From assembly GCA_965216875.1 (NCBI GenBank), contig OZ244207.1, positions 3,616,001-3,680,000 on the forward strand: a stretch of DNA of 64,000 nt, given 5' to 3'. Shown here piece by piece: positions 1-64,000 of this stretch (the first letter of the stretch is position 1; every line of letters starts with the position of its first letter). Made by a program: the position numbers and the translations under genes. Source of the DNA: Rubripirellula sp. Its GTDB lineage: Bacteria > Planctomycetota > Planctomycetia > Pirellulales > Pirellulaceae. The notes below the pieces were generated by a model. It did no database searches and was not told where the DNA came from. It worked only from the letters and a program-made list of their open reading frames with translations.

Positions 1-653
1 CCATCTGCGTCGTCTCCGTAAGTACCTTGGTTAATCCACACCTGAATGCCGATGTGCCCTTGTGGGGTCATCGCTTCGGTGAAGCCGTAATCAATCTTTG
101 CTTGCAGGGTCGAAAGCGGAATCGAACCGGCGATCTGCTTTTCACGCCGAGCCATTTCAGCTCCGCCCAATCGACCCGCCATTTGGATCTTGATGCCCTT
201 GGCACCAGCGTCCATGGTTTGTTCGAGCGACCGCTTCATGGTGCGGCGGAAACTCGATCGTTTGGCAAGTTGTTGAGCAATGTCCTCAGCGACAAGCTGA
301 GCCTGCAATTCTGGTCGGCCAACTTCCTCAACCTTCAAGTTGATGCGTCGACCAATCAAGTTTTGGAGTTCGGCCTGGAGGATCTCGATCTCCTGGCCTT
401 TCTTACCGATGATCAGACCGGGTCGAGCGACGTACATCATCACGCGGACTTCGTCACGCGTTCGCTCGATTTCAATCCGGTCGATTCCGGCGTTCTTGTA
501 TTGGGTTTTCTTGGGGTGGTTGGTGATGAACTCGCGAAGCTTGCGATCCTCGACCAACAAATCGGCAAAGTCCTGCTTCGACGCATACCAACGACTGCTC
601 CAGCCGCGGGTGACGCCAGTTCGGAATGCGATTGGGTTAACTTTTTGACCCAT
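1..653 (-). CDS. rpsC: 30S ribosomal protein S3 (3' end runs off window)
   Basis: ATG at 653 reads MGQKVNPIAFRTGVTRGW; follows rplV in S10 order; absent from the ORF track because it has no stop in the window. Confidence 0.95.
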   Translation of the reverse strand, partial: MGQKVNPIAFRTGVTRGWSSRWYASKQDFADLLVEDRKLREFITNHPKKTQYKNAGIDRIEIERTRDEVRVMMYVARPGLIIGKKGQEIEILQAELQNLIGRRINLKVEEVGRPELQAQLVAEDIAQQLAKRSSFRRTMKRSLEQTMDAGAKGIKIQMAGRLGGAEMARREKQIAGSIPLSTLQAKIDYGFTEAMTPQGHIGIQVWINQGTYGDDAD

Positions 654-730
654 GATTTGCCTTTATGCTTTTTGCACCTGAATGCGTTTGGTCAATTTCC
701 TGTCACCGGCGGTCACCGGCGTGTTGTTTC

Positions 731-1093
731 CTAAAGCTCGTCAATCGGGGTCAGGCCAACGCGAATGTGGCTGCTGCGTTTCTTGATCATGAACGCAGTC
801 CCACGAGCACGAGGACGGATCCGCTTGAACATTGGCCCGCCATCAATGCGAACGTCGGTCACCACCAACTCTTCGATGCGGTGGCTGCGACCCTTGTTTT
901 GGTCGGGGTCTTGAGCGTTGCCGACAGCACTCTTGATCACCTTTTCCAACATGCGAGCACCACGCTGCGGCTGATACTTGAGCGTATCGAGCGCTTCGTC
1001 GGCGTACATGCCACGAACCAAATCCGCAACCAGTCGCACCTTCTGTGCACTGATTCGGGCGTTCTTGTGATATGCCGTAAATGTCGTTGCCAT
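731..1093 (-). CDS. rplV: 50S ribosomal protein L22
   Basis: ARISAQKVRLVADLVRG and RIRPRARG..IKKRSSHI motifs; start set at MATTFTA. Confidence 0.96.
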   Translation of the reverse strand: MATTFTAYHKNARISAQKVRLVADLVRGMYADEALDTLKYQPQRGARMLEKVIKSAVGNAQDPDQNKGRSHRIEELVVTDVRIDGGPMFKRIRPRARGTAFMIKKRSSHIRVGLTPIDEL

Positions 1094-1207
1094 TGTCAAT
1101 TCGCTTTCAACTTCGAGCGGCGTCTGCCGCAATTGTTTCGCGCTTTCTGTTTCGTCTTACCGAAGCCGTTTCAGGAAGGACTCAATCAAAGAAGACTGAA
1201 GCCAACC

Positions 1208-1480
1208 TTACTTCTTGCCGCCCTTACCGCCGTGACCTTTGAAGGTTCGCGTCGGAGCAAACTCGCCCAACTTGTGGCCGACCATGTCTTCAGTGACATG
1301 AACCTTCACATGCTTGCGACCGTCGTGAACCATGAACGTCACGTTCACAAACTCAGGAACAATCGTGCAAGCACGTGCCCAAGTCTTGATTGGCTCGTTG
1401 CTGTTCGTTTCCGCCGCCTTCTGAACTTTGAAGAACAACTTCGGATCGACGAACGGGCCTTTCTTGCTACTACGGCTCAT
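1208..1480 (-). CDS. rpsS: 30S ribosomal protein S19
   Basis: [12 protein letters not shown] ... [15 protein letters not shown]. Confidence 0.98.
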
Positions 1481-1522
1481 TGAAAAACGTCTTTTCTATT
1501 TGCGTTAATACTTGTGTTCGGA

Positions 1523-2380
1523 TCAGTGCAGCTTCAGTTGACCGTACCGCTTGCTCTTGCGGCGACGAACAATCGAGCTGTTACTTGGTTTACGTTTTTG
1601 TCGAGTCGAACCACCCTTGGCACTCTTGCCCGATGGGCTCACTGGGTGACGACCGCCCTTGGTACGACCTTCACCACCACCGTGCGGGTGATCGATTGGG
1701 TTCATCGCGGTACCACGAACGTGTGGACGACGGCCGAGCCAACGAGCACGACCCGCTTTACCCAAGCGAACGTTCATGTGATCGCTGTTGCCAACCTGGC
1801 CAATCGTGGCACGGCAAACGCTTGGAACACGGCGAACTTCGCCACTTGGAAGTGAAAGCTGAGCCCAATCGGCCTCGCGTGCCATCAACGTGGCTTGCGT
1901 TCCTGCCGAGCGGCAAAGGACGGCACCACCACCAGCACGCAGCTCAACACAACAAACGGTCGTGCCGAGTGGAATGCGCTTCAGTGGCAGACAGTTGCCA
2001 ACGCTTGGTGGCGCGTCGGGGCCATTTTGAACGGTATCGCCAGCCTTCAAGCCAGCAGGTGCGATCACGTATCGCTTTTCGCCATCAGCGTATTTCAGCA
2101 GAGCGATGCGAGCGGTACGGTTGGGATCGTACTGGACCGAATCAACCACGGCAGGCATATCGTCTTTGACGCGACGGAAGTCGATCACGCGATACTTTTG
2201 CTTGTGACCGCCACCACGATGACGCGAGGTAATCTTGCCCTGGTTGTTGCGACCACCGGTTTTGCGCTTTGGCCGCAGCAAGCTCTTCTCTGGCTTGTAG
2301 CCAGGTGTCAGCTCGGCAAAGTCGCTGACCGACGCGTTGCGTCGCCCGGCGCTGGTCGGCTTGTAGATTCGAATTCCCAT
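1523..2380 (-). CDS. rplB: 50S ribosomal protein L2
   Basis: [38 protein letters not shown]. Confidence 0.99.
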
Positions 2381-2441
2381 GTCAATTTTACGCTGTTAGC
2401 GGTTTTTTGATTGTGCGTTTGCTTTGGTCGAAGCAGTCGGC

Positions 2442-2765
2442 TTAGAAGAAGTCGATGCGATGATCTTCGTGAAGCTGAACGATTGCCTTCTTCCAATCGG
2501 AAGTTCGGCCGTACCGAAAACGGTAACGGCGAAGCTTGCCTTTGCGAGTCTGAGTGCGGACCTTCGTGACCTTCACGTCAAACAACTCTTCGACAGCCTT
2601 CTTGACGTCAAGCTTGGTGGCGTCGCGATGGATCTCGAAAGCGTACTGGTTGTTACGCGAGGCGCGGTGAACGCCCTTTTCGGTCACCAGCGGGCGAAGC
2701 AGAACCTGATGAGGCTCAAGCTGAATGCCGCCTTCTTTTTGTGCTGGAGGTTGAATCTTTGTCAT
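2442..2765 (-). CDS. rplW: 50S ribosomal protein L23
   Basis: RPLVTEK, VKKAVEELFDVKV, WKKAIVQL. Confidence 0.96.
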   Translation of the reverse strand: MTKIQPPAQKEGGIQLEPHQVLLRPLVTEKGVHRASRNNQYAFEIHRDATKLDVKKAVEELFDVKVTKVRTQTRKGKLRRYRFRYGRTSDWKKAIVQLHEDHRIDFF

Positions 2766-2817
2766 TTCAATTCACTTCTATTTTGCAAACCGAGCCATCG
2801 TTGTTTGGGCCACAAAC

Positions 2818-3465
2818 TCAGTTGTCGTCGCCCGGCTTGTTGAAGGAGCCATCTTTGATCTTGTCCAACGCTTCTTTCGTAACCAGCATGCGGCGTGGCT
2901 TGAGCACCGAGAGTGCATTGAGCTCACGCACAGGCTGAATCGAAACGCCCGCGATGTTACGACCACTCTTGTAAACCGAAACGTCGTGATCGGCCGTTGC
3001 GATCAACGTGGTGGTGCCTTCAAGCCCAAGTGCCTTGAGCGTGGCAGCCATCTTTTGCGTCTTGGGGCCATCGAACTTCAGGCCATCGACCACGACGACT
3101 TCGCCGTCGTCGATCTTGCTGCGAATCGCCATGCGAGTGGCGAGCCTGACAGCCTTGCGGTTGAGCCGATAGCTGTAGTCACGAGGCTTGACCGTGCGTG
3201 CAACACCACCACCGCGGCGAACGTTGGTTCGCTTGCTGCCGGCACGGGCGTTACCAGTACCTTTCTGGCGGTACAACTTCTTGGTCGAACCCGATACTTC
3301 ACCGCGAGTGCGAGTGTTGTGCGAGCCCTGACGAAGATTCGCCTGGTACATCACCACAGCATCGTGCAACAATTGCTTGTTGACGCGATCCGCGAGCTGC
3401 TCGGTATCGATTTCGTACTTTCCGACTTCGCTGCCGGCTTCGTCAAATACTGTCAACGTTGCCAT
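2818..3465 (-). CDS. rplD: 50S ribosomal protein L4
   Basis: RQGSHNTRTRGEVSGS, RQKGTGNARAGS; start MATLTVF just after the rplC stop. Confidence 0.96.
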   Translation of the reverse strand: MATLTVFDEAGSEVGKYEIDTEQLADRVNKQLLHDAVVMYQANLRQGSHNTRTRGEVSGSTKKLYRQKGTGNARAGSKRTNVRRGGGVARTVKPRDYSYRLNRKAVRLATRMAIRSKIDDGEVVVVDGLKFDGPKTQKMAATLKALGLEGTTTLIATADHDVSVYKSGRNIAGVSIQPVRELNALSVLKPRRMLVTKEALDKIKDGSFNKPGDDN

Positions 3466-3467
3466 GA

Positions 3468-4163
3468 TCAACCCACCTTGTTCGTTTCGCGAATGGTAAC
3501 GAAGCCGCCATTTGGGCCAGGCACGGCACCGCGAACGAGCAACAAATTGTTTTCTGCGTCGACGCGAACCAACTCGAGGTTTCGCGACGTGGTTTTCGCA
3601 TTGCCATACTGGCCCGACATGCGAATCCCCTTGAACAAACGGCTTGGCGACGCACTGCAACCGGTACCCCCGGCGTGACGGTGCACCTTCTTGACACCGT
3701 GCGAAGCACGCTGGCCGCTAAAGTTGTGCCGCTTCATTACACCCGAGAAGCCGCGACCTTTGCTGGTGCCGGTCACATCAACCTTCTTGACCTCAGCAAA
3801 CTGCTCGACGGTCACGGTCGCACCGACCTCAAGATCCGATTCACCACGAAACTCGCGGATGAATCGCTGCGGCTCACAATCGGCCTTAGCAACAACCTCG
3901 ACGCCATTTTCGGCACGCTTCTTCGAGCGTTTGCTGTCGAGTTTTGCGACGTGGCCCCGCTCACTGCGGCTGGCCAATCGACGCGGCTTATCTTCGAAAC
4001 CTAGCTGAACTGCTTGGTATCCATCACGTTCTTGACTACGGACCTGCAGGACGTGACACGGACCAGCCTGAATCACGGTCACGGGCACAACCCGACCGTC
4101 TTCCAAGTAAACCTGAGTCATCCCGACTTTTCGGCCGAGGATTGATGGTGACATATCTTTCAT
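3468..4163 (-). CDS. rplC: 50S ribosomal protein L3
   Basis: ILGRKVGMTQ, DVTGTSKGRGFSGVMKRHNF; start could be 4154. Confidence 0.97.
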   Translation of the reverse strand: MKDMSPSILGRKVGMTQVYLEDGRVVPVTVIQAGPCHVLQVRSQERDGYQAVQLGFEDKPRRLASRSERGHVAKLDSKRSKKRAENGVEVVAKADCEPQRFIREFRGESDLEVGATVTVEQFAEVKKVDVTGTSKGRGFSGVMKRHNFSGQRASHGVKKVHRHAGGTGCSASPSRLFKGIRMSGQYGNAKTTSRNLELVRVDAENNLLLVRGAVPGPNGGFVTIRETNKVG

Positions 4164-4407
4164 CTCGCCCTGCGATTAACAGGACGCCCGTCATTCGTTG
4201 ATGGATTCCAAGTTCGCCTAGCCGAACCACCAATACCGCAACACAAAACCAACCAGAAGACCAGAAGGGGGTTACGTACTGAGGTTATCGACCGGCTTCC
4301 GTTCATTCGGAAAACCGTCGTCTACATCAAAGTGCATCACCGCCGAATCAATTTCGCCCGAGCAACTCACTCGGGATGACCGGCGACTTCCGCCCCAGTC
4401 CAACCAA

Positions 4408-4734
4408 CTATCGAGCCGACGCCTTGATCTTGATGTCGACACCAGCTGGCAGGCTGAGTTTATTGAGTGCTTCAATCGTCTTGGCCGAAACCTCGACGAT
4501 GTCAATCAGTCGCTTATGGGTGCGGATCTCGTACTGCTGACGTGATTTCTTGTTCACAAAAGGACCCGACAAAACCGTGTACCGCTCAACGCGTGTCGGC
4601 AATGGAATCGGGCCGTGAACCACACTGTGAGTTCGCTTGACCGTATCAACAATCTCTTGGGCGCTCTGGTCCAGCACAGAGTGATCATAGGCTTCCATTC
4701 GGATTCGAATGACTTCACTTGGTCCGGCTGACAC
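4408..4734 (-). CDS. rpsJ: 30S ribosomal protein S10
   Basis: [30 protein letters not shown]; probable GTG start at 4734. Confidence 0.96.
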
Positions 4735-4928
4735 AGTTAACGTTCCAACAGAGAAAATGTGATACAGTGAAAAACTTGTCGCTCCACACGCCTCGTGCCG
4801 ATGCCCAAACTTGAGGGAACGACCTAGAGGACCGTAGCGAGAAGCGACGGTGTGAAGCAGGGCAGGCTGCCCAGCTTCGTCACAGCAGAAATCCGCTGAC
4901 CCGCAAGTGTTCACCACTCGCGGGGAAG
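4735..4928 (-). promoter_or_regulatory. structured 5' leader of rpsJ (candidate ribosomal-protein leader)
   Basis: Consecutive hairpins on the minus strand: CCCGCGAGTG/CACTTGCGGG, CAGCGG/CTGCTG, GAAGCTGGGCA/TGCCCTGCTTC, ACCGT/ACGGT, GTCGTTCC/GGAGCGAC. Confidence 0.5.
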
Positions 4929-4934
4929 CGGGAA

Positions 4935-4963
4935 AATTTAAGGCGAGTCGCATTTGCCGTCAA
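4935..4963 (-). promoter_or_regulatory. sigma70-type promoter of the S10 operon
   Basis: Minus strand TTGACG-17 nt-TAAATT about 200 nt upstream of rpsJ. Confidence 0.7.
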
Positions 4964-5066
4964 CGGCTGTTGCAGGTTTACTTCCAGAAATCTTCCCGAT
5001 TCTTTTACACCCACGTTCGCTGGTCTTTGCAGCCTGCCCAATCTCCCCTCGAAGCCGTTTTTGTTG

Positions 5067-5585
5067 ATGTCTCCAGACGCCCAGGACCCGCAAAACCTTC
5101 AATCATCCCCCGACCCGGACGGATTAACAGAGCCGCTGGTCGCCGAAGTGATCGAAACTGCAAACACCCCCTGGCCTCACCCGAAATGGTTGAAGTTGCT
5201 TGCATTTCTGGGCGCCGCCATCCCGCTTTCTCTGCTCGGGGTCGCCAGCCAACTCGAACCCGCATCTGCAGGACTGGGCACTCACCAGCAATTGGGGCTC
5301 CCACCCTGCTCGATGCGGGTGATGTTTGGACTTCGCTGCCCTGGCTGCGGGATGACCACGTCGTGGGCCTACTTTATGCGTGGATCGTGGGTCACCAGCG
5401 CGATGACTAACCTCGGTGGTTTTTTGCTTGCAATCTACTCACTCGCTTTCGCCCTTTTCTCCATCCGCAGCTTCTTTTCGGGCGAACTGCCGGGCTACCG
5501 CACTCAGGTGACCTTCGTCTACGCGATCGCAACCGTCGCCGCGATCACGGCGGTCGACTGGATCGTGCGACTCACCATCGCCTAG
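5067..5585 (+). CDS. DUF2752 family membrane protein
   Basis: GTHQQLGLPPC...RCPGCGMTTS motif plus hydrophobic segments. Confidence 0.8.
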   Translation: MSPDAQDPQNLQSSPDPDGLTEPLVAEVIETANTPWPHPKWLKLLAFLGAAIPLSLLGVASQLEPASAGLGTHQQLGLPPCSMRVMFGLRCPGCGMTTSWAYFMRGSWVTSAMTNLGGFLLAIYSLAFALFSIRSFFSGELPGYRTQVTFVYAIATVAAITAVDWIVRLTIA

Positions 5586-5697
5586 TGCATACCGAATTCC
5601 TCCTTCTACAGGCGTAGTGGACGAGGCCGCGAGTCCCTGAATCGCCCCAAGGCTCCCCCCCCCAAAACCGAGTGCCTGTCCCCCAAAACCGAGTGAA

Positions 5698-5806
5698 CAC
5701 TCTCCCTTGGGAGAGTCGGGCTCTAAGGCCCGGAGAGGGTCTGTTCTGCCACAATCATTCCCTCCCCGGACTTTGCGTCCGACCCTCCTGCAAGCGGGAG
5801 GGTGAT
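5698..5806. repeat. ~110-bp palindromic REP/BIME-like element, copy 1 of 3
   Basis: cactctcccttgggagagtcgggctctaaggcccggagaggg...accctcctgcaagcgggagggtgat; recurs at 8708 (inverted) and 12061. Confidence 0.85.
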
Positions 5807-5833
5807 CGCTGGAGACTCCACTTGCGGCGAGTG

Positions 5834-5901
5834 CCCGAGGCCTCACGACCGGCGCCTCACGACCGGCGGCTCACGGCCGGCGGCTCACGCCCCGCCGCTC
5901 A
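5834..5901. repeat. short tandem 13-nt units (cggcggctcacgg-like) of the GTGAG/CTCAC REP family
   Basis: gcctcacgaccgg gcctcacgaccgg ggctcacggccgg ggctcacgcccg. Confidence 0.6.
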
Positions 5902-5985
5902 CACTTGACAGGTGCTTCGCAAACTTCGTAGGTACCGACAACAACACGTGTTTTGTCGAATAGTTGAGCGAAAGGAATCGCCCAG

Positions 5986-6672
5986 ATGAGGACCCCGCCA
6001 TCGAACCGCACGCCGTCCTGGCGATCGGCTACCTCTCATACCGTGGCCGCTGGCCTGCTGGCCGTGATCATGCTTTCCCAGCCCGGGTGCTTGGGAATGG
6101 TTTCCAACCTGATGCATATGGTCGGCGCCGACATGGTCCCCGCAGCCTGCGAGGAACTCGAGCACAGCCGGGTTGCGATCTACACGACCACCGAAAGCAC
6201 CGACTACAAAGCCGATCCTGCGGCCGAACTGCTCAGCAAACAGGTCGCTGCTGTCCTGACCATGAAGGTCAAGAAAATCAAGCTTGTCCGCAACGACGAG
6301 ATCGTTGACTACCGAGACCGAACGGGCTGGGAAAGCGTCGATTTGGTGAAAATGGGCCAAGCAACCAAAGCGGACTACGTCGTCGCCATCGATCTCAAGG
6401 ACCTAAAACTCCGTGAAGGCAAGACGATGTTCCGCGGCACGGCATCAGTCGAAATCAACGTTTACGACGTCGAGTCCGACTCGGTGATCTACACCCGCAC
6501 CGTGGACGACTACATGTTTCCGCGGGTTGCTGGCCAGCACGTCAGCGAAACCGACGAAAAGCGGTTCCGCAAGCTTTACCTGACCATGCTCGCCCAAGAG
6601 ATCGGCCGGTCTTTCCACGCCTACGACTTTGCCGACACGTTTGCCCAAGATGGCTTGATCGCAAGCCAGTGA
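5986..6672 (+). CDS. putative lipoprotein, hypothetical
   Basis: Hydrophobic stretch ending in QPGC (lipobox-like); 228-aa ORF with coding-like composition. Confidence 0.7.
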   Translation: MRTPPSNRTPSWRSATSHTVAAGLLAVIMLSQPGCLGMVSNLMHMVGADMVPAACEELEHSRVAIYTTTESTDYKADPAAELLSKQVAAVLTMKVKKIKLVRNDEIVDYRDRTGWESVDLVKMGQATKADYVVAIDLKDLKLREGKTMFRGTASVEINVYDVESDSVIYTRTVDDYMFPRVAGQHVSETDEKRFRKLYLTMLAQEIGRSFHAYDFADTFAQDGLIASQ

Positions 6673-6745
6673 GGCGCGGGTTCGTTTTTTGCAAGAGTAG
6701 CGGACGGAGACTCGTTGCCTCGTCCACTACTAAGATAGGTCGGCT

Positions 6746-8425
6746 CTACAGACCGAGCTCGTCTTCGGCGGGTGGCGCTGGGGCTGCGACCGCCTTGGCT
6801 GCCGCGGCTGGTTCCTCACCGCCACCGAGCAAATCTCGCAGCTCGTCATCGGCTGCTGCGTCGGCTGCCTTTTTGTTGGCCTTGTCGACCGACCCACCAA
6901 GTGCCTCGATCTCCGCAACAAGCGCTTCGAGGTAGGTCTCACGTTTGTCGAGCGCCGGATCATTCAGCGTTTCGAGCAATACCGCGGTCTTGTCGACCCA
7001 AGCTTCGATCTTTGCTTTGTCGGCATCATCGACCATCGCAAGCATTCCGCCTGGCGTTGAGGGCATTCCCGAGGTTGGCTTGCCGGTGACACCGAGGTGG
7101 ATTTGCTGAATGACATGATTGAGCTTGCGGCGCGAGGCGATGACCTCGGGCGGCTGAGGATTGGTGATGGTTCCGATTCCTCCGGGGCCCTCACCACCCA
7201 TCATCATCATCATCATCATGTTTTCCTGTTCCATGTAATCGGCATCGGACGGCCCTTCCATCATTTCGCCGTCGCCACCCATCATGGCCATCATCATCGC
7301 TTCCGCGTTTTCTGGACCGCCCATCATGCTCGGCCCCTTCTTTTCGGGCTCGCGTTTGTTGCGCAAAAACTCGCCGGGTGTCGGTGGCTGAAGCTTGGCC
7401 TTCGGAATGCGTTTGAGGGCTTCCAGACGGGCAACCTCTGATTGAAAAGCTTCCACAATTCGGCCCGACCATGCGTCCAAAACCTGATCCGTGTTCTTCA
7501 CTTGCCCTTTCATCGTCTCGCCCATCGTCCCGAGTTTGGCGACCGAATAGAGCGCGATTAACGCCGGTTTGTCGCTCTCGGTGCTGATGCTGACCAATTG
7601 AGTTCCCAGCGATGGATCCTCTGGAGCACGCGTCATGTTCAAAATATCGACGGCAAAGCGCTGCAAGTACGCGTGTGCCTCGGGCGAACGTCCGGCTGGG
7701 GGTTCGGCGGCAAGCAAAGCCTTCATCTCGGTTTCGACCTTGGTCTTGTCCGCAGCGGGCAGGTTGCGCAAAAGGGCGTGGCGGCGAATCCCCTGCAGAG
7801 CCGCGGCGCGGACACCATCGGGATTGTTCTCGTCTTCGTAGGCCTTCATCAAAATGGGGAAGGTGTTCGGCAACGGACGGGGCGGCGTCTGTGCAACCTG
7901 GTCAGCCGCAGCGGCGTCGAGCCGACCGAGCACCAAAAGTGCATTGACCCGCGCGGGTGGATGGTAGTTGCCTTGAGCAACCTTGCTCATCCCATCGAAC
8001 ATCCACCTCAAGATCTGCGGAGCCTTGGGGTTCTTGGAACGCTGGGCACGGCTGAGCAAGGCGGAAGCGTTGCCGACCATGTCGCCCATCTCACCAAGCA
8101 TCTTGGGGTCGGTCATCTTGGCTGGCACAAATGTCTCAAAGTACATCTTCGCGAGCACTGGATTGGACTGGCCAACCCCAGCAAAAGCGCGAGCCTGAGT
8201 CTTCATCTTCTTCTGGTTTTCTTCCAGATCGTAGGCCTGATGCAGCTTGATCACGTCATAGCCCTTCTTCGCTGGCTCCTGGCCATTGGCGGAAAGGCAG
8301 GCCAACGCAGCAACGAAAAGGGTCAGCACGAAAGCCACGACGGTGGCCTGACGGCCAGCGTTAGGCCGCGCGGCAGCGACAGCTTGAGAGGGTACGTTCC
8401 ATGTTGGCAGGCTGGTTTGGCTCAT
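6746..8425 (-). CDS. secreted hypothetical protein with Met/Gly-rich low-complexity segment
   Basis: Signal-like hydrophobic N-terminus, helical body, AMMMAMMGG and ENMMMMMMMGG; start uncertain. Confidence 0.75.
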   Translation of the reverse strand: MSQTSLPTWNVPSQAVAAARPNAGRQATVVAFVLTLFVAALACLSANGQEPAKKGYDVIKLHQAYDLEENQKKMKTQARAFAGVGQSNPVLAKMYFETFVPAKMTDPKMLGEMGDMVGNASALLSRAQRSKNPKAPQILRWMFDGMSKVAQGNYHPPARVNALLVLGRLDAAAADQVAQTPPRPLPNTFPILMKAYEDENNPDGVRAAALQGIRRHALLRNLPAADKTKVETEMKALLAAEPPAGRSPEAHAYLQRFAVDILNMTRAPEDPSLGTQLVSISTESDKPALIALYSVAKLGTMGETMKGQVKNTDQVLDAWSGRIVEAFQSEVARLEALKRIPKAKLQPPTPGEFLRNKREPEKKGPSMMGGPENAEAMMMAMMGGDGEMMEGPSDADYMEQENMMMMMMMGGEGPGGIGTITNPQPPEVIASRRKLNHVIQQIHLGVTGKPTSGMPSTPGGMLAMVDDADKAKIEAWVDKTAVLLETLNDPALDKRETYLEALVAEIEALGGSVDKANKKAADAAADDELRDLLGGGEEPAAAAKAVAAPAPPAEDELGL

Positions 8426-8707
8426 GCACTTCACCTTCGGAGCAGGACCGTGAAAACGGACTCGACGGGAGATGTCGATCGGAAAAGACAAGACATGCCT
8501 CGATTATCTCCGAAACCCCCGCATTCCGTCAAACAAAATCGGCAAACGGAGAGACGGAATTGGTGCGGAAGCGACGATTATCCGCATTTTTGCCCCTCAG
8601 ATTGCCGCGTTTGGGCGAGCCGCGACGCTTGCAGCCCCAAAAGCACGATTGTGAGCCGCACGCGCTAGCGTCGGGCCCTACGAAAACCGGCCCACCGTGC
8701 TCCGACA

Positions 8708-8815
8708 ATCACCCTCCCGCTTGCGGGAGGGTCGGACGCAAAGTCTGGGGAGGGAATGAGTTTCGAAAACAAACCCTCTCCGGGCCTTAGAGCCCGACTC
8801 TCCCAAGGGAGAGTG
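8708..8815. repeat. ~110-bp palindromic element, copy 2 (inverted), inside a repeat cluster spanning 8651-8985
   Basis: Reverse complement of 5698-5806; flanked by gtgagccgcacgcgctagcgtcgggccc and its inverse. Confidence 0.85.
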
Positions 8816-8989
8816 TTGAATTCGAAGCGTGGTGGAAGCGCAATTGCAATCCGCAGCACTAGCGCGTGCGGCTCACGGGCTGGGGACGCGGAGCGTCCGA
8901 AGAGTGCGTTACCACGCGGAGCGGGGTAACGAGGTCTGAATCGAAAGAGTGTGGGGCCCGACGCTAGCGCGTGCGGCTCACGGGCCGGT

Positions 8990-10288
8990 TCACACCAGTT
9001 TGTACTTGCCTGGCTGAGGCACGCTCACCTCGGGCGCGTCGCCCCAGCTGTATTCGGCCGGGCGCAGATCCTGCTTGCTCTCGGCGACCTCTTTGTAGGT
9101 CAGCCGCCGTCCGCTGTAGCAGACTTCGCGGCCCAAAATCGCCATCAGCGTGCTTCGACACATGTAGCTGCCGTTGTTGATCCTGGGTCGATCACCGCGG
9201 ATCGCTTTGAAAAACTCATTCTGCTCGGCTTGATGCATCTGCACCGAGTCGCCTTCAAACTTCCACGGTTTGTCGCCGTAGACCTGGTGTTTGATCAGTT
9301 TGGCGTGTCCGGCCGAACCGTAGACATAGTCTTCGGTCTGGTTGAAACAGCCTGACATTTGCCGAGTCTGGGCGTACGTCCTTGTTCCGTCGGCCCATTC
9401 GTAGACGATCGAGAAATGATCGTAGACATCGCCCTGGGTCGCGTCACTTCGACGTTGCCTTCCGCCGATGCCATAGGCGTTCGTGGGTGGCTCGTCGTTG
9501 CGCAGCCAAAGGGCTTTGTCGAGGCTGTGAATGAACTGTTCGACGATGTGATCGCCCGAAAGCCAATTGAAGTAGTACCAATTGCGGCACTGGTATTCCA
9601 TTTGGCTTTCCCCTGGCCGGCGCGGACGAACCCAGACAGGATTGGTCAGGTAGTCCGCCTGGGTCGAGACGATTCGGCCGATCGCTCCCGATTGGATTTG
9701 GCCAATCGTTTGCTTGAGCCCCTCGTCATAGCGCCAACAAAGGCCACTGACGACATTCAATCGCTTCTCATCGGCCAGCCGGCATGCTGCTTCGACTCTT
9801 CGCACGCCCGTCGCATCGGTTGCCACCGGTTTTTCACAGAAGATTTCTTTGCCCGCATCGACGGCTGCCTCGATATGGTCAGGGCGGTAATGTGGCGGCG
9901 AAGCCAAAAGAACAACATCGACATCCGAGGCGAGCAGTTCCTTGTAGGCATCGAACCCGACGAAACAGGTCTCGTCGGTGACCTCAAACTGGTCTTTGGT
10001 TTTCGGATTCCTGCTCAGCGATCGACGGCAATTGACGATCGACGACTCAAACAGATCGGCCAAAGCAACGATTCTCACATCCGGATCGGCCTGCATCGCG
10101 TTGATCGCAGCACCGCTTCCGCGCCCACCACAACCAACCAATCCGACTCGGATTCGCGAAGTGTCCGACGCGTGGACCCAGGGGGCGGAAAGAGTGATTG
10201 CACTTGTCCCAGCGGCCGTTCGCATGAGAAAACTACGGCGAGACGTTGATGATTGCGTGCTAGACGGTGAAGATTGTTTACTGTTCAC
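8990..10288 (-). CDS. Tat-exported Gfo/Idh/MocA family oxidoreductase
   Basis: SRRSFL twin-arginine motif, VGLVGCGGRG, CEKP; GTG start preceded by AAGGA. Confidence 0.9.
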   Translation of the reverse strand: MNSKQSSPSSTQSSTSRRSFLMRTAAGTSAITLSAPWVHASDTSRIRVGLVGCGGRGSGAAINAMQADPDVRIVALADLFESSIVNCRRSLSRNPKTKDQFEVTDETCFVGFDAYKELLASDVDVVLLASPPHYRPDHIEAAVDAGKEIFCEKPVATDATGVRRVEAACRLADEKRLNVVSGLCWRYDEGLKQTIGQIQSGAIGRIVSTQADYLTNPVWVRPRRPGESQMEYQCRNWYYFNWLSGDHIVEQFIHSLDKALWLRNDEPPTNAYGIGGRQRRSDATQGDVYDHFSIVYEWADGTRTYAQTRQMSGCFNQTEDYVYGSAGHAKLIKHQVYGDKPWKFEGDSVQMHQAEQNEFFKAIRGDRPRINNGSYMCRSTLMAILGREVCYSGRRLTYKEVAESKQDLRPAEYSWGDAPEVSVPQPGKYKLV

Positions 10289-10455
10289 GTCAATTCCTTG
10301 CGACGATCGGGCGTGTCGAAGTCGACCTGGTAGGTCGAAAGGCAGGGCCCAGGAAAAATCCAGGGCACAGCTCAAAGGCGGGGAAGTGAAGGGCAGTAGC
10401 CGAGACGTCATGCATCATCGGCGAGATGGACCATCACGGAAGGACAGTCTACCCC

Positions 10456-11439
10456 ATGCCCCAATCCCGCAAGCCCCAGTCGCGTCGTGATCGCCCTGCC
10501 AAGGGTGGTCGTGCCGGCTCAAGAATCTTGGGGGCCCAAAAACGGCGCGGCTCGGTGAAGGCCAACGCCAAACGCCAAGCGACGGCAGGCACCGGTGGAT
10601 CGGCAGTAGCGGTTGCCGCTCGCAAACCAAAACAAACCAAGCCCAAACGTCGGATCGTCCCGCGCGATCGCAATTGGCTCGGCAAACTTGCTCGCGAAGT
10701 CTCAACCACCCGTTTTCCGGCCAAAGAAGTCGCCGCACGCCAACGGGAAATCTACAACAACACGCTCTTGCTCAGCCGTTCGATCAGCCAACCCAATTTC
10801 GATCGCATGGGCCGTGATGACTTGGTGCGAATGATTCGAATGTACGACGACCTCTTTTTTGGCGGCCGCATCTTGCCGACCGCTGAAGCCGAGGGACTGT
10901 CGTTCGGTTTGTCCTCACGGATGACTCGCATCGCCGGGAAACTTGTCACGCACTATCCCCAAGGCAACCACGACGGGCTCAGAAAATTTGAGCTCGTTCT
11001 TTCATCGACGCTGCTGTTTCAAACCTTTGAAGATGATGTTGATCGGCCCGTCGAAGTCACCGGTCGGCTTTGCCGCGATCGTCTCGAAGCGATGCAACGA
11101 GTCGCCGAACACGAATTGGTGCACTTGGTCGAAATGCTGATTTGGAACGACGGCAATTGCAGCGAGGCGCGATTTCAATCCATTGCCAATCGATATTTCG
11201 GACACACCGACTATCGCCACGATCTGATCACACAGCGCGAACGCGCCCTGGCCAAATTCAACATCCGCGTCGGTGACAACGTGCGGTTTGCTCACGAAGG
11301 CAAGTTCTTGAAAGGGCGGGTCAATCGCATCACGCGACGAGCCACCGTACTGGTCCCGAGTCAAGCGGGCGAAAGGTTCAGCGATGGCGAGCGATACCAA
11401 CGCTTCTATGTGCCGCTTGAACGACTGCAGAAGTCTTGA
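10456..11439 (+). CDS. SprT-like Zn metalloprotease-domain protein
   Basis: SSRMTRIAGK and HELVH (HExxH) motifs; very basic N-terminus. Confidence 0.65.
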   Translation: MPQSRKPQSRRDRPAKGGRAGSRILGAQKRRGSVKANAKRQATAGTGGSAVAVAARKPKQTKPKRRIVPRDRNWLGKLAREVSTTRFPAKEVAARQREIYNNTLLLSRSISQPNFDRMGRDDLVRMIRMYDDLFFGGRILPTAEAEGLSFGLSSRMTRIAGKLVTHYPQGNHDGLRKFELVLSSTLLFQTFEDDVDRPVEVTGRLCRDRLEAMQRVAEHELVHLVEMLIWNDGNCSEARFQSIANRYFGHTDYRHDLITQRERALAKFNIRVGDNVRFAHEGKFLKGRVNRITRRATVLVPSQAGERFSDGERYQRFYVPLERLQKS

Positions 11440-11593
11440 CCAGTTGGAATGCTGATAAGAGAGAACTCAGTGTCAAAATAGAGAAAGGTCCCGAACCCAT
11501 TGGTCGTTGTTGGGATCAAATTTTGATGAATTTATGGAGAATCAGGCGTAATTGGCTTTCTTGAAAAGAATCGCCTGGGGGTAAGATGAGGCC

Positions 11594-11890
11594 ATGCGAG
11601 CGGGCGAATTAGTTATCTACCGAATGAACAAACACTCGGCATCCCCAGGACGTCGAGCGAAAAACCTGCGCCCCAGCGGCGCTGGCGATACCTACTCGTA
11701 CCAAGTCGACAAGTATTGGGTGGTCGTTGATGAGCTAGCCGATGGCCGGCTCGAAATCGCCACGAGAACAGGAAAGCGACGCGTCATCGAGCCGACCGAT
11801 GCCTGCTTGCGACCGGCGAAATGGTGGGAGCGTTGGTGGTACGCCAAGCGTTTCCCGAATCGCCAAGACTTTCTCGCCCAAGCGTCCTAG
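11594..11890 (+). CDS. small hypothetical protein
   Basis: 98-aa ATG ORF filling the gap; coding-like composition. Confidence 0.6.
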   Translation: MRAGELVIYRMNKHSASPGRRAKNLRPSGAGDTYSYQVDKYWVVVDELADGRLEIATRTGKRRVIEPTDACLRPAKWWERWWYAKRFPNRQDFLAQAS

Positions 11891-11945
11891 CGGACCAAGC
11901 GTCTTAGCGGACCAAGCGTCTTAGCGGACCAAGCGTCTTAGCGGA
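11878..11945. repeat. 17-bp tandem repeat x4
   Basis: ccaagcgtc(c/t)tagcgga four times, overlapping the upstream stop codon. Confidence 0.9.
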
Positions 11946-11958
11946 CTCGCCCCCCAAG

Positions 11959-12019
11959 TTCGTAGTACCGGCTTTAGCCGGAAGAGTCTGCAGATTCCGC
12001 CTGAAGGCGGGACTACGAA
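11959..12019. repeat. GTAG-type REP doublet
   Basis: ttcgtagtaccggctttagccgg...ccgcctgaaggcgggactacgaa; related copies near 20918 and 33405. Confidence 0.75.
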
Positions 12020-12060
12020 CTCCAACTTCGGGCGAAGGCGGCGACGTGAATCGGGACTTA

Positions 12061-12171
12061 CACTCTCCCTTGGGAGAGTCGGGCTCTAAGGCCCGGAGAG
12101 GGTTTGTTACTTGCAGAGATCGTGCCCTCCCCGGACTTTGCGTCCGACCCTCCCGCAAGCGGGAGGGTGAT
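12061..12171. repeat. ~110-bp palindromic element, copy 3
   Basis: Near-identical to 5698-5806 apart from the central spacer. Confidence 0.85.
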
Positions 12172-12357
12172 TGTTGGAGCGCTCGTGAATCGGGTTTGCT
12201 GACCAACCGCTCTGCTTGGGGCTTCACGTGCTGCTAGATTCTTGCAGGTACAATTCTTGTGAATTCCGCAACACTTGCGAACTCTTCAGCGATCCGTCAT
12301 CGCCTGATTGACGTAACATCCAGAATTCGTCGAAGAATCCTGTCCGGCCGCAATTGA

Positions 12358-13095
12358 ATGCTCATCGTCGACTCGCTGACCAAAGTCTTTACGCTCGAGA
12401 GCAGTTTGCTGCGCGCGGTCGACGGCCTTTCCTTCCAGATCGCCCCGGGCGAAGTCTACGGGCTACTTGGCCCCAACGGTGCTGGAAAGACCACGACCCT
12501 GCGAATGGTTTTGGGGCTGCTTGAGCCCGACGGCGGATTTGCCGAGGTCGATGGCTTCCGCACGGCCGATGATCCGATCGCGGTCAAGTCTCGGCTCGGT
12601 TTCGTTTCGGCCAACGACGGCGTCTACCCGTGGCTTACGGTTCGCGAGATGCTCCTTTACTTTGCAGACCTTTATGCCGTCGACGCCGATATTGCGGCAA
12701 CGCGGGTCGAGACATTGGCCGAATTGATGGAGATCAAGCCGCTGCTCGAGCGCCGCGCGGGCGCTCTCAGCACAGGACAACGTCAACGGGTCACTTTGGT
12801 TCGCGGGTTGATCCATGATCCGCCCGTGATGCTGCTTGACGAACCGACCCGGGGCCTTGATGTCGTCGGTGTGCAAACGATTTTCGACTACATCAATCAT
12901 TTGCGAGAAGTCGGAAAGGCGGTCGTCGTTTGTACTCACCGATTGGACGAAGCTGAACGCTTGTGTGATCGTTTCGGTCTGCTTCACCGCGGCCAACTTG
13001 AACACGAAGGCACGCTTTCGGAGCTGCAACAATCGACTGGGCGCGACTCACTTGTCGACATGTTTGTCGACCTCTTGAGGAGCGACGCCGAATGA
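12358..13095 (+). CDS. ABC transporter ATP-binding protein (NatA-like)
   Basis: GPNGAGKTT, LSTGQRQR, LLDEPT, H-loop. Confidence 0.92.
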   Translation: MLIVDSLTKVFTLESSLLRAVDGLSFQIAPGEVYGLLGPNGAGKTTTLRMVLGLLEPDGGFAEVDGFRTADDPIAVKSRLGFVSANDGVYPWLTVREMLLYFADLYAVDADIAATRVETLAELMEIKPLLERRAGALSTGQRQRVTLVRGLIHDPPVMLLDEPTRGLDVVGVQTIFDYINHLREVGKAVVVCTHRLDEAERLCDRFGLLHRGQLEHEGTLSELQQSTGRDSLVDMFVDLLRSDAE

Positions 13096-15221
13096 GCAAC
13101 TCAGGTTTGCACGGCCGAATCTTTCGTTTGTGCCAAAAGGAACTCAAAGAAACAGGACGTGATCGACGAACGATCATGACGCTGTTGCTGATGCCGCTGC
13201 TGGTCTACCCGCTGCTGAGCATGGCACTGAACCGGTTTCTGTTATCGGCCGGCGCACCCGAGGGCGAAAGCTACGTCATCGGCGTCGCCGACGACGCAGC
13301 AGGCAAGTACCTGAACTTTGTGTTGGGCGATCCGCTCAACCTGCCTCCTGACGAAGTGCTGCAGGCCAATGGCGGTGAACTTGCCAAGTTCAACATCGTG
13401 ATCACCGATGCCGCCGAAAACGAATTGCAGCTTTCCCCCGTCGAGGCGCTCAAACAAAACACCATTGATGTTGCTGCCGAGATTACGCCCTCCAACGGCA
13501 CGACCGACATCAAGCTGTACGCCTATCGCGGTGACATCGCCAGCGAAAACGCGCGTCGAATCCTCGTCGAACGTTTGCAGTGGTACAAACTTGCCCACGC
13601 CAGAGCAGTGTCTCAGCAAGTGGTTCGTGATTACTCGCCGCCGGTCAAAGTCGCGATTGGTGACGTGGGCGAAATTGAAGAAACACCGCTGCTGGCGACC
13701 ATCGTGCCACTGGTGCTTGTCCTGATGACCATCACCGGCGCGGTCTACCCCGCGATCGACCTGACCGCGGGCGAACGAGAACGTGGGACGATGGAGTCGC
13801 TTATGGCCTCGCCCGTGCCTCGATTCTATGTGCTGTTCGCAAAGTACGTCGCGGTGGTGATTGTTGCGTTGCTGACGGCGATCGCCAATCTGTTGGCCAT
13901 GTTCACGACGCTAACGTTCAGTGGGTTGCTGCCAATGTTGACCGGCAGCGACGCGTTCCCCTGGCTGGCCGTGCTGCAGATCCTTGGCCTCCTGGTGCTC
14001 TTCTCAGCCTTCTTTTCGGCCGTCCTCCTGTCGCTGACCAGTTTCGCCAAGTCATTCAAAGAGGCCCAGGCGTACCTGATTCCGGTGATGCTTCTGTCAT
14101 TGGCCCCCGCCATGCTCTCACTGATGCCGGGCGTCACCCTTGGCGGAGCGATGGCGATCGCCCCACTGATCAACATCGTCATTCTCGCCCGGGACGTCCT
14201 CTCCAGTTCGGTCCAACCGGCATCCGCGCTTGCCGCGATTGTGAGCACCGTTGCTTATGCCGGCGCCGCACTCGGTATCGCTGCACGCCTTTTCGGCAGC
14301 GACGCCGTCACCCGTACAAGCGAACAATCGATTGGTTCCTTGTTCCGACGCCCTCAAACGGCTCGCGATGTCCCGACACCACAAGCAGCAACATTGATGC
14401 TGGCCTTGCTGGTACCGATCTACTTTGTCGTTTCAAACGCATTGATCCAGTTGATCAAATCAAATTCGGAGTCGCTTTCAGCGTCGATGCAACTGTGCAT
14501 GAACATGACAGCACTTGCGGCAACCTTTGGCGGCGTGCCACTGATTGCCGCTTGGCTGGGACGCAACCGATTCTTAACGACGTTCCGGTTCCGCTGGGCG
14601 CCGATCCTCAGCTTCGTCGGCGCGTGTATGGTTGGACTTGGCGCCTGGGTAGCCGCTCACGAGGCGCTCGTCATCGCTCAGAGCTTTGGTATCGGCGGCC
14701 TCGATGAAGACCGCATCGAACAAATCCTCAAGTCGGTCGATCGGATGCGGGAAGCTCCCTCACCGCTTGTGTTGGTCGCACTCGCTTTGACCCCAGCAGT
14801 GATCGAGGAACTCTGTTTTCGCGGCTACCTGTTTTCGGCACTTTCAAAAGTCCTGTCACCGGGACGCGTGATCGTGATCACCGCAATTCTGTTTGGGCTC
14901 TTCCACGTCCTGACCGGAAACGCCCTCCTCATCGAACGGTTCATTCCCACCACGCTGATGGGATTGATCCTCGGTTGGGTTGCCTACCGCACCGGAAGCG
15001 TGATCCCAGGGATGATCGTGCATCTTGTCCATAACGGGCTTTTGAACCTCGTGATCTACTACCACGAAAAGATCGGCTGGTTCGGTCCCGAGTTTGACGA
15101 CCAAGCGCACTTGCCCACGACATGGATCATCGGATCAACACTGATCGCCATCGCAGGAGCAGTCCTCATTTGGGCCGCCACCAATCGGCGGTTCCAACCG
15201 ACTAACGAAGGCGCGGATTGA
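13092..15221 (+). CDS. ABC-2 permease (NatB-like) fused to a CPBP/CAAX intramembrane protease
   Basis: DLTAGERERGTMESL permease motif; EELCFRG, FGLFH and HLVHN CPBP motifs; ATGA overlap with the ATPase. Confidence 0.88.
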   Translation: MSNSGLHGRIFRLCQKELKETGRDRRTIMTLLLMPLLVYPLLSMALNRFLLSAGAPEGESYVIGVADDAAGKYLNFVLGDPLNLPPDEVLQANGGELAKFNIVITDAAENELQLSPVEALKQNTIDVAAEITPSNGTTDIKLYAYRGDIASENARRILVERLQWYKLAHARAVSQQVVRDYSPPVKVAIGDVGEIEETPLLATIVPLVLVLMTITGAVYPAIDLTAGERERGTMESLMASPVPRFYVLFAKYVAVVIVALLTAIANLLAMFTTLTFSGLLPMLTGSDAFPWLAVLQILGLLVLFSAFFSAVLLSLTSFAKSFKEAQAYLIPVMLLSLAPAMLSLMPGVTLGGAMAIAPLINIVILARDVLSSSVQPASALAAIVSTVAYAGAALGIAARLFGSDAVTRTSEQSIGSLFRRPQTARDVPTPQAATLMLALLVPIYFVVSNALIQLIKSNSESLSASMQLCMNMTALAATFGGVPLIAAWLGRNRFLTTFRFRWAPILSFVGACMVGLGAWVAAHEALVIAQSFGIGGLDEDRIEQILKSVDRMREAPSPLVLVALALTPAVIEELCFRGYLFSALSKVLSPGRVIVITAILFGLFHVLTGNALLIERFIPTTLMGLILGWVAYRTGSVIPGMIVHLVHNGLLNLVIYYHEKIGWFGPEFDDQAHLPTTWIIGSTLIAIAGAVLIWAATNRRFQPTNEGAD

Positions 15222-15226
15222 CCTTG

Positions 15227-15425
15227 AGAAGATCGGTGCCTGCAAGCACACACCCTACAGCATTTTGACAAAGTAGGGTGCCGTGCTTGCACGCACCAGG
15301 TAACAGAAGCGGCAAGGTGTGCCCGGCGCAATAGAAGATCGGTGCGTGCAAGCACACACCCTACAGCGTCTTGACAAAGTAGGGTGCCGTGCTTGCACGC
15401 ACCAGGTAACAGAAGCGGCAAGGTG
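15227..15425. repeat. 106-bp direct repeat x2 made of GTAG-type REP doublets
   Basis: agaagatcggtgc.tgcaagcacacaccctac...gtagggtgccgtgcttgcacgcacc at 15227 and 15333. Confidence 0.85.
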
Positions 15426-15433
15426 CGTGGCCG

Positions 15434-16963
15434 TTAGCTTGCGGCCTTATCGATGAACTCGGTACTCATGCCGAGATCGCCCAGGAGCAAACGACTTGAG
15501 ATGCGACTCGATTCGTAGATCACCGGCAACCCGCTGCCCGGGTGAGTCCCGCCGCCCGTCAAATAGACGCCATCAAGTTCTTCAAAGCGGTTTCGCGGTC
15601 GCCTGTGCAACATCTGCCCAAGGTTGTGAGCCAGATTGAAGGTGGCACCGCGGTAGATCGCATAGTCACGTTCCCAATCGGCGGGCGTGATCCGATGTTC
15701 AAAGCGGATCCGACTGCGAAGATCGCCAAGGCCAATCGTGGCAAGCTTGTCGAGCGTCAACTCACGAAAGCGATCCGATTCGACGCTCCAATCAACGTTC
15801 TCATGTTGATGGGTCACCGGCACCAGCACGTAAAGCCCACTGTGTCCTTCGGGAGCGAGGGAAGCGTCAGTCACACCCGCGTTTTGCACGTAGAAGGACG
15901 GGTCCTCACTGAGCACATGACGCTGTTCGATGTCCTTCAAATTGCTTTCGTAGTCGGTAGCAATGTGAATGTTGTGATGTGGCAAGTCTTCATAAAGCCC
16001 CTCGATTCCCAAGTACAACATGAACGTGCTACACGAGAACCGCTTTGAAGCGATCCGCTCGTCCGTCCATCGGCGACGATGCTGATTCGGAACGGTCTTG
16101 GTCATCCAATCCGCAAAATCGGCGTTGACCACAAACGCATCGGCTTCGTAGCGAGCGACATCGGTGTGTAGTGCTTTGACTCGTTTTCCTGACAGATCGA
16201 CGCTGCGCACCGGTTCGCCAAGCCGAATGTCGACTCCCATTTCGATCGCGATTTCGGCCATCCGCTCGCTCACGCGAGAACAACCGCCGATCGGATGCCA
16301 GACGCCATATTCGTATTCGAGAAACGACAAGATGCTAAAGAGACTTGGACATCGAAACGGTGACATCCCCAAGTACTTCGATTGAAACGCGAACGCGATC
16401 ACCAAGCGGGGATCGGAAAAGTACCGTTGCAATTCCGCACCGAGCGAACGAAACGGGTGCAGATGCGGAGCCGCCGCCATCACTGAAGGGCGCAGGAGAT
16501 CCAGTGGTGAATGAAACGGCGATTCTAAAATCGGACGAAACCGCTCGAGCTTGACGCGGTTGTCATCCATGTACCGCCGCAGCGCTCCGACGTCATCGGG
16601 AGCGAAGGTTGCGATCTGGCGATCCATCGCATCCATGTCGGCCGAGCAATCGAGCGTGCCACCCTGTCCGAACGTCAATCGGTACTGAGGGTCGAGCCGC
16701 TTCATCGGCACCTCGACCATCAGGTCACGCCCCACCGCCGCAAAGATCTCCTTGAGCACTCGCGGGTAGAGGAAGAAAGTCGGACCACAATCAAAACGGT
16801 ATCCGTCTTGCTCAATCGCCGATGTTCGACCACCAACATGGTCTCGACGCTCGAGTAACGTGACGTCGCATCCGGCGTGTGCGAGCTGCATCGCGGCCGC
16901 GAGTCCACCTGGACCAGCCCCAACAATAACGACCTTGCGACTGGTCAACGTTCTCGGCTCCAT
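15434..16963 (-). CDS. phytoene desaturase family (CrtI/CrtN-like) FAD oxidoreductase
   Basis: VGAGPGGL, FDCGPT, GGGTHPGSGLP. Confidence 0.88.
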   Translation of the reverse strand: MEPRTLTSRKVVIVGAGPGGLAAAMQLAHAGCDVTLLERRDHVGGRTSAIEQDGYRFDCGPTFFLYPRVLKEIFAAVGRDLMVEVPMKRLDPQYRLTFGQGGTLDCSADMDAMDRQIATFAPDDVGALRRYMDDNRVKLERFRPILESPFHSPLDLLRPSVMAAAPHLHPFRSLGAELQRYFSDPRLVIAFAFQSKYLGMSPFRCPSLFSILSFLEYEYGVWHPIGGCSRVSERMAEIAIEMGVDIRLGEPVRSVDLSGKRVKALHTDVARYEADAFVVNADFADWMTKTVPNQHRRRWTDERIASKRFSCSTFMLYLGIEGLYEDLPHHNIHIATDYESNLKDIEQRHVLSEDPSFYVQNAGVTDASLAPEGHSGLYVLVPVTHQHENVDWSVESDRFRELTLDKLATIGLGDLRSRIRFEHRITPADWERDYAIYRGATFNLAHNLGQMLHRRPRNRFEELDGVYLTGGGTHPGSGLPVIYESSRISSRLLLGDLGMSTEFIDKAAS

Positions 16964-17123
16964 TCCACACGTCTTTGAAAGCCGAACTCAAAACACTCGG
17001 CTGCGTTGATCCTACCAACAGATCAACGTCGTGGGGACTATACGAAGCCTGCAAGCTGGTATTCCAAGATCCCCGTCGCTCGCGCGCCAGCCCCGGCCGC
17101 TTACTCGATCACGGCTCATTGCG

Positions 17124-17252
17124 GTAGCTACGCTCGCCAGAGCGTGGTGATGGTGGAATCCGCCCGCCAACACATCCACCTTCTGGCGAAGGTAGCTACG
17201 ATCCGGTCCGAACAGCGTTCAATGCCCGGCCGCTTACGCGATCACGGCTCAC
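17124..17252. repeat. GTAGCTAC-type REP doublet plus a CTCAC-family unit
   Basis: gtagctacgctcgccagagcgtgg...ccaccttctggcgaaggtagctacg; related copies near 55318 and 59494-59666. Confidence 0.75.
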
Positions 17253-17280
17253 TGTGGTAACCACATCAACGAACGAGCGG

Positions 17281-18018
17281 CTAGAACCCGCCTTCTTTCA
17301 TCGCCGATTCAATCTCGCGGCGAATGAGGGTATCGAGAGAGACCTCGTAGGGCCCATCACCAACCTCGGCGCGATCGGCAACGGTGCGTGCCGCTTCGAC
17401 AACCTTTTCAATTTCCGCTGGCTGCAGCGGCTGATTCAACGATCGCCCGTTGGGTGCTTCGGCGTCCTCGACCAACACCGGCCTGAGCACTTCTTCGACA
17501 TCGAATGAGGTCGCTTCCCCCATTTCAACGGCGCGGCGCAGACGTGAAATCTGGTTGATCGAGTCTTCCTTGTTTTCAAGCTCCGACTTTTCAATGAACG
17601 CTTCGATCACTTCCAGTTCGCCCCACTGTGTGATCGGAAGACGTTGCAATCGCTGCATCACGCCAGCCGACTGCCAATCTTCGACGTTGCCTCGTTCCAT
17701 TTCCTTGGCAAGTTCGTCGAGCTCGGCGAGCACGGCCGACTTTTCCTCAGGCGGCAAATAGCTCTGTTCGATGTCGGGCAAAACCGAACCGCGAATCGTG
17801 CGAACGGCAAGCTCGGTTCGCTTTTGGTAAAGCACCCAGGTCGAGACACCACAACAGATGAACCCGAAAATCCCTAGCAGGACCGTGCCTGCCATGACCG
17901 CGGGCATCCAGCCAGGGCCTTCGTCCAACGGAGGCCGTCCTGTGTCGGATGATGGCGACGGATCGCTGGCCGATGATTCCTCGGCTGGATTCGGGTCTTC
18001 AGATTCTGAATCGCTCAT
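17281..18018 (-). CDS. single-TM hypothetical protein
   Basis: Acidic N-terminus, TM segment ending FICCG, helical C-terminus. Confidence 0.7.
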   Translation of the reverse strand: MSDSESEDPNPAEESSASDPSPSSDTGRPPLDEGPGWMPAVMAGTVLLGIFGFICCGVSTWVLYQKRTELAVRTIRGSVLPDIEQSYLPPEEKSAVLAELDELAKEMERGNVEDWQSAGVMQRLQRLPITQWGELEVIEAFIEKSELENKEDSINQISRLRRAVEMGEATSFDVEEVLRPVLVEDAEAPNGRSLNQPLQPAEIEKVVEAARTVADRAEVGDGPYEVSLDTLIRREIESAMKEGGF

Positions 18019-18051
18019 CGTCGATCGCTAACGCGCCACTGGCAAAGGGGC

Positions 18052-18528
18052 TCAGTCGAGGAACTCAATCTTCAAGATTTTGAATTGCAGCGTCCCAGCG
18101 CCACCTTCGACTTCAGCGGTCTCACCGACCTTCTTTCCGATCAAGCCTTGGCCAAACGGGCTGGTGACATTGATTTTGCCAGCGTCCAAGTCTTCATCCC
18201 CGGCGCCGACCAATGTGAATTGCTCTTCGTCGCCGTAGGCCAAATCTTCAACCGTCACCGTGCAACCAAAAACAACTTCGTCTTTCGGCAATTGTGAACG
18301 GTCAACGATCGAGGCGCGAGCAAGTTTGTCCTTGCGTTCGGCAATCTTGGCCATCAACATGCCTTGATTTTCACGCTGGGCGTGGTACTCGGCATTCTCT
18401 TTCAAGTCACCTTCCTCTCGCGCTTCGGCGATCTTTTCGGTGACAACGGCAACCTTTGCCTCGAGCTCTTCGATCTCAGCCTTAATCTTGTTGTAACCCT
18501 CGCGGGACATCGGTACCGATTCGTGCAT
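18052..18528 (-). CDS. greA: transcription elongation factor GreA
   Basis: [26 protein letters not shown]. Confidence 0.95.
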
Positions 18529-18577
18529 GGCAGGAATCCTCTGACTTGACTGTCTGACTGAAAAAGATGTGAAGCGG

Positions 18578-18616
18578 CAAAAAAAGAAACCTTCCTCGCG
18601 ATGGACGAGAAAGGCC
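18578..18616 (-). terminator. intrinsic terminator-like hairpin between yacG and greA
   Basis: Minus strand GGCCTTTCTCG-TCCATCG-CGAGGAAGGTT followed by TCTTTTTTT. Confidence 0.6.
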
Positions 18617-18686
18617 TTCGTTCAAATCCAGCGGACTAGTGTCGCCGTTTTTGCTCGCTGTGTAAAGAGATGCCAGACCACCCCAC

Positions 18687-18905
18687 CTACTGGTCATGGT
18701 CGAGGTATTCGACGGGCACATCGCCCGGATCACCCTCATGTGGAACGCCAATGTCTTCGTTGAGCCATTTGCCGAGGTCGGCCATTTGGCAGCGTTGACT
18801 ACAAAAGGGAGCCGACTTGGTTTCGTCGACCAGGAATCGTTTGCCACAAGTTGGACAGACGACCGCCGAGGGATCGGTCGAGGCGGCCTTGCTGTTGGTT
18901 CTCAT
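18687..18905 (-). CDS. yacG: DNA gyrase inhibitor YacG
   Basis: CPTCGK...PFCSQRCQMADLGKWLNE zinc-finger signature. Confidence 0.88.
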   Translation of the reverse strand: MRTNSKAASTDPSAVVCPTCGKRFLVDETKSAPFCSQRCQMADLGKWLNEDIGVPHEGDPGDVPVEYLDHDQ

Positions 18906-18975
18906 TGAGTTGCTTTCGATGACCTATTTCGAGAGTTTCTTTCGACCGAGCGACGCCAACAGGAATCCAAATTGG

Positions 18976-19671
18976 CTACCGAAGTGCCCGTAACAAGTCT
19001 TTGATTTGTTCGTGCACATCGGACGTGGCGCTCACCACCAAAACCTTCCGCATCGCAAAGTAGTGGACGGCACCGGGCCCTCCGCGCGATTGCCAAAAAT
19101 CAGGAGCGACCACCCGCTCGATCAATTCTACCAGTCGCCAACCTTCATCCAAGGCGCCCCCGGCAGCACCAACTTGTGGCGATCGCGATCTGCCGACCGG
19201 TGCACTTGATGCGTCTGCCGACGACACTCCCGAAGCCGACGTTTTTCGTTCCGAAGCGTCGCCCTCAGCCCGTTTGATTGCGGCATCGATCGCCGCGTCG
19301 ACATCGGACGCCAACGTGGCGGGTCGCTCGACTCCTCGACGAACCAAATCGTTTTCGCGTCTCTTGGCGACCCGCAGCAGTCGCCGGCGGATTTTCGCCG
19401 CTTCACCTTGCAACGTTGTACTGGTTGGATAGCGTTGGTCGCGCCGCAAAACCACATACATGTCGCAAAGTGCTGCAGTGGCGGCGTCCTTTTTTGCTGC
19501 ACTCTTCGCCGTTGCCTCGTCCTTCAACAGTGCACTGGTTTCGCGAATCAGCAAGGTCAGCGAGGGTGGTTCCGCGGCGTCCTTTTGTTTGCTTGCAGGC
19601 GTTGTTTGCCCGAAAACCATCGTATTGCCGCCCAACATCGCGGCAATCGCCACCAAAAACGGTGGAACCAT
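18976..19671 (-). CDS. secreted hypothetical protein with C-terminal planctomycete secretin-N-like motif
   Basis: LVELIERVVAPDFW...GGPG...VLVVSATSDVHEQIKDLLRALR; start uncertain. Confidence 0.6.
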   Translation of the reverse strand: MVPPFLVAIAAMLGGNTMVFGQTTPASKQKDAAEPPSLTLLIRETSALLKDEATAKSAAKKDAATAALCDMYVVLRRDQRYPTSTTLQGEAAKIRRRLLRVAKRRENDLVRRGVERPATLASDVDAAIDAAIKRAEGDASERKTSASGVSSADASSAPVGRSRSPQVGAAGGALDEGWRLVELIERVVAPDFWQSRGGPGAVHYFAMRKVLVVSATSDVHEQIKDLLRALR

Positions 19672-19729
19672 TCGCCCCCCAAATGCTACAAAGATACTCT
19701 CCCCCGAGTGTCCCGCCCTGGTTTCACAC

Positions 19730-20896
19730 ATGTGCAATTCTCCGATCGTTCGGCTGCTTCGATCACGTTTGATGTTCGTGCCAGTCACGACTGCGCTTAC
19801 GCTCGTCAACGCAATTGCCATGCCATTGATTGTAGGTTTGCCCTCCGCAATTGCCCAATCGGAAACCCCATCACCCAACGATCCTTCCCCAAAAGACGAA
19901 CCGAAGCGGTACGCCCCTGAAGTGGTTGCCAAAGCGGAAGAAGTTTTCAAAGCAGCCGGCCTGCGTCGTAGCGGCAAAACGATCCAAGCAACCGAGACCT
20001 CCTCTCTTTCCCGAGCACTCACAACGATCGTTCGCGACAAACGCGAAGTCAGGATGAAATACCAGGAGTGGAAACGGGGCGCCGATCAAATCGCAGCCAT
20101 CCGATTGCAGCTCAAGCAGATCACCGCCCAAGACGTTGACCTGAATCTTCGGCTCGCCCAAGTCGCCCCTGGAGACACGGAAACTCAAAATCGGATCATC
20201 GGCCTGATCAATGCTTCGCGCGCCAAAGCCCAGTTGCTGATCGCGCAGCGCACCGAGCTCAAGAAAACGGTTGGCGATCTACGTGGTCAACTCAACGACA
20301 TCGAGGCCGCATACGCAGAAAAGACGCTGGCCATACGAAGTGACTATGACAAGCTTCGAGACAAACTCGACAAGGTTCTGCAAGACAAGACAACGGGCAT
20401 CGCCGTTCATGTCATGCACGTCAACTTTCAAACGCCCAAGTCGATCACCGCCGATTCGATCCTGGCTGCAGTCGACAAACGGATCGCCAAAATCGAATCC
20501 GAAGTCTTTTCGGAAACGATTCCCTTGCACGTTCGTGGCGGCGCGATGTATGTCGATGTCGTTGTCGGAAAGAAAGCGACACGTATGGTGGTCGATAGTG
20601 GCGCATCAATGATCACCATGCCCGCCAAAACAGCGACGGAACTCGGGATCGATGTTCCACTTGATGCGAGCCCAATGAAACTCGTCCTGGCCGACGGCAG
20701 TTCCATTGACGGCCGCCATGTTGTCCTGCCTCGTGTTCGCATCGGCGAATTCGAAGCCGAAAACGTTGCGGCAGCGGTGCTCGATGCGGGCAACAAAGCG
20801 GAACCCCTGCTTGGCATGTCGTTCCTCGGCAACTTCAAGTTTGAAATTGACAAGGCGAAGCGGTCGCTCAAATTGCTGCGCGTTGAAACGAAGTAA
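19730..20896 (+). CDS. clan AA retropepsin-like aspartic protease (TIGR02281-like) with N-terminal coiled coil
   Basis: MVVDSGAS and PLLGMSFL; start 19730 or 19772. Confidence 0.82.
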   Translation: MCNSPIVRLLRSRLMFVPVTTALTLVNAIAMPLIVGLPSAIAQSETPSPNDPSPKDEPKRYAPEVVAKAEEVFKAAGLRRSGKTIQATETSSLSRALTTIVRDKREVRMKYQEWKRGADQIAAIRLQLKQITAQDVDLNLRLAQVAPGDTETQNRIIGLINASRAKAQLLIAQRTELKKTVGDLRGQLNDIEAAYAEKTLAIRSDYDKLRDKLDKVLQDKTTGIAVHVMHVNFQTPKSITADSILAAVDKRIAKIESEVFSETIPLHVRGGAMYVDVVVGKKATRMVVDSGASMITMPAKTATELGIDVPLDASPMKLVLADGSSIDGRHVVLPRVRIGEFEAENVAAAVLDAGNKAEPLLGMSFLGNFKFEIDKAKRSLKLLRVETK

Positions 20897-21045
20897 GCCG
20901 CCTCGCGGCAACATCCGTTCGTAGTACCGAGCTTTAGCCGGAATCTTTTTCCTGCATCCGCCTAAGGGCGTCTGAGGGCTCGCCTACGAACGGGCAGCAG
21001 TGGCCTCGCGCGAACCTCGGGCGCGCGATTCGTCTCTGAGCCGTC

Positions 21046-21381
21046 ATGATGACATCCGGCTTTGAATTCTCGATGCTAACGCATATCGAACAAGCTCCTG
21101 AGGACTGTTCGAGGCGGTTGGTGTACGCCGATTGGTTGGCCGAACATGGCGATCCACGCTGTGAATTCGTGCGCTGCGAAATCAAAGTCGACACGCTCGC
21201 CAGCGAAGGCGCCAAAGGCCTCGAACAGGCCGTCAACCGATTGATCGATATCGGCCGCCCCTTCGAACCAAGCTGGCGAACGCGATTGATGCACGGCCGC
21301 ATCTCGGAAATCCTTGTTCCCATGGCCCAACTGCATCGCGGCAAACGCAAACACAGGCGACGTTCGCTCGCAAGTCGGTGA
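21046..21381 (+). CDS. TIGR02996 domain protein
   Basis: APEDCSRRLVYADWLAEHGDPRCEFVR. Confidence 0.75.
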   Translation: MMTSGFEFSMLTHIEQAPEDCSRRLVYADWLAEHGDPRCEFVRCEIKVDTLASEGAKGLEQAVNRLIDIGRPFEPSWRTRLMHGRISEILVPMAQLHRGKRKHRRRSLASR

Positions 21382-21422
21382 CTCTATAATGACGTTTTGT
21401 CATTTCCAGAGGATCGCAATCG

Positions 21423-21692
21423 ATGCCACGAATCGAATTCACGCGGCAACTCACACGGCACGTCCAGTGTCCTGGCGCAGACGTCGATGCGGCAACACTC
21501 GGTGAAGCACTCGCCTTGGTCTTTCAGGAGAACCCGCCACTGCGCGGCTACATCCTGGACGACCAAGGCGAAATCCGAAAACACGTCGCCGTCTTCATCG
21601 ATAACCAACTGTTGCGTCAAAGCGATCCATCCAAAGTTCCCGTCGCCCCCGATTCCGAAATCTACGTGATGCAAGCGTTGTCGGGAGGTTAA
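21423..21692 (+). CDS. MoaD/ThiS family ubiquitin-like protein
   Basis: 89 aa, YILDDQGEIRKHVAVFID, C-terminal ALSGG. Confidence 0.9.
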   Translation: MPRIEFTRQLTRHVQCPGADVDAATLGEALALVFQENPPLRGYILDDQGEIRKHVAVFIDNQLLRQSDPSKVPVAPDSEIYVMQALSGG

Positions 21693-21696
21693 AGAG

Positions 21697-22358
21697 GCGC
21701 GGGTAGTGCTTAGGCCTGACGCCGGCATATGCCTGCCGGTGGTGTGAGCCACCGGAATACGAACTAGAGTCGATTCAGCCCGGAGGGCGACAGATTCGAA
21801 TTGTGCCGCCCTACGGGCTCAGTCAATATTCGAATCCAGGCCCGGGGTCTTACGACCCCGGCAGTTCTTGTTCCGCCCTTCGGGCTAGGGGAAAAACCGG
21901 GCTTGGTAAAACACGCTCGCTGCTGCGCGGGTAGCGTTTAGGCCGGAGGCCGACATAGGCTTGCCGGTGGCGTGAGCCACCGGAATACGAACTAGAGTCG
22001 ATTCAGCCCGGAGGGCGACAGATCCGAATGGTGTCGCCCTCCGGGCTAAGTCAATATTCGAATCCAGGTCCGGGGTCTTACGACCCCGGCAGTTCTTGTT
22101 CCGCCCTTCGGGCTACGGGAAAAACCGAACTTGGTAAAACACGCGCACTGCCGCGCGGGTAGCGCTTAGGCCGGAGGCCGACATATGCTTGCCGGTGGCG
22201 TGAGCCACCGGAATACAAGCGAGAACCGATTCAGCCCGGAGGGCGACAGACTCGAATTGTGCCGCCCTCCGGGCTAAGTCAATACTCAAATCAAGGTCCG
22301 GGGCCTTACGACCCCGGCAGTTCTTGTTCCGCCCTTCGGGCTACGGGAAAACAGCTTG
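21697..22358. repeat. tandem array of ~3 x 228-bp palindrome-rich units
   Basis: Units start gcgcgggtag at 21697, 21925 and 22153; internal palindromes ccggtgg.gtgagccaccgg, agcccggagggcgaca..tgtcgccctccgggct, ccggggtcttacgaccccgg. Confidence 0.9.
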
Positions 22359-22504
22359 GGCAATTCATAAGAGACAGAGCACTGACATAGGCTCGGCAAC
22401 TTTTGTTTTCCCTTGAATTGGCAGGCCTCGAGGATCGCTGCAACAATGAAGGCGCAGCAACTGGCCGTCTTCACTAAAACTCCCAGCAACGGAACTGTAC
22501 TGGC

Positions 22505-24220
22505 ATGACATCCCGCATTCGATTGGTCATGGTGATGAGGCCCCCGTTTCCGATCATTCTGATCGCTACAATTTTTTGCGGCTGCGATGTCATTTTTGGG
22601 AGTGGGCTGGCAAAAGCAGAGCTACCCGAATTTGTCGGCAAACAATCGCGTCCCCATACCATCGTTTCCCGTCCCTCACAGAAAGTTCGAGCGCAGCTTT
22701 CCCGAGACGCCTTCTTCCCTCGGATGGCGGTGCAAGCGTATTCGATGACAGCCGCCGTGCCGCCAGACCACGATGGACAAAAACTCATCTCGTATGACAG
22801 TAGCGGCAAAGTCGATCGAATCGCTGACCCAACCGATCCGAACCGCATTTTGGTACAGCGGTTCGAGCAGCTCAATCAGCCAAAGCCACCTACACGATTC
22901 CGATTTGAAATCACGATGGTTTTGGAGCTTTCGCAGCGCAGACTCGTTAAGGGATCCAAAAGAGACCGTCGTGCACGCATCGTGGACCAACATTTGTCGA
23001 CGAGCTTACGTGAAAGATACCTTCGGGCGGATGACTTTTTTGACTACCAGTCATCTACATTTCAACAATGGAAGGAGCGACATGGACTCAACGCAACGTC
23101 AAACCAAACCGAGATGGAGTTCGCTCGAAAGGTCTTCGACTCGATAGCAACCGACTACCGCTACAGTTATGACTTCAAACAAAACCGCGCTGCTTCGGCG
23201 GTTTGCCAATCGCGAGCGACCGATTGTGGTGGTCTATCGATCTTGTTGGCAACAGTCCTCCGAAGCGAAGGAATTCCAGCTCGGACCCTTGTCGGCCACT
23301 TTGCGAAATCTCTGTCAAAGGAAATGGCGGGAAACGAGGAACCACGTGGGTCACGTCACGTGATCGCCGAGTTCTTTGCCGATGGGGTTGGTTGGGTGCC
23401 TGTGGATTTGGCCTCCGCGATACTGAGCCCCTCTACGAAAAGCGGCCAAGAACACTTTGGAAATCAAGTCAAGCCGTTCATCACCATACATTTTGATCAT
23501 CAAATTGGATTTGACTCACGCGTCTGGGGTGAGAAGACGGAGAACTTCTTTCAATTTCCGAGGCTATGGTTTCGCGGCAAAGGCCCCTTCCGAGATCGAA
23601 AAATCAGCGATCATTGGAACGTTCGGGTTCTCAATGAATTGATTCCGAGCGAGATGGGAGCGAACACACGAGACCTGTCGAAGCTTCCGCCAAAGCACGT
23701 TGCCGTTCCCCATCTTCGGCAAGAAAAGCAGCTTTGTGCCTGCGCCTCGGCGTCGATGATCTTGCGAACGTTCGGCGTCAACGTACCCCAAGCCAGAATC
23801 AAAGATTTGTCGAACCAGATGCGTCAACAAGATGGAACTGGCGACGCTGCATACGAAGGCACCTACTTCGTTGATTTGGTCAATGGACTAAAGCATGCCG
23901 GGATCGCCGATTGGCGACGCGATCATTTCCCCCCAACCCAGCAAGGTTTTCGCGACGGTGTCTTGGCGATCTACGACAACCTCGCTCAGGGGTATCCGGT
24001 CATGGTCGATCTTCAGATCCCGCCAGCTGGCCACACGGTCGTTGTCAACGGTGTCGATCTACAAAACCAGCTTGTCTTGATTGTCGATCCAAATATCGCC
24101 GCTCCGGGGATCCGTCGCATTACATTCCAACAATTCGAATCAGTATGGAAAAGCGTGACTGTGGATCGTCGAGGCATGATCCTTGCTAGCCCACCGATGA
24201 CACTTCATCGAAACAAGTAG
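22505..24220 (+). CDS. transglutaminase-like domain fused to a C39-like papain-fold peptidase
   Basis: TDCGGLS / RHVIAEFF / GWVPVD triad; VPHLRQEKQLCACAS / GHTVVVNGVD / IVDPN. Confidence 0.8.
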   Translation: MTSRIRLVMVMRPPFPIILIATIFCGCDVIFGSGLAKAELPEFVGKQSRPHTIVSRPSQKVRAQLSRDAFFPRMAVQAYSMTAAVPPDHDGQKLISYDSSGKVDRIADPTDPNRILVQRFEQLNQPKPPTRFRFEITMVLELSQRRLVKGSKRDRRARIVDQHLSTSLRERYLRADDFFDYQSSTFQQWKERHGLNATSNQTEMEFARKVFDSIATDYRYSYDFKQNRAASAVCQSRATDCGGLSILLATVLRSEGIPARTLVGHFAKSLSKEMAGNEEPRGSRHVIAEFFADGVGWVPVDLASAILSPSTKSGQEHFGNQVKPFITIHFDHQIGFDSRVWGEKTENFFQFPRLWFRGKGPFRDRKISDHWNVRVLNELIPSEMGANTRDLSKLPPKHVAVPHLRQEKQLCACASASMILRTFGVNVPQARIKDLSNQMRQQDGTGDAAYEGTYFVDLVNGLKHAGIADWRRDHFPPTQQGFRDGVLAIYDNLAQGYPVMVDLQIPPAGHTVVVNGVDLQNQLVLIVDPNIAAPGIRRITFQQFESVWKSVTVDRRGMILASPPMTLHRNK

Positions 24221-24277
24221 CCGAGAGGCTTTCGCTCGGTTCCCCACTTGCCCTGCTTGGTTTTTGCAGTAACCCCT

Positions 24278-24618
24278 ATCATCAATGATCTCGCGATTAC
24301 CAGGCCTCTGATCTATCGCGACACGTCCGTGATCGGCAAGGCGATAGTCGGCGGTCATTAACGATCACCGAGCGCACCGGAGCGAGCACGAGCACCGCGT
24401 TGCTGAGCACGAGCACGAGAGGTTGCTGACGTTTCGCAATCGAACTCCGTGATCTCCTTGCCCTCTGTGGGCAAATCATCAATGATCTCGCGATTACCAG
24501 GCCGCTAATCAATCGCAACACGTCCGTGATCGGCAGGGCGACTGTCGGCGGTCCTCAACAGCAACCGAGCGCAGAGGAGCGAGAACGAGCGGGTTGCTGA
24601 CGTTGCCGGTTATCGAAT
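24278..24618. repeat. diverged direct duplication (period 197 bp) containing gagcacgagcac units
   Basis: atcatcaatgatctcgcgattaccaggcc...acacgtccgtgatcggca at 24278 and 24475. Confidence 0.8.
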
Positions 24619-24710
24619 CTCATCAAACAGACACACCCGACTTGCTCCGCCGCGGCAGGCGACGAGGGTAGAATGGTCGTCCTGCAAATTCGCCATCACG
24701 CACAACCATC

Positions 24711-25844
24711 ATGGGGACAACCGTGGCAACAACATTGCACCTGGGCACGCGCAAAGGATTGTTCACGTTTAAGAAATCGGGCAGCAACTGGAGAATCGAT
24801 CGCGTCGATTTTCTTGGTGAACCAGTCACGATGTTGCTCGAAGACCCTCGTGATGGCGCGCTCTACGCCTGCCTCACGCTCGGCCACTTCGGAACCAAAC
24901 TGCGCCGCAGTGACGATGGTGGCCAAACTTGGACCGAACTTGGCGTCCCCGTTTACGACAAGGACGCCGTGATTGCTGTTCCCTCGATGGATCCCGAACA
25001 ACCTCCGTCAACCAAGCCGGCCAGCCTGTCCGAGATCTGGGCACTCGAATCGGCGGGCGAGGACCAACCCGGTTGCCTTTGGGCGGGAACGATTCCTGGC
25101 GGTCTTTTTCGTTCGAGCGATCGTGGTGCCACCTGGACGCTGGACAATGCACTCTGGAACGCGTCTGAGAGAATGGAATGGTTCGGCGGTGGCAAAGATG
25201 ATCCCGGCATCCATTCCGTTTGCGTTGACCCCCGCGACAGCCAACACGTCACCTTGGGCGTTTCGTGCGGCGGAGTCTGGGAAACAAGGGACGGCGGAAC
25301 GAATTGGTCGATCATCGGCAACGGCCTACGAGCCGAATTCATGCCGCCCGACATGCGAGACAAACTCAGTATTCAAGACGCCCACCGCGTGGCCTACTGT
25401 GAATCAAACCCCGATGTCATGTGGGTCCAACATCACAATGGAATTTTCCATTCGACCGACGCGGCCAATACCTTTACCGAAATCGATCAAGCGGGCCCGT
25501 CAACGTTTGGCTTCGCCGCCTGCGCCCATCCCAACGACGACCAAACAGCGTGGTTCGTCCCCGGTGTGAAAGATGAATGCCGCGTCCCGGTCGACGCCAA
25601 GTTGGTCGTGACGCGAACACGCGATGGCGGCAAAACATTCGAGACCCTGCGAAACGGTTTGCCCCAACAAGATTGTTACGACATCGTCTTCCGCCACGCA
25701 CTCGATGTCGATTCCGACGGCAACCAACTCGCGATGGGATCATCCACGGGCGGACTTTGGATCAGCGAAAATGGTGGCGACGATTGGCAAGGCATCTCGA
25801 ACACCTTGCCACAAATCTACGTCGCCCGATTTAGTCGGCGATAG
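24711..25844 (+). CDS. BNR/Asp-box beta-propeller protein (sialidase/YVTN-like)
   Basis: Repeated SxDGGxTW boxes (RSDDGGQTW, SSDRGATW, TRDGGTNW, TRDGGKTF, SENGGDDW). Confidence 0.88.
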   Translation: MGTTVATTLHLGTRKGLFTFKKSGSNWRIDRVDFLGEPVTMLLEDPRDGALYACLTLGHFGTKLRRSDDGGQTWTELGVPVYDKDAVIAVPSMDPEQPPSTKPASLSEIWALESAGEDQPGCLWAGTIPGGLFRSSDRGATWTLDNALWNASERMEWFGGGKDDPGIHSVCVDPRDSQHVTLGVSCGGVWETRDGGTNWSIIGNGLRAEFMPPDMRDKLSIQDAHRVAYCESNPDVMWVQHHNGIFHSTDAANTFTEIDQAGPSTFGFAACAHPNDDQTAWFVPGVKDECRVPVDAKLVVTRTRDGGKTFETLRNGLPQQDCYDIVFRHALDVDSDGNQLAMGSSTGGLWISENGGDDWQGISNTLPQIYVARFSRR

Positions 25845-26643
25845 GTTCGTCGATGACGGGGTTGGACAAGTCACCGATCCCTTCGATCGAGATCGTCACG
25901 TTGTCCCCATCCTTCAAGTAGACCGGTGGGTTGCGGGCCATGCCGACCCCATGTGGGGTGCCGGTCAGGATCAGTGTTCCGGGCAATAGCTTCGTGCTGC
26001 CGCTAAGAAACTCAATCAACGTTCGCACGTCAAAGATCATGTCGTTCGTATTCCAATCCTGCATCACTTCACCGTTGAGTGTCGTGCGGATCGGAAGCCC
26101 GTTCGGATCAGGAATCTCGTCCGCCGTCGTGATCACAGGGCCGATCGGACAGAAGGTCGCGAACGTTTTTCCGCGGCACCACTGACTGCCCCCGAAGTCC
26201 TTTTGCCAATCTCGGGCGCTCACGTCGTTGGCACAGGTGTAGCCAAACACGTATTCAAGTGCATTGGCTTTGGAAACGTTCGTGCACTCGCGACCAATGA
26301 TCACCGCAAGCTCACATTCAAAGTCGACCGAGTCACTCGCGAGCTTACGAGGCAACACGATCGGGTCGCCCGGATTCTGGAGCGTGCCGCAGTTTTTCAT
26401 GAACACGACCGGGTACTCAGGAATCGGCGCGTTCCCCTCCTCGGCATGCTTGCGATAGTTCAATCCGATGCAAATGATGTCGGTCGGATAAAAGGGGGCA
26501 AGTAGCTTTTCAACATCCGCCGTCTCGCCGGTATCCGATAGGCCGCCAAACAAATCGCCGGAAGCGACTGTCACCGATTGGGTGGAATGCTGAATGCCAA
26601 AGTGCACCTCACCGTTGCTATCCTCATAGCGAACAATCTTCAT
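25831..26643 (-). CDS. fumarylacetoacetate hydrolase family protein
   Basis: CIGLNY, DFECEL, NDVSARD, ILTGTPHGVG. Confidence 0.92.
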   Translation of the reverse strand: MKIVRYEDSNGEVHFGIQHSTQSVTVASGDLFGGLSDTGETADVEKLLAPFYPTDIICIGLNYRKHAEEGNAPIPEYPVVFMKNCGTLQNPGDPIVLPRKLASDSVDFECELAVIIGRECTNVSKANALEYVFGYTCANDVSARDWQKDFGGSQWCRGKTFATFCPIGPVITTADEIPDPNGLPIRTTLNGEVMQDWNTNDMIFDVRTLIEFLSGSTKLLPGTLILTGTPHGVGMARNPPVYLKDGDNVTISIEGIGDLSNPVIDEPIAD

Positions 26644-27013
26644 CTTGCCAGTTCCCTTCTTATTGCCGATAGCGCGTGGCGACACGTTGTGATTTCGTTG
26701 ACACGTTGCGAATGATAACCAATCACATTGATTTGCTAAACGGTCTCAATAGTGGCCTTGTCCTGGAGGGCAAGGCTTCCCAAGCGTTCGGCGAGAATTG
26801 CGTCATTCATGGTGCATCGGCACGTCCCATCCAAACGAAACACAGGCCCTAAAAACGCCATCGAAATCTCCGCCGCCCCCGATCTCGCGCAGCAACCACT
26901 GCCAAAGCAGGTTAGAATGGAGCTCACGCGACCGGAGAAAAAAACCCAAACGATCTTCGGTTGCGTCCCCGCCAACCACCACCCACCTACTGTCGATCTG
27001 CCGAGCATTTTCG

Positions 27014-28303
27014 ATGTCGCGAATCATGCAAAGACGCTCGCTTCTCAAAGCGGCTGGAATCAGCATTGCCCTTCCCGCGTTGGAGTCGCTGCCTCGAGCG
27101 GCTGCGGCCCGACCTAACGAACCGGCCACCAGCGGACCGCCCAAGCGAATGGTCTGTATTGGTAACGAATTCGGGATGTACCCCGGTGCCTTCTGGCCGA
27201 CGGCGGACGGTACCCAATACGAAACGACCGAACTGCTCAAACCGCTCGACGATCAACGTGACGACTTCACGCTGTTTTCGCATCTCGATCACGGCTTGAA
27301 GGGCGGGCACTTCGCAGTCCACACCTTTTTGACCGGGGTCAAACATGCCGAAGCGCGCGGCATGGCCGACGGTGGCATCAGCCTTGATCAACGTGCTGCC
27401 GAACACGTTGGCTCGCAAACTCGTTTCCCCTCACTGACGATCGGTTCGGAAAGTGGACTGCACGGCGGTTGTCAAATGAGTTGGACGCGAACCGGCACGC
27501 GCGTCCCGCCCATTCCCGGACCGCGCGAACTGTTCCGCCAGCTCTTTGTTGATGAGAGCGCGTCGTCGAAACGAAAAGCGTCGGATCGCATCGATCTACA
27601 AGGTTCGATCCTTGATGCCGTGCGCGGCGACGCCAAGTCTCTCGAGCGTCGGCTTAGCAAGAATGACGCCGATAAACTTGACGAGTACTTTTCGAGCATT
27701 CGCGATGTCGAAGCGAAGTTGGAATTGGATCGACACTGGCAACACATTTCCAAACCCAAACCATCGGTTGAAGAACCAACCAACGAAGGCTTGACGCATG
27801 ACTTGCCGAAAATCTACGACTTGATCGTACTCGCGTTGCAAACCGATTCGACGCGTGTTGCAACCGTTGAAGTCGGCGGGAGTTTTGCGGCCTCCGACCT
27901 AGGCATCCGCAAAGGCTATCATGGCCTCTCGCACCACGGCAAAGTGCAAGCCAACATTGACCTGTTGGTTCAAATCGAACTCTATCAAGTGCAACAGTTC
28001 GCCCGATTCATCGACAAGCTCAAGAGCATCAAGCAGCCCGAGAGCGACGAAACGTTGCTCGACAGCACGATGGCCTTATTCGGCAGCGGAATGGGCAACG
28101 CGAATTCCCACACCAACAACGATCTGCCAATCATCTTGGCTGGCGGCGGATTCTCGCACGGTCGGCACGTTCGCTATCCAAGCGAAAAGAACAAACGTGT
28201 CCCACTCTGCCAACTCTACGTGTCGATGCTGCAACAGTTTGGTGTGACCACCAACTCGTTCGGCGGTGCATCGGGAGCATTGCCGGGGTTCAACCTCGCA
28301 TGA
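27014..28303 (+). CDS. DUF1552 domain protein
   Basis: RRSLLKAAGISIALPALESL, SLDQRAA, YHGLSHH, GSGMGNANSH. Confidence 0.88.
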   Translation: MSRIMQRRSLLKAAGISIALPALESLPRAAAARPNEPATSGPPKRMVCIGNEFGMYPGAFWPTADGTQYETTELLKPLDDQRDDFTLFSHLDHGLKGGHFAVHTFLTGVKHAEARGMADGGISLDQRAAEHVGSQTRFPSLTIGSESGLHGGCQMSWTRTGTRVPPIPGPRELFRQLFVDESASSKRKASDRIDLQGSILDAVRGDAKSLERRLSKNDADKLDEYFSSIRDVEAKLELDRHWQHISKPKPSVEEPTNEGLTHDLPKIYDLIVLALQTDSTRVATVEVGGSFAASDLGIRKGYHGLSHHGKVQANIDLLVQIELYQVQQFARFIDKLKSIKQPESDETLLDSTMALFGSGMGNANSHTNNDLPIILAGGGFSHGRHVRYPSEKNKRVPLCQLYVSMLQQFGVTTNSFGGASGALPGFNLA

Positions 28304-30843
28304 ACACGCCCAACTTGCCCCCACATCGCTTGACCAGCGTCGCGCTGGCTTGCGGTTTTGTTGCTGCTTGCTGGATCGGTCAAACCTCTCTTGCTGACGA
28401 CCCGACGAGTCCCGACAGGAATTCTGTGGCCTTCAAGCGGGATGTGGCACCGCTGCTTCAACAGTTCTGCGTCGATTGCCATGGCGACGTGGAACAAAAA
28501 GGGGATCGCAATTTTGATGCCATCTCAGAGGTGATTGATGGCGATGAGTCACTCGTTGACTACCAGGACATTCTCGACCAACTCAACCTCGGCGAGATGC
28601 CGCCCGAAGATTCCGAGCAACCTTCGATTGCACAGCGCCGCCGAGCGATCAAAACGCTTACCCGTCTGATCAAAGACTACCATTCCAAGCACGCGAGGCA
28701 GAGCGGCCAAACGGTCCTGCGACGTCTTAACTCGCGCGAATACCTGTCGACGGTTCGCGATCTGCTTCACCTCGACGTCTCGGTCTTTGATCCTACGACG
28801 ACGTTCCCGCAAGACCAGACCGACGAACACCTCGACAACCTTGGTGACACATTGGTCACGTCGGGACATCTGCTTGCTCGCTACTTGGAAGCAGCCGATC
28901 AAGTCATCGAAAAAGCGATGCACCCGATCGAAAAGCCCAAAGTACAGACGTGGGTCTTTCGTGATGGTTTTCGGCAACAACCCGAAATTGACCAGGTCCA
29001 CAAAAAGACCAACTTCTTCAAGCACATGACCCTTTACGACGTCGTTGGCGCCGACAAACACGAAGGGGCTTACGGACCCATTCATGCGTTCGCCGAAGGC
29101 GTCCCGGTCGACGGAGTCTATGAGATCCGATTGAAGGCTCAAGCGGTCAATCGTGAACATCCCTACGATGTCGATTTTGTTGGCACCGACCCAAACGAAC
29201 CGCTTCGCCTGGGAATTGTGGCTGGCGACCACACCGCCGGAAACCTGCATCTGCCGCAACCGATCGAACCATTGCTGGCCGAGATTGAATTGGCGGACGA
29301 ACCCAAGTGGCATACCGTCAAGATCTGGTTGGACAAAGGGATCACGCCGCGGTTCACCTTCCGCAACGGCCTCATGGACGTTCGAAGCATGTGGGCGAAG
29401 TTGATCCGCAAGTACCCGGATCAATTCCCTAAGGATTCGCATAAAGGAATTGTTTCGGCACGCTTCAACGCGATCAAACATGGCAAGCTGCCACAAATCC
29501 ACATCGACGAAATTGAAATCCGCGGGCCAATCTACGAGCAGTGGCCAACCCCAAGTCAACGCGAGATCTTGGGCGACGACTGGCAAGACGTCGTTGAATC
29601 GGGCAACCTGCCCGAATCGCAAATGCGAAAACACTTGCGTCCTTTTTTGAAGCGAGCCTACCGCCGCCCAGTCGCAAAGGACGACGTCGATCGAATTGTT
29701 CAGGTCATTCGCAAACGGATGTCCGACGGCCGGTCACCTTTGGATGCCTACGGCGATGGACTTCGGGCCGCGCTCTGTTCACCCAACTTCCTTTACCTCG
29801 ATCCGAATCCGACTGCGGGCGAGCAAAGGGACGACCAACAGCTTTCTGCGTATGCACTTGCATCACGGCTTTCGTACTTCCTGTGGGCGTCCATGCCTGA
29901 CGAAGCATTGATGCGTCATGCCGATGACACGACGCTGCTCAAGCCCAATGTGCTTGCCGCGCAGGTCGAACGGATGCTCAAAGATCCGAAATCATCGGCC
30001 ATGGTCGACGGATTCCTTGGCAGCTGGCTAACGCTACGAGATTTGGGCGCCACCCCGCCCGACCGTGGCTCGTTTTCTGGGTATTACCGCCATGACCTTG
30101 ATGCGGCGATGCGAGAGGAAACGACGCAATTCACGCGTCATCTGATTGAGGAAAACCTGAGTCTTGATCATTTCCTTGACGCCGACTTCACGTTCGTCAA
30201 CAAGCCCTTGGCAAAACTGTACGGAATCGATCCGCCGGCCGGACACCAGTTCGAGAAGGTCTCGCTTACGGACCGACGGCGGGGCGGCTTGCTCGGTCAA
30301 GCAAGTGTCTTGACCGTCACCGCAAACGGCATCGACACCTCGCCGGTTGTGCGTGGCGTCTGGCTGCTTGAAAACATCCTTGGTACGCCGCCGACGCCTC
30401 CACCACCCGATGTCGAGCCGCTTGACCCTGACATTCGCGGCGCCAAGTCGATTCGTGACCAACTGCAAAAGCATCGCAACGTCCCCAGCTGCAATGATTG
30501 TCATCGCAAGATCGACCCGCTCGGTTTTGCACTCGAAAACTTCGACCCCATCGGCCGCTGGCGTGATGGTTATGGTCGTGGCGTGTCCGTCGATGCATCA
30601 GGCAAGTTGCCCAACGGCAAATCGTTTGATGACGTTCGAGGTCTCAAGGACGTCTTGCTCGACCAACGCGAATTGTTTGCCAGATCACTCACCGAAAAAC
30701 TGATGTCCTACTCGGTGGGCCGCCGAATGGAGCCGGGTGACCGCCCCCAAATTGATCGGGTCATTGATGAACTGGGCGAAAATGGCGGGATGCGCGACCT
30801 GATCCACCAGATCGTTCAAAGCGAACTCTTCCGAACGAAGTAA
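28300..30843 (+). CDS. DUF1592/DUF1588 protein with planctomycete cytochrome c motifs
   Basis: CVDCH, LRRLNSREY, LASRLSYFLWASMPD, TSPVVRGVW, CNDCH. Confidence 0.9.
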   Translation: MNTPNLPPHRLTSVALACGFVAACWIGQTSLADDPTSPDRNSVAFKRDVAPLLQQFCVDCHGDVEQKGDRNFDAISEVIDGDESLVDYQDILDQLNLGEMPPEDSEQPSIAQRRRAIKTLTRLIKDYHSKHARQSGQTVLRRLNSREYLSTVRDLLHLDVSVFDPTTTFPQDQTDEHLDNLGDTLVTSGHLLARYLEAADQVIEKAMHPIEKPKVQTWVFRDGFRQQPEIDQVHKKTNFFKHMTLYDVVGADKHEGAYGPIHAFAEGVPVDGVYEIRLKAQAVNREHPYDVDFVGTDPNEPLRLGIVAGDHTAGNLHLPQPIEPLLAEIELADEPKWHTVKIWLDKGITPRFTFRNGLMDVRSMWAKLIRKYPDQFPKDSHKGIVSARFNAIKHGKLPQIHIDEIEIRGPIYEQWPTPSQREILGDDWQDVVESGNLPESQMRKHLRPFLKRAYRRPVAKDDVDRIVQVIRKRMSDGRSPLDAYGDGLRAALCSPNFLYLDPNPTAGEQRDDQQLSAYALASRLSYFLWASMPDEALMRHADDTTLLKPNVLAAQVERMLKDPKSSAMVDGFLGSWLTLRDLGATPPDRGSFSGYYRHDLDAAMREETTQFTRHLIEENLSLDHFLDADFTFVNKPLAKLYGIDPPAGHQFEKVSLTDRRRGGLLGQASVLTVTANGIDTSPVVRGVWLLENILGTPPTPPPPDVEPLDPDIRGAKSIRDQLQKHRNVPSCNDCHRKIDPLGFALENFDPIGRWRDGYGRGVSVDASGKLPNGKSFDDVRGLKDVLLDQRELFARSLTEKLMSYSVGRRMEPGDRPQIDRVIDELGENGGMRDLIHQIVQSELFRTK

Positions 30844-30932
30844 ATTCTTCGTTCGCCAGTTCACCAATCGGATAGAATCTTGGGCATCGTGAGACGCTGA
30901 TTTGGCGTGGATTCATCCGATATGGGGATACG

Positions 30933-32204
30933 GTGATTCGACTCGAATGTTCCTTGGGGGCAATCGCTTGGGCAGCATTGCTAGGCGTTCTTCTGACGGC
31001 ACAGCCAGCCGATTCAGAAGATCGACTGGTGCGCATGTTGACTGCTCGCAACGAAGCGACTCGAATGCGCGCGTTGGACGACTTGGAACAAAGCGTTCAA
31101 AGACGCTATGACGCTGTCGACTCTCTTGTCGCAGCCGTCCAAATCCAATCCGAATCGGTTGACCAAACGCAAGTCCCAGCAAGCGTGATTCGACTGGTCG
31201 ACATGCTCGCGAAAATCGATTCTCCGGTCGCTCGATCCGCCTTGTTGGATCTGCTCGATTCGAACAACTCCGACTTTGTGATGCTTTGCAGCGACACGTT
31301 GGGCAAGCATCAAGTCTTTGAAGCGATCGAAAAAATCGGCCAATTGTCGCAACGCGAAGAGTACCAAAACCGGTATGCGTTTCGATTCAATCTGGTGCGC
31401 AGCCTTGCGATGATGAAACATCCCGATGCAATCGAGCAGTTGGGCCAGCTGCAACCGAAACTCGATGGGCAGCTGCGGTTCGAAATCGACAAGATCCTTT
31501 CCGATGTTACCGTCGATGATTTCCGAGGCGACCAAGCACGGTTCGAAAAATGGAAAAACCGCGAGGTTGAACCGGCCAAAAAAACGAGTGGGATTTTCAA
31601 ACCCGCGAGCACCAAGGGCGCAGGCCCAAACCCGGACGACTATCTGGACGAAGACCGAATCAAGCTCAGACGCCCACAGTACTACGGCATCGAAATCCAA
31701 GCCCAACGTGTTCTGTTTGTCTTGGATCGCTCGGGCAGCATGCGGGCGATGACGAACTATGGCACTCGATTGTTTCGAGCCAAGCAAGAGTTGATTAAGG
31801 CGATTACGGAACTTCCCGAGGACGCCGAGTTTGCGATCGTTGCCTTTGACACCAGCATACGTCCCTGGCGTGAAGAGCTTTCGGAAGCGAACGACAAGAA
31901 CAAACGGGCCGCCATCACCTACGTGCAACGGCTCCAGTACGGAAGTGACACCAACACCTATGGTGCATTGCGCCGTGCACTCGATTTCGACGATGATCTT
32001 GAAGCCGTCTACTTGCTCACCGATGGCAAACCAACGCGAGGCCAAGTGATCCGGCCCGCCGAGATCACTCGCGATATCATCCACCGCAACCGCTGGCGTC
32101 ACCTCAATTTCAACACCATTGGCATCTCGGTTGGAGGGCAAACGGAGATCTTTCTCCGAAACCTCGCCGAAAACACCGGCGGCGAATTCCGCGCCGCAAA
32201 CTAG
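30933..32204 (+). CDS. HEAT-repeat plus vWA domain protein
   Basis: FVLDRSGSM MIDAS motif, TNTYGAL, LLTDGKP. Confidence 0.85.
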   Translation: MIRLECSLGAIAWAALLGVLLTAQPADSEDRLVRMLTARNEATRMRALDDLEQSVQRRYDAVDSLVAAVQIQSESVDQTQVPASVIRLVDMLAKIDSPVARSALLDLLDSNNSDFVMLCSDTLGKHQVFEAIEKIGQLSQREEYQNRYAFRFNLVRSLAMMKHPDAIEQLGQLQPKLDGQLRFEIDKILSDVTVDDFRGDQARFEKWKNREVEPAKKTSGIFKPASTKGAGPNPDDYLDEDRIKLRRPQYYGIEIQAQRVLFVLDRSGSMRAMTNYGTRLFRAKQELIKAITELPEDAEFAIVAFDTSIRPWREELSEANDKNKRAAITYVQRLQYGSDTNTYGALRRALDFDDDLEAVYLLTDGKPTRGQVIRPAEITRDIIHRNRWRHLNFNTIGISVGGQTEIFLRNLAENTGGEFRAAN

Positions 32205-32368
32205 CGCCAAGTGAGCCGCGATCGCGTGAGCGGCTGGGCCTTAATCGACTTCACACTCGCTGCGCGTCGGCAAGGGCCCGAGGCCTGACGGCCAGCGGCT
32301 CACGGGCACTGCCCAAACTGCGCAAGAAGTTGCTCTGGTGGCACCAAGATTGCAATCCGCAGCACTAG

Positions 32369-32818
32369 CTAGTGATAGCCTTCCGCTTGGGCAATCGCTT
32401 GAGCAACCTCGTCACTCGACGGGTCACGGTCGAAATAGCGTGCAAACGGATACGGCCCTTCCTGCCCTTCGATCCATGTAATGCAAATCTCGGGCGTTTG
32501 CCATTTGGATGAATCGTCCGAAGCTCTCCTCTCAGCGCAAACTAATCGACACCCCCCTGGCTGATCCAACAAGTCGGTTTGCACAAACCAAACGAATTCA
32601 ACCTTGCCCGCAGGGTGTGAATGTCTTGATCCGGACTGAACGACTTCAATGATTGACGTACTCGGAATCTCGAGGTCGCGGCGCACGGAATCAACGTCGA
32701 CGCGTGGCCAATAGAGGATGGCCAGAAGGGCAACGGCCACCCCCGCCGCGAGCAAGGCGGAAATACGAAGCCACGTTAGGCTAGAACTTTGCGATCCGCT
32801 GCTATCTCGCCAAATCAT
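32369..32818 (-). CDS. hypothetical protein with N-terminal TM segment
   Basis: 149-aa ATG ORF with a hydrophobic anchor. Confidence 0.55.
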   Translation of the reverse strand: MIWRDSSGSQSSSLTWLRISALLAAGVAVALLAILYWPRVDVDSVRRDLEIPSTSIIEVVQSGSRHSHPAGKVEFVWFVQTDLLDQPGGCRLVCAERRASDDSSKWQTPEICITWIEGQEGPYPFARYFDRDPSSDEVAQAIAQAEGYH

Positions 32819-32924
32819 TGGGTGACACCCTCGTCACAAAGAGTTGGCCGTCGGACACGTTATGATCAAGTTCAGTTTACGACGCGAGCGGCGTCTCGTT
32901 CAAACGACAGCACGGTTTACCCTC

Positions 32925-33302
32925 TTACGATTCCTCAAGTAGCCATTTGAGGGCCGCGACCTCGTCGCGAAAGATCTGGAATTCGTCGCCTGCATCGGCG
33001 ACCGAAATCCACATTCGCGCCATTCCAAAAACGACCGGACTGCTGACCAGCGTTGCCACACGCGTGCCGGAAATGCGTCGACGCAATTCGGACTGCCGAG
33101 ACACCAAGCGGCGCATTTCGTGAATTTGAAAACTGCCGACTTTCAGTTCCCGATGGTCGGCAAGAACGGGCAAGCCGGTCTCATACTCCGTTGACTCAAA
33201 GACAGATGCGAACCCCGCCTCAAGGGCGTCGACATTTGCAACGCCGCGTGTGCGGAGCCACATGAATTGCCCGCCGGTGTCCTTGTCGACCTCAAATTCC
33301 AT
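32925..33302 (-). CDS. SpoIIAA-like (STAS/SEC14) small protein
   Basis: VLADHREL, RVATLVSSPVVFGMARMW, FRDEVAALKWL. Confidence 0.6.
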   Translation of the reverse strand: MEFEVDKDTGGQFMWLRTRGVANVDALEAGFASVFESTEYETGLPVLADHRELKVGSFQIHEMRRLVSRQSELRRRISGTRVATLVSSPVVFGMARMWISVADAGDEFQIFRDEVAALKWLLEES

Positions 33303-33543
33303 CGTCTCAATCCGTTGGTCCTATCAACCGCCCCATCGCAGTCCCAAAGAAATATAGCGACATACGTACCGGGAGGGCGAGACTGCAGCCCTGTCGGCGC
33401 CGTTTGGAGTACCGCCTTCAGGCGGATCGTGAGAAGATTCCGGCTAAAGCTCGGTACTACCAACCCAAACCGCAAATGGCTCCGCAGGAGCGTCGCCCTC
33501 CCGCTATCTCGATCGCGGCTCATGTCAGATGAGCGAGACCACA

Positions 33544-34656
33544 CTAGCTGATGCCCCAACCCGCTTTCTTTTCGCTGAGGTAATCGTCGAAGCGGTCCTC
33601 TTCGATGGCGTCTCGGGCGCCCTGCATCACTCGCTGGTAGTAGGTCAGGTTATGAATCGACAACAGAATCGGCCCCAACATCTCGCCAGCAACGAACAGG
33701 TGCCTCAAGTACCCACGACTGTGGCGACAGGCCAAACAGGGGCAATCTTCTTCGAGTGGCCGGGTGTCTTCACGATGGATGGCGTTGCGCAGTTTGAGCG
33801 ATCCGCCATCAGTAAATGCCAAACCGTTTCGGCCATTGCGTGTGGGCATCACACAATCAAACAAGTCGATCCCTCGTTTGACGTTTTCCAATAGATCGAT
33901 TGGTCGACCGACGCCCATCAAGTAGCGAGGCTTGTTGACGGGAAGCTCGGGGCATGTCACACCGGTGATGCGATACATTTCGTCGGGCTCTTCGCCGACA
34001 CTCAATCCACCGACTGCGAAACCGCCGAATTCCATCGAGGCGAGTTCGCGGGCACAGTCAACGCGGAGCTGAGCGTCCAATCCACCCTGGACGATTGCAA
34101 ACAACGTTTGGTCGTCGCGTTTTGCAGCTTCCAAACAACGCTTGGCCCAACGGATCGACCGTTCGGTCGCATCGGCCACCGCATCCTTTTCGGCCGGGAG
34201 TGCGATCACATGATCCAAAACCATCGCCACGTCACTGCCAAGCGCCTCTTGGATCTCGATCGAACGCTCGGGCGTCAGCTTGATCACGGCACCGTCGATG
34301 TGACTCTTGAACGTCGCCGCCTCTTCAGTGACTTCGTTGATCGCATCGAGACTAAAAACTTGAAAGCCGCCACTGTCCGTTAGGATCGGGCCTTCCCAGC
34401 CCGACATCGCGTGGAGCCCACCGAGCTTGCGAACGGTGTCGGGCCCGGGCCGCAGTGCCAAGTGGTAGGTGTTGCCCAGGATCATGTGAGCGCCGGTTGC
34501 GCGCACTTGATCGATCGTCACGCCCTTGACGGTCCCTTGAGTCCCGACGGGCATGAAGCCTGGCGTTTGCACTTCGCCATGTGGCGTCAAAAAAAGACCG
34601 CGACGCGCCTCACAGGTCGCATCGCGGTGCTTGAGTTGGAATTCGAATCGGCTCAT
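33544..34656 (-). CDS. tgt: tRNA guanosine(34) transglycosylase
   Basis: [44 protein letters not shown]. Confidence 0.97.
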
Positions 34657-34666
34657 CGAGAGAGGA

Positions 34667-35998
34667 TCAATCGCCTCGCATCTTCAACCCGAGGTCGGCA
34701 AGCTTTTCGCGAACTTCGTTCAAGCTTGTCACACCAAAGTTCTTGCACTCGAGCATGTCGTCACCCGTCTTGCGGATCAATTCGCCAATGGAATTAAGCT
34801 GCAAACGAGCCATGCACTTGCGAGCACGCACTGAGAGGTTCAGATCCGAGATGGGACGCTCCAGCAATGCCTGCTCGTCTGCCGACATATGGCTGGTGTC
34901 GATCGGTGGATCGCTGCTCTTCTTTTCGTGAGCGAACTGCCCAAGCGACAGCCCCTTGGACTGCAGCATTTCGCGGATTTCGAACAGGCTCGTCTCGCCA
35001 AAGTTCTTGCTGCTGAGCAATTCGGACTCGGTCGTTCGAGTCAGATCGCCGATGGTCTCGATGCCCATCTTGTGCAGACAATTGCGGCTGCGAACGCTCA
35101 GTTCGAAGTTGGTCACAGGCATGTTCAACGTCTGCGCCAAGCGGTCGTTGCGACGCTGAGCTTCTTCGTCGTAGTACATGTTGCCGTTGGCCGACGCGTC
35201 CTTCATGTAAAGAAGCGTCTGTGGATGATCGGGATGGCAATCCAGGATTCGCTTGTAGCACATCTGTGCCTTGTCGAATTGGTTGTTGTCCTCGTAGATC
35301 AAACCAAGGTTGATCAAGGCACCCAAACCGGTTGGGAAAGCTTTGGCAGCTCGTTCATACAGATTCAACGATTCTTCGTCGTTGCCCATGCGGTCGTATT
35401 CGAGAGCCAAACCAAACAAAGCACCCGCGTGGTTCTCGTCGGTCTGGACGGCGCGTTGGTAGAAGTTGATCGCTTCTTCCATGCGGCCACCAACCGCAGC
35501 GATGGTCGCCGCTCGTTGGTACATGTAATCGGCGGTTTGTTCGGCAGGCCCGAAGATGTTGTCGAGAATCGTCAACGCTTGCTCGACACGGCCCGCGTAG
35601 CGATGAGCTTCTGCGATGCCAATCTTGCATTGGTCTTCGTTGTAGCCCGATTTCTGAGCTTGCTCGTAAGCTCCAATCGACTCTTCGTACCGTCCCAACT
35701 CGAACTGGCAACGAGCTTGGTAGAACAAGGCCATCGCGCTGCCGTCGGCCGAACCGAGGGTTTCCAGCGAGTCCTTGAACTTGCCCAGCAAGAACTGGCA
35801 CACGCCCATTTTGGTCTTGCCCGCAGGACTGAGTGACATGTCGGCTTCCATTTCGCCAACCGCGTCACGCAATTCACCGAAGTGACCATAGTTTTCGGTA
35901 ATTGCAGATCGAATTGCCCCCACGTCTGCAGGGCCAAACGAATTATTTGAAAGAACCATTTCCTTCAAGTCGAGCACATCAAGTTCGACTTCGCTCAT
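34667..35998 (-). CDS. TPR-repeat protein with two RNA polymerase alpha C-terminal domains
   Basis: TPRs, then [21 protein letters not shown] and [21 protein letters not shown]. Confidence 0.88.
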
Positions 35999-36074
35999 CG
36001 AGATGAGTCTCCCGCCCCAAAGGGCAATCGAGTCAGTTTTTGCGAGGATTCGCAGTGTTTAGGCACACCTAAAA

Positions 36075-36148
36075 AGCCAGCGGCGGGATTTGAACCCGCA
36101 ACCCTCGCATTACGAATGCGATGCTCTGCCAATTGAAGCTACGCTGGC
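36075..36148 (-). tRNA. tRNA-Thr(CGT)
   Basis: GCCAGCG acceptor stem, TCGCA-TTCGTAA-TGCGA anticodon arm, GGTTCAAATCC T-loop; CCA not encoded. Confidence 0.95.
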
Positions 36149-36338
36149 GGCAGTGGGTTGTGGGAGCCGAGCGTCCGTACAATACGCGTGCCAAACTCCT
36201 ACACAATCCTCAAGAAAATACGTTTTCGATGGGAATATCGTCAAGAGGCAAGAGAATGGCCACTGATAGCAATTCAGCGATCGGGCCGGCTCCTGCAGGC
36301 GATTTTGCCGTCTTTTACGGGCTATCGCCTCGTTTTCA

Positions 36339-39224
36339 TCATGATCCAGACCCATTTTCTAGCAACTCGGTGATCGCCTTTTTCATTTCAGCGACCATTT
36401 TTGGGCCTCCGCCGACGTAAAGCCGAGCAATTTTCCCGTCAGGACCGACGATCACCATTTGAGGAATCGCTCGCGCCTCGTACCGATGAGCCGCCACGCC
36501 GTCGAGGTCCAGAGCGACCGGAACTTCCATCTCGTGACGCTCCATCACCGCTTTGACGTGGTCGGCCGGTTCTTCGAGATTGACCGAAACGAGTCGCACC
36601 ATCGCAGGATCGAACTCCGCAATCGCCTCTTCCACCAGAGGCATTGTCTGCATGCAGGGAGCACACCAGGTGGCCCAGAAATCCAAGACCACGATCTTGC
36701 CCTTCTGCTCACTCAATACGAATCGGTCACCGTCGAGCATGTCGAGCTTGATCTCGGGGGCCTCCTGACCAATCAACGTCGATTCCGAACCCACCGGTGG
36801 AGCCTCGCCGCCCGCGGAAGCGGAAGCCATCTTCGGTTCCACCGCAGAATGCAATACCCACTTGTTGTAGGGCAAGGACGAAACGGCTTGACCGATACCT
36901 TCGCCAAACAAAATTTGATCGACATCACGCAAGTCGAAGTTACAAAAGCCGACGACATCGCTGCGACCGGTGATCGCATCACCATCGACCGATTCAGGAT
37001 CAAAGGTTACCCGTTTGCCATCTCGCTTGAGGACCTGGGCCATATGCAAGAAGGGTGATTCCGTTTCGGGCTCTTTGTTTTCTTGAGCAGCCTTCTGCTG
37101 TTTCAACAAATCTTCGGGATGAAACCAAATGATTTGCGAGATACGACTTAGCGGAATGTCATATTCGTCTAGTTGCACTTCAACGCGAATCGAGTCATCA
37201 CGATAATTCAATAGTCGACACCGTAAGAAGTCGCCGTTTCGCGAACACAACAAATGGGTTGGTGGCGACGGTTTTTGCAAACGAGGCAACGTAAGCAGGC
37301 GTTCTTTTTTCGCCTCCTTCAGACTTGGCGGCGAGACGTTCACCACCCACTCGATCGCCTTGACCTTGTGATGCGGTACGACAGTGTTGTCGGCCCAAGA
37401 GGTTGAAAGATGCACGCCCTGTTCATCAATCGCTTGCACGAGGCAGGGAATCACATCACCCGAGCGAACATGCAAACGATGGGCATCGGGTCCGACGGGC
37501 GTCGCAGCGCTCTTGCTGTCGACCTTTTGCAAAAACAGCTTTCCGAAATTGAGTCCACGCTTTTGTTGTTGAACTCGAAGGCGTTGCATTTGAAGCGCGC
37601 GTTCGGCTGCCGCCGCGGACGAGGGGCTCGGCTTCGGAGGTGGGTCACGATAAACGATGCGGCCATCAGCCTCGTGTTTCAGGGTCGAGGCGCCAACGCA
37701 GCCAAAGCCTTGCCAACGAAACGTTGACATCCCTTTGTCGGCATCCTCGATCGCGGTCACTAACCGACCAGAAAGTTTGTGAGGGCCAAGTTCCAAACGC
37801 CCCGCGCGTCCGGTCGCTTCCGCATCCGCTCCGACCGGTTCACGTTGCATCACGATCAAAGTTCGCGCCATCTCGGCTGGCACGGAGATTTCGCCCTCAA
37901 CCTCATCACTTCGCATCACCCAATGTTTTTCGGTGACCCGTTGAACGCGTCCCGAAATACGAGTGCCATCATGCAAGAAAAGGCTCATCGGCAATTCGGA
38001 CGTTTCGTTCGGTTCGTGCGTCACCTTGACGGCGACCACATCGCCGATCGCGATGGGAACCTCTTCGGCTTCGCTGGTGACGATGAGGTTGCCCGCATCG
38101 ACGTCAAGTCTTACCGCATCGCCTGAGGTGATTGCACCATCGACGCGGGCGACGGCAATGTTCCCGCCCGATGTCGCTTTGGGAAGATTCCCCGACCAGC
38201 GAGAAATCCTGAGTCGTTCCAGCCGCACGGTGCCATGACGGTTGATCAGTCGAATGCCTCGGCCCAACTCGCGTTTGCCGACATCCTCTTTGGGCGGTGC
38301 CAGTTCGGCGAGTTTTGTGCCATCGGGTCGATAGATCATGATCTTGCCCGCTGACTGGTCGAGATACACCAGCAAACGAATCCCGGTTTTGTCCGCGAGC
38401 GAATCGACTTTTTCGACGTCAGCGGCTCGTTCATATTCACGCATGACCGCCAGCGTCTGGCCAAACGTTTCCAATCGCCAACCATCGGTGCGTTTGTCTT
38501 CGTCGCTGTCGTGATCGGCTGCGATCGCAACCATGAAATTGGGCTTTCCGACCCAAGAAAGCTCGATTTCGATCATCGCGCGATCGGGGACATCGAGATC
38601 GCCATTGATCGTCGCATCGTCCTTGTCGCTCCAGATCTGAGCACCGTCTTCTTGCCAGCCGACGGGATCCCAATTGGTTGTCGACCAGTCTTGAATACCG
38701 GCCAAACTTGCAAACACGAGCGTTGGGTTCTCTTCAAGGCGATACATCCGGCGAAGTGAGGCGGCTTTGACCTTCACCTTGCCAAACTGCTCCGATTGAA
38801 ACGTCAGCGTGGTATCGTCCCACGCGACCAAGTCACCCGACATCAAATCACCACTGACCAATTCAAAAGCGAACTGGCCTTGCTGTGTCATTCGCTGGCG
38901 GGCGGGTGGGAATTTGATCGACTTGATCGCATCGGTCAAAACTTGCATCGGCTCGACGAATGCATCGCCATGCCAAGTGATTGACTTTTCGGACGTCGAT
39001 ACACCGATTTCGCCTGCAATGGTGTTGCCATTGATCAGCGAAACGACGCCCGTCGTCTTCTCCGGAACGGGCTGAGCTTCGACGTCGCTCGTCTCTTCGC
39101 CCTTGTTCTCGGTCGTCGCCCCAAAATCCTCACCGATTCGGACGGCGCGAATTTGCTGCGCAGCCAAGCTGGCCGTCATCAGCAACAATATCGAAAACGG
39201 CAGCGTGAATCGAACCAGCTTCAT
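36339..39224 (-). CDS. large secreted protein with C-terminal TlpA-like thioredoxin domain
   Basis: Signal peptide; VVLDFWATWCAPC. Confidence 0.85.
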   Translation of the reverse strand: MKLVRFTLPFSILLLMTASLAAQQIRAVRIGEDFGATTENKGEETSDVEAQPVPEKTTGVVSLINGNTIAGEIGVSTSEKSITWHGDAFVEPMQVLTDAIKSIKFPPARQRMTQQGQFAFELVSGDLMSGDLVAWDDTTLTFQSEQFGKVKVKAASLRRMYRLEENPTLVFASLAGIQDWSTTNWDPVGWQEDGAQIWSDKDDATINGDLDVPDRAMIEIELSWVGKPNFMVAIAADHDSDEDKRTDGWRLETFGQTLAVMREYERAADVEKVDSLADKTGIRLLVYLDQSAGKIMIYRPDGTKLAELAPPKEDVGKRELGRGIRLINRHGTVRLERLRISRWSGNLPKATSGGNIAVARVDGAITSGDAVRLDVDAGNLIVTSEAEEVPIAIGDVVAVKVTHEPNETSELPMSLFLHDGTRISGRVQRVTEKHWVMRSDEVEGEISVPAEMARTLIVMQREPVGADAEATGRAGRLELGPHKLSGRLVTAIEDADKGMSTFRWQGFGCVGASTLKHEADGRIVYRDPPPKPSPSSAAAAERALQMQRLRVQQQKRGLNFGKLFLQKVDSKSAATPVGPDAHRLHVRSGDVIPCLVQAIDEQGVHLSTSWADNTVVPHHKVKAIEWVVNVSPPSLKEAKKERLLTLPRLQKPSPPTHLLCSRNGDFLRCRLLNYRDDSIRVEVQLDEYDIPLSRISQIIWFHPEDLLKQQKAAQENKEPETESPFLHMAQVLKRDGKRVTFDPESVDGDAITGRSDVVGFCNFDLRDVDQILFGEGIGQAVSSLPYNKWVLHSAVEPKMASASAGGEAPPVGSESTLIGQEAPEIKLDMLDGDRFVLSEQKGKIVVLDFWATWCAPCMQTMPLVEEAIAEFDPAMVRLVSVNLEEPADHVKAVMERHEMEVPVALDLDGVAAHRYEARAIPQMVIVGPDGKIARLYVGGGPKMVAEMKKAITELLENGSGS

Positions 39225-39229
39225 CGCAA

Positions 39230-40276
39230 TCACCGCTCGTAAATGGGTAGGAAGCGATAGTTTACCGCTAGCGCCAAAAGCGAAAGCGTTGTCGACACAT
39301 AGGTGCCTTGATTCCCCTGCATGCTGCCATCGTCGTTTTGGACGTTCTTGAGCCGTCGCACAAGGAGCTTGTTCCATTTCTCCCAAGCATCAATGTCGCC
39401 TTGAAACAAGGCTTGGGCTTGGTAGTAACTTTGGTATTCGATACCGCCGTGGCCAGCACTGCCGCCGTTGATTTTGTTCTTCAAATACTGAAGCGTCGAA
39501 TCATATTGCTTCAGGTCTTTGCGACGAGAGATCGCGAACACGAGCGTTCCGATCGAGATGCGTGCTAGGGATTCGTCGAATCCGCCGATGCCACCCGAGT
39601 AGGCGACCTGGCCTGAGGGTGCCGTCATTTTCACAAAGTAGGAAATGGCTTTGTCCACCGCTTCATCGGGAACTTCGATGCCAGCATTGCGTGCAGCCAA
39701 CAACCCCATCAACACGGCGCCCGCAACGGACGTGTCAGCGTCATTGCCACTGGGACTGTAGCGCCAGGCCCCCATTGAGTTGTTCTTTTGGCTGGTAACC
39801 GCTGCGCGAACGGCAAGTTCGAGGGATTGGCCGATCGTTAGATTCTCGGCACTCGAACCCGACGGCCAAAGATTGCGATCGTCCACCGTCCCGTAGGCTT
39901 CGGCCAGTCCGAGCATGGCGAAACCGTGGTGGTACATGCTGTTTCCGAAGTAACCGGTGCCCTTGTCTTGGGTGCGGATCATGTTGCGCAAACAGCGGCG
40001 AATGTTACTGGCGTACAAACCAAAGTTGGGATCTTCGCCCGAGGCCAGGAAACACATCAGCGCCATGCCGCCAACACCTGGTCCTTGGTGACTCGATGGC
40101 CAACTGCCATCTTCTTTTTGCGTGCGCACCAAGAACTGCAAGCCGCGGTCGTACATCTCACGCACGTCACGTGGGACCGCATCACCGGTGCGAATCTCGA
40201 CCGCTTGCGCGTGCACGATTGACGGCAGCAACATCGGTAACAGAATCACCAACACCATAAAGATTCGAGAGCTCAT
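39230..40276 (-). CDS. prenyltransferase/squalene-cyclase-repeat (QW-like) protein
   Basis: QKEDGSW, MYHHGFAMLGLAEAYG, GAWRY..DADTSV, QNDDGS. Confidence 0.82.
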   Translation of the reverse strand: MSSRIFMVLVILLPMLLPSIVHAQAVEIRTGDAVPRDVREMYDRGLQFLVRTQKEDGSWPSSHQGPGVGGMALMCFLASGEDPNFGLYASNIRRCLRNMIRTQDKGTGYFGNSMYHHGFAMLGLAEAYGTVDDRNLWPSGSSAENLTIGQSLELAVRAAVTSQKNNSMGAWRYSPSGNDADTSVAGAVLMGLLAARNAGIEVPDEAVDKAISYFVKMTAPSGQVAYSGGIGGFDESLARISIGTLVFAISRRKDLKQYDSTLQYLKNKINGGSAGHGGIEYQSYYQAQALFQGDIDAWEKWNKLLVRRLKNVQNDDGSMQGNQGTYVSTTLSLLALAVNYRFLPIYER

Positions 40277-41061
40277 TCTTCCTCCTCGAACTGTGCCTGC
40301 AGGTGCGGCTCCATCGCTTTGCCCTGTTGGATCATCGCAGCGATGACCTTCCATTCGTCATCATTGAAGTAGGGACGCAGTTTTTCCGTCGGCACTTTGC
40401 TCATCTGCAAAAGTACCGCATAGAAATGCATACTCGACTGGCCGTAATACCTTGGCGGCTTGGTCTCATCGACGATCAATTCGATGATCGCGTCGCGTTG
40501 CTTCCGCGTCATCGGGACCTTGCGTTCAATCATCGAGAGCGTCATTCGAATGTTGTCGATGTAGATCGCCTTCTCGCGTTGGCGCTTCATCGCTTCGAAT
40601 TCGTGCTGTTGGTTTTCGTCCAAGATCGAATTAACTGTCTTGGCGAACAACGACTTGGGACCATGCAAACCGGCGTTGTACCGAGTTTGAAGTGGACGTG
40701 TCTTTTGCCAAACCTGCTGCCACTCGTCGCGTGGGATACCGCCAAAGGTCATGCCGCGTTTGACGCGTTCGTAGTCATTGAAGAAGCGGTGGATATCGCC
40801 ACTTCCAGCAAGTTCGAGTTTCTCGCGTTGGGCGTCCGTCAAATGCACCGCCATATCGACGAAATCGATCTGCACCTGCAGCGCTTCATCGGTTCGCTTC
40901 TTTGCAGCCGCGTGCGTGCGTTGATTGCCAAATATGTTTTGAACGAACGATTGCTCCGTAAACTGAATCAAGTCGTTGGCCATCACGACCTGCGCCGACG
41001 CTGGCTTCGCCACAGCGACGAGTGCCAAAAAACTGACTGCGATGATGAATCGAAGCTTCAT
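40273..41061 (-). CDS. secreted hypothetical protein
   Basis: Signal peptide; ATGA coupling to both neighbours. Confidence 0.78.
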   Translation of the reverse strand: MKLRFIIAVSFLALVAVAKPASAQVVMANDLIQFTEQSFVQNIFGNQRTHAAAKKRTDEALQVQIDFVDMAVHLTDAQREKLELAGSGDIHRFFNDYERVKRGMTFGGIPRDEWQQVWQKTRPLQTRYNAGLHGPKSLFAKTVNSILDENQQHEFEAMKRQREKAIYIDNIRMTLSMIERKVPMTRKQRDAIIELIVDETKPPRYYGQSSMHFYAVLLQMSKVPTEKLRPYFNDDEWKVIAAMIQQGKAMEPHLQAQFEEEE

Positions 41062-42041
41062 TGCTGAGCCTCCAATTCGGTCGTCTCCTCGGTCTCTGAC
41101 GCGGCCGCATCTGGCAGGTCCGCACTGGGTAGGTCCGCGTTGGGAGCTTCGGCGGTCCCATCATCACCAGCCTTTGGCTCGCTCTTTGGCTTCGGTTTTT
41201 CAAACGCCGGCAGTTCGACACCGAACGAAAACGAGTCTTGAACGCCAAGTTCCATCTGCCAACCAAAGTTGACTGACGTGTTGTTGTTGCGTTGTGTCCA
41301 AAGGGACTGCTGTCGATCGGTCAGGTGAGGTTTCAAGATGTAGGTTTCTGGGAGCCGGGCGTATTGGGGATACATGAACAGCCGGACTCCGGTTGACCAG
41401 CCCTTGCTCCATTTTTCGTTCAATTCGACCTTGATATCGTCATGCTGTTTGGGCGTTAGCAACAACGCGTCGTCGATGTGAACCAGCATGGTTCCGAGGG
41501 AAGCGTCTCGTTCGGCGGCGGCTCGCGCGGCCAACTCCTCTCCATAACGCTGAGCCACTTCGGCAGGCATGGTCTCTTTGATCACCGTTTCCAGCGCCGC
41601 GGTTATCTGGGGCTGAGGCTTGGGCCACTGGCTGGCGGCCTGGCGGATCTTTTGCAGGTCTTCGTAATGCTTCGAAAGGTGAGCGACAGCGAGTCGTCCA
41701 GCTCGATGAATCTCGTCAAATTGTTCGTCGTTGGGCTGGCAAACCTTTTTGACAAAATGCAATTCGACGGTAAGCACTTTGGACACAAATGGCGAATACA
41801 TGTTGGCAAAATCGCCATCCACGTTTTTGCGCACAAGCTCGGCCGGCTGAAGCGCCATGACCGGTACCGGCGCAGCCGGTCGAGCAGGCTTTCGCTCGCC
41901 ATTGATGAGATTGCCCAACACTTTCAAGACACCGCCTTCGTCTTGGGCATGAGTGCTCGACAGCATGCCCAGAACGATCGCGCTGACGACAGCAAGTCGT
42001 TTCACGCCGCAAAGGTGTTTCGTCAGTAAGCGATCAAACAT
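41058..42041 (-). CDS. secreted hypothetical protein
   Basis: Signal-like N-terminus; TGATG overlap with the upstream stop. Confidence 0.75.
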   Translation of the reverse strand: MFDRLLTKHLCGVKRLAVVSAIVLGMLSSTHAQDEGGVLKVLGNLINGERKPARPAAPVPVMALQPAELVRKNVDGDFANMYSPFVSKVLTVELHFVKKVCQPNDEQFDEIHRAGRLAVAHLSKHYEDLQKIRQAASQWPKPQPQITAALETVIKETMPAEVAQRYGEELAARAAAERDASLGTMLVHIDDALLLTPKQHDDIKVELNEKWSKGWSTGVRLFMYPQYARLPETYILKPHLTDRQQSLWTQRNNNTSVNFGWQMELGVQDSFSFGVELPAFEKPKPKSEPKAGDDGTAEAPNADLPSADLPDAAASETEETTELEAQQ

Positions 42042-45000
42042 CAGTCGTTCTGCCAACCCTCAAGCTGGTTGAAGTACTTGTCCAATCCAGTGCGGAACTC
42101 TTCGGGCAATGTCGCTCCGGCCGTTCCGGTCGACTGGCTGGATGCCGTCAAGTCTTCACGAACTTCCTTTTCATTCACTCCACTTCCGACCAACGCAAGT
42201 GCAGGTGTCTCGGTGTCGCCGCCACCGCCACCACCAGGACTTGCGCCACCACCGCCGCCACCGTTCGGGTTAAACCGCTTCGACTGCAGCAACAATTCGA
42301 TGATTTCAGTCTCCGCAGCAATCGCCGGTGCACCTGTCTCGGGACGTCGCAAAATGTCGACCGTCTCAAGCATGACATCTTCGACTTTCGACAGGAGCTT
42401 GATTTCCTTCGCGAATTGAGCTTGCGCGTCGGGCAACTCCTTGATTCGCTCGACGACTTTCTCCATTCGCACGCGGAACTCTTCTTGAGTTCCCGATAAC
42501 TTCTCGCCTGTCATCGTGTGTTCGGTATCGGTGACGGCAGGACGAGCCTGTTCGGCGACGCGTGTCTGCTCACGCAATTTCACTTCGCCTTCTAAGAGTT
42601 GCAAAACTTCCAATACGATCGATGGTGGCAAACTGCCAGCCGATTTGCAGCCCGGTCACAAACCGCCCTTGGTCACTTCAACCAGGTCTTCGGCCCAGCG
42701 ATCAAAGTTCTCACTCCAGTATTCCGCCTGTGAGATCGAAAGTCCGTTTTCTTTCTTCAAGTCATCACTCAGATGCCGAAGTCCCGCGGTCACGTCCTGA
42801 TCACGCATGTCATCCAACACCACTTTGAACCGCATGAAACGGCTGCGTTCGAAATAAGCAGCCATGTCGTCCATGATGTGCGAGGCTTCCTGGCTCGAAA
42901 CCGATTCGGTTTCAGACAGTTTCGCAAAGGTGTCTGCATTGCCTTCTTTCTGGCGGTTTGAGACCCCGAAAGTATCCGCGACCATCGAGCCGAGTTTCAT
43001 CGCAACTTGTTGCTGCTTTCGCGACGACGCCTTCAACCGCTTGACCAGAGTGCTGCCTTCAAGATTGGCAAGCACGTTGTTGAGTTCATCAACGATCTTT
43101 TCGAACTCGGCAAGCAGATCCTCTTGTTGCTCGACCGCTTCATCCACTTGTTCGTTCGCGGGTGGCGGTGGCTGATCACTCTTTTGGCCGCCGCCGGCAA
43201 GCATTGTTGTTGGCAACGTCAATCGTGGTTTCCCACCACTATCTTCTTGCGGTTCGCTTGGTTCCTTCGACTCAGGCTGATGATGCGACGATTCAACATC
43301 GCTGATTGTCGGAACCTTTGTGGGATCTTTTGGCTCGCCTGGCTTTTTGGGGTCAGCCGCGCCCGATTGAGTCAATCGGTTTTGCCCAGCCTTGGGAGCC
43401 TGGTTCTGTTGGCTCGGTGGACTTGACGGTTTCGCTGGAGCCTTTGATGCCTGCTTGAGCAGGTCGGCAACCGAAGGCATCCGGTTACCGCTAATGTCTT
43501 TAAGAACCTGCATCATCTCGGCCCACTTGTCCAAGTGCCCAACGCCGATCTCTGGATTCCGCATCGCCTCTTTGAGCAACATCTCGCCGAACGAGGTCAG
43601 GTTGGTGAGCCGACGCCCGTTGGCTCGTTCACCCTGGGCCTGCGAAGCGAGCAGGCGTCGGTTCTCGGGCCGATCGAGTTGCTCGGGCGACATGTCACGC
43701 AGTTGCTTGTTCGTTTCGTAAAGCTGCATCTCGCGATCGCGAACGTCCAATGACATGCGATGCCAGCGACTCAGCTCGGCCGTCACCCAAATCGCATGCT
43801 GTTCGGCGTTCAGTACGTTAAAGACGCAGGTCGGCGAATAGATGCGAGGTCGATCGGGAAAGTAGTCTTCGACAAACACGCGTACGGCCAACGGCTGTGG
43901 CGCGATCTCATTCTCTTTGGCCGAAAAGGTCGCGGCCAACTCGAGAAACTCGGCTTCGTAATCGCCGGCGCCGATCACCTTTTCGCCTTTGGCAAAACCT
44001 TGGACGGTTTCATCAAGTCCAACCCACTGAATCCCGACTCGTTTGACGCCAAAATCGTCGCGAGCTCGCACCTTGAACGTCAACACTTCGGTGTCGAGCA
44101 GAACCTTGCGGCGTGGCAGGTTTTCGCAAATCAACGTCGGCATTTCGTCATCGACGCCTTCGATGGTCAGTTCGAAGGGGCGTTTGCCGCTGAGCCCAAA
44201 CTGGTCCTCCCACTGCATCTCGATCTTTTCCGTTCCGTCAATCTTGACTGGTGGTGTCGAGAACTCGGAATCGGTTGTTGATTGAGGCTTGCCATTGACG
44301 AGCGCTGCCGATAGCTCTCGTGATGCGGTGGCCGTCAACGTGGTCTCGCTTCCTTTGACGACCGTCAAGGTCGCACCACGAATACTCTTTTCCAGCAACT
44401 TTTTGCGGCCGAGGTAATCGGGCAACTTCACTGCAGCCGACAAACCACTCAATTCGGGTCGCAACATCGGTTCGATTTTGGTTTCACCGGCAAAGTCACC
44501 GACGCGAACATTCAAATTGCTGTCGGCGATTTGCCCTGGAAGTTCAAAGTGATACTCGCTGTCGTCAGCAAGATCGGCCTCTTCGGCGGTGTGTCCTGCG
44601 AGGTTGACCGACGCCTTGGATGGTTTCCATTGCGTCGACTCTTGCAACTTGATCGCAACGTCGAACGATTCACCATGGGGCACGACGATCCGCTCGGGAA
44701 GTGGTTCGATCGCCGCGAACGTATAGCGAGGCGTCTCGCCCCAAGGCTTCAGGAAGCGTGCCCACGCGTTCTTTGCCGCAGCGGCGGTGAACAACAAGAG
44801 GGCAACGGCAACAAACCCGAGGAAGCCAACCGCGTACCCGCGTTGGATGTGTTGTGGATTGGGGATCGCGCCTCGCAGGTCTTGCTGCTCGACATTCTCG
44901 GCCACTTGCTTGATGGCCGCTTCGACCAGCTCGGGCGAGCGTGATTGCTCGGACGAATCTTCCGAGAGCTCGATCACACCAAGCAGTTGATCGCCAGCAC

Positions 45001-45349
45001 TTGGATGGGTTTGCGAAAGTAGACGCGCCAATTGGTCCATTCGCCTGCGTCGCCAGACCCAGCGTTCCAAACCGACCGGCACAAGCGCACACGCTGCGAT
45101 CGCGCCAAAGAAGATCACCGTACGAATGATCGCTGGCGTGTCAAAGAGACGATCAAGCGTATAGGTCAGCAGAAAGCCGACCAGAATGCCAATGACCGCG
45201 GCGGCGAACGCCTCGAACATCTTCAACCGCCAAACCCGCCCACGGAAATCGAGCAGTTTCGCTTTGAGCGATTCGGGGATCTGAAGTTGGTTATTCGACG
45301 TGACCTGCATGGGACCTTTTCTCCCAAGTGAAATAACTTGTGTTGTCAT
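42041..45349 (-). CDS. membrane-anchored coiled-coil protein, putative selenoprotein (in-frame TGA at 42656-42658, UPGC), ~1102 aa
   Basis: 897-aa and 196-aa ORFs share one frame: ACC AAG GGC GGT TTG TGA CCG GGC TGC AAA; SECIS-like hairpin follows; alternative is a nonsense allele. Confidence 0.72.
42600..42655 (-). promoter_or_regulatory. candidate bacterial SECIS element
   Basis: UGGCA-GUU-UGCCA with the loop 22 nt after the UGA, extendable by GG/CC around a bulged C, AUC/GAU and UGCAA/UUGCA. Confidence 0.55.
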
Positions 45350-45478
45350 CTGGCGTTGCCGCCAGAATCGACCCGGTCTTTCGATGTGTGTTTATTGTTT
45401 CCTGTTCATCCAGCCACTGCTAGACACATTGTCTTGGCTGGGCAGAAATACCTGCCAGCCAACCGTCATTTGCTGATC

Positions 45479-47689
45479 CTAGATCAGTCCTACCGCTTTT
45501 CTCCAAACCCAAAAGATTCCCAAAAGCAGGACAATCAGGGCGAACGCCAGCGGGTGACTCCAAAGTTGCAAGCGTCGCACCGATGGCGGTGGCATCGGCA
45601 AATCAGCCAGCGCCGCGATCACTTGGTCGATCTCCTCGGGTCGAACCGACTGGCCCCGTGAAACCATCGACAACTCCTGCAGCACTTCGGGCCGAGCCGG
45701 CTTGCCGACTTGTTCAATCTGTTGGCCTTGCACGAAAAAGTTCGCCTGCAGCGTCGCGCCCGTTTGTCGGCAAGCTAACGTTACGTCATGTTTGCCTGGT
45801 TCCGTTGGCACGTAACGACCTTCGAAAACACCCCAGCGATCGCCTTCGGCAGTCAAACGAATCGTGTCCGAATTGCCCGAAGGCGCGATGATTCGGGCCG
45901 TCACATCACCCTTGGCCAGCGGTTCGCCGCCGTTGTCCATCACATGAGCATGGAAGGTAAGCGTGCGTCGCATTTCGGGTTGATCGGGCGTGTAGTAAAG
46001 ACGCATCGTTTCGCCCTTGGCCATGTTGCGTTGGTACGCCATCCAGCGCACCACCTGACCCCAAAAGCGATAGTGGTACTTGTCTTCGACACCTTTACGC
46101 CACCGCCATGCACCGTCGGTTCCCATGAACAGAACCTTGCCCGCGCCGTAAGTGCGCGTCGCCAGCAACGGCAAGCGACCGTACTTGTTTGACATCTCGC
46201 CATGAACCGCAAGGACTTCGCAACCGGCTTTGGCGCGAATCACTGGAGCGTACCACTGGAATCCAGGCAGGTCTTCCCAAACTTGAACGTTCTCCTGGCT
46301 GGTATCGGCAAGCTTGGTCAACAAACTGCTTCGCCCGCGTTCAGTCAATTCAAAGTGGCCGGGTGTTCGCGATCCCCAACCGCCAAGTTGGGCCTCGTCC
46401 AAGATCACGGGGCACAACTCCTTCAAACTCGTCTCCAACAAGCTGAATTGTCGCCCCTGCCAACCAGGCATGAAGACAAGACCGCTGGCCTGATGTTCGA
46501 CCAAGCCTTTGACCAGATCGCATTGCTCTTCGGTCAATTGGCCATCTTCAAGTCCAACGTCTCCGAGAAAGACAACGTCGTATTGCGAAAGATCTTCAAT
46601 CGCTTCAGGAAAGGCTTTGATGTAATCCTTTGATCCGCCACCCACCTTGTCCAATCCGGGATGAAACAGCAAGCAAGAGACATCGACACCGGGATCGCGC
46701 GACAACGCGTTTCGCAAATAGCGGTATTCCCACCGCGGGTACGACTCGACCAGTAGGACTTTCAGTTTCTCTTCGCGAATCGCAATTGGCGCCGATTGTT
46801 CGTTGTTGCCGGGGATCGTTTCGTCGGCATGTTTGGGGATCGTCAAAGTGACCGAGTAGTCGCCCGTGACTTGTGGCTTCCAATTGATTGCGTCGGTCGT
46901 GCGACCCATCGGGGCAATGCGTACATCTTTGGTAAGCGTTTCGCCATCGGAGGTTTTCAGAGACACCGTCGTTAGGAACTCTCGTGGCAGTGAGCTGTCG
47001 ACGGTAAATGGAATCCGCACCACCTTGCCCGCCGTTCCAAAGGTTGGCAGGTCAACACTGACCAATTCCAAATCGGGCAATCGTGTGGCGCTGCCCGAGG
47101 CCACGGTGAAAACGGGAACGCCTTTGGTGCGCAGTCGCGATGCCGCTTCCACGGGCGGTTTGCCTTGGTTCCAATCGCCATCGGAAATCAATACGATCCC
47201 CAGCAGTTGGTTGACGCGTGCCGCCACTTCCAACAAGGGTTCGTTCAAATCCGTGCCAATCGAATTCGCTTCACCCACCGACTCGGGCGAAGCAATCGGT
47301 TCGACAACCACGTTAAGTTTTTCATCGAGTGCGTTCCACGCGTCGGCTTTGGTCAGCGAATCGATCGCCTCGGCTCGGGTGATCGCGCCGACTTCGGCGT
47401 CGCCAGTGACAACATCACGTGTCTGCATGCTTGCCGATTGGTCCCACAAGACGGCAATGGTTGGCTTTGCGTCGGGACGGTATTCTTCGACCCACTCGGG
47501 TTGGTTCAACAGGATCGCCACCATGGCAACGATCACAACGCGAAGCGTTTCCAAGCCGGCCACCGACCGCGAATAGCCGCTTCGCTGCCACGCGAAAACA
47601 CCAAGCGCCGCGGTTGCCAACACAACCACAACCGCTGCGACGACCGAAAAGGTTGTCCCCATGAAGGTGAGCTGCTGAACGGAGTTCAT
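45479..47689 (-). CDS. membrane protein with vWA and glutamine-amidotransferase-like domains
   Basis: VLWDQSASM, LISDGDWN, PRWEYRYLRNAL, YGAGKVLFMGTDGAWRWR. Confidence 0.82.
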   Translation of the reverse strand: MNSVQQLTFMGTTFSVVAAVVVVLATAALGVFAWQRSGYSRSVAGLETLRVVIVAMVAILLNQPEWVEEYRPDAKPTIAVLWDQSASMQTRDVVTGDAEVGAITRAEAIDSLTKADAWNALDEKLNVVVEPIASPESVGEANSIGTDLNEPLLEVAARVNQLLGIVLISDGDWNQGKPPVEAASRLRTKGVPVFTVASGSATRLPDLELVSVDLPTFGTAGKVVRIPFTVDSSLPREFLTTVSLKTSDGETLTKDVRIAPMGRTTDAINWKPQVTGDYSVTLTIPKHADETIPGNNEQSAPIAIREEKLKVLLVESYPRWEYRYLRNALSRDPGVDVSCLLFHPGLDKVGGGSKDYIKAFPEAIEDLSQYDVVFLGDVGLEDGQLTEEQCDLVKGLVEHQASGLVFMPGWQGRQFSLLETSLKELCPVILDEAQLGGWGSRTPGHFELTERGRSSLLTKLADTSQENVQVWEDLPGFQWYAPVIRAKAGCEVLAVHGEMSNKYGRLPLLATRTYGAGKVLFMGTDGAWRWRKGVEDKYHYRFWGQVVRWMAYQRNMAKGETMRLYYTPDQPEMRRTLTFHAHVMDNGGEPLAKGDVTARIIAPSGNSDTIRLTAEGDRWGVFEGRYVPTEPGKHDVTLACRQTGATLQANFFVQGQQIEQVGKPARPEVLQELSMVSRGQSVRPEEIDQVIAALADLPMPPPSVRRLQLWSHPLAFALIVLLLGIFWVWRKAVGLI

Positions 47690-49701
47690 GATGCTGCTCC
47701 TTCATTGGCGAACATTGGCCCCGATCCCTTCGTCACCTTGCGTGGGATGCACAACGCTGCCTCGAGCACGAGTGCAACGAGCATGATGACTAAGAAGAGC
47801 CGCCAGATCTCCTGGATCAACGACGTGCCACTTCCTGCGCTGTCGTCGACACGGTCAAAGTCGAGCTGTTCGAATAGCCCCGCCACACGATCTTGAGAAA
47901 CGACCGCTGCGACGTCTTCGTCAGCGCTGCGATTGATGGCGAGCAATCGATCCTCTTCGCGGTAGATCCCAGCGTGCGACGCGAACTCACTTGACAACGC
48001 ATCGACCTCGCCAGCGAGTTGCCGCCATTGGGCCGTGTCGGTGGTCGCCAGGGCGCCAGCCGAAACTTGTCGTGTGTTGCCCAGTGACTTGGCACCTTCG
48101 GAAAGGGCTCGTTGAATCATCGCGTAAAGCACCACCCCATCTCGAGCGAGCGACGAATCCGACTGCAGCGCCGTCGTGCTGCAGAAGTAGATGTTGCGAG
48201 CATCGGTGACCGCCTGGGCAAGCAGTGCCGCACCACCGTCAAGTGTGGCGAGAGTCAGCCGTTCTCCCTCGAGCTCGCAGTAGCGATGAACCTTCCACTG
48301 TCCCACGGGAAGGGACGCACCACTTCGCACTTTTGCCAACAAGCCTTGATCACCCGACCAAGTCGAAACCTGAAACGTTTGTTCCTTGTCTTGCCAGTCT
48401 GCCCAGGAAACACCAGCAAACGAATCGGTCGAAGGCGTTGTGGGAGGAAAAAAGATGACCTGACCGCCCCGATCCAAGAATGCATTGAGCTGTCCGCCAA
48501 GGCTGTCGGCGGCGTCGCCACTGGGCAAGTCTGATTGCCAAAGCACGAGCGAAACCTCGTTCCAGTTCACGCCGATCAATTGATCGGGTGAAACCGAAAT
48601 CGCTTCGCAGCGAATCTCCTGTGACGGCGAAATCGAAGCTGCAAACTCGAGCGGCCGGGTTGCGTCGGGATCATCACTGACAATCACGGTCTTTCGCACG
48701 ACCGCTTCGTCGTAAACAAAAAAGAACTCATTGTCCGCGGGACTGGTGTCGGTTGGAATCGAAACGCGTCCCCAACCTCGCGTCTTGCCGCCGTCGAGTT
48801 CAAAGGGAATGTTCTTCAGATCAACTTCCGTCCCGGTGATCTCAGCCGAGAACTCGCTCCGCGCGCCGTCGAGTTCCAACGTGATCGGAATCGTCTGAGT
48901 CGATTCCGCCGGCGTCATCTGTTCGATGCGCAGCGAAAGCAACAGTTCGGGACCGTCCTCGCCGACCACGCGACGCGCATCGGTCACACGTATCGAACGG
49001 TTGGTGGGATCCACATCGGTGTAGGCCAACAAATGGAAACGCACCATTTGCGGCAGTTCCTGCAGTGACTTGCGAACCGCCGTCCAGCGTCCGCTCTCAT
49101 CTTTCCAGTCGTTCCGGCGGACGTCGCTGCAGATCCAGATTTCACAGCGACTCGGGCGATTGGCCCGAATGTACTCGTCGGCAACCTCCAACATCGTTGG
49201 CACATCTGCCGACGCACTCACCGCCCCAGTCTCGGGCAGGTCCTGCAGTACCTCGGGCGATTCAATTTCGACGGCTCGCTCATTCACACTATCGATGAGG
49301 ACGTAGCGATTCGATTCGAGCAAGCTTAGCGAGCGGACCAGTTGGTCGACGCCCGACTGTAATTTGGTTCGGCCACCGGGACCACTCTGCGTCATACTTG
49401 CCGATCGATCGAGCAGGATGATCGTCGTGTCGACCTTGCTGCCAGCCGCGACGCCGATCCAACCACTGGCAAGTGGTCGTGCAATCGCAAACAGCAATCC
49501 TGCGATGGCAAGCGTTCGCGCGGCAAGGATCAACCATTGTCGCAACCGAGCGTAACCGCGCGACATTCGATTGGCCTGCAACAAAAAGGCCATTGCCGCC
49601 CACTGCACGGTTTGAAACCGGCGTTGGTTGATCAAGTGAATGATGATCGGTAGCGCGATTACTGGAATCGCAAACAGCATTGCAGGCTGAATGAAACTCA
49701 T
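47686..49701 (-). CDS. BatA N-terminal double-TM domain plus vWA protein
   Basis: LPIIIHLINQRR..WAAMAFL, LLDRSASM. Confidence 0.87.
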   Translation of the reverse strand: MSFIQPAMLFAIPVIALPIIIHLINQRRFQTVQWAAMAFLLQANRMSRGYARLRQWLILAARTLAIAGLLFAIARPLASGWIGVAAGSKVDTTIILLDRSASMTQSGPGGRTKLQSGVDQLVRSLSLLESNRYVLIDSVNERAVEIESPEVLQDLPETGAVSASADVPTMLEVADEYIRANRPSRCEIWICSDVRRNDWKDESGRWTAVRKSLQELPQMVRFHLLAYTDVDPTNRSIRVTDARRVVGEDGPELLLSLRIEQMTPAESTQTIPITLELDGARSEFSAEITGTEVDLKNIPFELDGGKTRGWGRVSIPTDTSPADNEFFFVYDEAVVRKTVIVSDDPDATRPLEFAASISPSQEIRCEAISVSPDQLIGVNWNEVSLVLWQSDLPSGDAADSLGGQLNAFLDRGGQVIFFPPTTPSTDSFAGVSWADWQDKEQTFQVSTWSGDQGLLAKVRSGASLPVGQWKVHRYCELEGERLTLATLDGGAALLAQAVTDARNIYFCSTTALQSDSSLARDGVVLYAMIQRALSEGAKSLGNTRQVSAGALATTDTAQWRQLAGEVDALSSEFASHAGIYREEDRLLAINRSADEDVAAVVSQDRVAGLFEQLDFDRVDDSAGSGTSLIQEIWRLFLVIMLVALVLEAALCIPRKVTKGSGPMFANEGAAS

Positions 49702-50609
49702 CGAATCCCCCGCGACTTGGTTCGGCCGGCCAGGAACCGCAGCAACACCTGCTCGTACGCTTCATCCACGCTGATTCGGTGATAGTCGATCGCCGACTCA
49801 AGCACGATCGATTTGATTTGATCCAAATAGGTGTGCAGCGCCTTTTGATACCGATCAACAATTTCGGTAGGTTCAGCAAAGATCGACGTGCCCCCTTCCA
49901 TGTCAACAAACCGCGTCGGCCGTCGAAACTCGAAGCCCAGTTCTTGAGGGTCGAGCAAATGAAAGACCGCCACGTCATGTTTGCGAAAACGAAGGTGGTC
50001 AAACGCTTCACGCAGCTGTTCGGGATCGACGAACAAATCAGACATAATCACGACAAGTGCGCGCTGCCGCGTCGTTTCGGCAAACTCGTGCAATCGGTTG
50101 ACCAATTGCGTGTCGCCCGCCGCGTCGGAATGCTCGAGCACATCGAAGATGCCTCGCAAGTGCGACGGCGTTCGTCGGGGTGGAATCGTGCGAACGATTT
50201 CCTCGGCAATGCAGGTCAAACCGACCGCATCGCCTTGCTGGACGGCCAAGTAGGCGAGCGAACCGGCCAACCGCCGAGCGTATTCAATTTTGGTCACGTC
50301 GCCGGAACCAAAGTTCATGGAACCGCTCGTGTCGAGCACCATGCAGCAGCGCAGGTTCGTGTCCGCTTCGAACTCTTTGACGTAGAAACGATCGGTGCGA
50401 CCATAGGCGCGCCAATCGAGACGCCGCAAATCATCACCAGGGACATAGCGTCGGTATTCTGCAAACTCGACGCTGGCACCGCGATGTGGGCTCGCGTGCA
50501 TCCCCGAGACACTTCCGACCATCGCCCGTCGCGCGAACAACGGCACCGCCGCAAGTCGTGCCAACGCCTGCGGGTCAAGGAAGCTGCGATTGTTATCGTC
50601 GGGGAGCAT
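49698..50609 (-). CDS. DUF58 domain protein
   Basis: GASVEFAEYRRYVPGDDLRRLDW, VKEFEADTN, LDTSGSM. Confidence 0.93.
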   Translation of the reverse strand: MLPDDNNRSFLDPQALARLAAVPLFARRAMVGSVSGMHASPHRGASVEFAEYRRYVPGDDLRRLDWRAYGRTDRFYVKEFEADTNLRCCMVLDTSGSMNFGSGDVTKIEYARRLAGSLAYLAVQQGDAVGLTCIAEEIVRTIPPRRTPSHLRGIFDVLEHSDAAGDTQLVNRLHEFAETTRQRALVVIMSDLFVDPEQLREAFDHLRFRKHDVAVFHLLDPQELGFEFRRPTRFVDMEGGTSIFAEPTEIVDRYQKALHTYLDQIKSIVLESAIDYHRISVDEAYEQVLLRFLAGRTKSRGIR

Positions 50610-50657
50610 GGTGGTTTGTACCGACCGCGGTTTGGCGGCGGCTTTGGTGGTTGCAAG

Positions 50658-52628
50658 TTAGTTGGGTGTCGCGTAGATCAACCATTTTCCGTCGGGGCTG
50701 AAACAAACGGAGGTCACCGCTCGCTCTTCACCCACTTCTTTCATCCGAATCGGCGTGCCGTCGCCCTCGGGCGAAAACTCGTAAAGCAACGCCTTTTTCT
50801 TTTCAGGTGTGTTGAGGTTGAACACAATCCGCTTGCCATCGGGGGACCAAGCCAAATCGGCGCCAATTTGTCGGTCGGTTGCGTGGTAGGTCTTCAAATC
50901 GGGGGCGCCAGTCATATTAACGATTGCCAACTGCTGTTTGTTAGGCAAACGCCCCTTAAACACCATCCGCTTGCTGTCAGGCGACCAAGCCATGTTCCAG
51001 AAGATGTACTGGTACGGGTGCTCGCCCTTGGCCAACACGACCCGCGTCTCTTCCGAATCGACATCGTAGACGCGCAGGGAATTGTCATTGGTGTAGGCAA
51101 TCGACTTTCCATCAGGTGACCATTGGGCAGCCCAACCGTCAGCGATTCGCTTTTCAGGTGTCCCGTCGGCCTTCATGATCCAAATGCCACTGCCACCCTC
51201 GTAGCGTGAACAGGCAAAACGTTCCCCATCAATCGACCAACTCGGCATCAAGCCATCTGTCAGGTTGTGCACATTCTTGCCGTCAGGCGTCATCTTCAAG
51301 ATGCGCGCCTTGCTGATGCCTTGGCTCGGCGTGACGTCAAACGCGATCCACTTGCCGTCGTTTGAAACGGCCGGAGAACCGCAGGTCGGGAACTCGCGCC
51401 GCCGATAAACTTCGCGAGACACGCCGTCTTCGAGCGAAATCATAACGAGCGAATGAATCGCTTTGCTCTTGAATTCGAATTCGTCGGCCGACAGCTTGTT
51501 GTCACGATCCAGGTCGTGACGGTGAAAATAGAAACGACGATGCAATTGAAAGAGACTGCGTTTGTTTGAAAAGACAAACTCTTCAAATGAAAGAAACGAG
51601 TCATCGTTGTCGTCTTTCGGGATCGATCCCCACGAATAGTTATGGTTGCCGAGCATCGATAGACGAAACTCGCTGAGCGAGAGTTTGCCGTCGCCATTTT
51701 CGTCAAATCCCGATAGTGATGACGAAATCAAACTCTGGCGAAACCCTGGCGTCGAATCACGCAACTCATGCTTGTCCAACAACGCATCAAAGTTCGTGTC
51801 GGCTTTGCGAAAATCTTCGATCGGATCAACGATGTTGGGTCCATCGACTCGAGTGAACTCACGGAGTGTGATCCGCCCATCGTTATCACGATCCGCCGCC
51901 TCAAAGTCAGCTTCGGCCGTTTGAGGACGCCACCAAGTTTCGATGAATTCCTGTTTCGAAATCACGTCGTCGGAGTTGGCGTCGCTGCGCAGAAACCGCG
52001 CAAAGTTCACCACGCGTCCATTTTCCAAACGCAGTTTGTTACCGGTCGTCCAACGGATCCCAAGTTGGATCTCAAGAAAACGCTTCGCCTCTTCGCGGGT
52101 CACCGAATGATCACCGTTCGGATCAGCCTGAGCAACGATTTCGCGTTCGAGCCGACGACGGTTGTCCGTCGACAATGAGGCTGCAAAGTTGATCGCAAAG
52201 AACGTGCTGTTCATTTGCTCGGTGGTTCGATTGTTCCAACCATCGTAGGCTTCATCCAAAGCCTCGATCGCTTGCTCGAGCAAACCGTCATAAGGGTCAG
52301 GCATCGGACCGCGCTGACGTGGCTTGCCGCTGCTCGGAGTCATGTCGAATTCGCTTTGCGAAAGCTTTTTGTCGCCGTTGAAATCGAAAAGCTTGAAGTC
52401 ACGACGCAAAACGCGAGCATCACCGCCCCGTTTAAGGTACTCCTCCTCGCTCAGTTGCCGATCTGCGTCCTGGTCGAGGACGGTGAACGCCGCGCGGCGT
52501 AACTGAGCAAGGCGTTCGGCGGAATCTTGGCCCAGGAGCGTCTGACAGGGCAAGGCAAGAACCATCAACAGCGCAGCGGTGATCGCCGCGACTGCATGAT
52601 TGTTCATCAAGCCCGACAAAGTCCGCAT
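50658..52628 (-). CDS. secreted multi-EF-hand protein with C-terminal TolB/PD40 propeller
   Basis: Many DxNxDxxLSxxEF loops; WSPDG repeats. Confidence 0.85.
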   Translation of the reverse strand: MRTLSGLMNNHAVAAITAALLMVLALPCQTLLGQDSAERLAQLRRAAFTVLDQDADRQLSEEEYLKRGGDARVLRRDFKLFDFNGDKKLSQSEFDMTPSSGKPRQRGPMPDPYDGLLEQAIEALDEAYDGWNNRTTEQMNSTFFAINFAASLSTDNRRRLEREIVAQADPNGDHSVTREEAKRFLEIQLGIRWTTGNKLRLENGRVVNFARFLRSDANSDDVISKQEFIETWWRPQTAEADFEAADRDNDGRITLREFTRVDGPNIVDPIEDFRKADTNFDALLDKHELRDSTPGFRQSLISSSLSGFDENGDGKLSLSEFRLSMLGNHNYSWGSIPKDDNDDSFLSFEEFVFSNKRSLFQLHRRFYFHRHDLDRDNKLSADEFEFKSKAIHSLVMISLEDGVSREVYRRREFPTCGSPAVSNDGKWIAFDVTPSQGISKARILKMTPDGKNVHNLTDGLMPSWSIDGERFACSRYEGGSGIWIMKADGTPEKRIADGWAAQWSPDGKSIAYTNDNSLRVYDVDSEETRVVLAKGEHPYQYIFWNMAWSPDSKRMVFKGRLPNKQQLAIVNMTGAPDLKTYHATDRQIGADLAWSPDGKRIVFNLNTPEKKKALLYEFSPEGDGTPIRMKEVGEERAVTSVCFSPDGKWLIYATPN

Positions 52629-52631
52629 CCA

Positions 52632-53756
52632 TTAACCCCGCGCTGCCGAAGCCGATGCGCCACTATCGATCCCACCTTCGACCGTTTCCTTGACCAGACG
52701 ACGCACGATTTGGCGCGCGTCAACGCCTTCACTTTGTGCTGCAAAGGTCGTGATCATGCGGTGCGTCAACACGGGCTCGGCAACCGCTTCGATGTCTTCG
52801 AGTCGCACCATGTATTGCCCGGCAAGCGCCGCACGTGTCTTGCCACCTAGAATCAAATACTGAACCGCACGCGGACCAGCCCCCCAAGAAACAAGCGGCT
52901 TGAGCCAATCAGGGGCGACGTCTTCGCGGGGACGAGTCTTGCGAACAAGCTTGACCGCAAATTGGTAAATGTGATCCGGCACAGGAACGCGACGCGCCAA
53001 GTGTTGGAACGCCAAGATGTCTTCGGCATGCAACAGCGCGTCGAGTTTGGGCAATTGATCACCCGTCGTTGTTCGCGCGATCTGAATCTCTTCGGCTTCC
53101 GATGGATAGTCGAGCTCGATCAGGAACATGAATCGGTCAAGCTGCGCCTCAGGCAACGGATACGTTCCTTCCTGCTCGACCGGGTTTTGGGTGGCAAGAA
53201 CCAAGAAAGGTTCGTCCAAATCGTACGGCTTGCCGAGCACCGTGACGCGATGCTCTTGCATCGCTTCCAACATGGCAGCTTGGGTCTTTGGTGGAGCTCG
53301 GTTGATCTCGTCGGCCAAAACGATGTTGGCAAACACTGGTCCAGGCACGAACTGAAACTCACGACGTCCCTCGGCCGTGTCTTGCAGGATGTCGGTGCCG
53401 GTGATGTCCATCGGCATCAGGTCGGGTGTGAACTGAACACGCGAAAAATCGAGCGACATCGTTTCGGCGACCTTGCTGACCAAAAGCGTTTTGGCCAAAC
53501 CAGGCACCCCCATCAACAAGGCGTGACCGCGAGCAAACAGACAGATCAATAATTGCTCGATCACCTCCGATTGACCGACAATCACCTTGCCCAATTCTTG
53601 CTTCAGCTTTGCGTGGCACTCCTGCAACCGTTCGATGTGCTGGACATCATCCGAACTGAGCTCTTCAGACGTGCCAGCACTTGCCTGCGAAGGGGAATCA
53701 TTCATCGAACGGGGATGCTCCGAAGTCAACGGGGAAAAACCAGGTGATGGGTCCAC
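52632..53756 (-). CDS. MoxR family AAA+ ATPase
   Basis: GVPGLAKT, QFTPDLMPMD, ADEINRAPPKTQ, EGTYPLPEAQLDRF; start may be 53705. Confidence 0.95.
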   Translation of the reverse strand: MDPSPGFSPLTSEHPRSMNDSPSQASAGTSEELSSDDVQHIERLQECHAKLKQELGKVIVGQSEVIEQLLICLFARGHALLMGVPGLAKTLLVSKVAETMSLDFSRVQFTPDLMPMDITGTDILQDTAEGRREFQFVPGPVFANIVLADEINRAPPKTQAAMLEAMQEHRVTVLGKPYDLDEPFLVLATQNPVEQEGTYPLPEAQLDRFMFLIELDYPSEAEEIQIARTTTGDQLPKLDALLHAEDILAFQHLARRVPVPDHIYQFAVKLVRKTRPREDVAPDWLKPLVSWGAGPRAVQYLILGGKTRAALAGQYMVRLEDIEAVAEPVLTHRMITTFAAQSEGVDARQIVRRLVKETVEGGIDSGASASAARG

Positions 53757-53929
53757 TTTCAGTTGTCACGCTTCATGACATTTTGGAATGGACGGAGTAA
53801 CTGAGGCAGAAAACAGACTATCCGTCTGTAGGCGGGAAGGCAAATCTGCCAGCCTCCGGAGGCGGGAGTTTTTTCAGCGTTTCACGGCTATCGGCCGCCA
53901 CCTCACGGCCCGATGGATCGTACTTCCTA

Positions 53930-55171
53930 TCAATCCAACCACTTTAACTCAGCCGCGGACCGGGTGCCGAGCGAGCCCCACAAACCGTAAGGGCTTTCCG
54001 TCGCAGGTGGCGACTTGCTTCCAAGATACACCGTGGCGCTGTTTTCGTCCCCCGCGTCGATACCATCGGTGACAAAATGAATGCTCCCATCGGCAAAACA
54101 GACGTTCACTCCACCCTGATGCCGACTGCTGGCCGTCACCACGCCGGAGGACACTTCAAGATCTTCGCTCAGGGTGATCTCGCGGTTGGGCGCAAGGATC
54201 GTGTTGAACCCCGTGTACAACGGCATTCCATCGGCCCATCGCTGCCCGCGGCCAATACCCTGGCTTGCCTGAAGCACCGTGCCTCCGGCACCCGCCTTCC
54301 AAAACATTGGGCGTTCCATGTCGAGCAGCTCAGCAGACCTCGCCCAAGTCGGCTCGTCTCGAAGGACGTCTTCGCCCGGACCGGCAACGGGATCGGTTCG
54401 CATATCACGATCCCCCAGGTCGGTCGCAATTTCACCGATCATGAAGGTCGATGACAGTCCATCGCTGACGTCACTCAATCGGGTGATCGCGCGAGGAACG
54501 AACATCCCCCGCATCGAGACTTCAATTTGGGCAGCAAGATCGGCATCCACGACAAACCTTCCGGCAACCTCCTTCATCGGCCCCGTCGCCGCTCCGACCA
54601 AACCATCCCCCAAACAAGCTGCGTAGTTCGTTCGCCCCATCGCTGGCAATCCCACCCCCGGATCGCTGGGACAACGCAGCACCGGAATCTCAGTCATCCA
54701 AGGTTCGTATGAGCGGTTGGTCGGACTTGGACCACCAATCACGAACAAATCTTCTTGCGCCGCGTCATCCTCATCAGCCGACTCGCCAAACTCGTCATAG
54801 GGATCCATCCCGTACATCTCGGACATCCCGTACATGGGGCTTTGAGGTTGCCCGATTCTCTCGTGCAAATTCCCTTTGTCCATAAAGGGCAACAACGCAA
54901 CAAAGATGCTCAGGCGACGATCATTATCAAGATCGGCCACCGTGCTCCCATCAGTGCCCGACAACTGAACGGGCAACTGATCAAACACACTGTGGTAGCT
55001 GTGAATCGCCTGCCCCACCTGAAGCAAGTTGTTGCTACAGCTGGTGCGTCGCGCCATTTCGCGCGCCGACTGAACCGCCGGTAGCAACATCCAAATCAAC
55101 ACCATGATGATCAGGATCACCGCAAACAATTCGATCACGGTAAACGCACAGCGGCGCGGCGATGAACTCAT
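53930..55171 (-). CDS. DUF1559 prepilin-type protein
   Basis: AFTVIELF, LLPAVQSAREMARR, CPSDP, SRHQGGVNVCFADGS. Confidence 0.9.
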   Translation of the reverse strand: MSSSPRRCAFTVIELFAVILIIMVLIWMLLPAVQSAREMARRTSCSNNLLQVGQAIHSYHSVFDQLPVQLSGTDGSTVADLDNDRRLSIFVALLPFMDKGNLHERIGQPQSPMYGMSEMYGMDPYDEFGESADEDDAAQEDLFVIGGPSPTNRSYEPWMTEIPVLRCPSDPGVGLPAMGRTNYAACLGDGLVGAATGPMKEVAGRFVVDADLAAQIEVSMRGMFVPRAITRLSDVSDGLSSTFMIGEIATDLGDRDMRTDPVAGPGEDVLRDEPTWARSAELLDMERPMFWKAGAGGTVLQASQGIGRGQRWADGMPLYTGFNTILAPNREITLSEDLEVSSGVVTASSRHQGGVNVCFADGSIHFVTDGIDAGDENSATVYLGSKSPPATESPYGLWGSLGTRSAAELKWLD

Positions 55172-55421
55172 GAAGGTCCCCGATGGGAGAGGTCGAGAAG
55201 CAGGTCGAGAACAGGACCGGTGCCCCCGACGTTGGCCAGCTTAGCAGAAATCAGCACCAAACAAGACATTGTGTCTCGAATTTTATTCGATTGTTTGGTT
55301 TCGTAGCTAGCTGGCTTCGTAGCTACCTTCGCCAGAAGGTGGTTTACCGCTCGCTATCACACCACGCGTTGGCAAGCGTAGCGACAGCGAACAAGACCCA
55401 TCGCGGCTCAACGAGACACGG

Positions 55422-56588
55422 CTAGGGGCTGAGCATTTCGGCGGCGACAGCGTCGGCGAAGAGCACGCCTTGATGCGTCAGACGCAATCGGCCCGCCTCG
55501 AACGTCGCATTGCCGAGCCGACAAACCTCGTCGATCGAATCGGCCAGCAAGGTATTGACGTCAACGCCCGTCCGGTCAGCGATCTCGGAGAGGTCGACTC
55601 CTTCCATCATCCGCACTCCAAACGCCGCGAGTTCGCGTGCGTAGCCAACCGGGTCGAGCGATTCGACTTCGGCAACGGGTAAATCCCCCGACTGAATACG
55701 CTTCAAATAAGTCGTCGGACTGCGGTGGTTGGTTTCGCGGCGCCCGTCCACAAACCGGGCCGCCCCCGGGCCTGCAGCGAACCAACCCAACCCTCGCCAA
55801 TACGCTTGGTTGTGCCGACAGCGAAAACCTAGCCGAGCGAAATTGGAGACCTCGTACTGCTCGATTCCCGCCGCTTCCGTCATCGACCGAGCAAGCTGGT
55901 ACATGTCCACTTCAGTCTCTTCTTCGACCGCACAGAGCTGGCCGCGGCGACGCCGACTCCAAAACGACGTTCCTTTTTCGAAGGTTAGCGCGTACGTGGA
56001 GAGGTGTTTGACGGGCAAGTCGATTGCGGTCTGCAAATCTCGGCGCCAGTCGTCAACCGATTCGCCTGGTGCAGCAAAGATCAAATCAAGCGAAACGACA
56101 GGAAGTGTCTCGGCGGCCATCTCAATCGCGGTGGCTGCGTGGGCGCCACTGTGCCCACGTTCAAGCTGTGCGAGCTTTCGGGAATCAAACGATTGAACGC
56201 CAAGACTGATTCGATTGACGCCATGCCCCGCAAGCAGCTGAAGCTTCTCTTGATCAATGTCTTCGGGGTTCGCTTCGACGCTCCATTCACAGTCCGCCGC
56301 AAGTTGAAACCTGCTGGAAACGGTTTCGAGCAATCGATTGAGCTGATGCGGCGGCAGATGGGTTGGCGTTCCGCCGCCAATGAAAACCGAATCGACCTCG
56401 GGACGATCAAGTCGGCTGAGTTCGCTTTCGATCGCATCCACAAACGCATCGATCAGTTCATCTCGTCCGGCGACAACGCTGAAGTTGCAATAACCGCAGC
56501 GATGCCGACAGAACGGAACATGGATGTAGACGGCACGCGGTACGGGCCAAATCGAATCGTCCGCTCGATCGATGTCGTCTACAACCAC
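55422..56588 (-). CDS. hemW: radical SAM heme chaperone HemW
   Basis: [34 protein letters not shown]. Confidence 0.85.
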
Positions 56589-57418
56589 AACTTCATACGG
56601 CCGTCGAGCATGTCCGGAAGCGCTTTGTCAACGAAACGCTTGACTTGCGAATCGTTGTACCGCGTGCTCAGGTGCGACGCGATCACGAGTTCGTTTTCGA
56701 ATCGATCGGCTCGCTTGATGTAGTCGTCCACGTGCATGTGACCATGCTTGTGAATCTTTTCCTTGCGATGCTCGGGTGCCACGAAGGTCAATTCACTAAT
56801 CAGGATCTTGGCCTCATAAAACACCGGATTGTCGTCCAGCCCTGGCGGTGACGTGTCGCCGGTGTAGGCAAAAATCGGCACCCGCACCTCGGTCGTTACC
56901 TCTTTGCCAGACAGCTTCAGGTCGCGAATCTGATCACCAGGCAAACCCTGGAATTCTTCCTTGAGCTTGTGGCGACGCTGGTGAACGACAAAGCCGACCG
57001 AATCGATGGTGTGCCGCGTGGGAAGGGCGGTCACAACATGCTCGCGACTGATATCGGTTTCATCTCCAGGAAGCAATCCGATCAATTCGCAGGGCATCGC
57101 ACCGCGATCAAGTTTGCGAAAGGTTTGCAGCATGTTCCACGCCGCATCGACAGCCGAATCGGGCAGATAGATCACCGGAGGATCCATCTTCATCATCCGC
57201 CGCCGCGAAACATACGCCGGAAGTGCAGCGATGTGATCGAGGTGTGCATGCGAGATGAACATCGTGGACGTGCCCATGAAGTCCCAGGGCTGCACGCCGA
57301 CATCGAACAAGAGTTTCAGTTCATTGACGCGCCAGCACGTTTGGACTGCCGCGCGCGAATAGCCCTCGATGGTCAAGCCATCGTGATGGTGGGACAGGAC
57401 GGGAACGTTTTCGATCAT
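56579..57418 (-). CDS. MBL-fold hydrolase, short RNase Z-like
   Basis: HAHLDH, YTGDT, ELTF, HGHMH, SHLSTRY. Confidence 0.75.
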
Positions 57419-57663
57419 CTTGATCAATCCGGTGTTATCTCAATTTCCTCTGAAAAACTAACCGAGGATGGGTAAATCGACCAGGAGAGACGGGGGCAAG
57501 GTTCGCGCTGCACCCGTGAGCCGCAGGCGCTAGCCTCGGGCCCTTACTGCCGGCCGTGAGGCCTCGGGCTCTTGCCGCCGGCCGTGAGGCCTAGGGCATT
57601 GCCGCAGTTTTCGAGAAGTGCACGGGCGCAGCCGCTTGCGCGATCGCGGCTCACAGAATCCGC

Positions 57664-58854
57664 CTACGACTCGCTCCAAGCCCTCTCGGCTGCACGCCGG
57701 ACTTCCGCGACGGTCGTTTGGTTCGAAGCGGCCAGTTGCCTCGCGTCGTCGTCTTCGACTTTGAACCGCGATTGGCCGGAGGGCAGCAACACCACCTTTC
57801 CTCGAACCGGCCCGAAATCGGTTTCCACCGTTTCGGCTCGCCGCACTAACTTGTGACGATCAACGGTGTGACGGCGAATGCCAATCGAGGACGAGTGTTC
57901 GAATACGATTTGCTCGAGCAGTCCAACGCGGGTGGCTGGCGAGACCACGGTAAGAACGGTTGCTGCGCGTCCTTTCTTCATCACGCACGGCGATTGAAAC
58001 ACGTCGAGCGCACCGGCCGCCATCAGGCGACTGGCACAATCCGCCATCTGCTCGGCGGTCGAGTCGTCAACGTTCGTTTCGAGCACAACGACGCGGTCTG
58101 ATTCCAACGTCGCCGAACCTCTCGCCGGTTCTTCCGACTCGCCCAATAACACCCGCAGCACATTGGCTTGGCCCTCCAGGTCCTTGTTTCCAGCGCCATA
58201 CCCGACTCCCGAAATGGTCATCGCCGGGACGGGCCCGAACGCTTCGGAAGTTGCTTTCAAGATCGCCGCCCCGGTGGGCGTTGTCAGCTCGGCTTCGACG
58301 TCGCACGGAGCGATTGGAATGCCGCAAAGAATCTCGGCGGTCGCCGGAGCCGGAATCGACACCCGGCCGTGGGCAATGGTGATCGCCCCCGTTCCGGTCG
58401 GAACCGGCGAAGCGACGACCTTTTCGATCCCCAGCTCGGTCATCGCGACAGCAGAACCGACAATGTCGGCGATCGAATCAATCGCTCCGACTTCGTGGAA
58501 ATGCACCTTTTCCAGGGTCGTGCCGTGAACCTTCGCTTCGGCCACAGCGACTTCTTGGAAGATGCGATGAGCCAGATCCTTTGCCGCCGAATCGATCTCA
58601 TTCGACGAATCGATCATGTCCGTGATGTGGTGGAGGTGCCGATGAGCGTGTTCGGGGGGGTGGTCGATTTGCACCGAGATGGCTCGAAACCCACACTTTT
58701 TGACCGTTGACGACGAAATCGAAAGCTCAGGCAGCCCCATCGATCGGACGGCCGATTGGATGGATGCCGCTTCGACGCCGAGGTCGATCAGAGCTCCCAG
58801 GGTCATGTCTCCGCTGATTCCGCTGAGACAGTCAAAATAGGCGACTTTGGTCAT
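57664..58854 (-). CDS. larC: nickel pincer cofactor biosynthesis protein LarC
   Basis: YFDCLSGISGDMTLGAL, HFHEVGAIDSIADIVG, ELTTPTGAA, ETNVDD. Confidence 0.92.
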   Translation of the reverse strand: MTKVAYFDCLSGISGDMTLGALIDLGVEAASIQSAVRSMGLPELSISSSTVKKCGFRAISVQIDHPPEHAHRHLHHITDMIDSSNEIDSAAKDLAHRIFQEVAVAEAKVHGTTLEKVHFHEVGAIDSIADIVGSAVAMTELGIEKVVASPVPTGTGAITIAHGRVSIPAPATAEILCGIPIAPCDVEAELTTPTGAAILKATSEAFGPVPAMTISGVGYGAGNKDLEGQANVLRVLLGESEEPARGSATLESDRVVVLETNVDDSTAEQMADCASRLMAAGALDVFQSPCVMKKGRAATVLTVVSPATRVGLLEQIVFEHSSSIGIRRHTVDRHKLVRRAETVETDFGPVRGKVVLLPSGQSRFKVEDDDARQLAASNQTTVAEVRRAAERAWSES

Positions 58855-58950
58855 GTGTCTCCGTCCAAGTCAATTCACTGTGGATGAGGCCCCCAAAGGG
58901 ACGATTTTCCACAAATCACGGGTGGTTTTCGGGGTTCTGGCCAGTTGGCG

Positions 58951-58978
58951 TTGAAGGATCCAGTTGACTCGCTATACT
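58951..58978 (+). promoter_or_regulatory. sigma70-type promoter of rpmJ
   Basis: TTGAAG-16 nt-TATACT. Confidence 0.55.
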
Positions 58979-59042
58979 CCGACCCTTCCAAACCGATCAA
59001 GAAAAAACAAACCTATACGATACGTTCGACGAGATCGATCCG

Positions 59043-59195
59043 ATGAAAGTAGTCAGCAGCATTGGCGCGTTGAAATACCGCCACCCCGATTGCCAAGTCG
59101 TCAAACGACGTGGCCGAATCTACGTGATTTGCAAAAGCAATCCACGTTTCAAAGTCCGCCAGGGCGGAGCGAAGGTCAAAAAGGCCCGCCGCTAG
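59043..59195 (+). CDS. rpmJ: 50S ribosomal protein L36, type B
   Basis: Manual translation [50 protein letters not shown]; below the ORF-track length cut-off. Confidence 0.93.
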
Positions 59196-59312
59196 CCTAT
59201 GGCTCAGCCATGGTTAGCCCATGGCTGAACCGGCAATCCAATTGCCGGCCAAAAAACCACGACGGTCGAGCGAAACTATCGCTCGACCGTTTTTTCATGC
59301 GCGGTCTCCTTT

Positions 59313-59666
59313 GCCGCCCTCGTTACCCCGCTCTGCCGCCCTCCCGCCCTCGTTACCCCGCTCTGCCGCCCTCCCGCCCTCGTTACCCCGCTCCGCGTGG
59401 TAACGCACTCTCGGACGCTCCGCGTCCTCCGCATTGGGCACCAGATGCAGTCGTGGGCGGATGCCCGGCCGCTTACGCGACCGCGGCTCACGACCACGCT
59501 CTGGCGAGCGTAGCTACGAAGACCAAAGCCCGACGCTAGCGCGTTCGGCTCACGTAGCTACCTTCGCCAGAAGGTGGAAGGTGCTGGGAGGCCGTTTTCA
59601 ACCACCCCACGCTCTGGCGAGCGTAGCTACGAAGACCAAAGCCCGACGCTAGCGCGTTCGGCTCAC
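59313..59666. repeat. composite repeat cluster: 30-bp tandem units plus GTAGCTAC and CTCAC REP units
   Basis: ccgccctcgttaccccgctctgccgccctc x~3; the third unit continues as the reverse complement of 8883-8934; ccacgctctggcgagcgtagctacgaagaccaaagcccgacgctagcgcgttcggctcac twice. Confidence 0.85.
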
Positions 59667-59667
59667 C

Positions 59668-59705
59668 AAACAAAAAACCTCGCGAATATTCGATTCGCGA
59701 GGTTC
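59668..59705 (-). terminator. intrinsic terminator of tig
   Basis: Minus strand AACCTCGCGAAT-CGAAT-ATTCGCGAGGTT followed by TTTTGTTT. Confidence 0.75.
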
Positions 59706-59737
59706 CTTGATTTGAGTCATATGAAGACCGATTCAAC

Positions 59738-61231
59738 TCAGTCTTCTTTCTCTTTCTCAGCACCCTTGGGAGTGTTGTCCTCGTACTTGGCTTCGGGAAT
59801 GGCATCCTCTTCCTTGGTCGCCAAGACGCTGTGGTAAATCGCGAACTCTTTGTCTTCGTCGCCAGCTTTGTTTTCGACCTTCTCTTCGGTCACCTTGGCG
59901 GCTTCGACGATCATGTCGATCACTTTTCGTTCGACAATTTGGTTTCGCAGAGCATCCATCTGGCCCTGCTTTTCCAATCGAGCACGAACGCGGCGTTCGG
60001 GCATATCGCTCTGCTCGGCGATCAAGCGAACTTCTTCGTCGTAATCGGCTGGATCGGCATCGACTTCCGATTCCTCGGCGATCTTTTCGAGAATGAAGTG
60101 CTCACGCAGTGCCGACTCGGTGCTTGCTTGCGCGTTTTGCTTTGACGCGTTGACGAATCGACGAATGTTGTCTTCGTCGAAACCGCTGCGACGCAATTCA
60201 AGGACCTTGCGTTCGATTTCACGCATCGTTTGGCGTTTGACCAATTCGGCCGGAAGTTCGAAGTCGGCGCCACCGGCGAGCTTTTCGATTACCGATTGCC
60301 GAAGAGCCTGTTGGGTTCGGTAGTCGGCTTGGCGAGTGAGCGAGTCGCGAACGAAACCACGCAGCTCATCTTCCGATTCGAAATCGCCGAGCTCTTCGAG
60401 GAACTTGTCGGTCAACTCGGGCAGTTCCATCGTTTGTACTTCGACGACGTGGAACGAAGCATCAAGTTCTTTGCCTTGCAATTCTTCGTTGTCGGCGCCT
60501 TCAGCGACTTTGACTTTGCCTTCGCGGGTTTCGCCTTCTTTGACATCCTTCATCAGTTTGCCAAAGTCTTCGCAAACGCCATCGGAAAAGCTCAGACGCT
60601 CGGTCAACGTGACGCGTTCTTCGTCCATTTCCGACAGCTGTTTTCCATCGTGGCTGAAGGTCGCCGTGACCAACAAGCGATCGCCTTCGGAGGCGGGTTG
60701 GTCGGTTGCTTCGAGCGAGCCGTAGCGAGCGAGAACGCGTTCGAGCGATTCTTGAACGTCGTCATCGCTGACTTCTTCAACGGGCTTGGATAGTTCGAGA
60801 CCTTTCCAATCAGGCGTGTCGAATTCGGGACGAACTTCGACCGAGAATTGGTACTTGAAGTCGCCCTCTTCGGGCAATTCGATCGAGTTGTAGTCGAAGT
60901 CGGGTTCGCTGATGGCCGAGAAATCTTCGGCATCGGTCACCTGCGAGAGGCTGTCCATCAACAGCGAGCCTTTGACTTGCTCGACAACACGATCTTTAAA
61001 TTGTTTTTCAACCAGCTTGCGCGGTGCGCGACCACTACGGAAACCTGGCACCTGTGCTTCAGGAACCAATTCGTCGTAGGCGTCTTTCAAATAACGCTGC
61101 ACTTCAGCCTGTGGGATGGTGACGATCACCTGTCGCAAACAGGCAGCTGGGCTCTCGACCTTCACGTCTAGCTCAATCGGCTTTTTCTCTTCAGCGACGT
61201 CGACGTTTTCGGTGTCAGTGGAGGTGGACAT
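59738..61231 (-). CDS. tig: trigger factor
   Basis: VPGFRSGRAP ribosome-binding motif; 497 aa. Confidence 0.93.
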   Translation of the reverse strand: MSTSTDTENVDVAEEKKPIELDVKVESPAACLRQVIVTIPQAEVQRYLKDAYDELVPEAQVPGFRSGRAPRKLVEKQFKDRVVEQVKGSLLMDSLSQVTDAEDFSAISEPDFDYNSIELPEEGDFKYQFSVEVRPEFDTPDWKGLELSKPVEEVSDDDVQESLERVLARYGSLEATDQPASEGDRLLVTATFSHDGKQLSEMDEERVTLTERLSFSDGVCEDFGKLMKDVKEGETREGKVKVAEGADNEELQGKELDASFHVVEVQTMELPELTDKFLEELGDFESEDELRGFVRDSLTRQADYRTQQALRQSVIEKLAGGADFELPAELVKRQTMREIERKVLELRRSGFDEDNIRRFVNASKQNAQASTESALREHFILEKIAEESEVDADPADYDEEVRLIAEQSDMPERRVRARLEKQGQMDALRNQIVERKVIDMIVEAAKVTEEKVENKAGDEDKEFAIYHSVLATKEEDAIPEAKYEDNTPKGAEKEKED

Positions 61232-61612
61232 CCTATGAGAGACCTCGGATTTCAGGTTGTCTTGTTAATCGGGGCAGTTGCTTTCCCGGGTCGACCAGCA
61301 CCATCGGCCCATCACGATTGGGTCTTGGAGGCCCACAATGATTGGAGCTGAGGGAGGTCGGGAATGTTGGCCGACCGCTTCCTCGGATGGTCCTGCCCGG
61401 CGGTTCGCCCGGCACAAGCGGGTAAGTCTATCCAAAACGGGCAAAAAACGACAAGCGGGTTGAGGACGCAGAGCGAGCGAATTCGCCAGAAACCGTAAGC
61501 TTCATCATCACGCTCGCGGACACCCTATCGCTCAACCCGTTGCAACTGCTACGACCCAAACCGACAAGTCGTCGTTCTGATCGACCTTCTTGCCGAGAGT
61601 CCAAATCAGGCC

Positions 61613-61640
61613 TTGATGCCAAACCGGCCGAGCCTATAAT
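61613..61640 (+). promoter_or_regulatory. sigma70-type promoter of tRNA-Gly
   Basis: TTGATG-16 nt-TATAAT, 20 nt upstream of the tRNA. Confidence 0.65.
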
Positions 61641-61660
61641 TTGCGACTCGTCAACCGAAT

Positions 61661-61733
61661 GCGGCTGTAGCTCAGTTGGCAGAGCATCACGTTGCCAACG
61701 TGATTGTCGTGGGTTCGAATCCCATCAGCCGCT
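61661..61733 (+). tRNA. tRNA-Gly(GCC)
   Basis: GCGGCTG/CAGCCGC acceptor stem, TCACG-TTGCCAA-CGTGA anticodon arm, GGTTCGAATCC; CCA not encoded. Confidence 0.95.
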
Positions 61734-61741
61734 CTTATTCG

Positions 61742-61780
61742 AAGGGCTGTCCACCATCGTGGGCAGCCCTTTTTTCGTTT
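61742..61780 (+). terminator. intrinsic terminator after tRNA-Gly
   Basis: aagggctgtccac-catc-gtgggcagccctt followed by ttttcgttt. Confidence 0.8.
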
Positions 61781-62205
61781 CCAAACCGCACGCCTCGAGT
61801 TTCCTGCCTCGGGTTTCCAATCGAGAACAGCACTCCGATCGCTGCGGCGCAAACGCGCTGCCCTTTTTCGCTTCTCCCCCATCGGGGGACATCAAAAAAA
61901 CTTGCGAGGCTCGGCAGAGCGTTGGCCGGTTTCACGACGTCTGTGGCAGAAGCCCAAAACCGTCTGTGGCAAAAGCCTGGAACCATCTGTCGCAGAAGCC
62001 AAGAACCCGACCGACGGTATCCGCTAAGTCTACCCACGGTATGCATTGGGGCATGGTTTCCTTTACAAATGCTTCTTGCCCGAGGGTGCCTTTGTGGGCT
62101 ACCCTTCGTGCCTTGCAGGGCATCACCCCTGCCACAATTGACTCGAGTCTTTGCTGCTGATCGCTGACAAAGCTCTGCCCCATTCCTCAAAGCGTCTGAC
62201 AAACT

Positions 62206-63231
62206 GTGCCGCATGCTCAACTTGGGCCGATCGCTGTGCATCTCCCCGCACAGGTCGAGACCAATCAGATGTTACGGGAGCAGTTTCCCCGCTGGGACGT
62301 CGACCTTATCGAGGAAAAGACGGGAATTCGTCAGCGGCACATCGCGGCCGAAGGGGAAACCGCAAGCGATCTCGCCGTCGCGGCATCGGAAAAGTTGTTT
62401 GCCGAACACGACATCGATCGATCGACCATCGATTTTGTGTTGCTCTGCACACAAACCCCCGACTACCCACTGCCAACGACAAGCTGCCTGATCCAGGACC
62501 GCTTGGGCCTCAAGACGGGCTGTGGAGCACTCGACTTTAACCTCGGCTGCAGTGGTTACGTTTATGGCTTGGCACTGGCCGACGGGTTGATCCAGAGTGG
62601 CGCAGCAAGCCGGATCCTGCTGCTAACCGCCGAGACCTACACCAAATACATCGACTCGGACGACCGCTCGCTGCGAACCATTTTTGGTGACGGAGCGGCT
62701 GCCACACTGGTCACCGCCGCCGAAAAACCGTCGCTTTGGGGTTTCCAATTCGGCAGTGATGGCAGCGGCGGCGACATGCTGCTGGTTGGCGAAGGAGGCG
62801 GCCGCCGAGAGGAAGATGCGATTCGTCCGCGTCACCGCAAGCGATGGAAAAGCCGGCTCTACATGGACGGGCCAAGCCTGATCAATTTCACCGTCGAGGC
62901 GATTCCACGTCTGATCGACGAGATTTTGGAGGCCAACTCGCTCTCGGATAGTGACATTGGTCACTACCTGATGCACCAGGCAACCTGGAAAATGCTTGAC
63001 CAGCTTGCCAGTCGGATGGGCGTGGACCAATCGCGCGTGCCGATCGACTTGGCCGATGTCGGCAATACCGTTTCCTGTACACTACCGATCCTGATTTCGA
63101 ATATGCGAAATCGTCGCGATCTTGCCCCAGAATCAGTTAATATGCTGGTTGGATTCGGAGTCGGATTATCGTGGGCGGGCTGTTTGTGGCGCGACGACTA
63201 TTTCAACGGCGGCGATGACTCAGCAGCTTAA
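62206..63231 (+). CDS. 3-oxoacyl-ACP synthase III (FabH-like)
   Basis: NLGCSG, FGDGAAA, HQA, GNT: Cys-His-Asn triad. Confidence 0.88.
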   Translation: MPHAQLGPIAVHLPAQVETNQMLREQFPRWDVDLIEEKTGIRQRHIAAEGETASDLAVAASEKLFAEHDIDRSTIDFVLLCTQTPDYPLPTTSCLIQDRLGLKTGCGALDFNLGCSGYVYGLALADGLIQSGAASRILLLTAETYTKYIDSDDRSLRTIFGDGAAATLVTAAEKPSLWGFQFGSDGSGGDMLLVGEGGGRREEDAIRPRHRKRWKSRLYMDGPSLINFTVEAIPRLIDEILEANSLSDSDIGHYLMHQATWKMLDQLASRMGVDQSRVPIDLADVGNTVSCTLPILISNMRNRRDLAPESVNMLVGFGVGLSWAGCLWRDDYFNGGDDSAA

Positions 63232-63260
63232 GTCTTATTTCAACTAGGGGGGAGCCAATC

Positions 63261-63935
63261 ATGACGAAGAATTTGTCGGGGCGACTTCTCATCGCGTCTC
63301 CCTACCTGACCGATGGCAACTTCATGCGGTCAGTGGTCTTCATCATCCGACATGATGTGGAAGGTGCGTTCGGACTCTCGATCAATCGCCCCACCGGTCG
63401 ACGCTTTCGTGAATTGGTCGACACGAGCGACCTGAGTGGGAAACTCCGCGAAGACGATTTCATCTTTCTCGGTGGACCTGTCGATGGCCCCCTGCTTGCC
63501 CTTCATGATCTGGCCGGCGTCGGGGAACCATGCAGTCCCTTTGATCCCTACGCCGATGAACTGCTGGCTCCCGGCGAAACGACTGCCAAGGGTTCCAAGC
63601 ACACGTTGCACGATCACCCGGCCGAACCTTGGGGATCGATGTCGATCGAACTTGGAAACCCGCCCGCATGGATCACCGGCGACGACGATCACTTGAGAAT
63701 CTTGTTGCGACGACCTGACGCACGCGTTCGGTACGTTGCCGATTACAGTGGATGGGGCCCAGGGCAGCTCGATGAAGAGCTTCGTGTCGGCGGCTGGCTT
63801 GTTGGCGATGCCGATCCCGAGATCCTGTTCGGTGACCCCGACGAGATTTGGGAAATGGCAGTCAAACAATGTGGGCACGACATCCTCCACGAACTTGCAC
63901 CAGGCGTTCAGTTTGGAGACCCCAACCTGAACTAA
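63261..63935 (+). CDS. YqgE/AlgH family protein
   Basis: LLIASPYLTDGNFMRSVV, GGPV, YSGWGPGQLDEEL. Confidence 0.88.
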   Translation: MTKNLSGRLLIASPYLTDGNFMRSVVFIIRHDVEGAFGLSINRPTGRRFRELVDTSDLSGKLREDDFIFLGGPVDGPLLALHDLAGVGEPCSPFDPYADELLAPGETTAKGSKHTLHDHPAEPWGSMSIELGNPPAWITGDDDHLRILLRRPDARVRYVADYSGWGPGQLDEELRVGGWLVGDADPEILFGDPDEIWEMAVKQCGHDILHELAPGVQFGDPNLN

Positions 63936-64000
63936 CGTTGCAAGTTCGAACAACATCTTCGAGCACCGATTGGGGACCGGTGCCGAAAAAGGCGGACACG

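Follow-up and report, generated by a model that had tools for sequence, protein, structure and literature searches.

The UGA at 42658..42656 in Rubripirellula sp. is very probably a selenocysteine codon within one membrane-anchored protein of ~1,100 residues, the reading that best explains the observations as a whole. The window analyzed is a stretch of 64,000 nucleotides (contig OZ244207.1 of assembly GCA_965216875.1, positions 3,616,001 to 3,680,000), and all coordinates refer to it (Table 1). On the minus strand, an ORF of 897 codons (42656..45349) starts with ATG and terminates at this TGA, and the frame stays open for 204 further codons, up to the TGA at 42043..42041, reading ...EVTKGGL-[TGA]-PGCKSAGSLPPSIVLE around the site. 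An earlier sequence-only reading had given the same ORF coordinates and the same open frame, both of which were re-derived here, and had placed Sec898 in this gene. It had also seen the coupling of the final stop to the next gene, which we find as a TGATG overlap with an ATG in frame with ORF 41058..42056, and a weak TTG start 24 nt downstream of the internal TGA. This TTG (42631..42629) is indeed the sole in-frame start 3' of the TGA and opens an ORF of 196 aa (42041..42631). Standard annotation splits the gene into two "hypothetical proteins" and therefore misannotates it in every Sec-form genome. Translation may in fact begin at codon 14, an ATG at 45310; in genome G285, a stop lies just 5' of the Met that aligns with this codon.

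Table 1 Features of the putative selenoprotein gene, its predicted protein, and its neighborhood
Feature	Coordinates	Strand	Evidence or remark
MoxR-type AAA+ ATPase, first gene of string	52632..53756	-	Pfam AAA_3, E = 4.5e-62
DUF58 (VWA-like) protein	49698..50609	-	Pfam DUF58, E = 5.5e-46
BatA-N/double-transmembrane-anchor protein	47686..49701	-	Pfam BatA, E = 2.1e-17; TIGR02226, E = 8.6e-22
736-aa gene immediately upstream	45479..47689	-	Adjoins ortholog in 32/36 loci
Whole putative selenoprotein gene	42041..45349	-	1,102 codons + stop; orthologs 1,075-1,116 aa, contiguous across site
N-terminal membrane module (predicted), residues ~26-192	44774..45274	-	TM hairpin, cytoplasmic helical insert, third TM helix
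Beta-rich region (predicted), residues 220-513	43811..44692	-	Tandem Ig-like sandwiches, AF2 pLDDT ~85-94; probably periplasmic
Disordered Pro/Gln/Ser-rich linker (predicted), residues 638-728	43166..43438	-	AF2 pLDDT < 50
C-terminal helical domain (predicted), residues 731-1024	42278..43159	-	AF2
UGA, very probably selenocysteine, residue 898	42656..42658	-	Same loop position in 23 genomes; Cys column in 21/25 TGA-free orthologs
SECIS-like hairpin (predicted)	42618..42644	-	RNAalifold consensus; lower helix 42644-42640 with 42622-42618; upper helix 42638-42634 with 42630-42626
TTG, separate-ORF start (196 aa) for gene caller	42629..42631	-	Sits in hairpin loop + 3' arm
1,015-aa protein, C-terminal TlpA/ResA-like thioredoxin-fold domain (WCAPC), last gene of string	36339..39386	-	Pfam AhpC-TSA, E = 7.5e-22

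The sequence-only reading had allowed that the TGA might be unique to this strain; it is found instead at the equivalent place in the loop in 23 genomes, which represent 14 genera and 7 families and extend to other classes of the phylum; the proteins share 42-82% identity. The phylum-wide search applied a stricter first look, so that its counts are minimum values. Chance cannot reasonably account for the internal TGA, given that it recurs at this position in 22 other genomes. Among the 25 TGA-free orthologs that were aligned, the residue at this column is Cys in 21, Ser in 2, and Gly in 2; among 102 database homologs it is Cys in 76 and Ser in the other 26. The orthologs run contiguously across the site, so the pattern expected of a selenocysteine in the sequence-only reading, Cys at this column of unsplit homologs, is what the comparison mostly gives. 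In genome G007, Cys occupies the column aligned with the Sec of G010. Just 3' of the TGA, the pattern PG.KS.GSLPPSIVLEVL..LE.E..LRE.TR is conserved as in-frame protein in TGA and Cys forms alike, and the 204 downstream codons show protein-level conservation. In a gene tree from a quick IQ-TREE run, all 19 Sec rows fall within one 28-row clade and at least five label changes are needed, which means that the TGA has persisted along branches of 0.2-0.9 changes per site. Two other in-frame TGAs were rejected as equivalents of the site, one preceding the likely start codon (G285) and one lying within a poorly aligned insert (G110), and a TAA reported for G309 was not seen by tblastn.

The Cys orthologs share the length, architecture, and gene neighborhood of the present protein (40-75% identity), and the TGA-free orthologs differ from it at the site, where they usually carry CxxxC or CxxCxxC, or else Ser or Gly, and lack the conserved hairpin described below. 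The Ser or Gly of a few orthologs shows that not every member of the family requires this residue, and judging from these forms it is dispensable in some lineages. The UGA does sit in a UxxC motif in the genus of the present strain, as the sequence-only reading had it, but UxxC is not the conserved motif of the family: only 3 of the 19 Sec forms, all of that genus, have Cys at +3. The Cys forms bear clusters at the site (CxxxC, CxxCxxC, or CxxxCxxC), and most Sec forms have a lone Sec; Cys at -4 or -3 is present in 20 of 21 Cys forms versus 1 of 19 Sec forms (at -4). Gain of Sec coupled with loss of neighboring cysteines is unusual.

These clusters bear on what a real selenocysteine would do. 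The CxxCxxC and CxxxCxxC arrangements of the Cys forms would suit metal or metalloid binding by the loop (Cu, Zn, Hg, or an Fe-S-type ligand set) in place of thiol/selenol redox exchange, and ~20% of selenoprotein families have a predicted binding capacity, ~70% of that for metals, according to section 7 of PMC13188914. Most Sec forms, by contrast, keep a single chalcogen ligand, the loop is predicted by AF2 to be flexible, and the gene string encodes a thioredoxin-fold protein. We consider metal binding rather unlikely, while giving it some weight, and regard the Sec loop as a probable redox-reactive (selenol/thiol) element.

Downstream of the UGA, RNAalifold predicts a short SECIS-like hairpin whose loop, GUU (42633-42631), lies 22 nt 3' of the UGA (37 nt in G010). 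bSECISearch looks for an apical loop of 3-14 nt that begins with G and lies 16-37 nt from the UGA; the predicted stem-loop agrees with this pattern, with a G-initial loop of 3 nt at 22 nt. Among 18 distinct TGA forms, 98.9% of cells in the upper helix are paired, versus 58% among 20 Cys forms, and pairing partners slid along the sequence give 22-58%. Its closing pair varies as CG13/GC2/UA2/UG1 in the 18 TGA forms, with synonymous third positions on both sides, and the covariation score is 0.173 versus 0.085 +/- 0.018 in shuffles, a value reached by 0 of 500 shuffles. The motif GGCAGUUUGCC occurs in 18 of 19 TGA forms, and the Cys forms use mixed codons for the same residues; the codons AGT (Ser), TTG (Leu), and GGC (Gly) are frozen in the TGA forms only. 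The predicted hairpin is thus tied to the TGA, and the Cys forms have no such conserved hairpin. Its support is comparative and comes largely from one covarying pair: by single-sequence folding of five TGA forms, the hairpin was not separable from shuffled sequences (folding-energy z-scores of +1.08 for the present 80 nt and -0.78 to -1.65 in the four others). An alternative 10-bp helix, formed by columns 1-10 and 20-29, reaches 86.7% pairing with zero covariation, and for this reason the short GUU hairpin is preferred. An Rfam scan of 42540-42700 (E <= 10) returned only a chance 12-bit match to a viral pseudoknot. In the long-loop forms G010, G474, G439, and G808, a second hairpin is predicted nearer the UGA, where the sequence differs yet pairs.

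The TTG start noted above exists, and its position can now be refined, as it overlaps the loop and 3' arm of the predicted hairpin. It invites a different reading of the locus, in which the TGA ends translation and reinitiation at the TTG 24 nt downstream yields a second protein of ~196 aa, with no selenocysteine involved. Standard gene calling yields exactly such a pair of 897 and 196 aa, and TTG is the first in-frame start in 18 of 19 TGA forms; in 17 of these it is codon +9, and in G010 it is codon +14. This split, however, would have to place the stop exactly at the Cys column of contiguous orthologs. In G024 the TTG is replaced by CTG, and the first possible start is a GTG at +14 that would omit the conserved SLPPSI. 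The TTG lies inside the hairpin with no Shine-Dalgarno-like stretch upstream, a start codon cannot explain the frozen AGT and GGC codons or the covarying closing pair, and the TGA forms are almost confined to selA-positive genomes. We therefore hold a split gene to be very unlikely and return to selenocysteine as the preferred reading.

The sequence-only reading had seen no sel machinery in the window, and this agrees with our finding that the machinery lies outside the 64 kb, elsewhere in the genome. All four components looked for are present there: a selD-selA-selB cluster, with each gene above its curated cut-off, and a tRNA-Sec scoring 71.5 bits, over the cut-off, with anticodon TCA (ARAGORN). 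Across genomes, selA is above cut-off in 22 of 23 with the TGA form versus 13 of 52 with TGA-free orthologs, a contrast whose significance is overstated because related genomes are not independent. In G220, a TGA-form metagenome-assembled genome (MAG) that is 71% complete, neither selA nor tRNA-Sec was over the cut-off.

The same evidence bears on a reading in which the ribosome passes the UGA without selenocysteine, by near-cognate insertion of Trp or Cys, or in which the UGA is a regulated terminator, the 897-aa truncation being abundant and the full-length protein minor. In its favor, bacterial Sec insertion does compete with RF2 termination. Leaky read-through, though, would need neither a hairpin nor selA nor the pairing with Cys, and the co-occurrence with selA (22/23 versus 13/52), together with the TGA-specific hairpin and the Cys at the column, points to the Sec pathway; this alternative seems to us a shade more improbable even than the split gene. 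A pseudogene or sequencing error that turned a Cys codon TGC or TGT into TGA takes one base change, and a nearby frameshift does exist in one TGA-form MAG (G193, 83% complete, with a 1-nt deletion four codons past the TGA), but it can be practically dismissed, given TGA in 23 genomes over deep branches, protein-level conservation of the 204 downstream codons, and agreement among contigs from two studies at depths of ~977, 135, and 39.

Those contigs address the base itself, for which TGC or TGT instead of TGA had been raised as a possibility. At positions 42656-42658, the contigs of four public runs show no base other than those of TGA. Two of the runs are probably from the source strain; another is from a 99%-identical strain of another study, with 7 differences listed in 701 nt, none at the TGA.

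With selenocysteine at the UGA, SelB and Sec-tRNA(Sec) would be recruited by the short hairpin inside the reading frame, consisting of a 5-bp upper helix with its GUU loop 22 nt after the UGA and a weaker lower helix, and the ribosome would read through to make one protein of ~1,100 residues rather than 897 + 196. The size and membrane anchoring proposed earlier (~1102 aa) are borne out by the 1,102 codons and by three predicted N-terminal TM helices, from hydropathy windows at residues 42-66, 71-96, and 168-195, with positive charge at the N terminus and in the loop after TM2; the AF2 model likewise has helices in this module. These features suggest that the three helices anchor the protein and that its large C-terminal part, in which Ig-like beta domains and helical bundles are joined by a disordered linker, is periplasmic. 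Two long helices would flank the flexible loop that carries Sec898: AF2 gives pLDDT < 50 for loop 894-904 and 83-95 for the flanking helices 868-890 and 909-934. There, a single selenol would usually stand in for the CxxxC or CxxCxxC cluster of the orthologs. Foldseek of the full AF2 model against PDB returned only generic tandem Ig-like chains (TM <= 0.13, query normalized) and gave no hint of what the C-terminal helical domain does.

The MoxR, DUF58, and BatA genes lie on one strand with short gaps or overlaps, and by its gene content the locus is a Bat-like MoxR/DUF58/BatA gene string with the putative selenoprotein as a conserved member. The 736-aa protein encoded upstream matches a Pfam Filamin repeat barely above the cut-off (29.0 versus 26.9 bits), and its GATase1-like and VWA matches are below theirs. 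Downstream, genes for 332 and 262 aa are each detectable at 19 of 36 ortholog loci, and in 17 of the 20 genomes examined for it, the thioredoxin-fold gene lies downstream of the ortholog on its contig and strand. The latter is linked in the Sec, Cys, Ser, and most Gly forms. We rejected the idea that it tracks the Sec/Cys state, since linkage is independent of that state, and because it is linked whatever the residue at the site, linkage lends no specific support to it as a redox partner.

In published work, it was suggested that Bat proteins act by reducing damaged proteins of the periplasm or by exporting reducing power, and the L. biflexa Bat mutants described had no oxidative-stress phenotype, which leaves the role of Bat unsettled (PMC3557215). 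The present string shares with Bat operons the MoxR AAA_3 ATPase, the DUF58 protein, and the BatA-N double-TM protein; the searches run found no similarity between the Sec protein and BatA-E. We infer that the Sec loop is a redox-reactive element of this Bat-like envelope system, which would place a redox-type residue in a MoxR/DUF58/BatA cluster. A more specific and speculative proposal, which we think unlikely as a whole, is that a periplasmic MoxR-VWA machine senses redox state or reacts with peroxide through this loop and that selenium supply sets the ratio of truncated (897-residue) to full-length protein, a possibility that arises from the position of the UGA, 204 codons short of the end. 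If true, assembly or activity of the machine would depend on selenium and redox state, and enigmatic aerotolerance-type operons would be linked to chalcogen redox chemistry. The site offers a concrete residue for mutation (U898C, U898S) and a selenium-dependent phenotype to seek.

Bacterial selenoprotein genes such as E. coli fdhF carry the SECIS in frame directly after the UGA. The present gene is like them in its in-frame UGA, Cys homologs, hairpin within the coding sequence ~20 nt downstream with a G-initial loop, and genome-encoded SelA, SelB, SelD, and tRNA-Sec. It differs in that the predicted protein, which has no thioredoxin fold and is not a molybdopterin enzyme, combines Ig-like and helical domains, a membrane anchor, and Sec in a predicted disordered loop, and in its loop of three nucleotides (GUU) with no Rfam match. 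The read-through protein matched no family of Pfam-A or NCBIfam release 20 at E <= 0.01. Cys-containing Planctomycetota orthologs are annotated as "hypothetical protein," with one UniRef name, "DUF4175 family protein"; that name is the sole link to DUF4175, and membership was rejected for want of a Pfam match at E <= 0.01. Our literature search returned no paper tying selenocysteine to DUF4175, BatA, MoxR, or aerotolerance. A 2026 table of 119 selenoprotein families (PMC13188914, Table 1), most rows of which carry a Pfam or NCBIfam id and a few a cd or PTHR id, contains nothing that resembles the present protein by description. Since neither Pfam nor NCBIfam has a match and that table lists nothing alike, the designation as a candidate new family stands, and with it a well-supported family beyond the thioredoxin-fold and dehydrogenase classes, its Sec being carried on a flexible loop within a large envelope protein.

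One published candidate may or may not belong here. For planctomycete P1, Table S9 of PMC4807772 lists a "hypothetical" selenoprotein candidate in a TGA-split gene, known there by IMG gene numbers only, with a predicted SECIS and a closest match, in Rhodopirellula sallentina, that has Cys. If it is the present family, then the family was once listed and, as far as that source goes, never described. As a further point in favor of selenocysteine at the present site, the genome contains two AhpC/TSA-family genes with an in-frame TGA (GGUTKEC and HWUPHC), in which predicted hairpin stems start ~14-17 nt after the UGA, one predicted loop being GGUCG and the other CGUGA.

The Sec protein (the minus-strand read-through product of about 1,100 residues) begins as an 897-codon ORF (42656..45349) that stops at TGA 42658..42656, codon 898. 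The same frame stays open beyond this TGA for 204 further codons, to a TGA at 42043..42041, and reads ...EVTKGGL-[TGA]-PGCKSAGSLPPSIVLE across the site. Past the TGA, this frame offers a single start codon, TTG (42631..42629), and its last TGA shares bases with an ATG (TGATG) that belongs to the frame of the next ORF. The sequence-only reading had described this arrangement accurately, its coordinates, 204 open codons, TTG and TGATG all being reproduced, and had proposed selenocysteine at residue 898; in our assessment, the TGA at codon 898 is very probably a real Sec codon. SelB-dependent Sec insertion at this codon would yield a full-length envelope protein. Contigs of public sequencing runs agree on the base: those of X1 and X2 (depths about 977 and 135), probably from the source strain, are identical across 42300-43000, a contig of X5 (an algal metagenome from another study) has 7 listed differences and none at the TGA, and a short X6 contig crosses the site without any change, so that all four keep the TGA. 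At the other end of the gene, alignment with orthologs begins only around residue 7-20 (window 45310-45349, minus strand), and in G285 a stop codon immediately precedes the Met aligned with codon 14 (ATG at 45310); the true start is possibly not ATG 45349.

Does the organism use selenocysteine? The window is part of a single 8.26-Mb contig (3,616,001-3,680,000), and selA, selB, selD and tRNA-Sec were all found in the genome, outside the window. The tRNA-Sec matches Rfam RF01852 with 71.5 bits and is called by ARAGORN as tRNA-SeC with anticodon TCA, while selD (249 bits), selA (507 bits) and selB (343 bits) cluster at 325-331 kb, all above NCBIfam cut-offs. The genome also has three AhpC/TSA-family genes with one in-frame TGA each (see the table), and in the two that were read, the TGA lies in the classical contexts GGUTKEC (Prx-type) and HWUPHC (UxxC-type). 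In both, the stem of a predicted hairpin begins about 14-17 nt after the UGA, with GGUCG in one loop and CGUGA in the other. Together, the tRNA, the sel genes and these AhpC/TSA genes indicate that the organism uses Sec. The selD match (model positions 7-309; G000:C1:325282-326163, minus strand, L020) lies inside a 749-aa open frame, roughly double what is normal for SelD, and a frame of this length suggests a fusion of SelD with another domain.

Whole genomes were searched with the read-through protein as query, stops being read through and counted. Among 40 relatives, 11 genomes (the window's own counted) have clear orthologs, and 8 of these, the window's included, have exactly one in-frame TGA. 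Of 401 genomes sampled evenly across the order, 108 have an ortholog (E <= 1e-40), 15 of them with TGA. A phylum-wide sample added three TGA forms in other classes; its counts are minimum values, the first look there having been stricter. In total, 23 genomes carry TGA forms, representing 14 genera in 7 families, with identities of 42-82%; in all 23, each of which was translated, the TGA falls in the same loop, bounded by invariant DRWAE..LV and SLPPS. Nineteen of the 23 read GG.-U-(P/R)G.. around the site; G010, G474, G439 and G808 have a loop 5 residues longer, with VGPG-U-. In one TGA form (G193, L082, G193:C481:9850-13109, from an 83%-complete MAG), a 1-nt deletion four codons past the TGA shifts the frame, so this copy is either broken or misassembled. 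Another in-frame TGA, in the G110 ortholog (L102, G110:C1:1659100-1660700), lies in a poorly aligned insert in the N-terminal cytoplasmic loop region and was rejected as an unrelated site.

TGA-free orthologs mostly have cysteine at the site. In a 38-row alignment (13 U rows and 25 TGA-free rows), the Sec column of the latter holds Cys in 21, Ser in 2 and Gly in 2, the Ser rows being the closest TGA-free relatives (G360 and G294, 62-63% identity). The Cys of G007 aligns exactly with the U of G010 (GPG-C-PDGG versus GPG-U-PNGG). Of the best 120 database homologs, one bears the name 'DUF4175 family protein' and the rest are each called 'hypothetical protein'; the site was evaluable in 102, with Cys in 76 and Ser in 26. 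The Cys forms are mostly C-x3-C-P-G-C or C-G-A-C-P-G-C, and a second Cys at -4 or -3 is found in 20 of 21 Cys forms versus 1 of 19 Sec forms. The UxxC motif of the sequence-only reading is present in the window's genus but missing elsewhere: Cys at +3 occurs in 3 of 19 Sec forms, every one in that genus, making UxxC a local feature. The general pattern in these alignments is a lone Sec in place of a Cys cluster.

A SECIS-like hairpin follows the UGA. RNAalifold on eight TGA forms gave a lower helix AUCGG/UCGAU, a 5-bp upper helix UGGCA/UGCCA and a GUU loop. Over 18 distinct TGA-form sequences from 19 genomes, 98.9% of the upper-helix cells are paired, against 22-58% when the partners are slid, and the closing pair of this helix is CG in 13, GC in 2, UA in 2 and UG in 1. 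The covariation score of 0.173 (0.085 +/- 0.018 in shuffles) was reached by 0 of 500 shuffles, and the two partners of the covarying pair each occupy a synonymous third codon position (Ala/Arg GCN/CGG; Pro CCN). Among 20 Cys forms, pairing of the upper helix drops to 58%, with the closing pair formed in 2. The TGA forms use Ser AGT (19/19), Leu TTG (18/19) and Gly GGC (18/19); the Cys forms have mixed codons for those residues. The lower helix is 76.7% paired, and an alternative 10-bp helix reaches 86.7% with covariation absent. Folding energy is not better than in shuffled sequences (z = +1.08 for the window, -0.78 to -1.65 for the four long-loop TGA forms), and an Rfam scan of the hairpin region returned no match. 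The long-loop forms (L030, L104, L105 and L106) carry, besides the GGCAGUUUGCC/GACAGUUUGCC motif, an extra putative hairpin beginning about 9-13 nt past the UGA, with arms that vary among lineages while complementarity is kept. The recoding mechanism is of a known kind.

A selA match above cut-off is present in 22 of 23 TGA-form genomes versus 13 of 52 TGA-free ortholog genomes, an association that is indicative only, since related genomes are non-independent. The sole exception (G220) is a MAG 71% complete in which tRNA-Sec above cut-off is also missing. In a quick IQ-TREE gene tree of 44 rows, all 19 Sec rows fall inside one 28-row clade (SH-aLRT 97), which also contains 7 Cys rows (G007 included) and 2 Ser rows, and the Sec label requires at least 5 changes. 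The TGA has therefore been kept over long branches, with several exchanges for Cys or Ser.

That this is a real new selenoprotein family, as first proposed, is well supported. No Pfam or NCBIfam model matches the Sec protein, and none of the 119 families and subfamilies in Table 1 of PMC13188914 resembles it, judged by their descriptions there. The nine new families of deep-Sep, as presented in PMC12013277, are different, and full-text literature gave nothing relevant for DUF4175 or for selenocysteine with BatA, MoxR or aerotolerance. An earlier sighting is possible: Table S9 of PMC4807772 lists, by IMG numbers alone, a 'hypothetical' selenoprotein candidate of planctomycete P1, for which a SECIS was predicted and whose counterpart in Rhodopirellula sallentina has Cys; it may belong to this family.

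Three segments of the protein are hydrophobic (about 42-66, 71-96 and 168-195), and positive charge at the N-terminus and in the post-TM2 loop suggests an N-in topology with the C-terminal 900 residues periplasmic. In an AlphaFold2 model from a 58-row alignment (mean pLDDT 76.5), the Sec loop (894-904, pLDDT < 50) is flanked by helices 868-890 and 909-934; with this model, Foldseek found generic tandem Ig-like chains and nothing else.

Features of the Sec protein, its Bat-like gene string and the wider genome (window positions unless a contig or residues are named)
Feature	Location	Strand	Remark
AhpC/TSA-family gene	G000:C1:6090313-6090681	-	one in-frame TGA; outside window; L088/L097 pair
AhpC/TSA-family gene	G000:C1:1772056-1772424	+	one in-frame TGA; outside window; L088/L097 pair
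AhpC/TSA-family gene	G000:C1:4481535-4481927	-	one in-frame TGA; outside window
SECIS-like hairpin	42644..42618	-	loop starts 22 nt past UGA
MoxR AAA_3 ATPase			gene 1 of same-strand string
EF-hand/beta-propeller protein			gene 2
DUF58			gene 3
BatA-N double-TM protein			gene 4
736-aa protein			gene 5
Sec protein	42041..45349	-	gene 6
Three small or medium ORFs			position 7
1,015-aa protein			last of string; C-terminal TlpA/ResA-like domain with WCAPC
tRNA-Thr (CGT)	36075-36148	-	directly after last gene of string
tRNA-Gly (GCC)	61661-61734	+	further on
TM helices	N-terminus		AlphaFold2
Beta-rich region	residues 220-513		AlphaFold2
Helices	residues 515-636		AlphaFold2
Disordered linker	residues 638-728		AlphaFold2
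Helical domain	residues 731-1024		AlphaFold2
Gly-rich disordered stretch	residues 1025-1074		AlphaFold2
Terminal helix	residues 1083-1102		AlphaFold2

The gene lies in a Bat-like string, where the 736-aa upstream neighbour adjoins the ortholog in 32 of 36 loci and the gene of the 1,015-aa thioredoxin-fold protein follows downstream, sharing contig and strand with the ortholog, in 17 of 20 genomes, regardless of the residue at the site. Two of the three exceptions, the Gly forms of genus g37 (G038 and G267), have a homolog of the 1,015-aa protein on another contig, with a match that stops near residue 850-890 and is without the thioredoxin-fold domain; in the third, G007, the contig is too short to place the gene. 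We favor a reading of the loop as an exposed selenol that may serve as a redox-reactive element of the Bat-like system. PMC3557215 outlines a proposed role for Bat proteins in reducing damaged periplasmic proteins or in exporting reducing power; the same source describes Leptospira biflexa bat mutants with no oxidative-stress phenotype, leaving the redox role of Bat unsettled. The main functional alternative, a loop that binds metal, appears rather unlikely. As listed, the 1,015-aa ORF (TTG start 39386) overlaps the preceding 374-aa ORF by 157 nt (window 39230-39386, minus strand), so that translation probably starts at a more downstream codon; its orthologs align from about residue 75-116.
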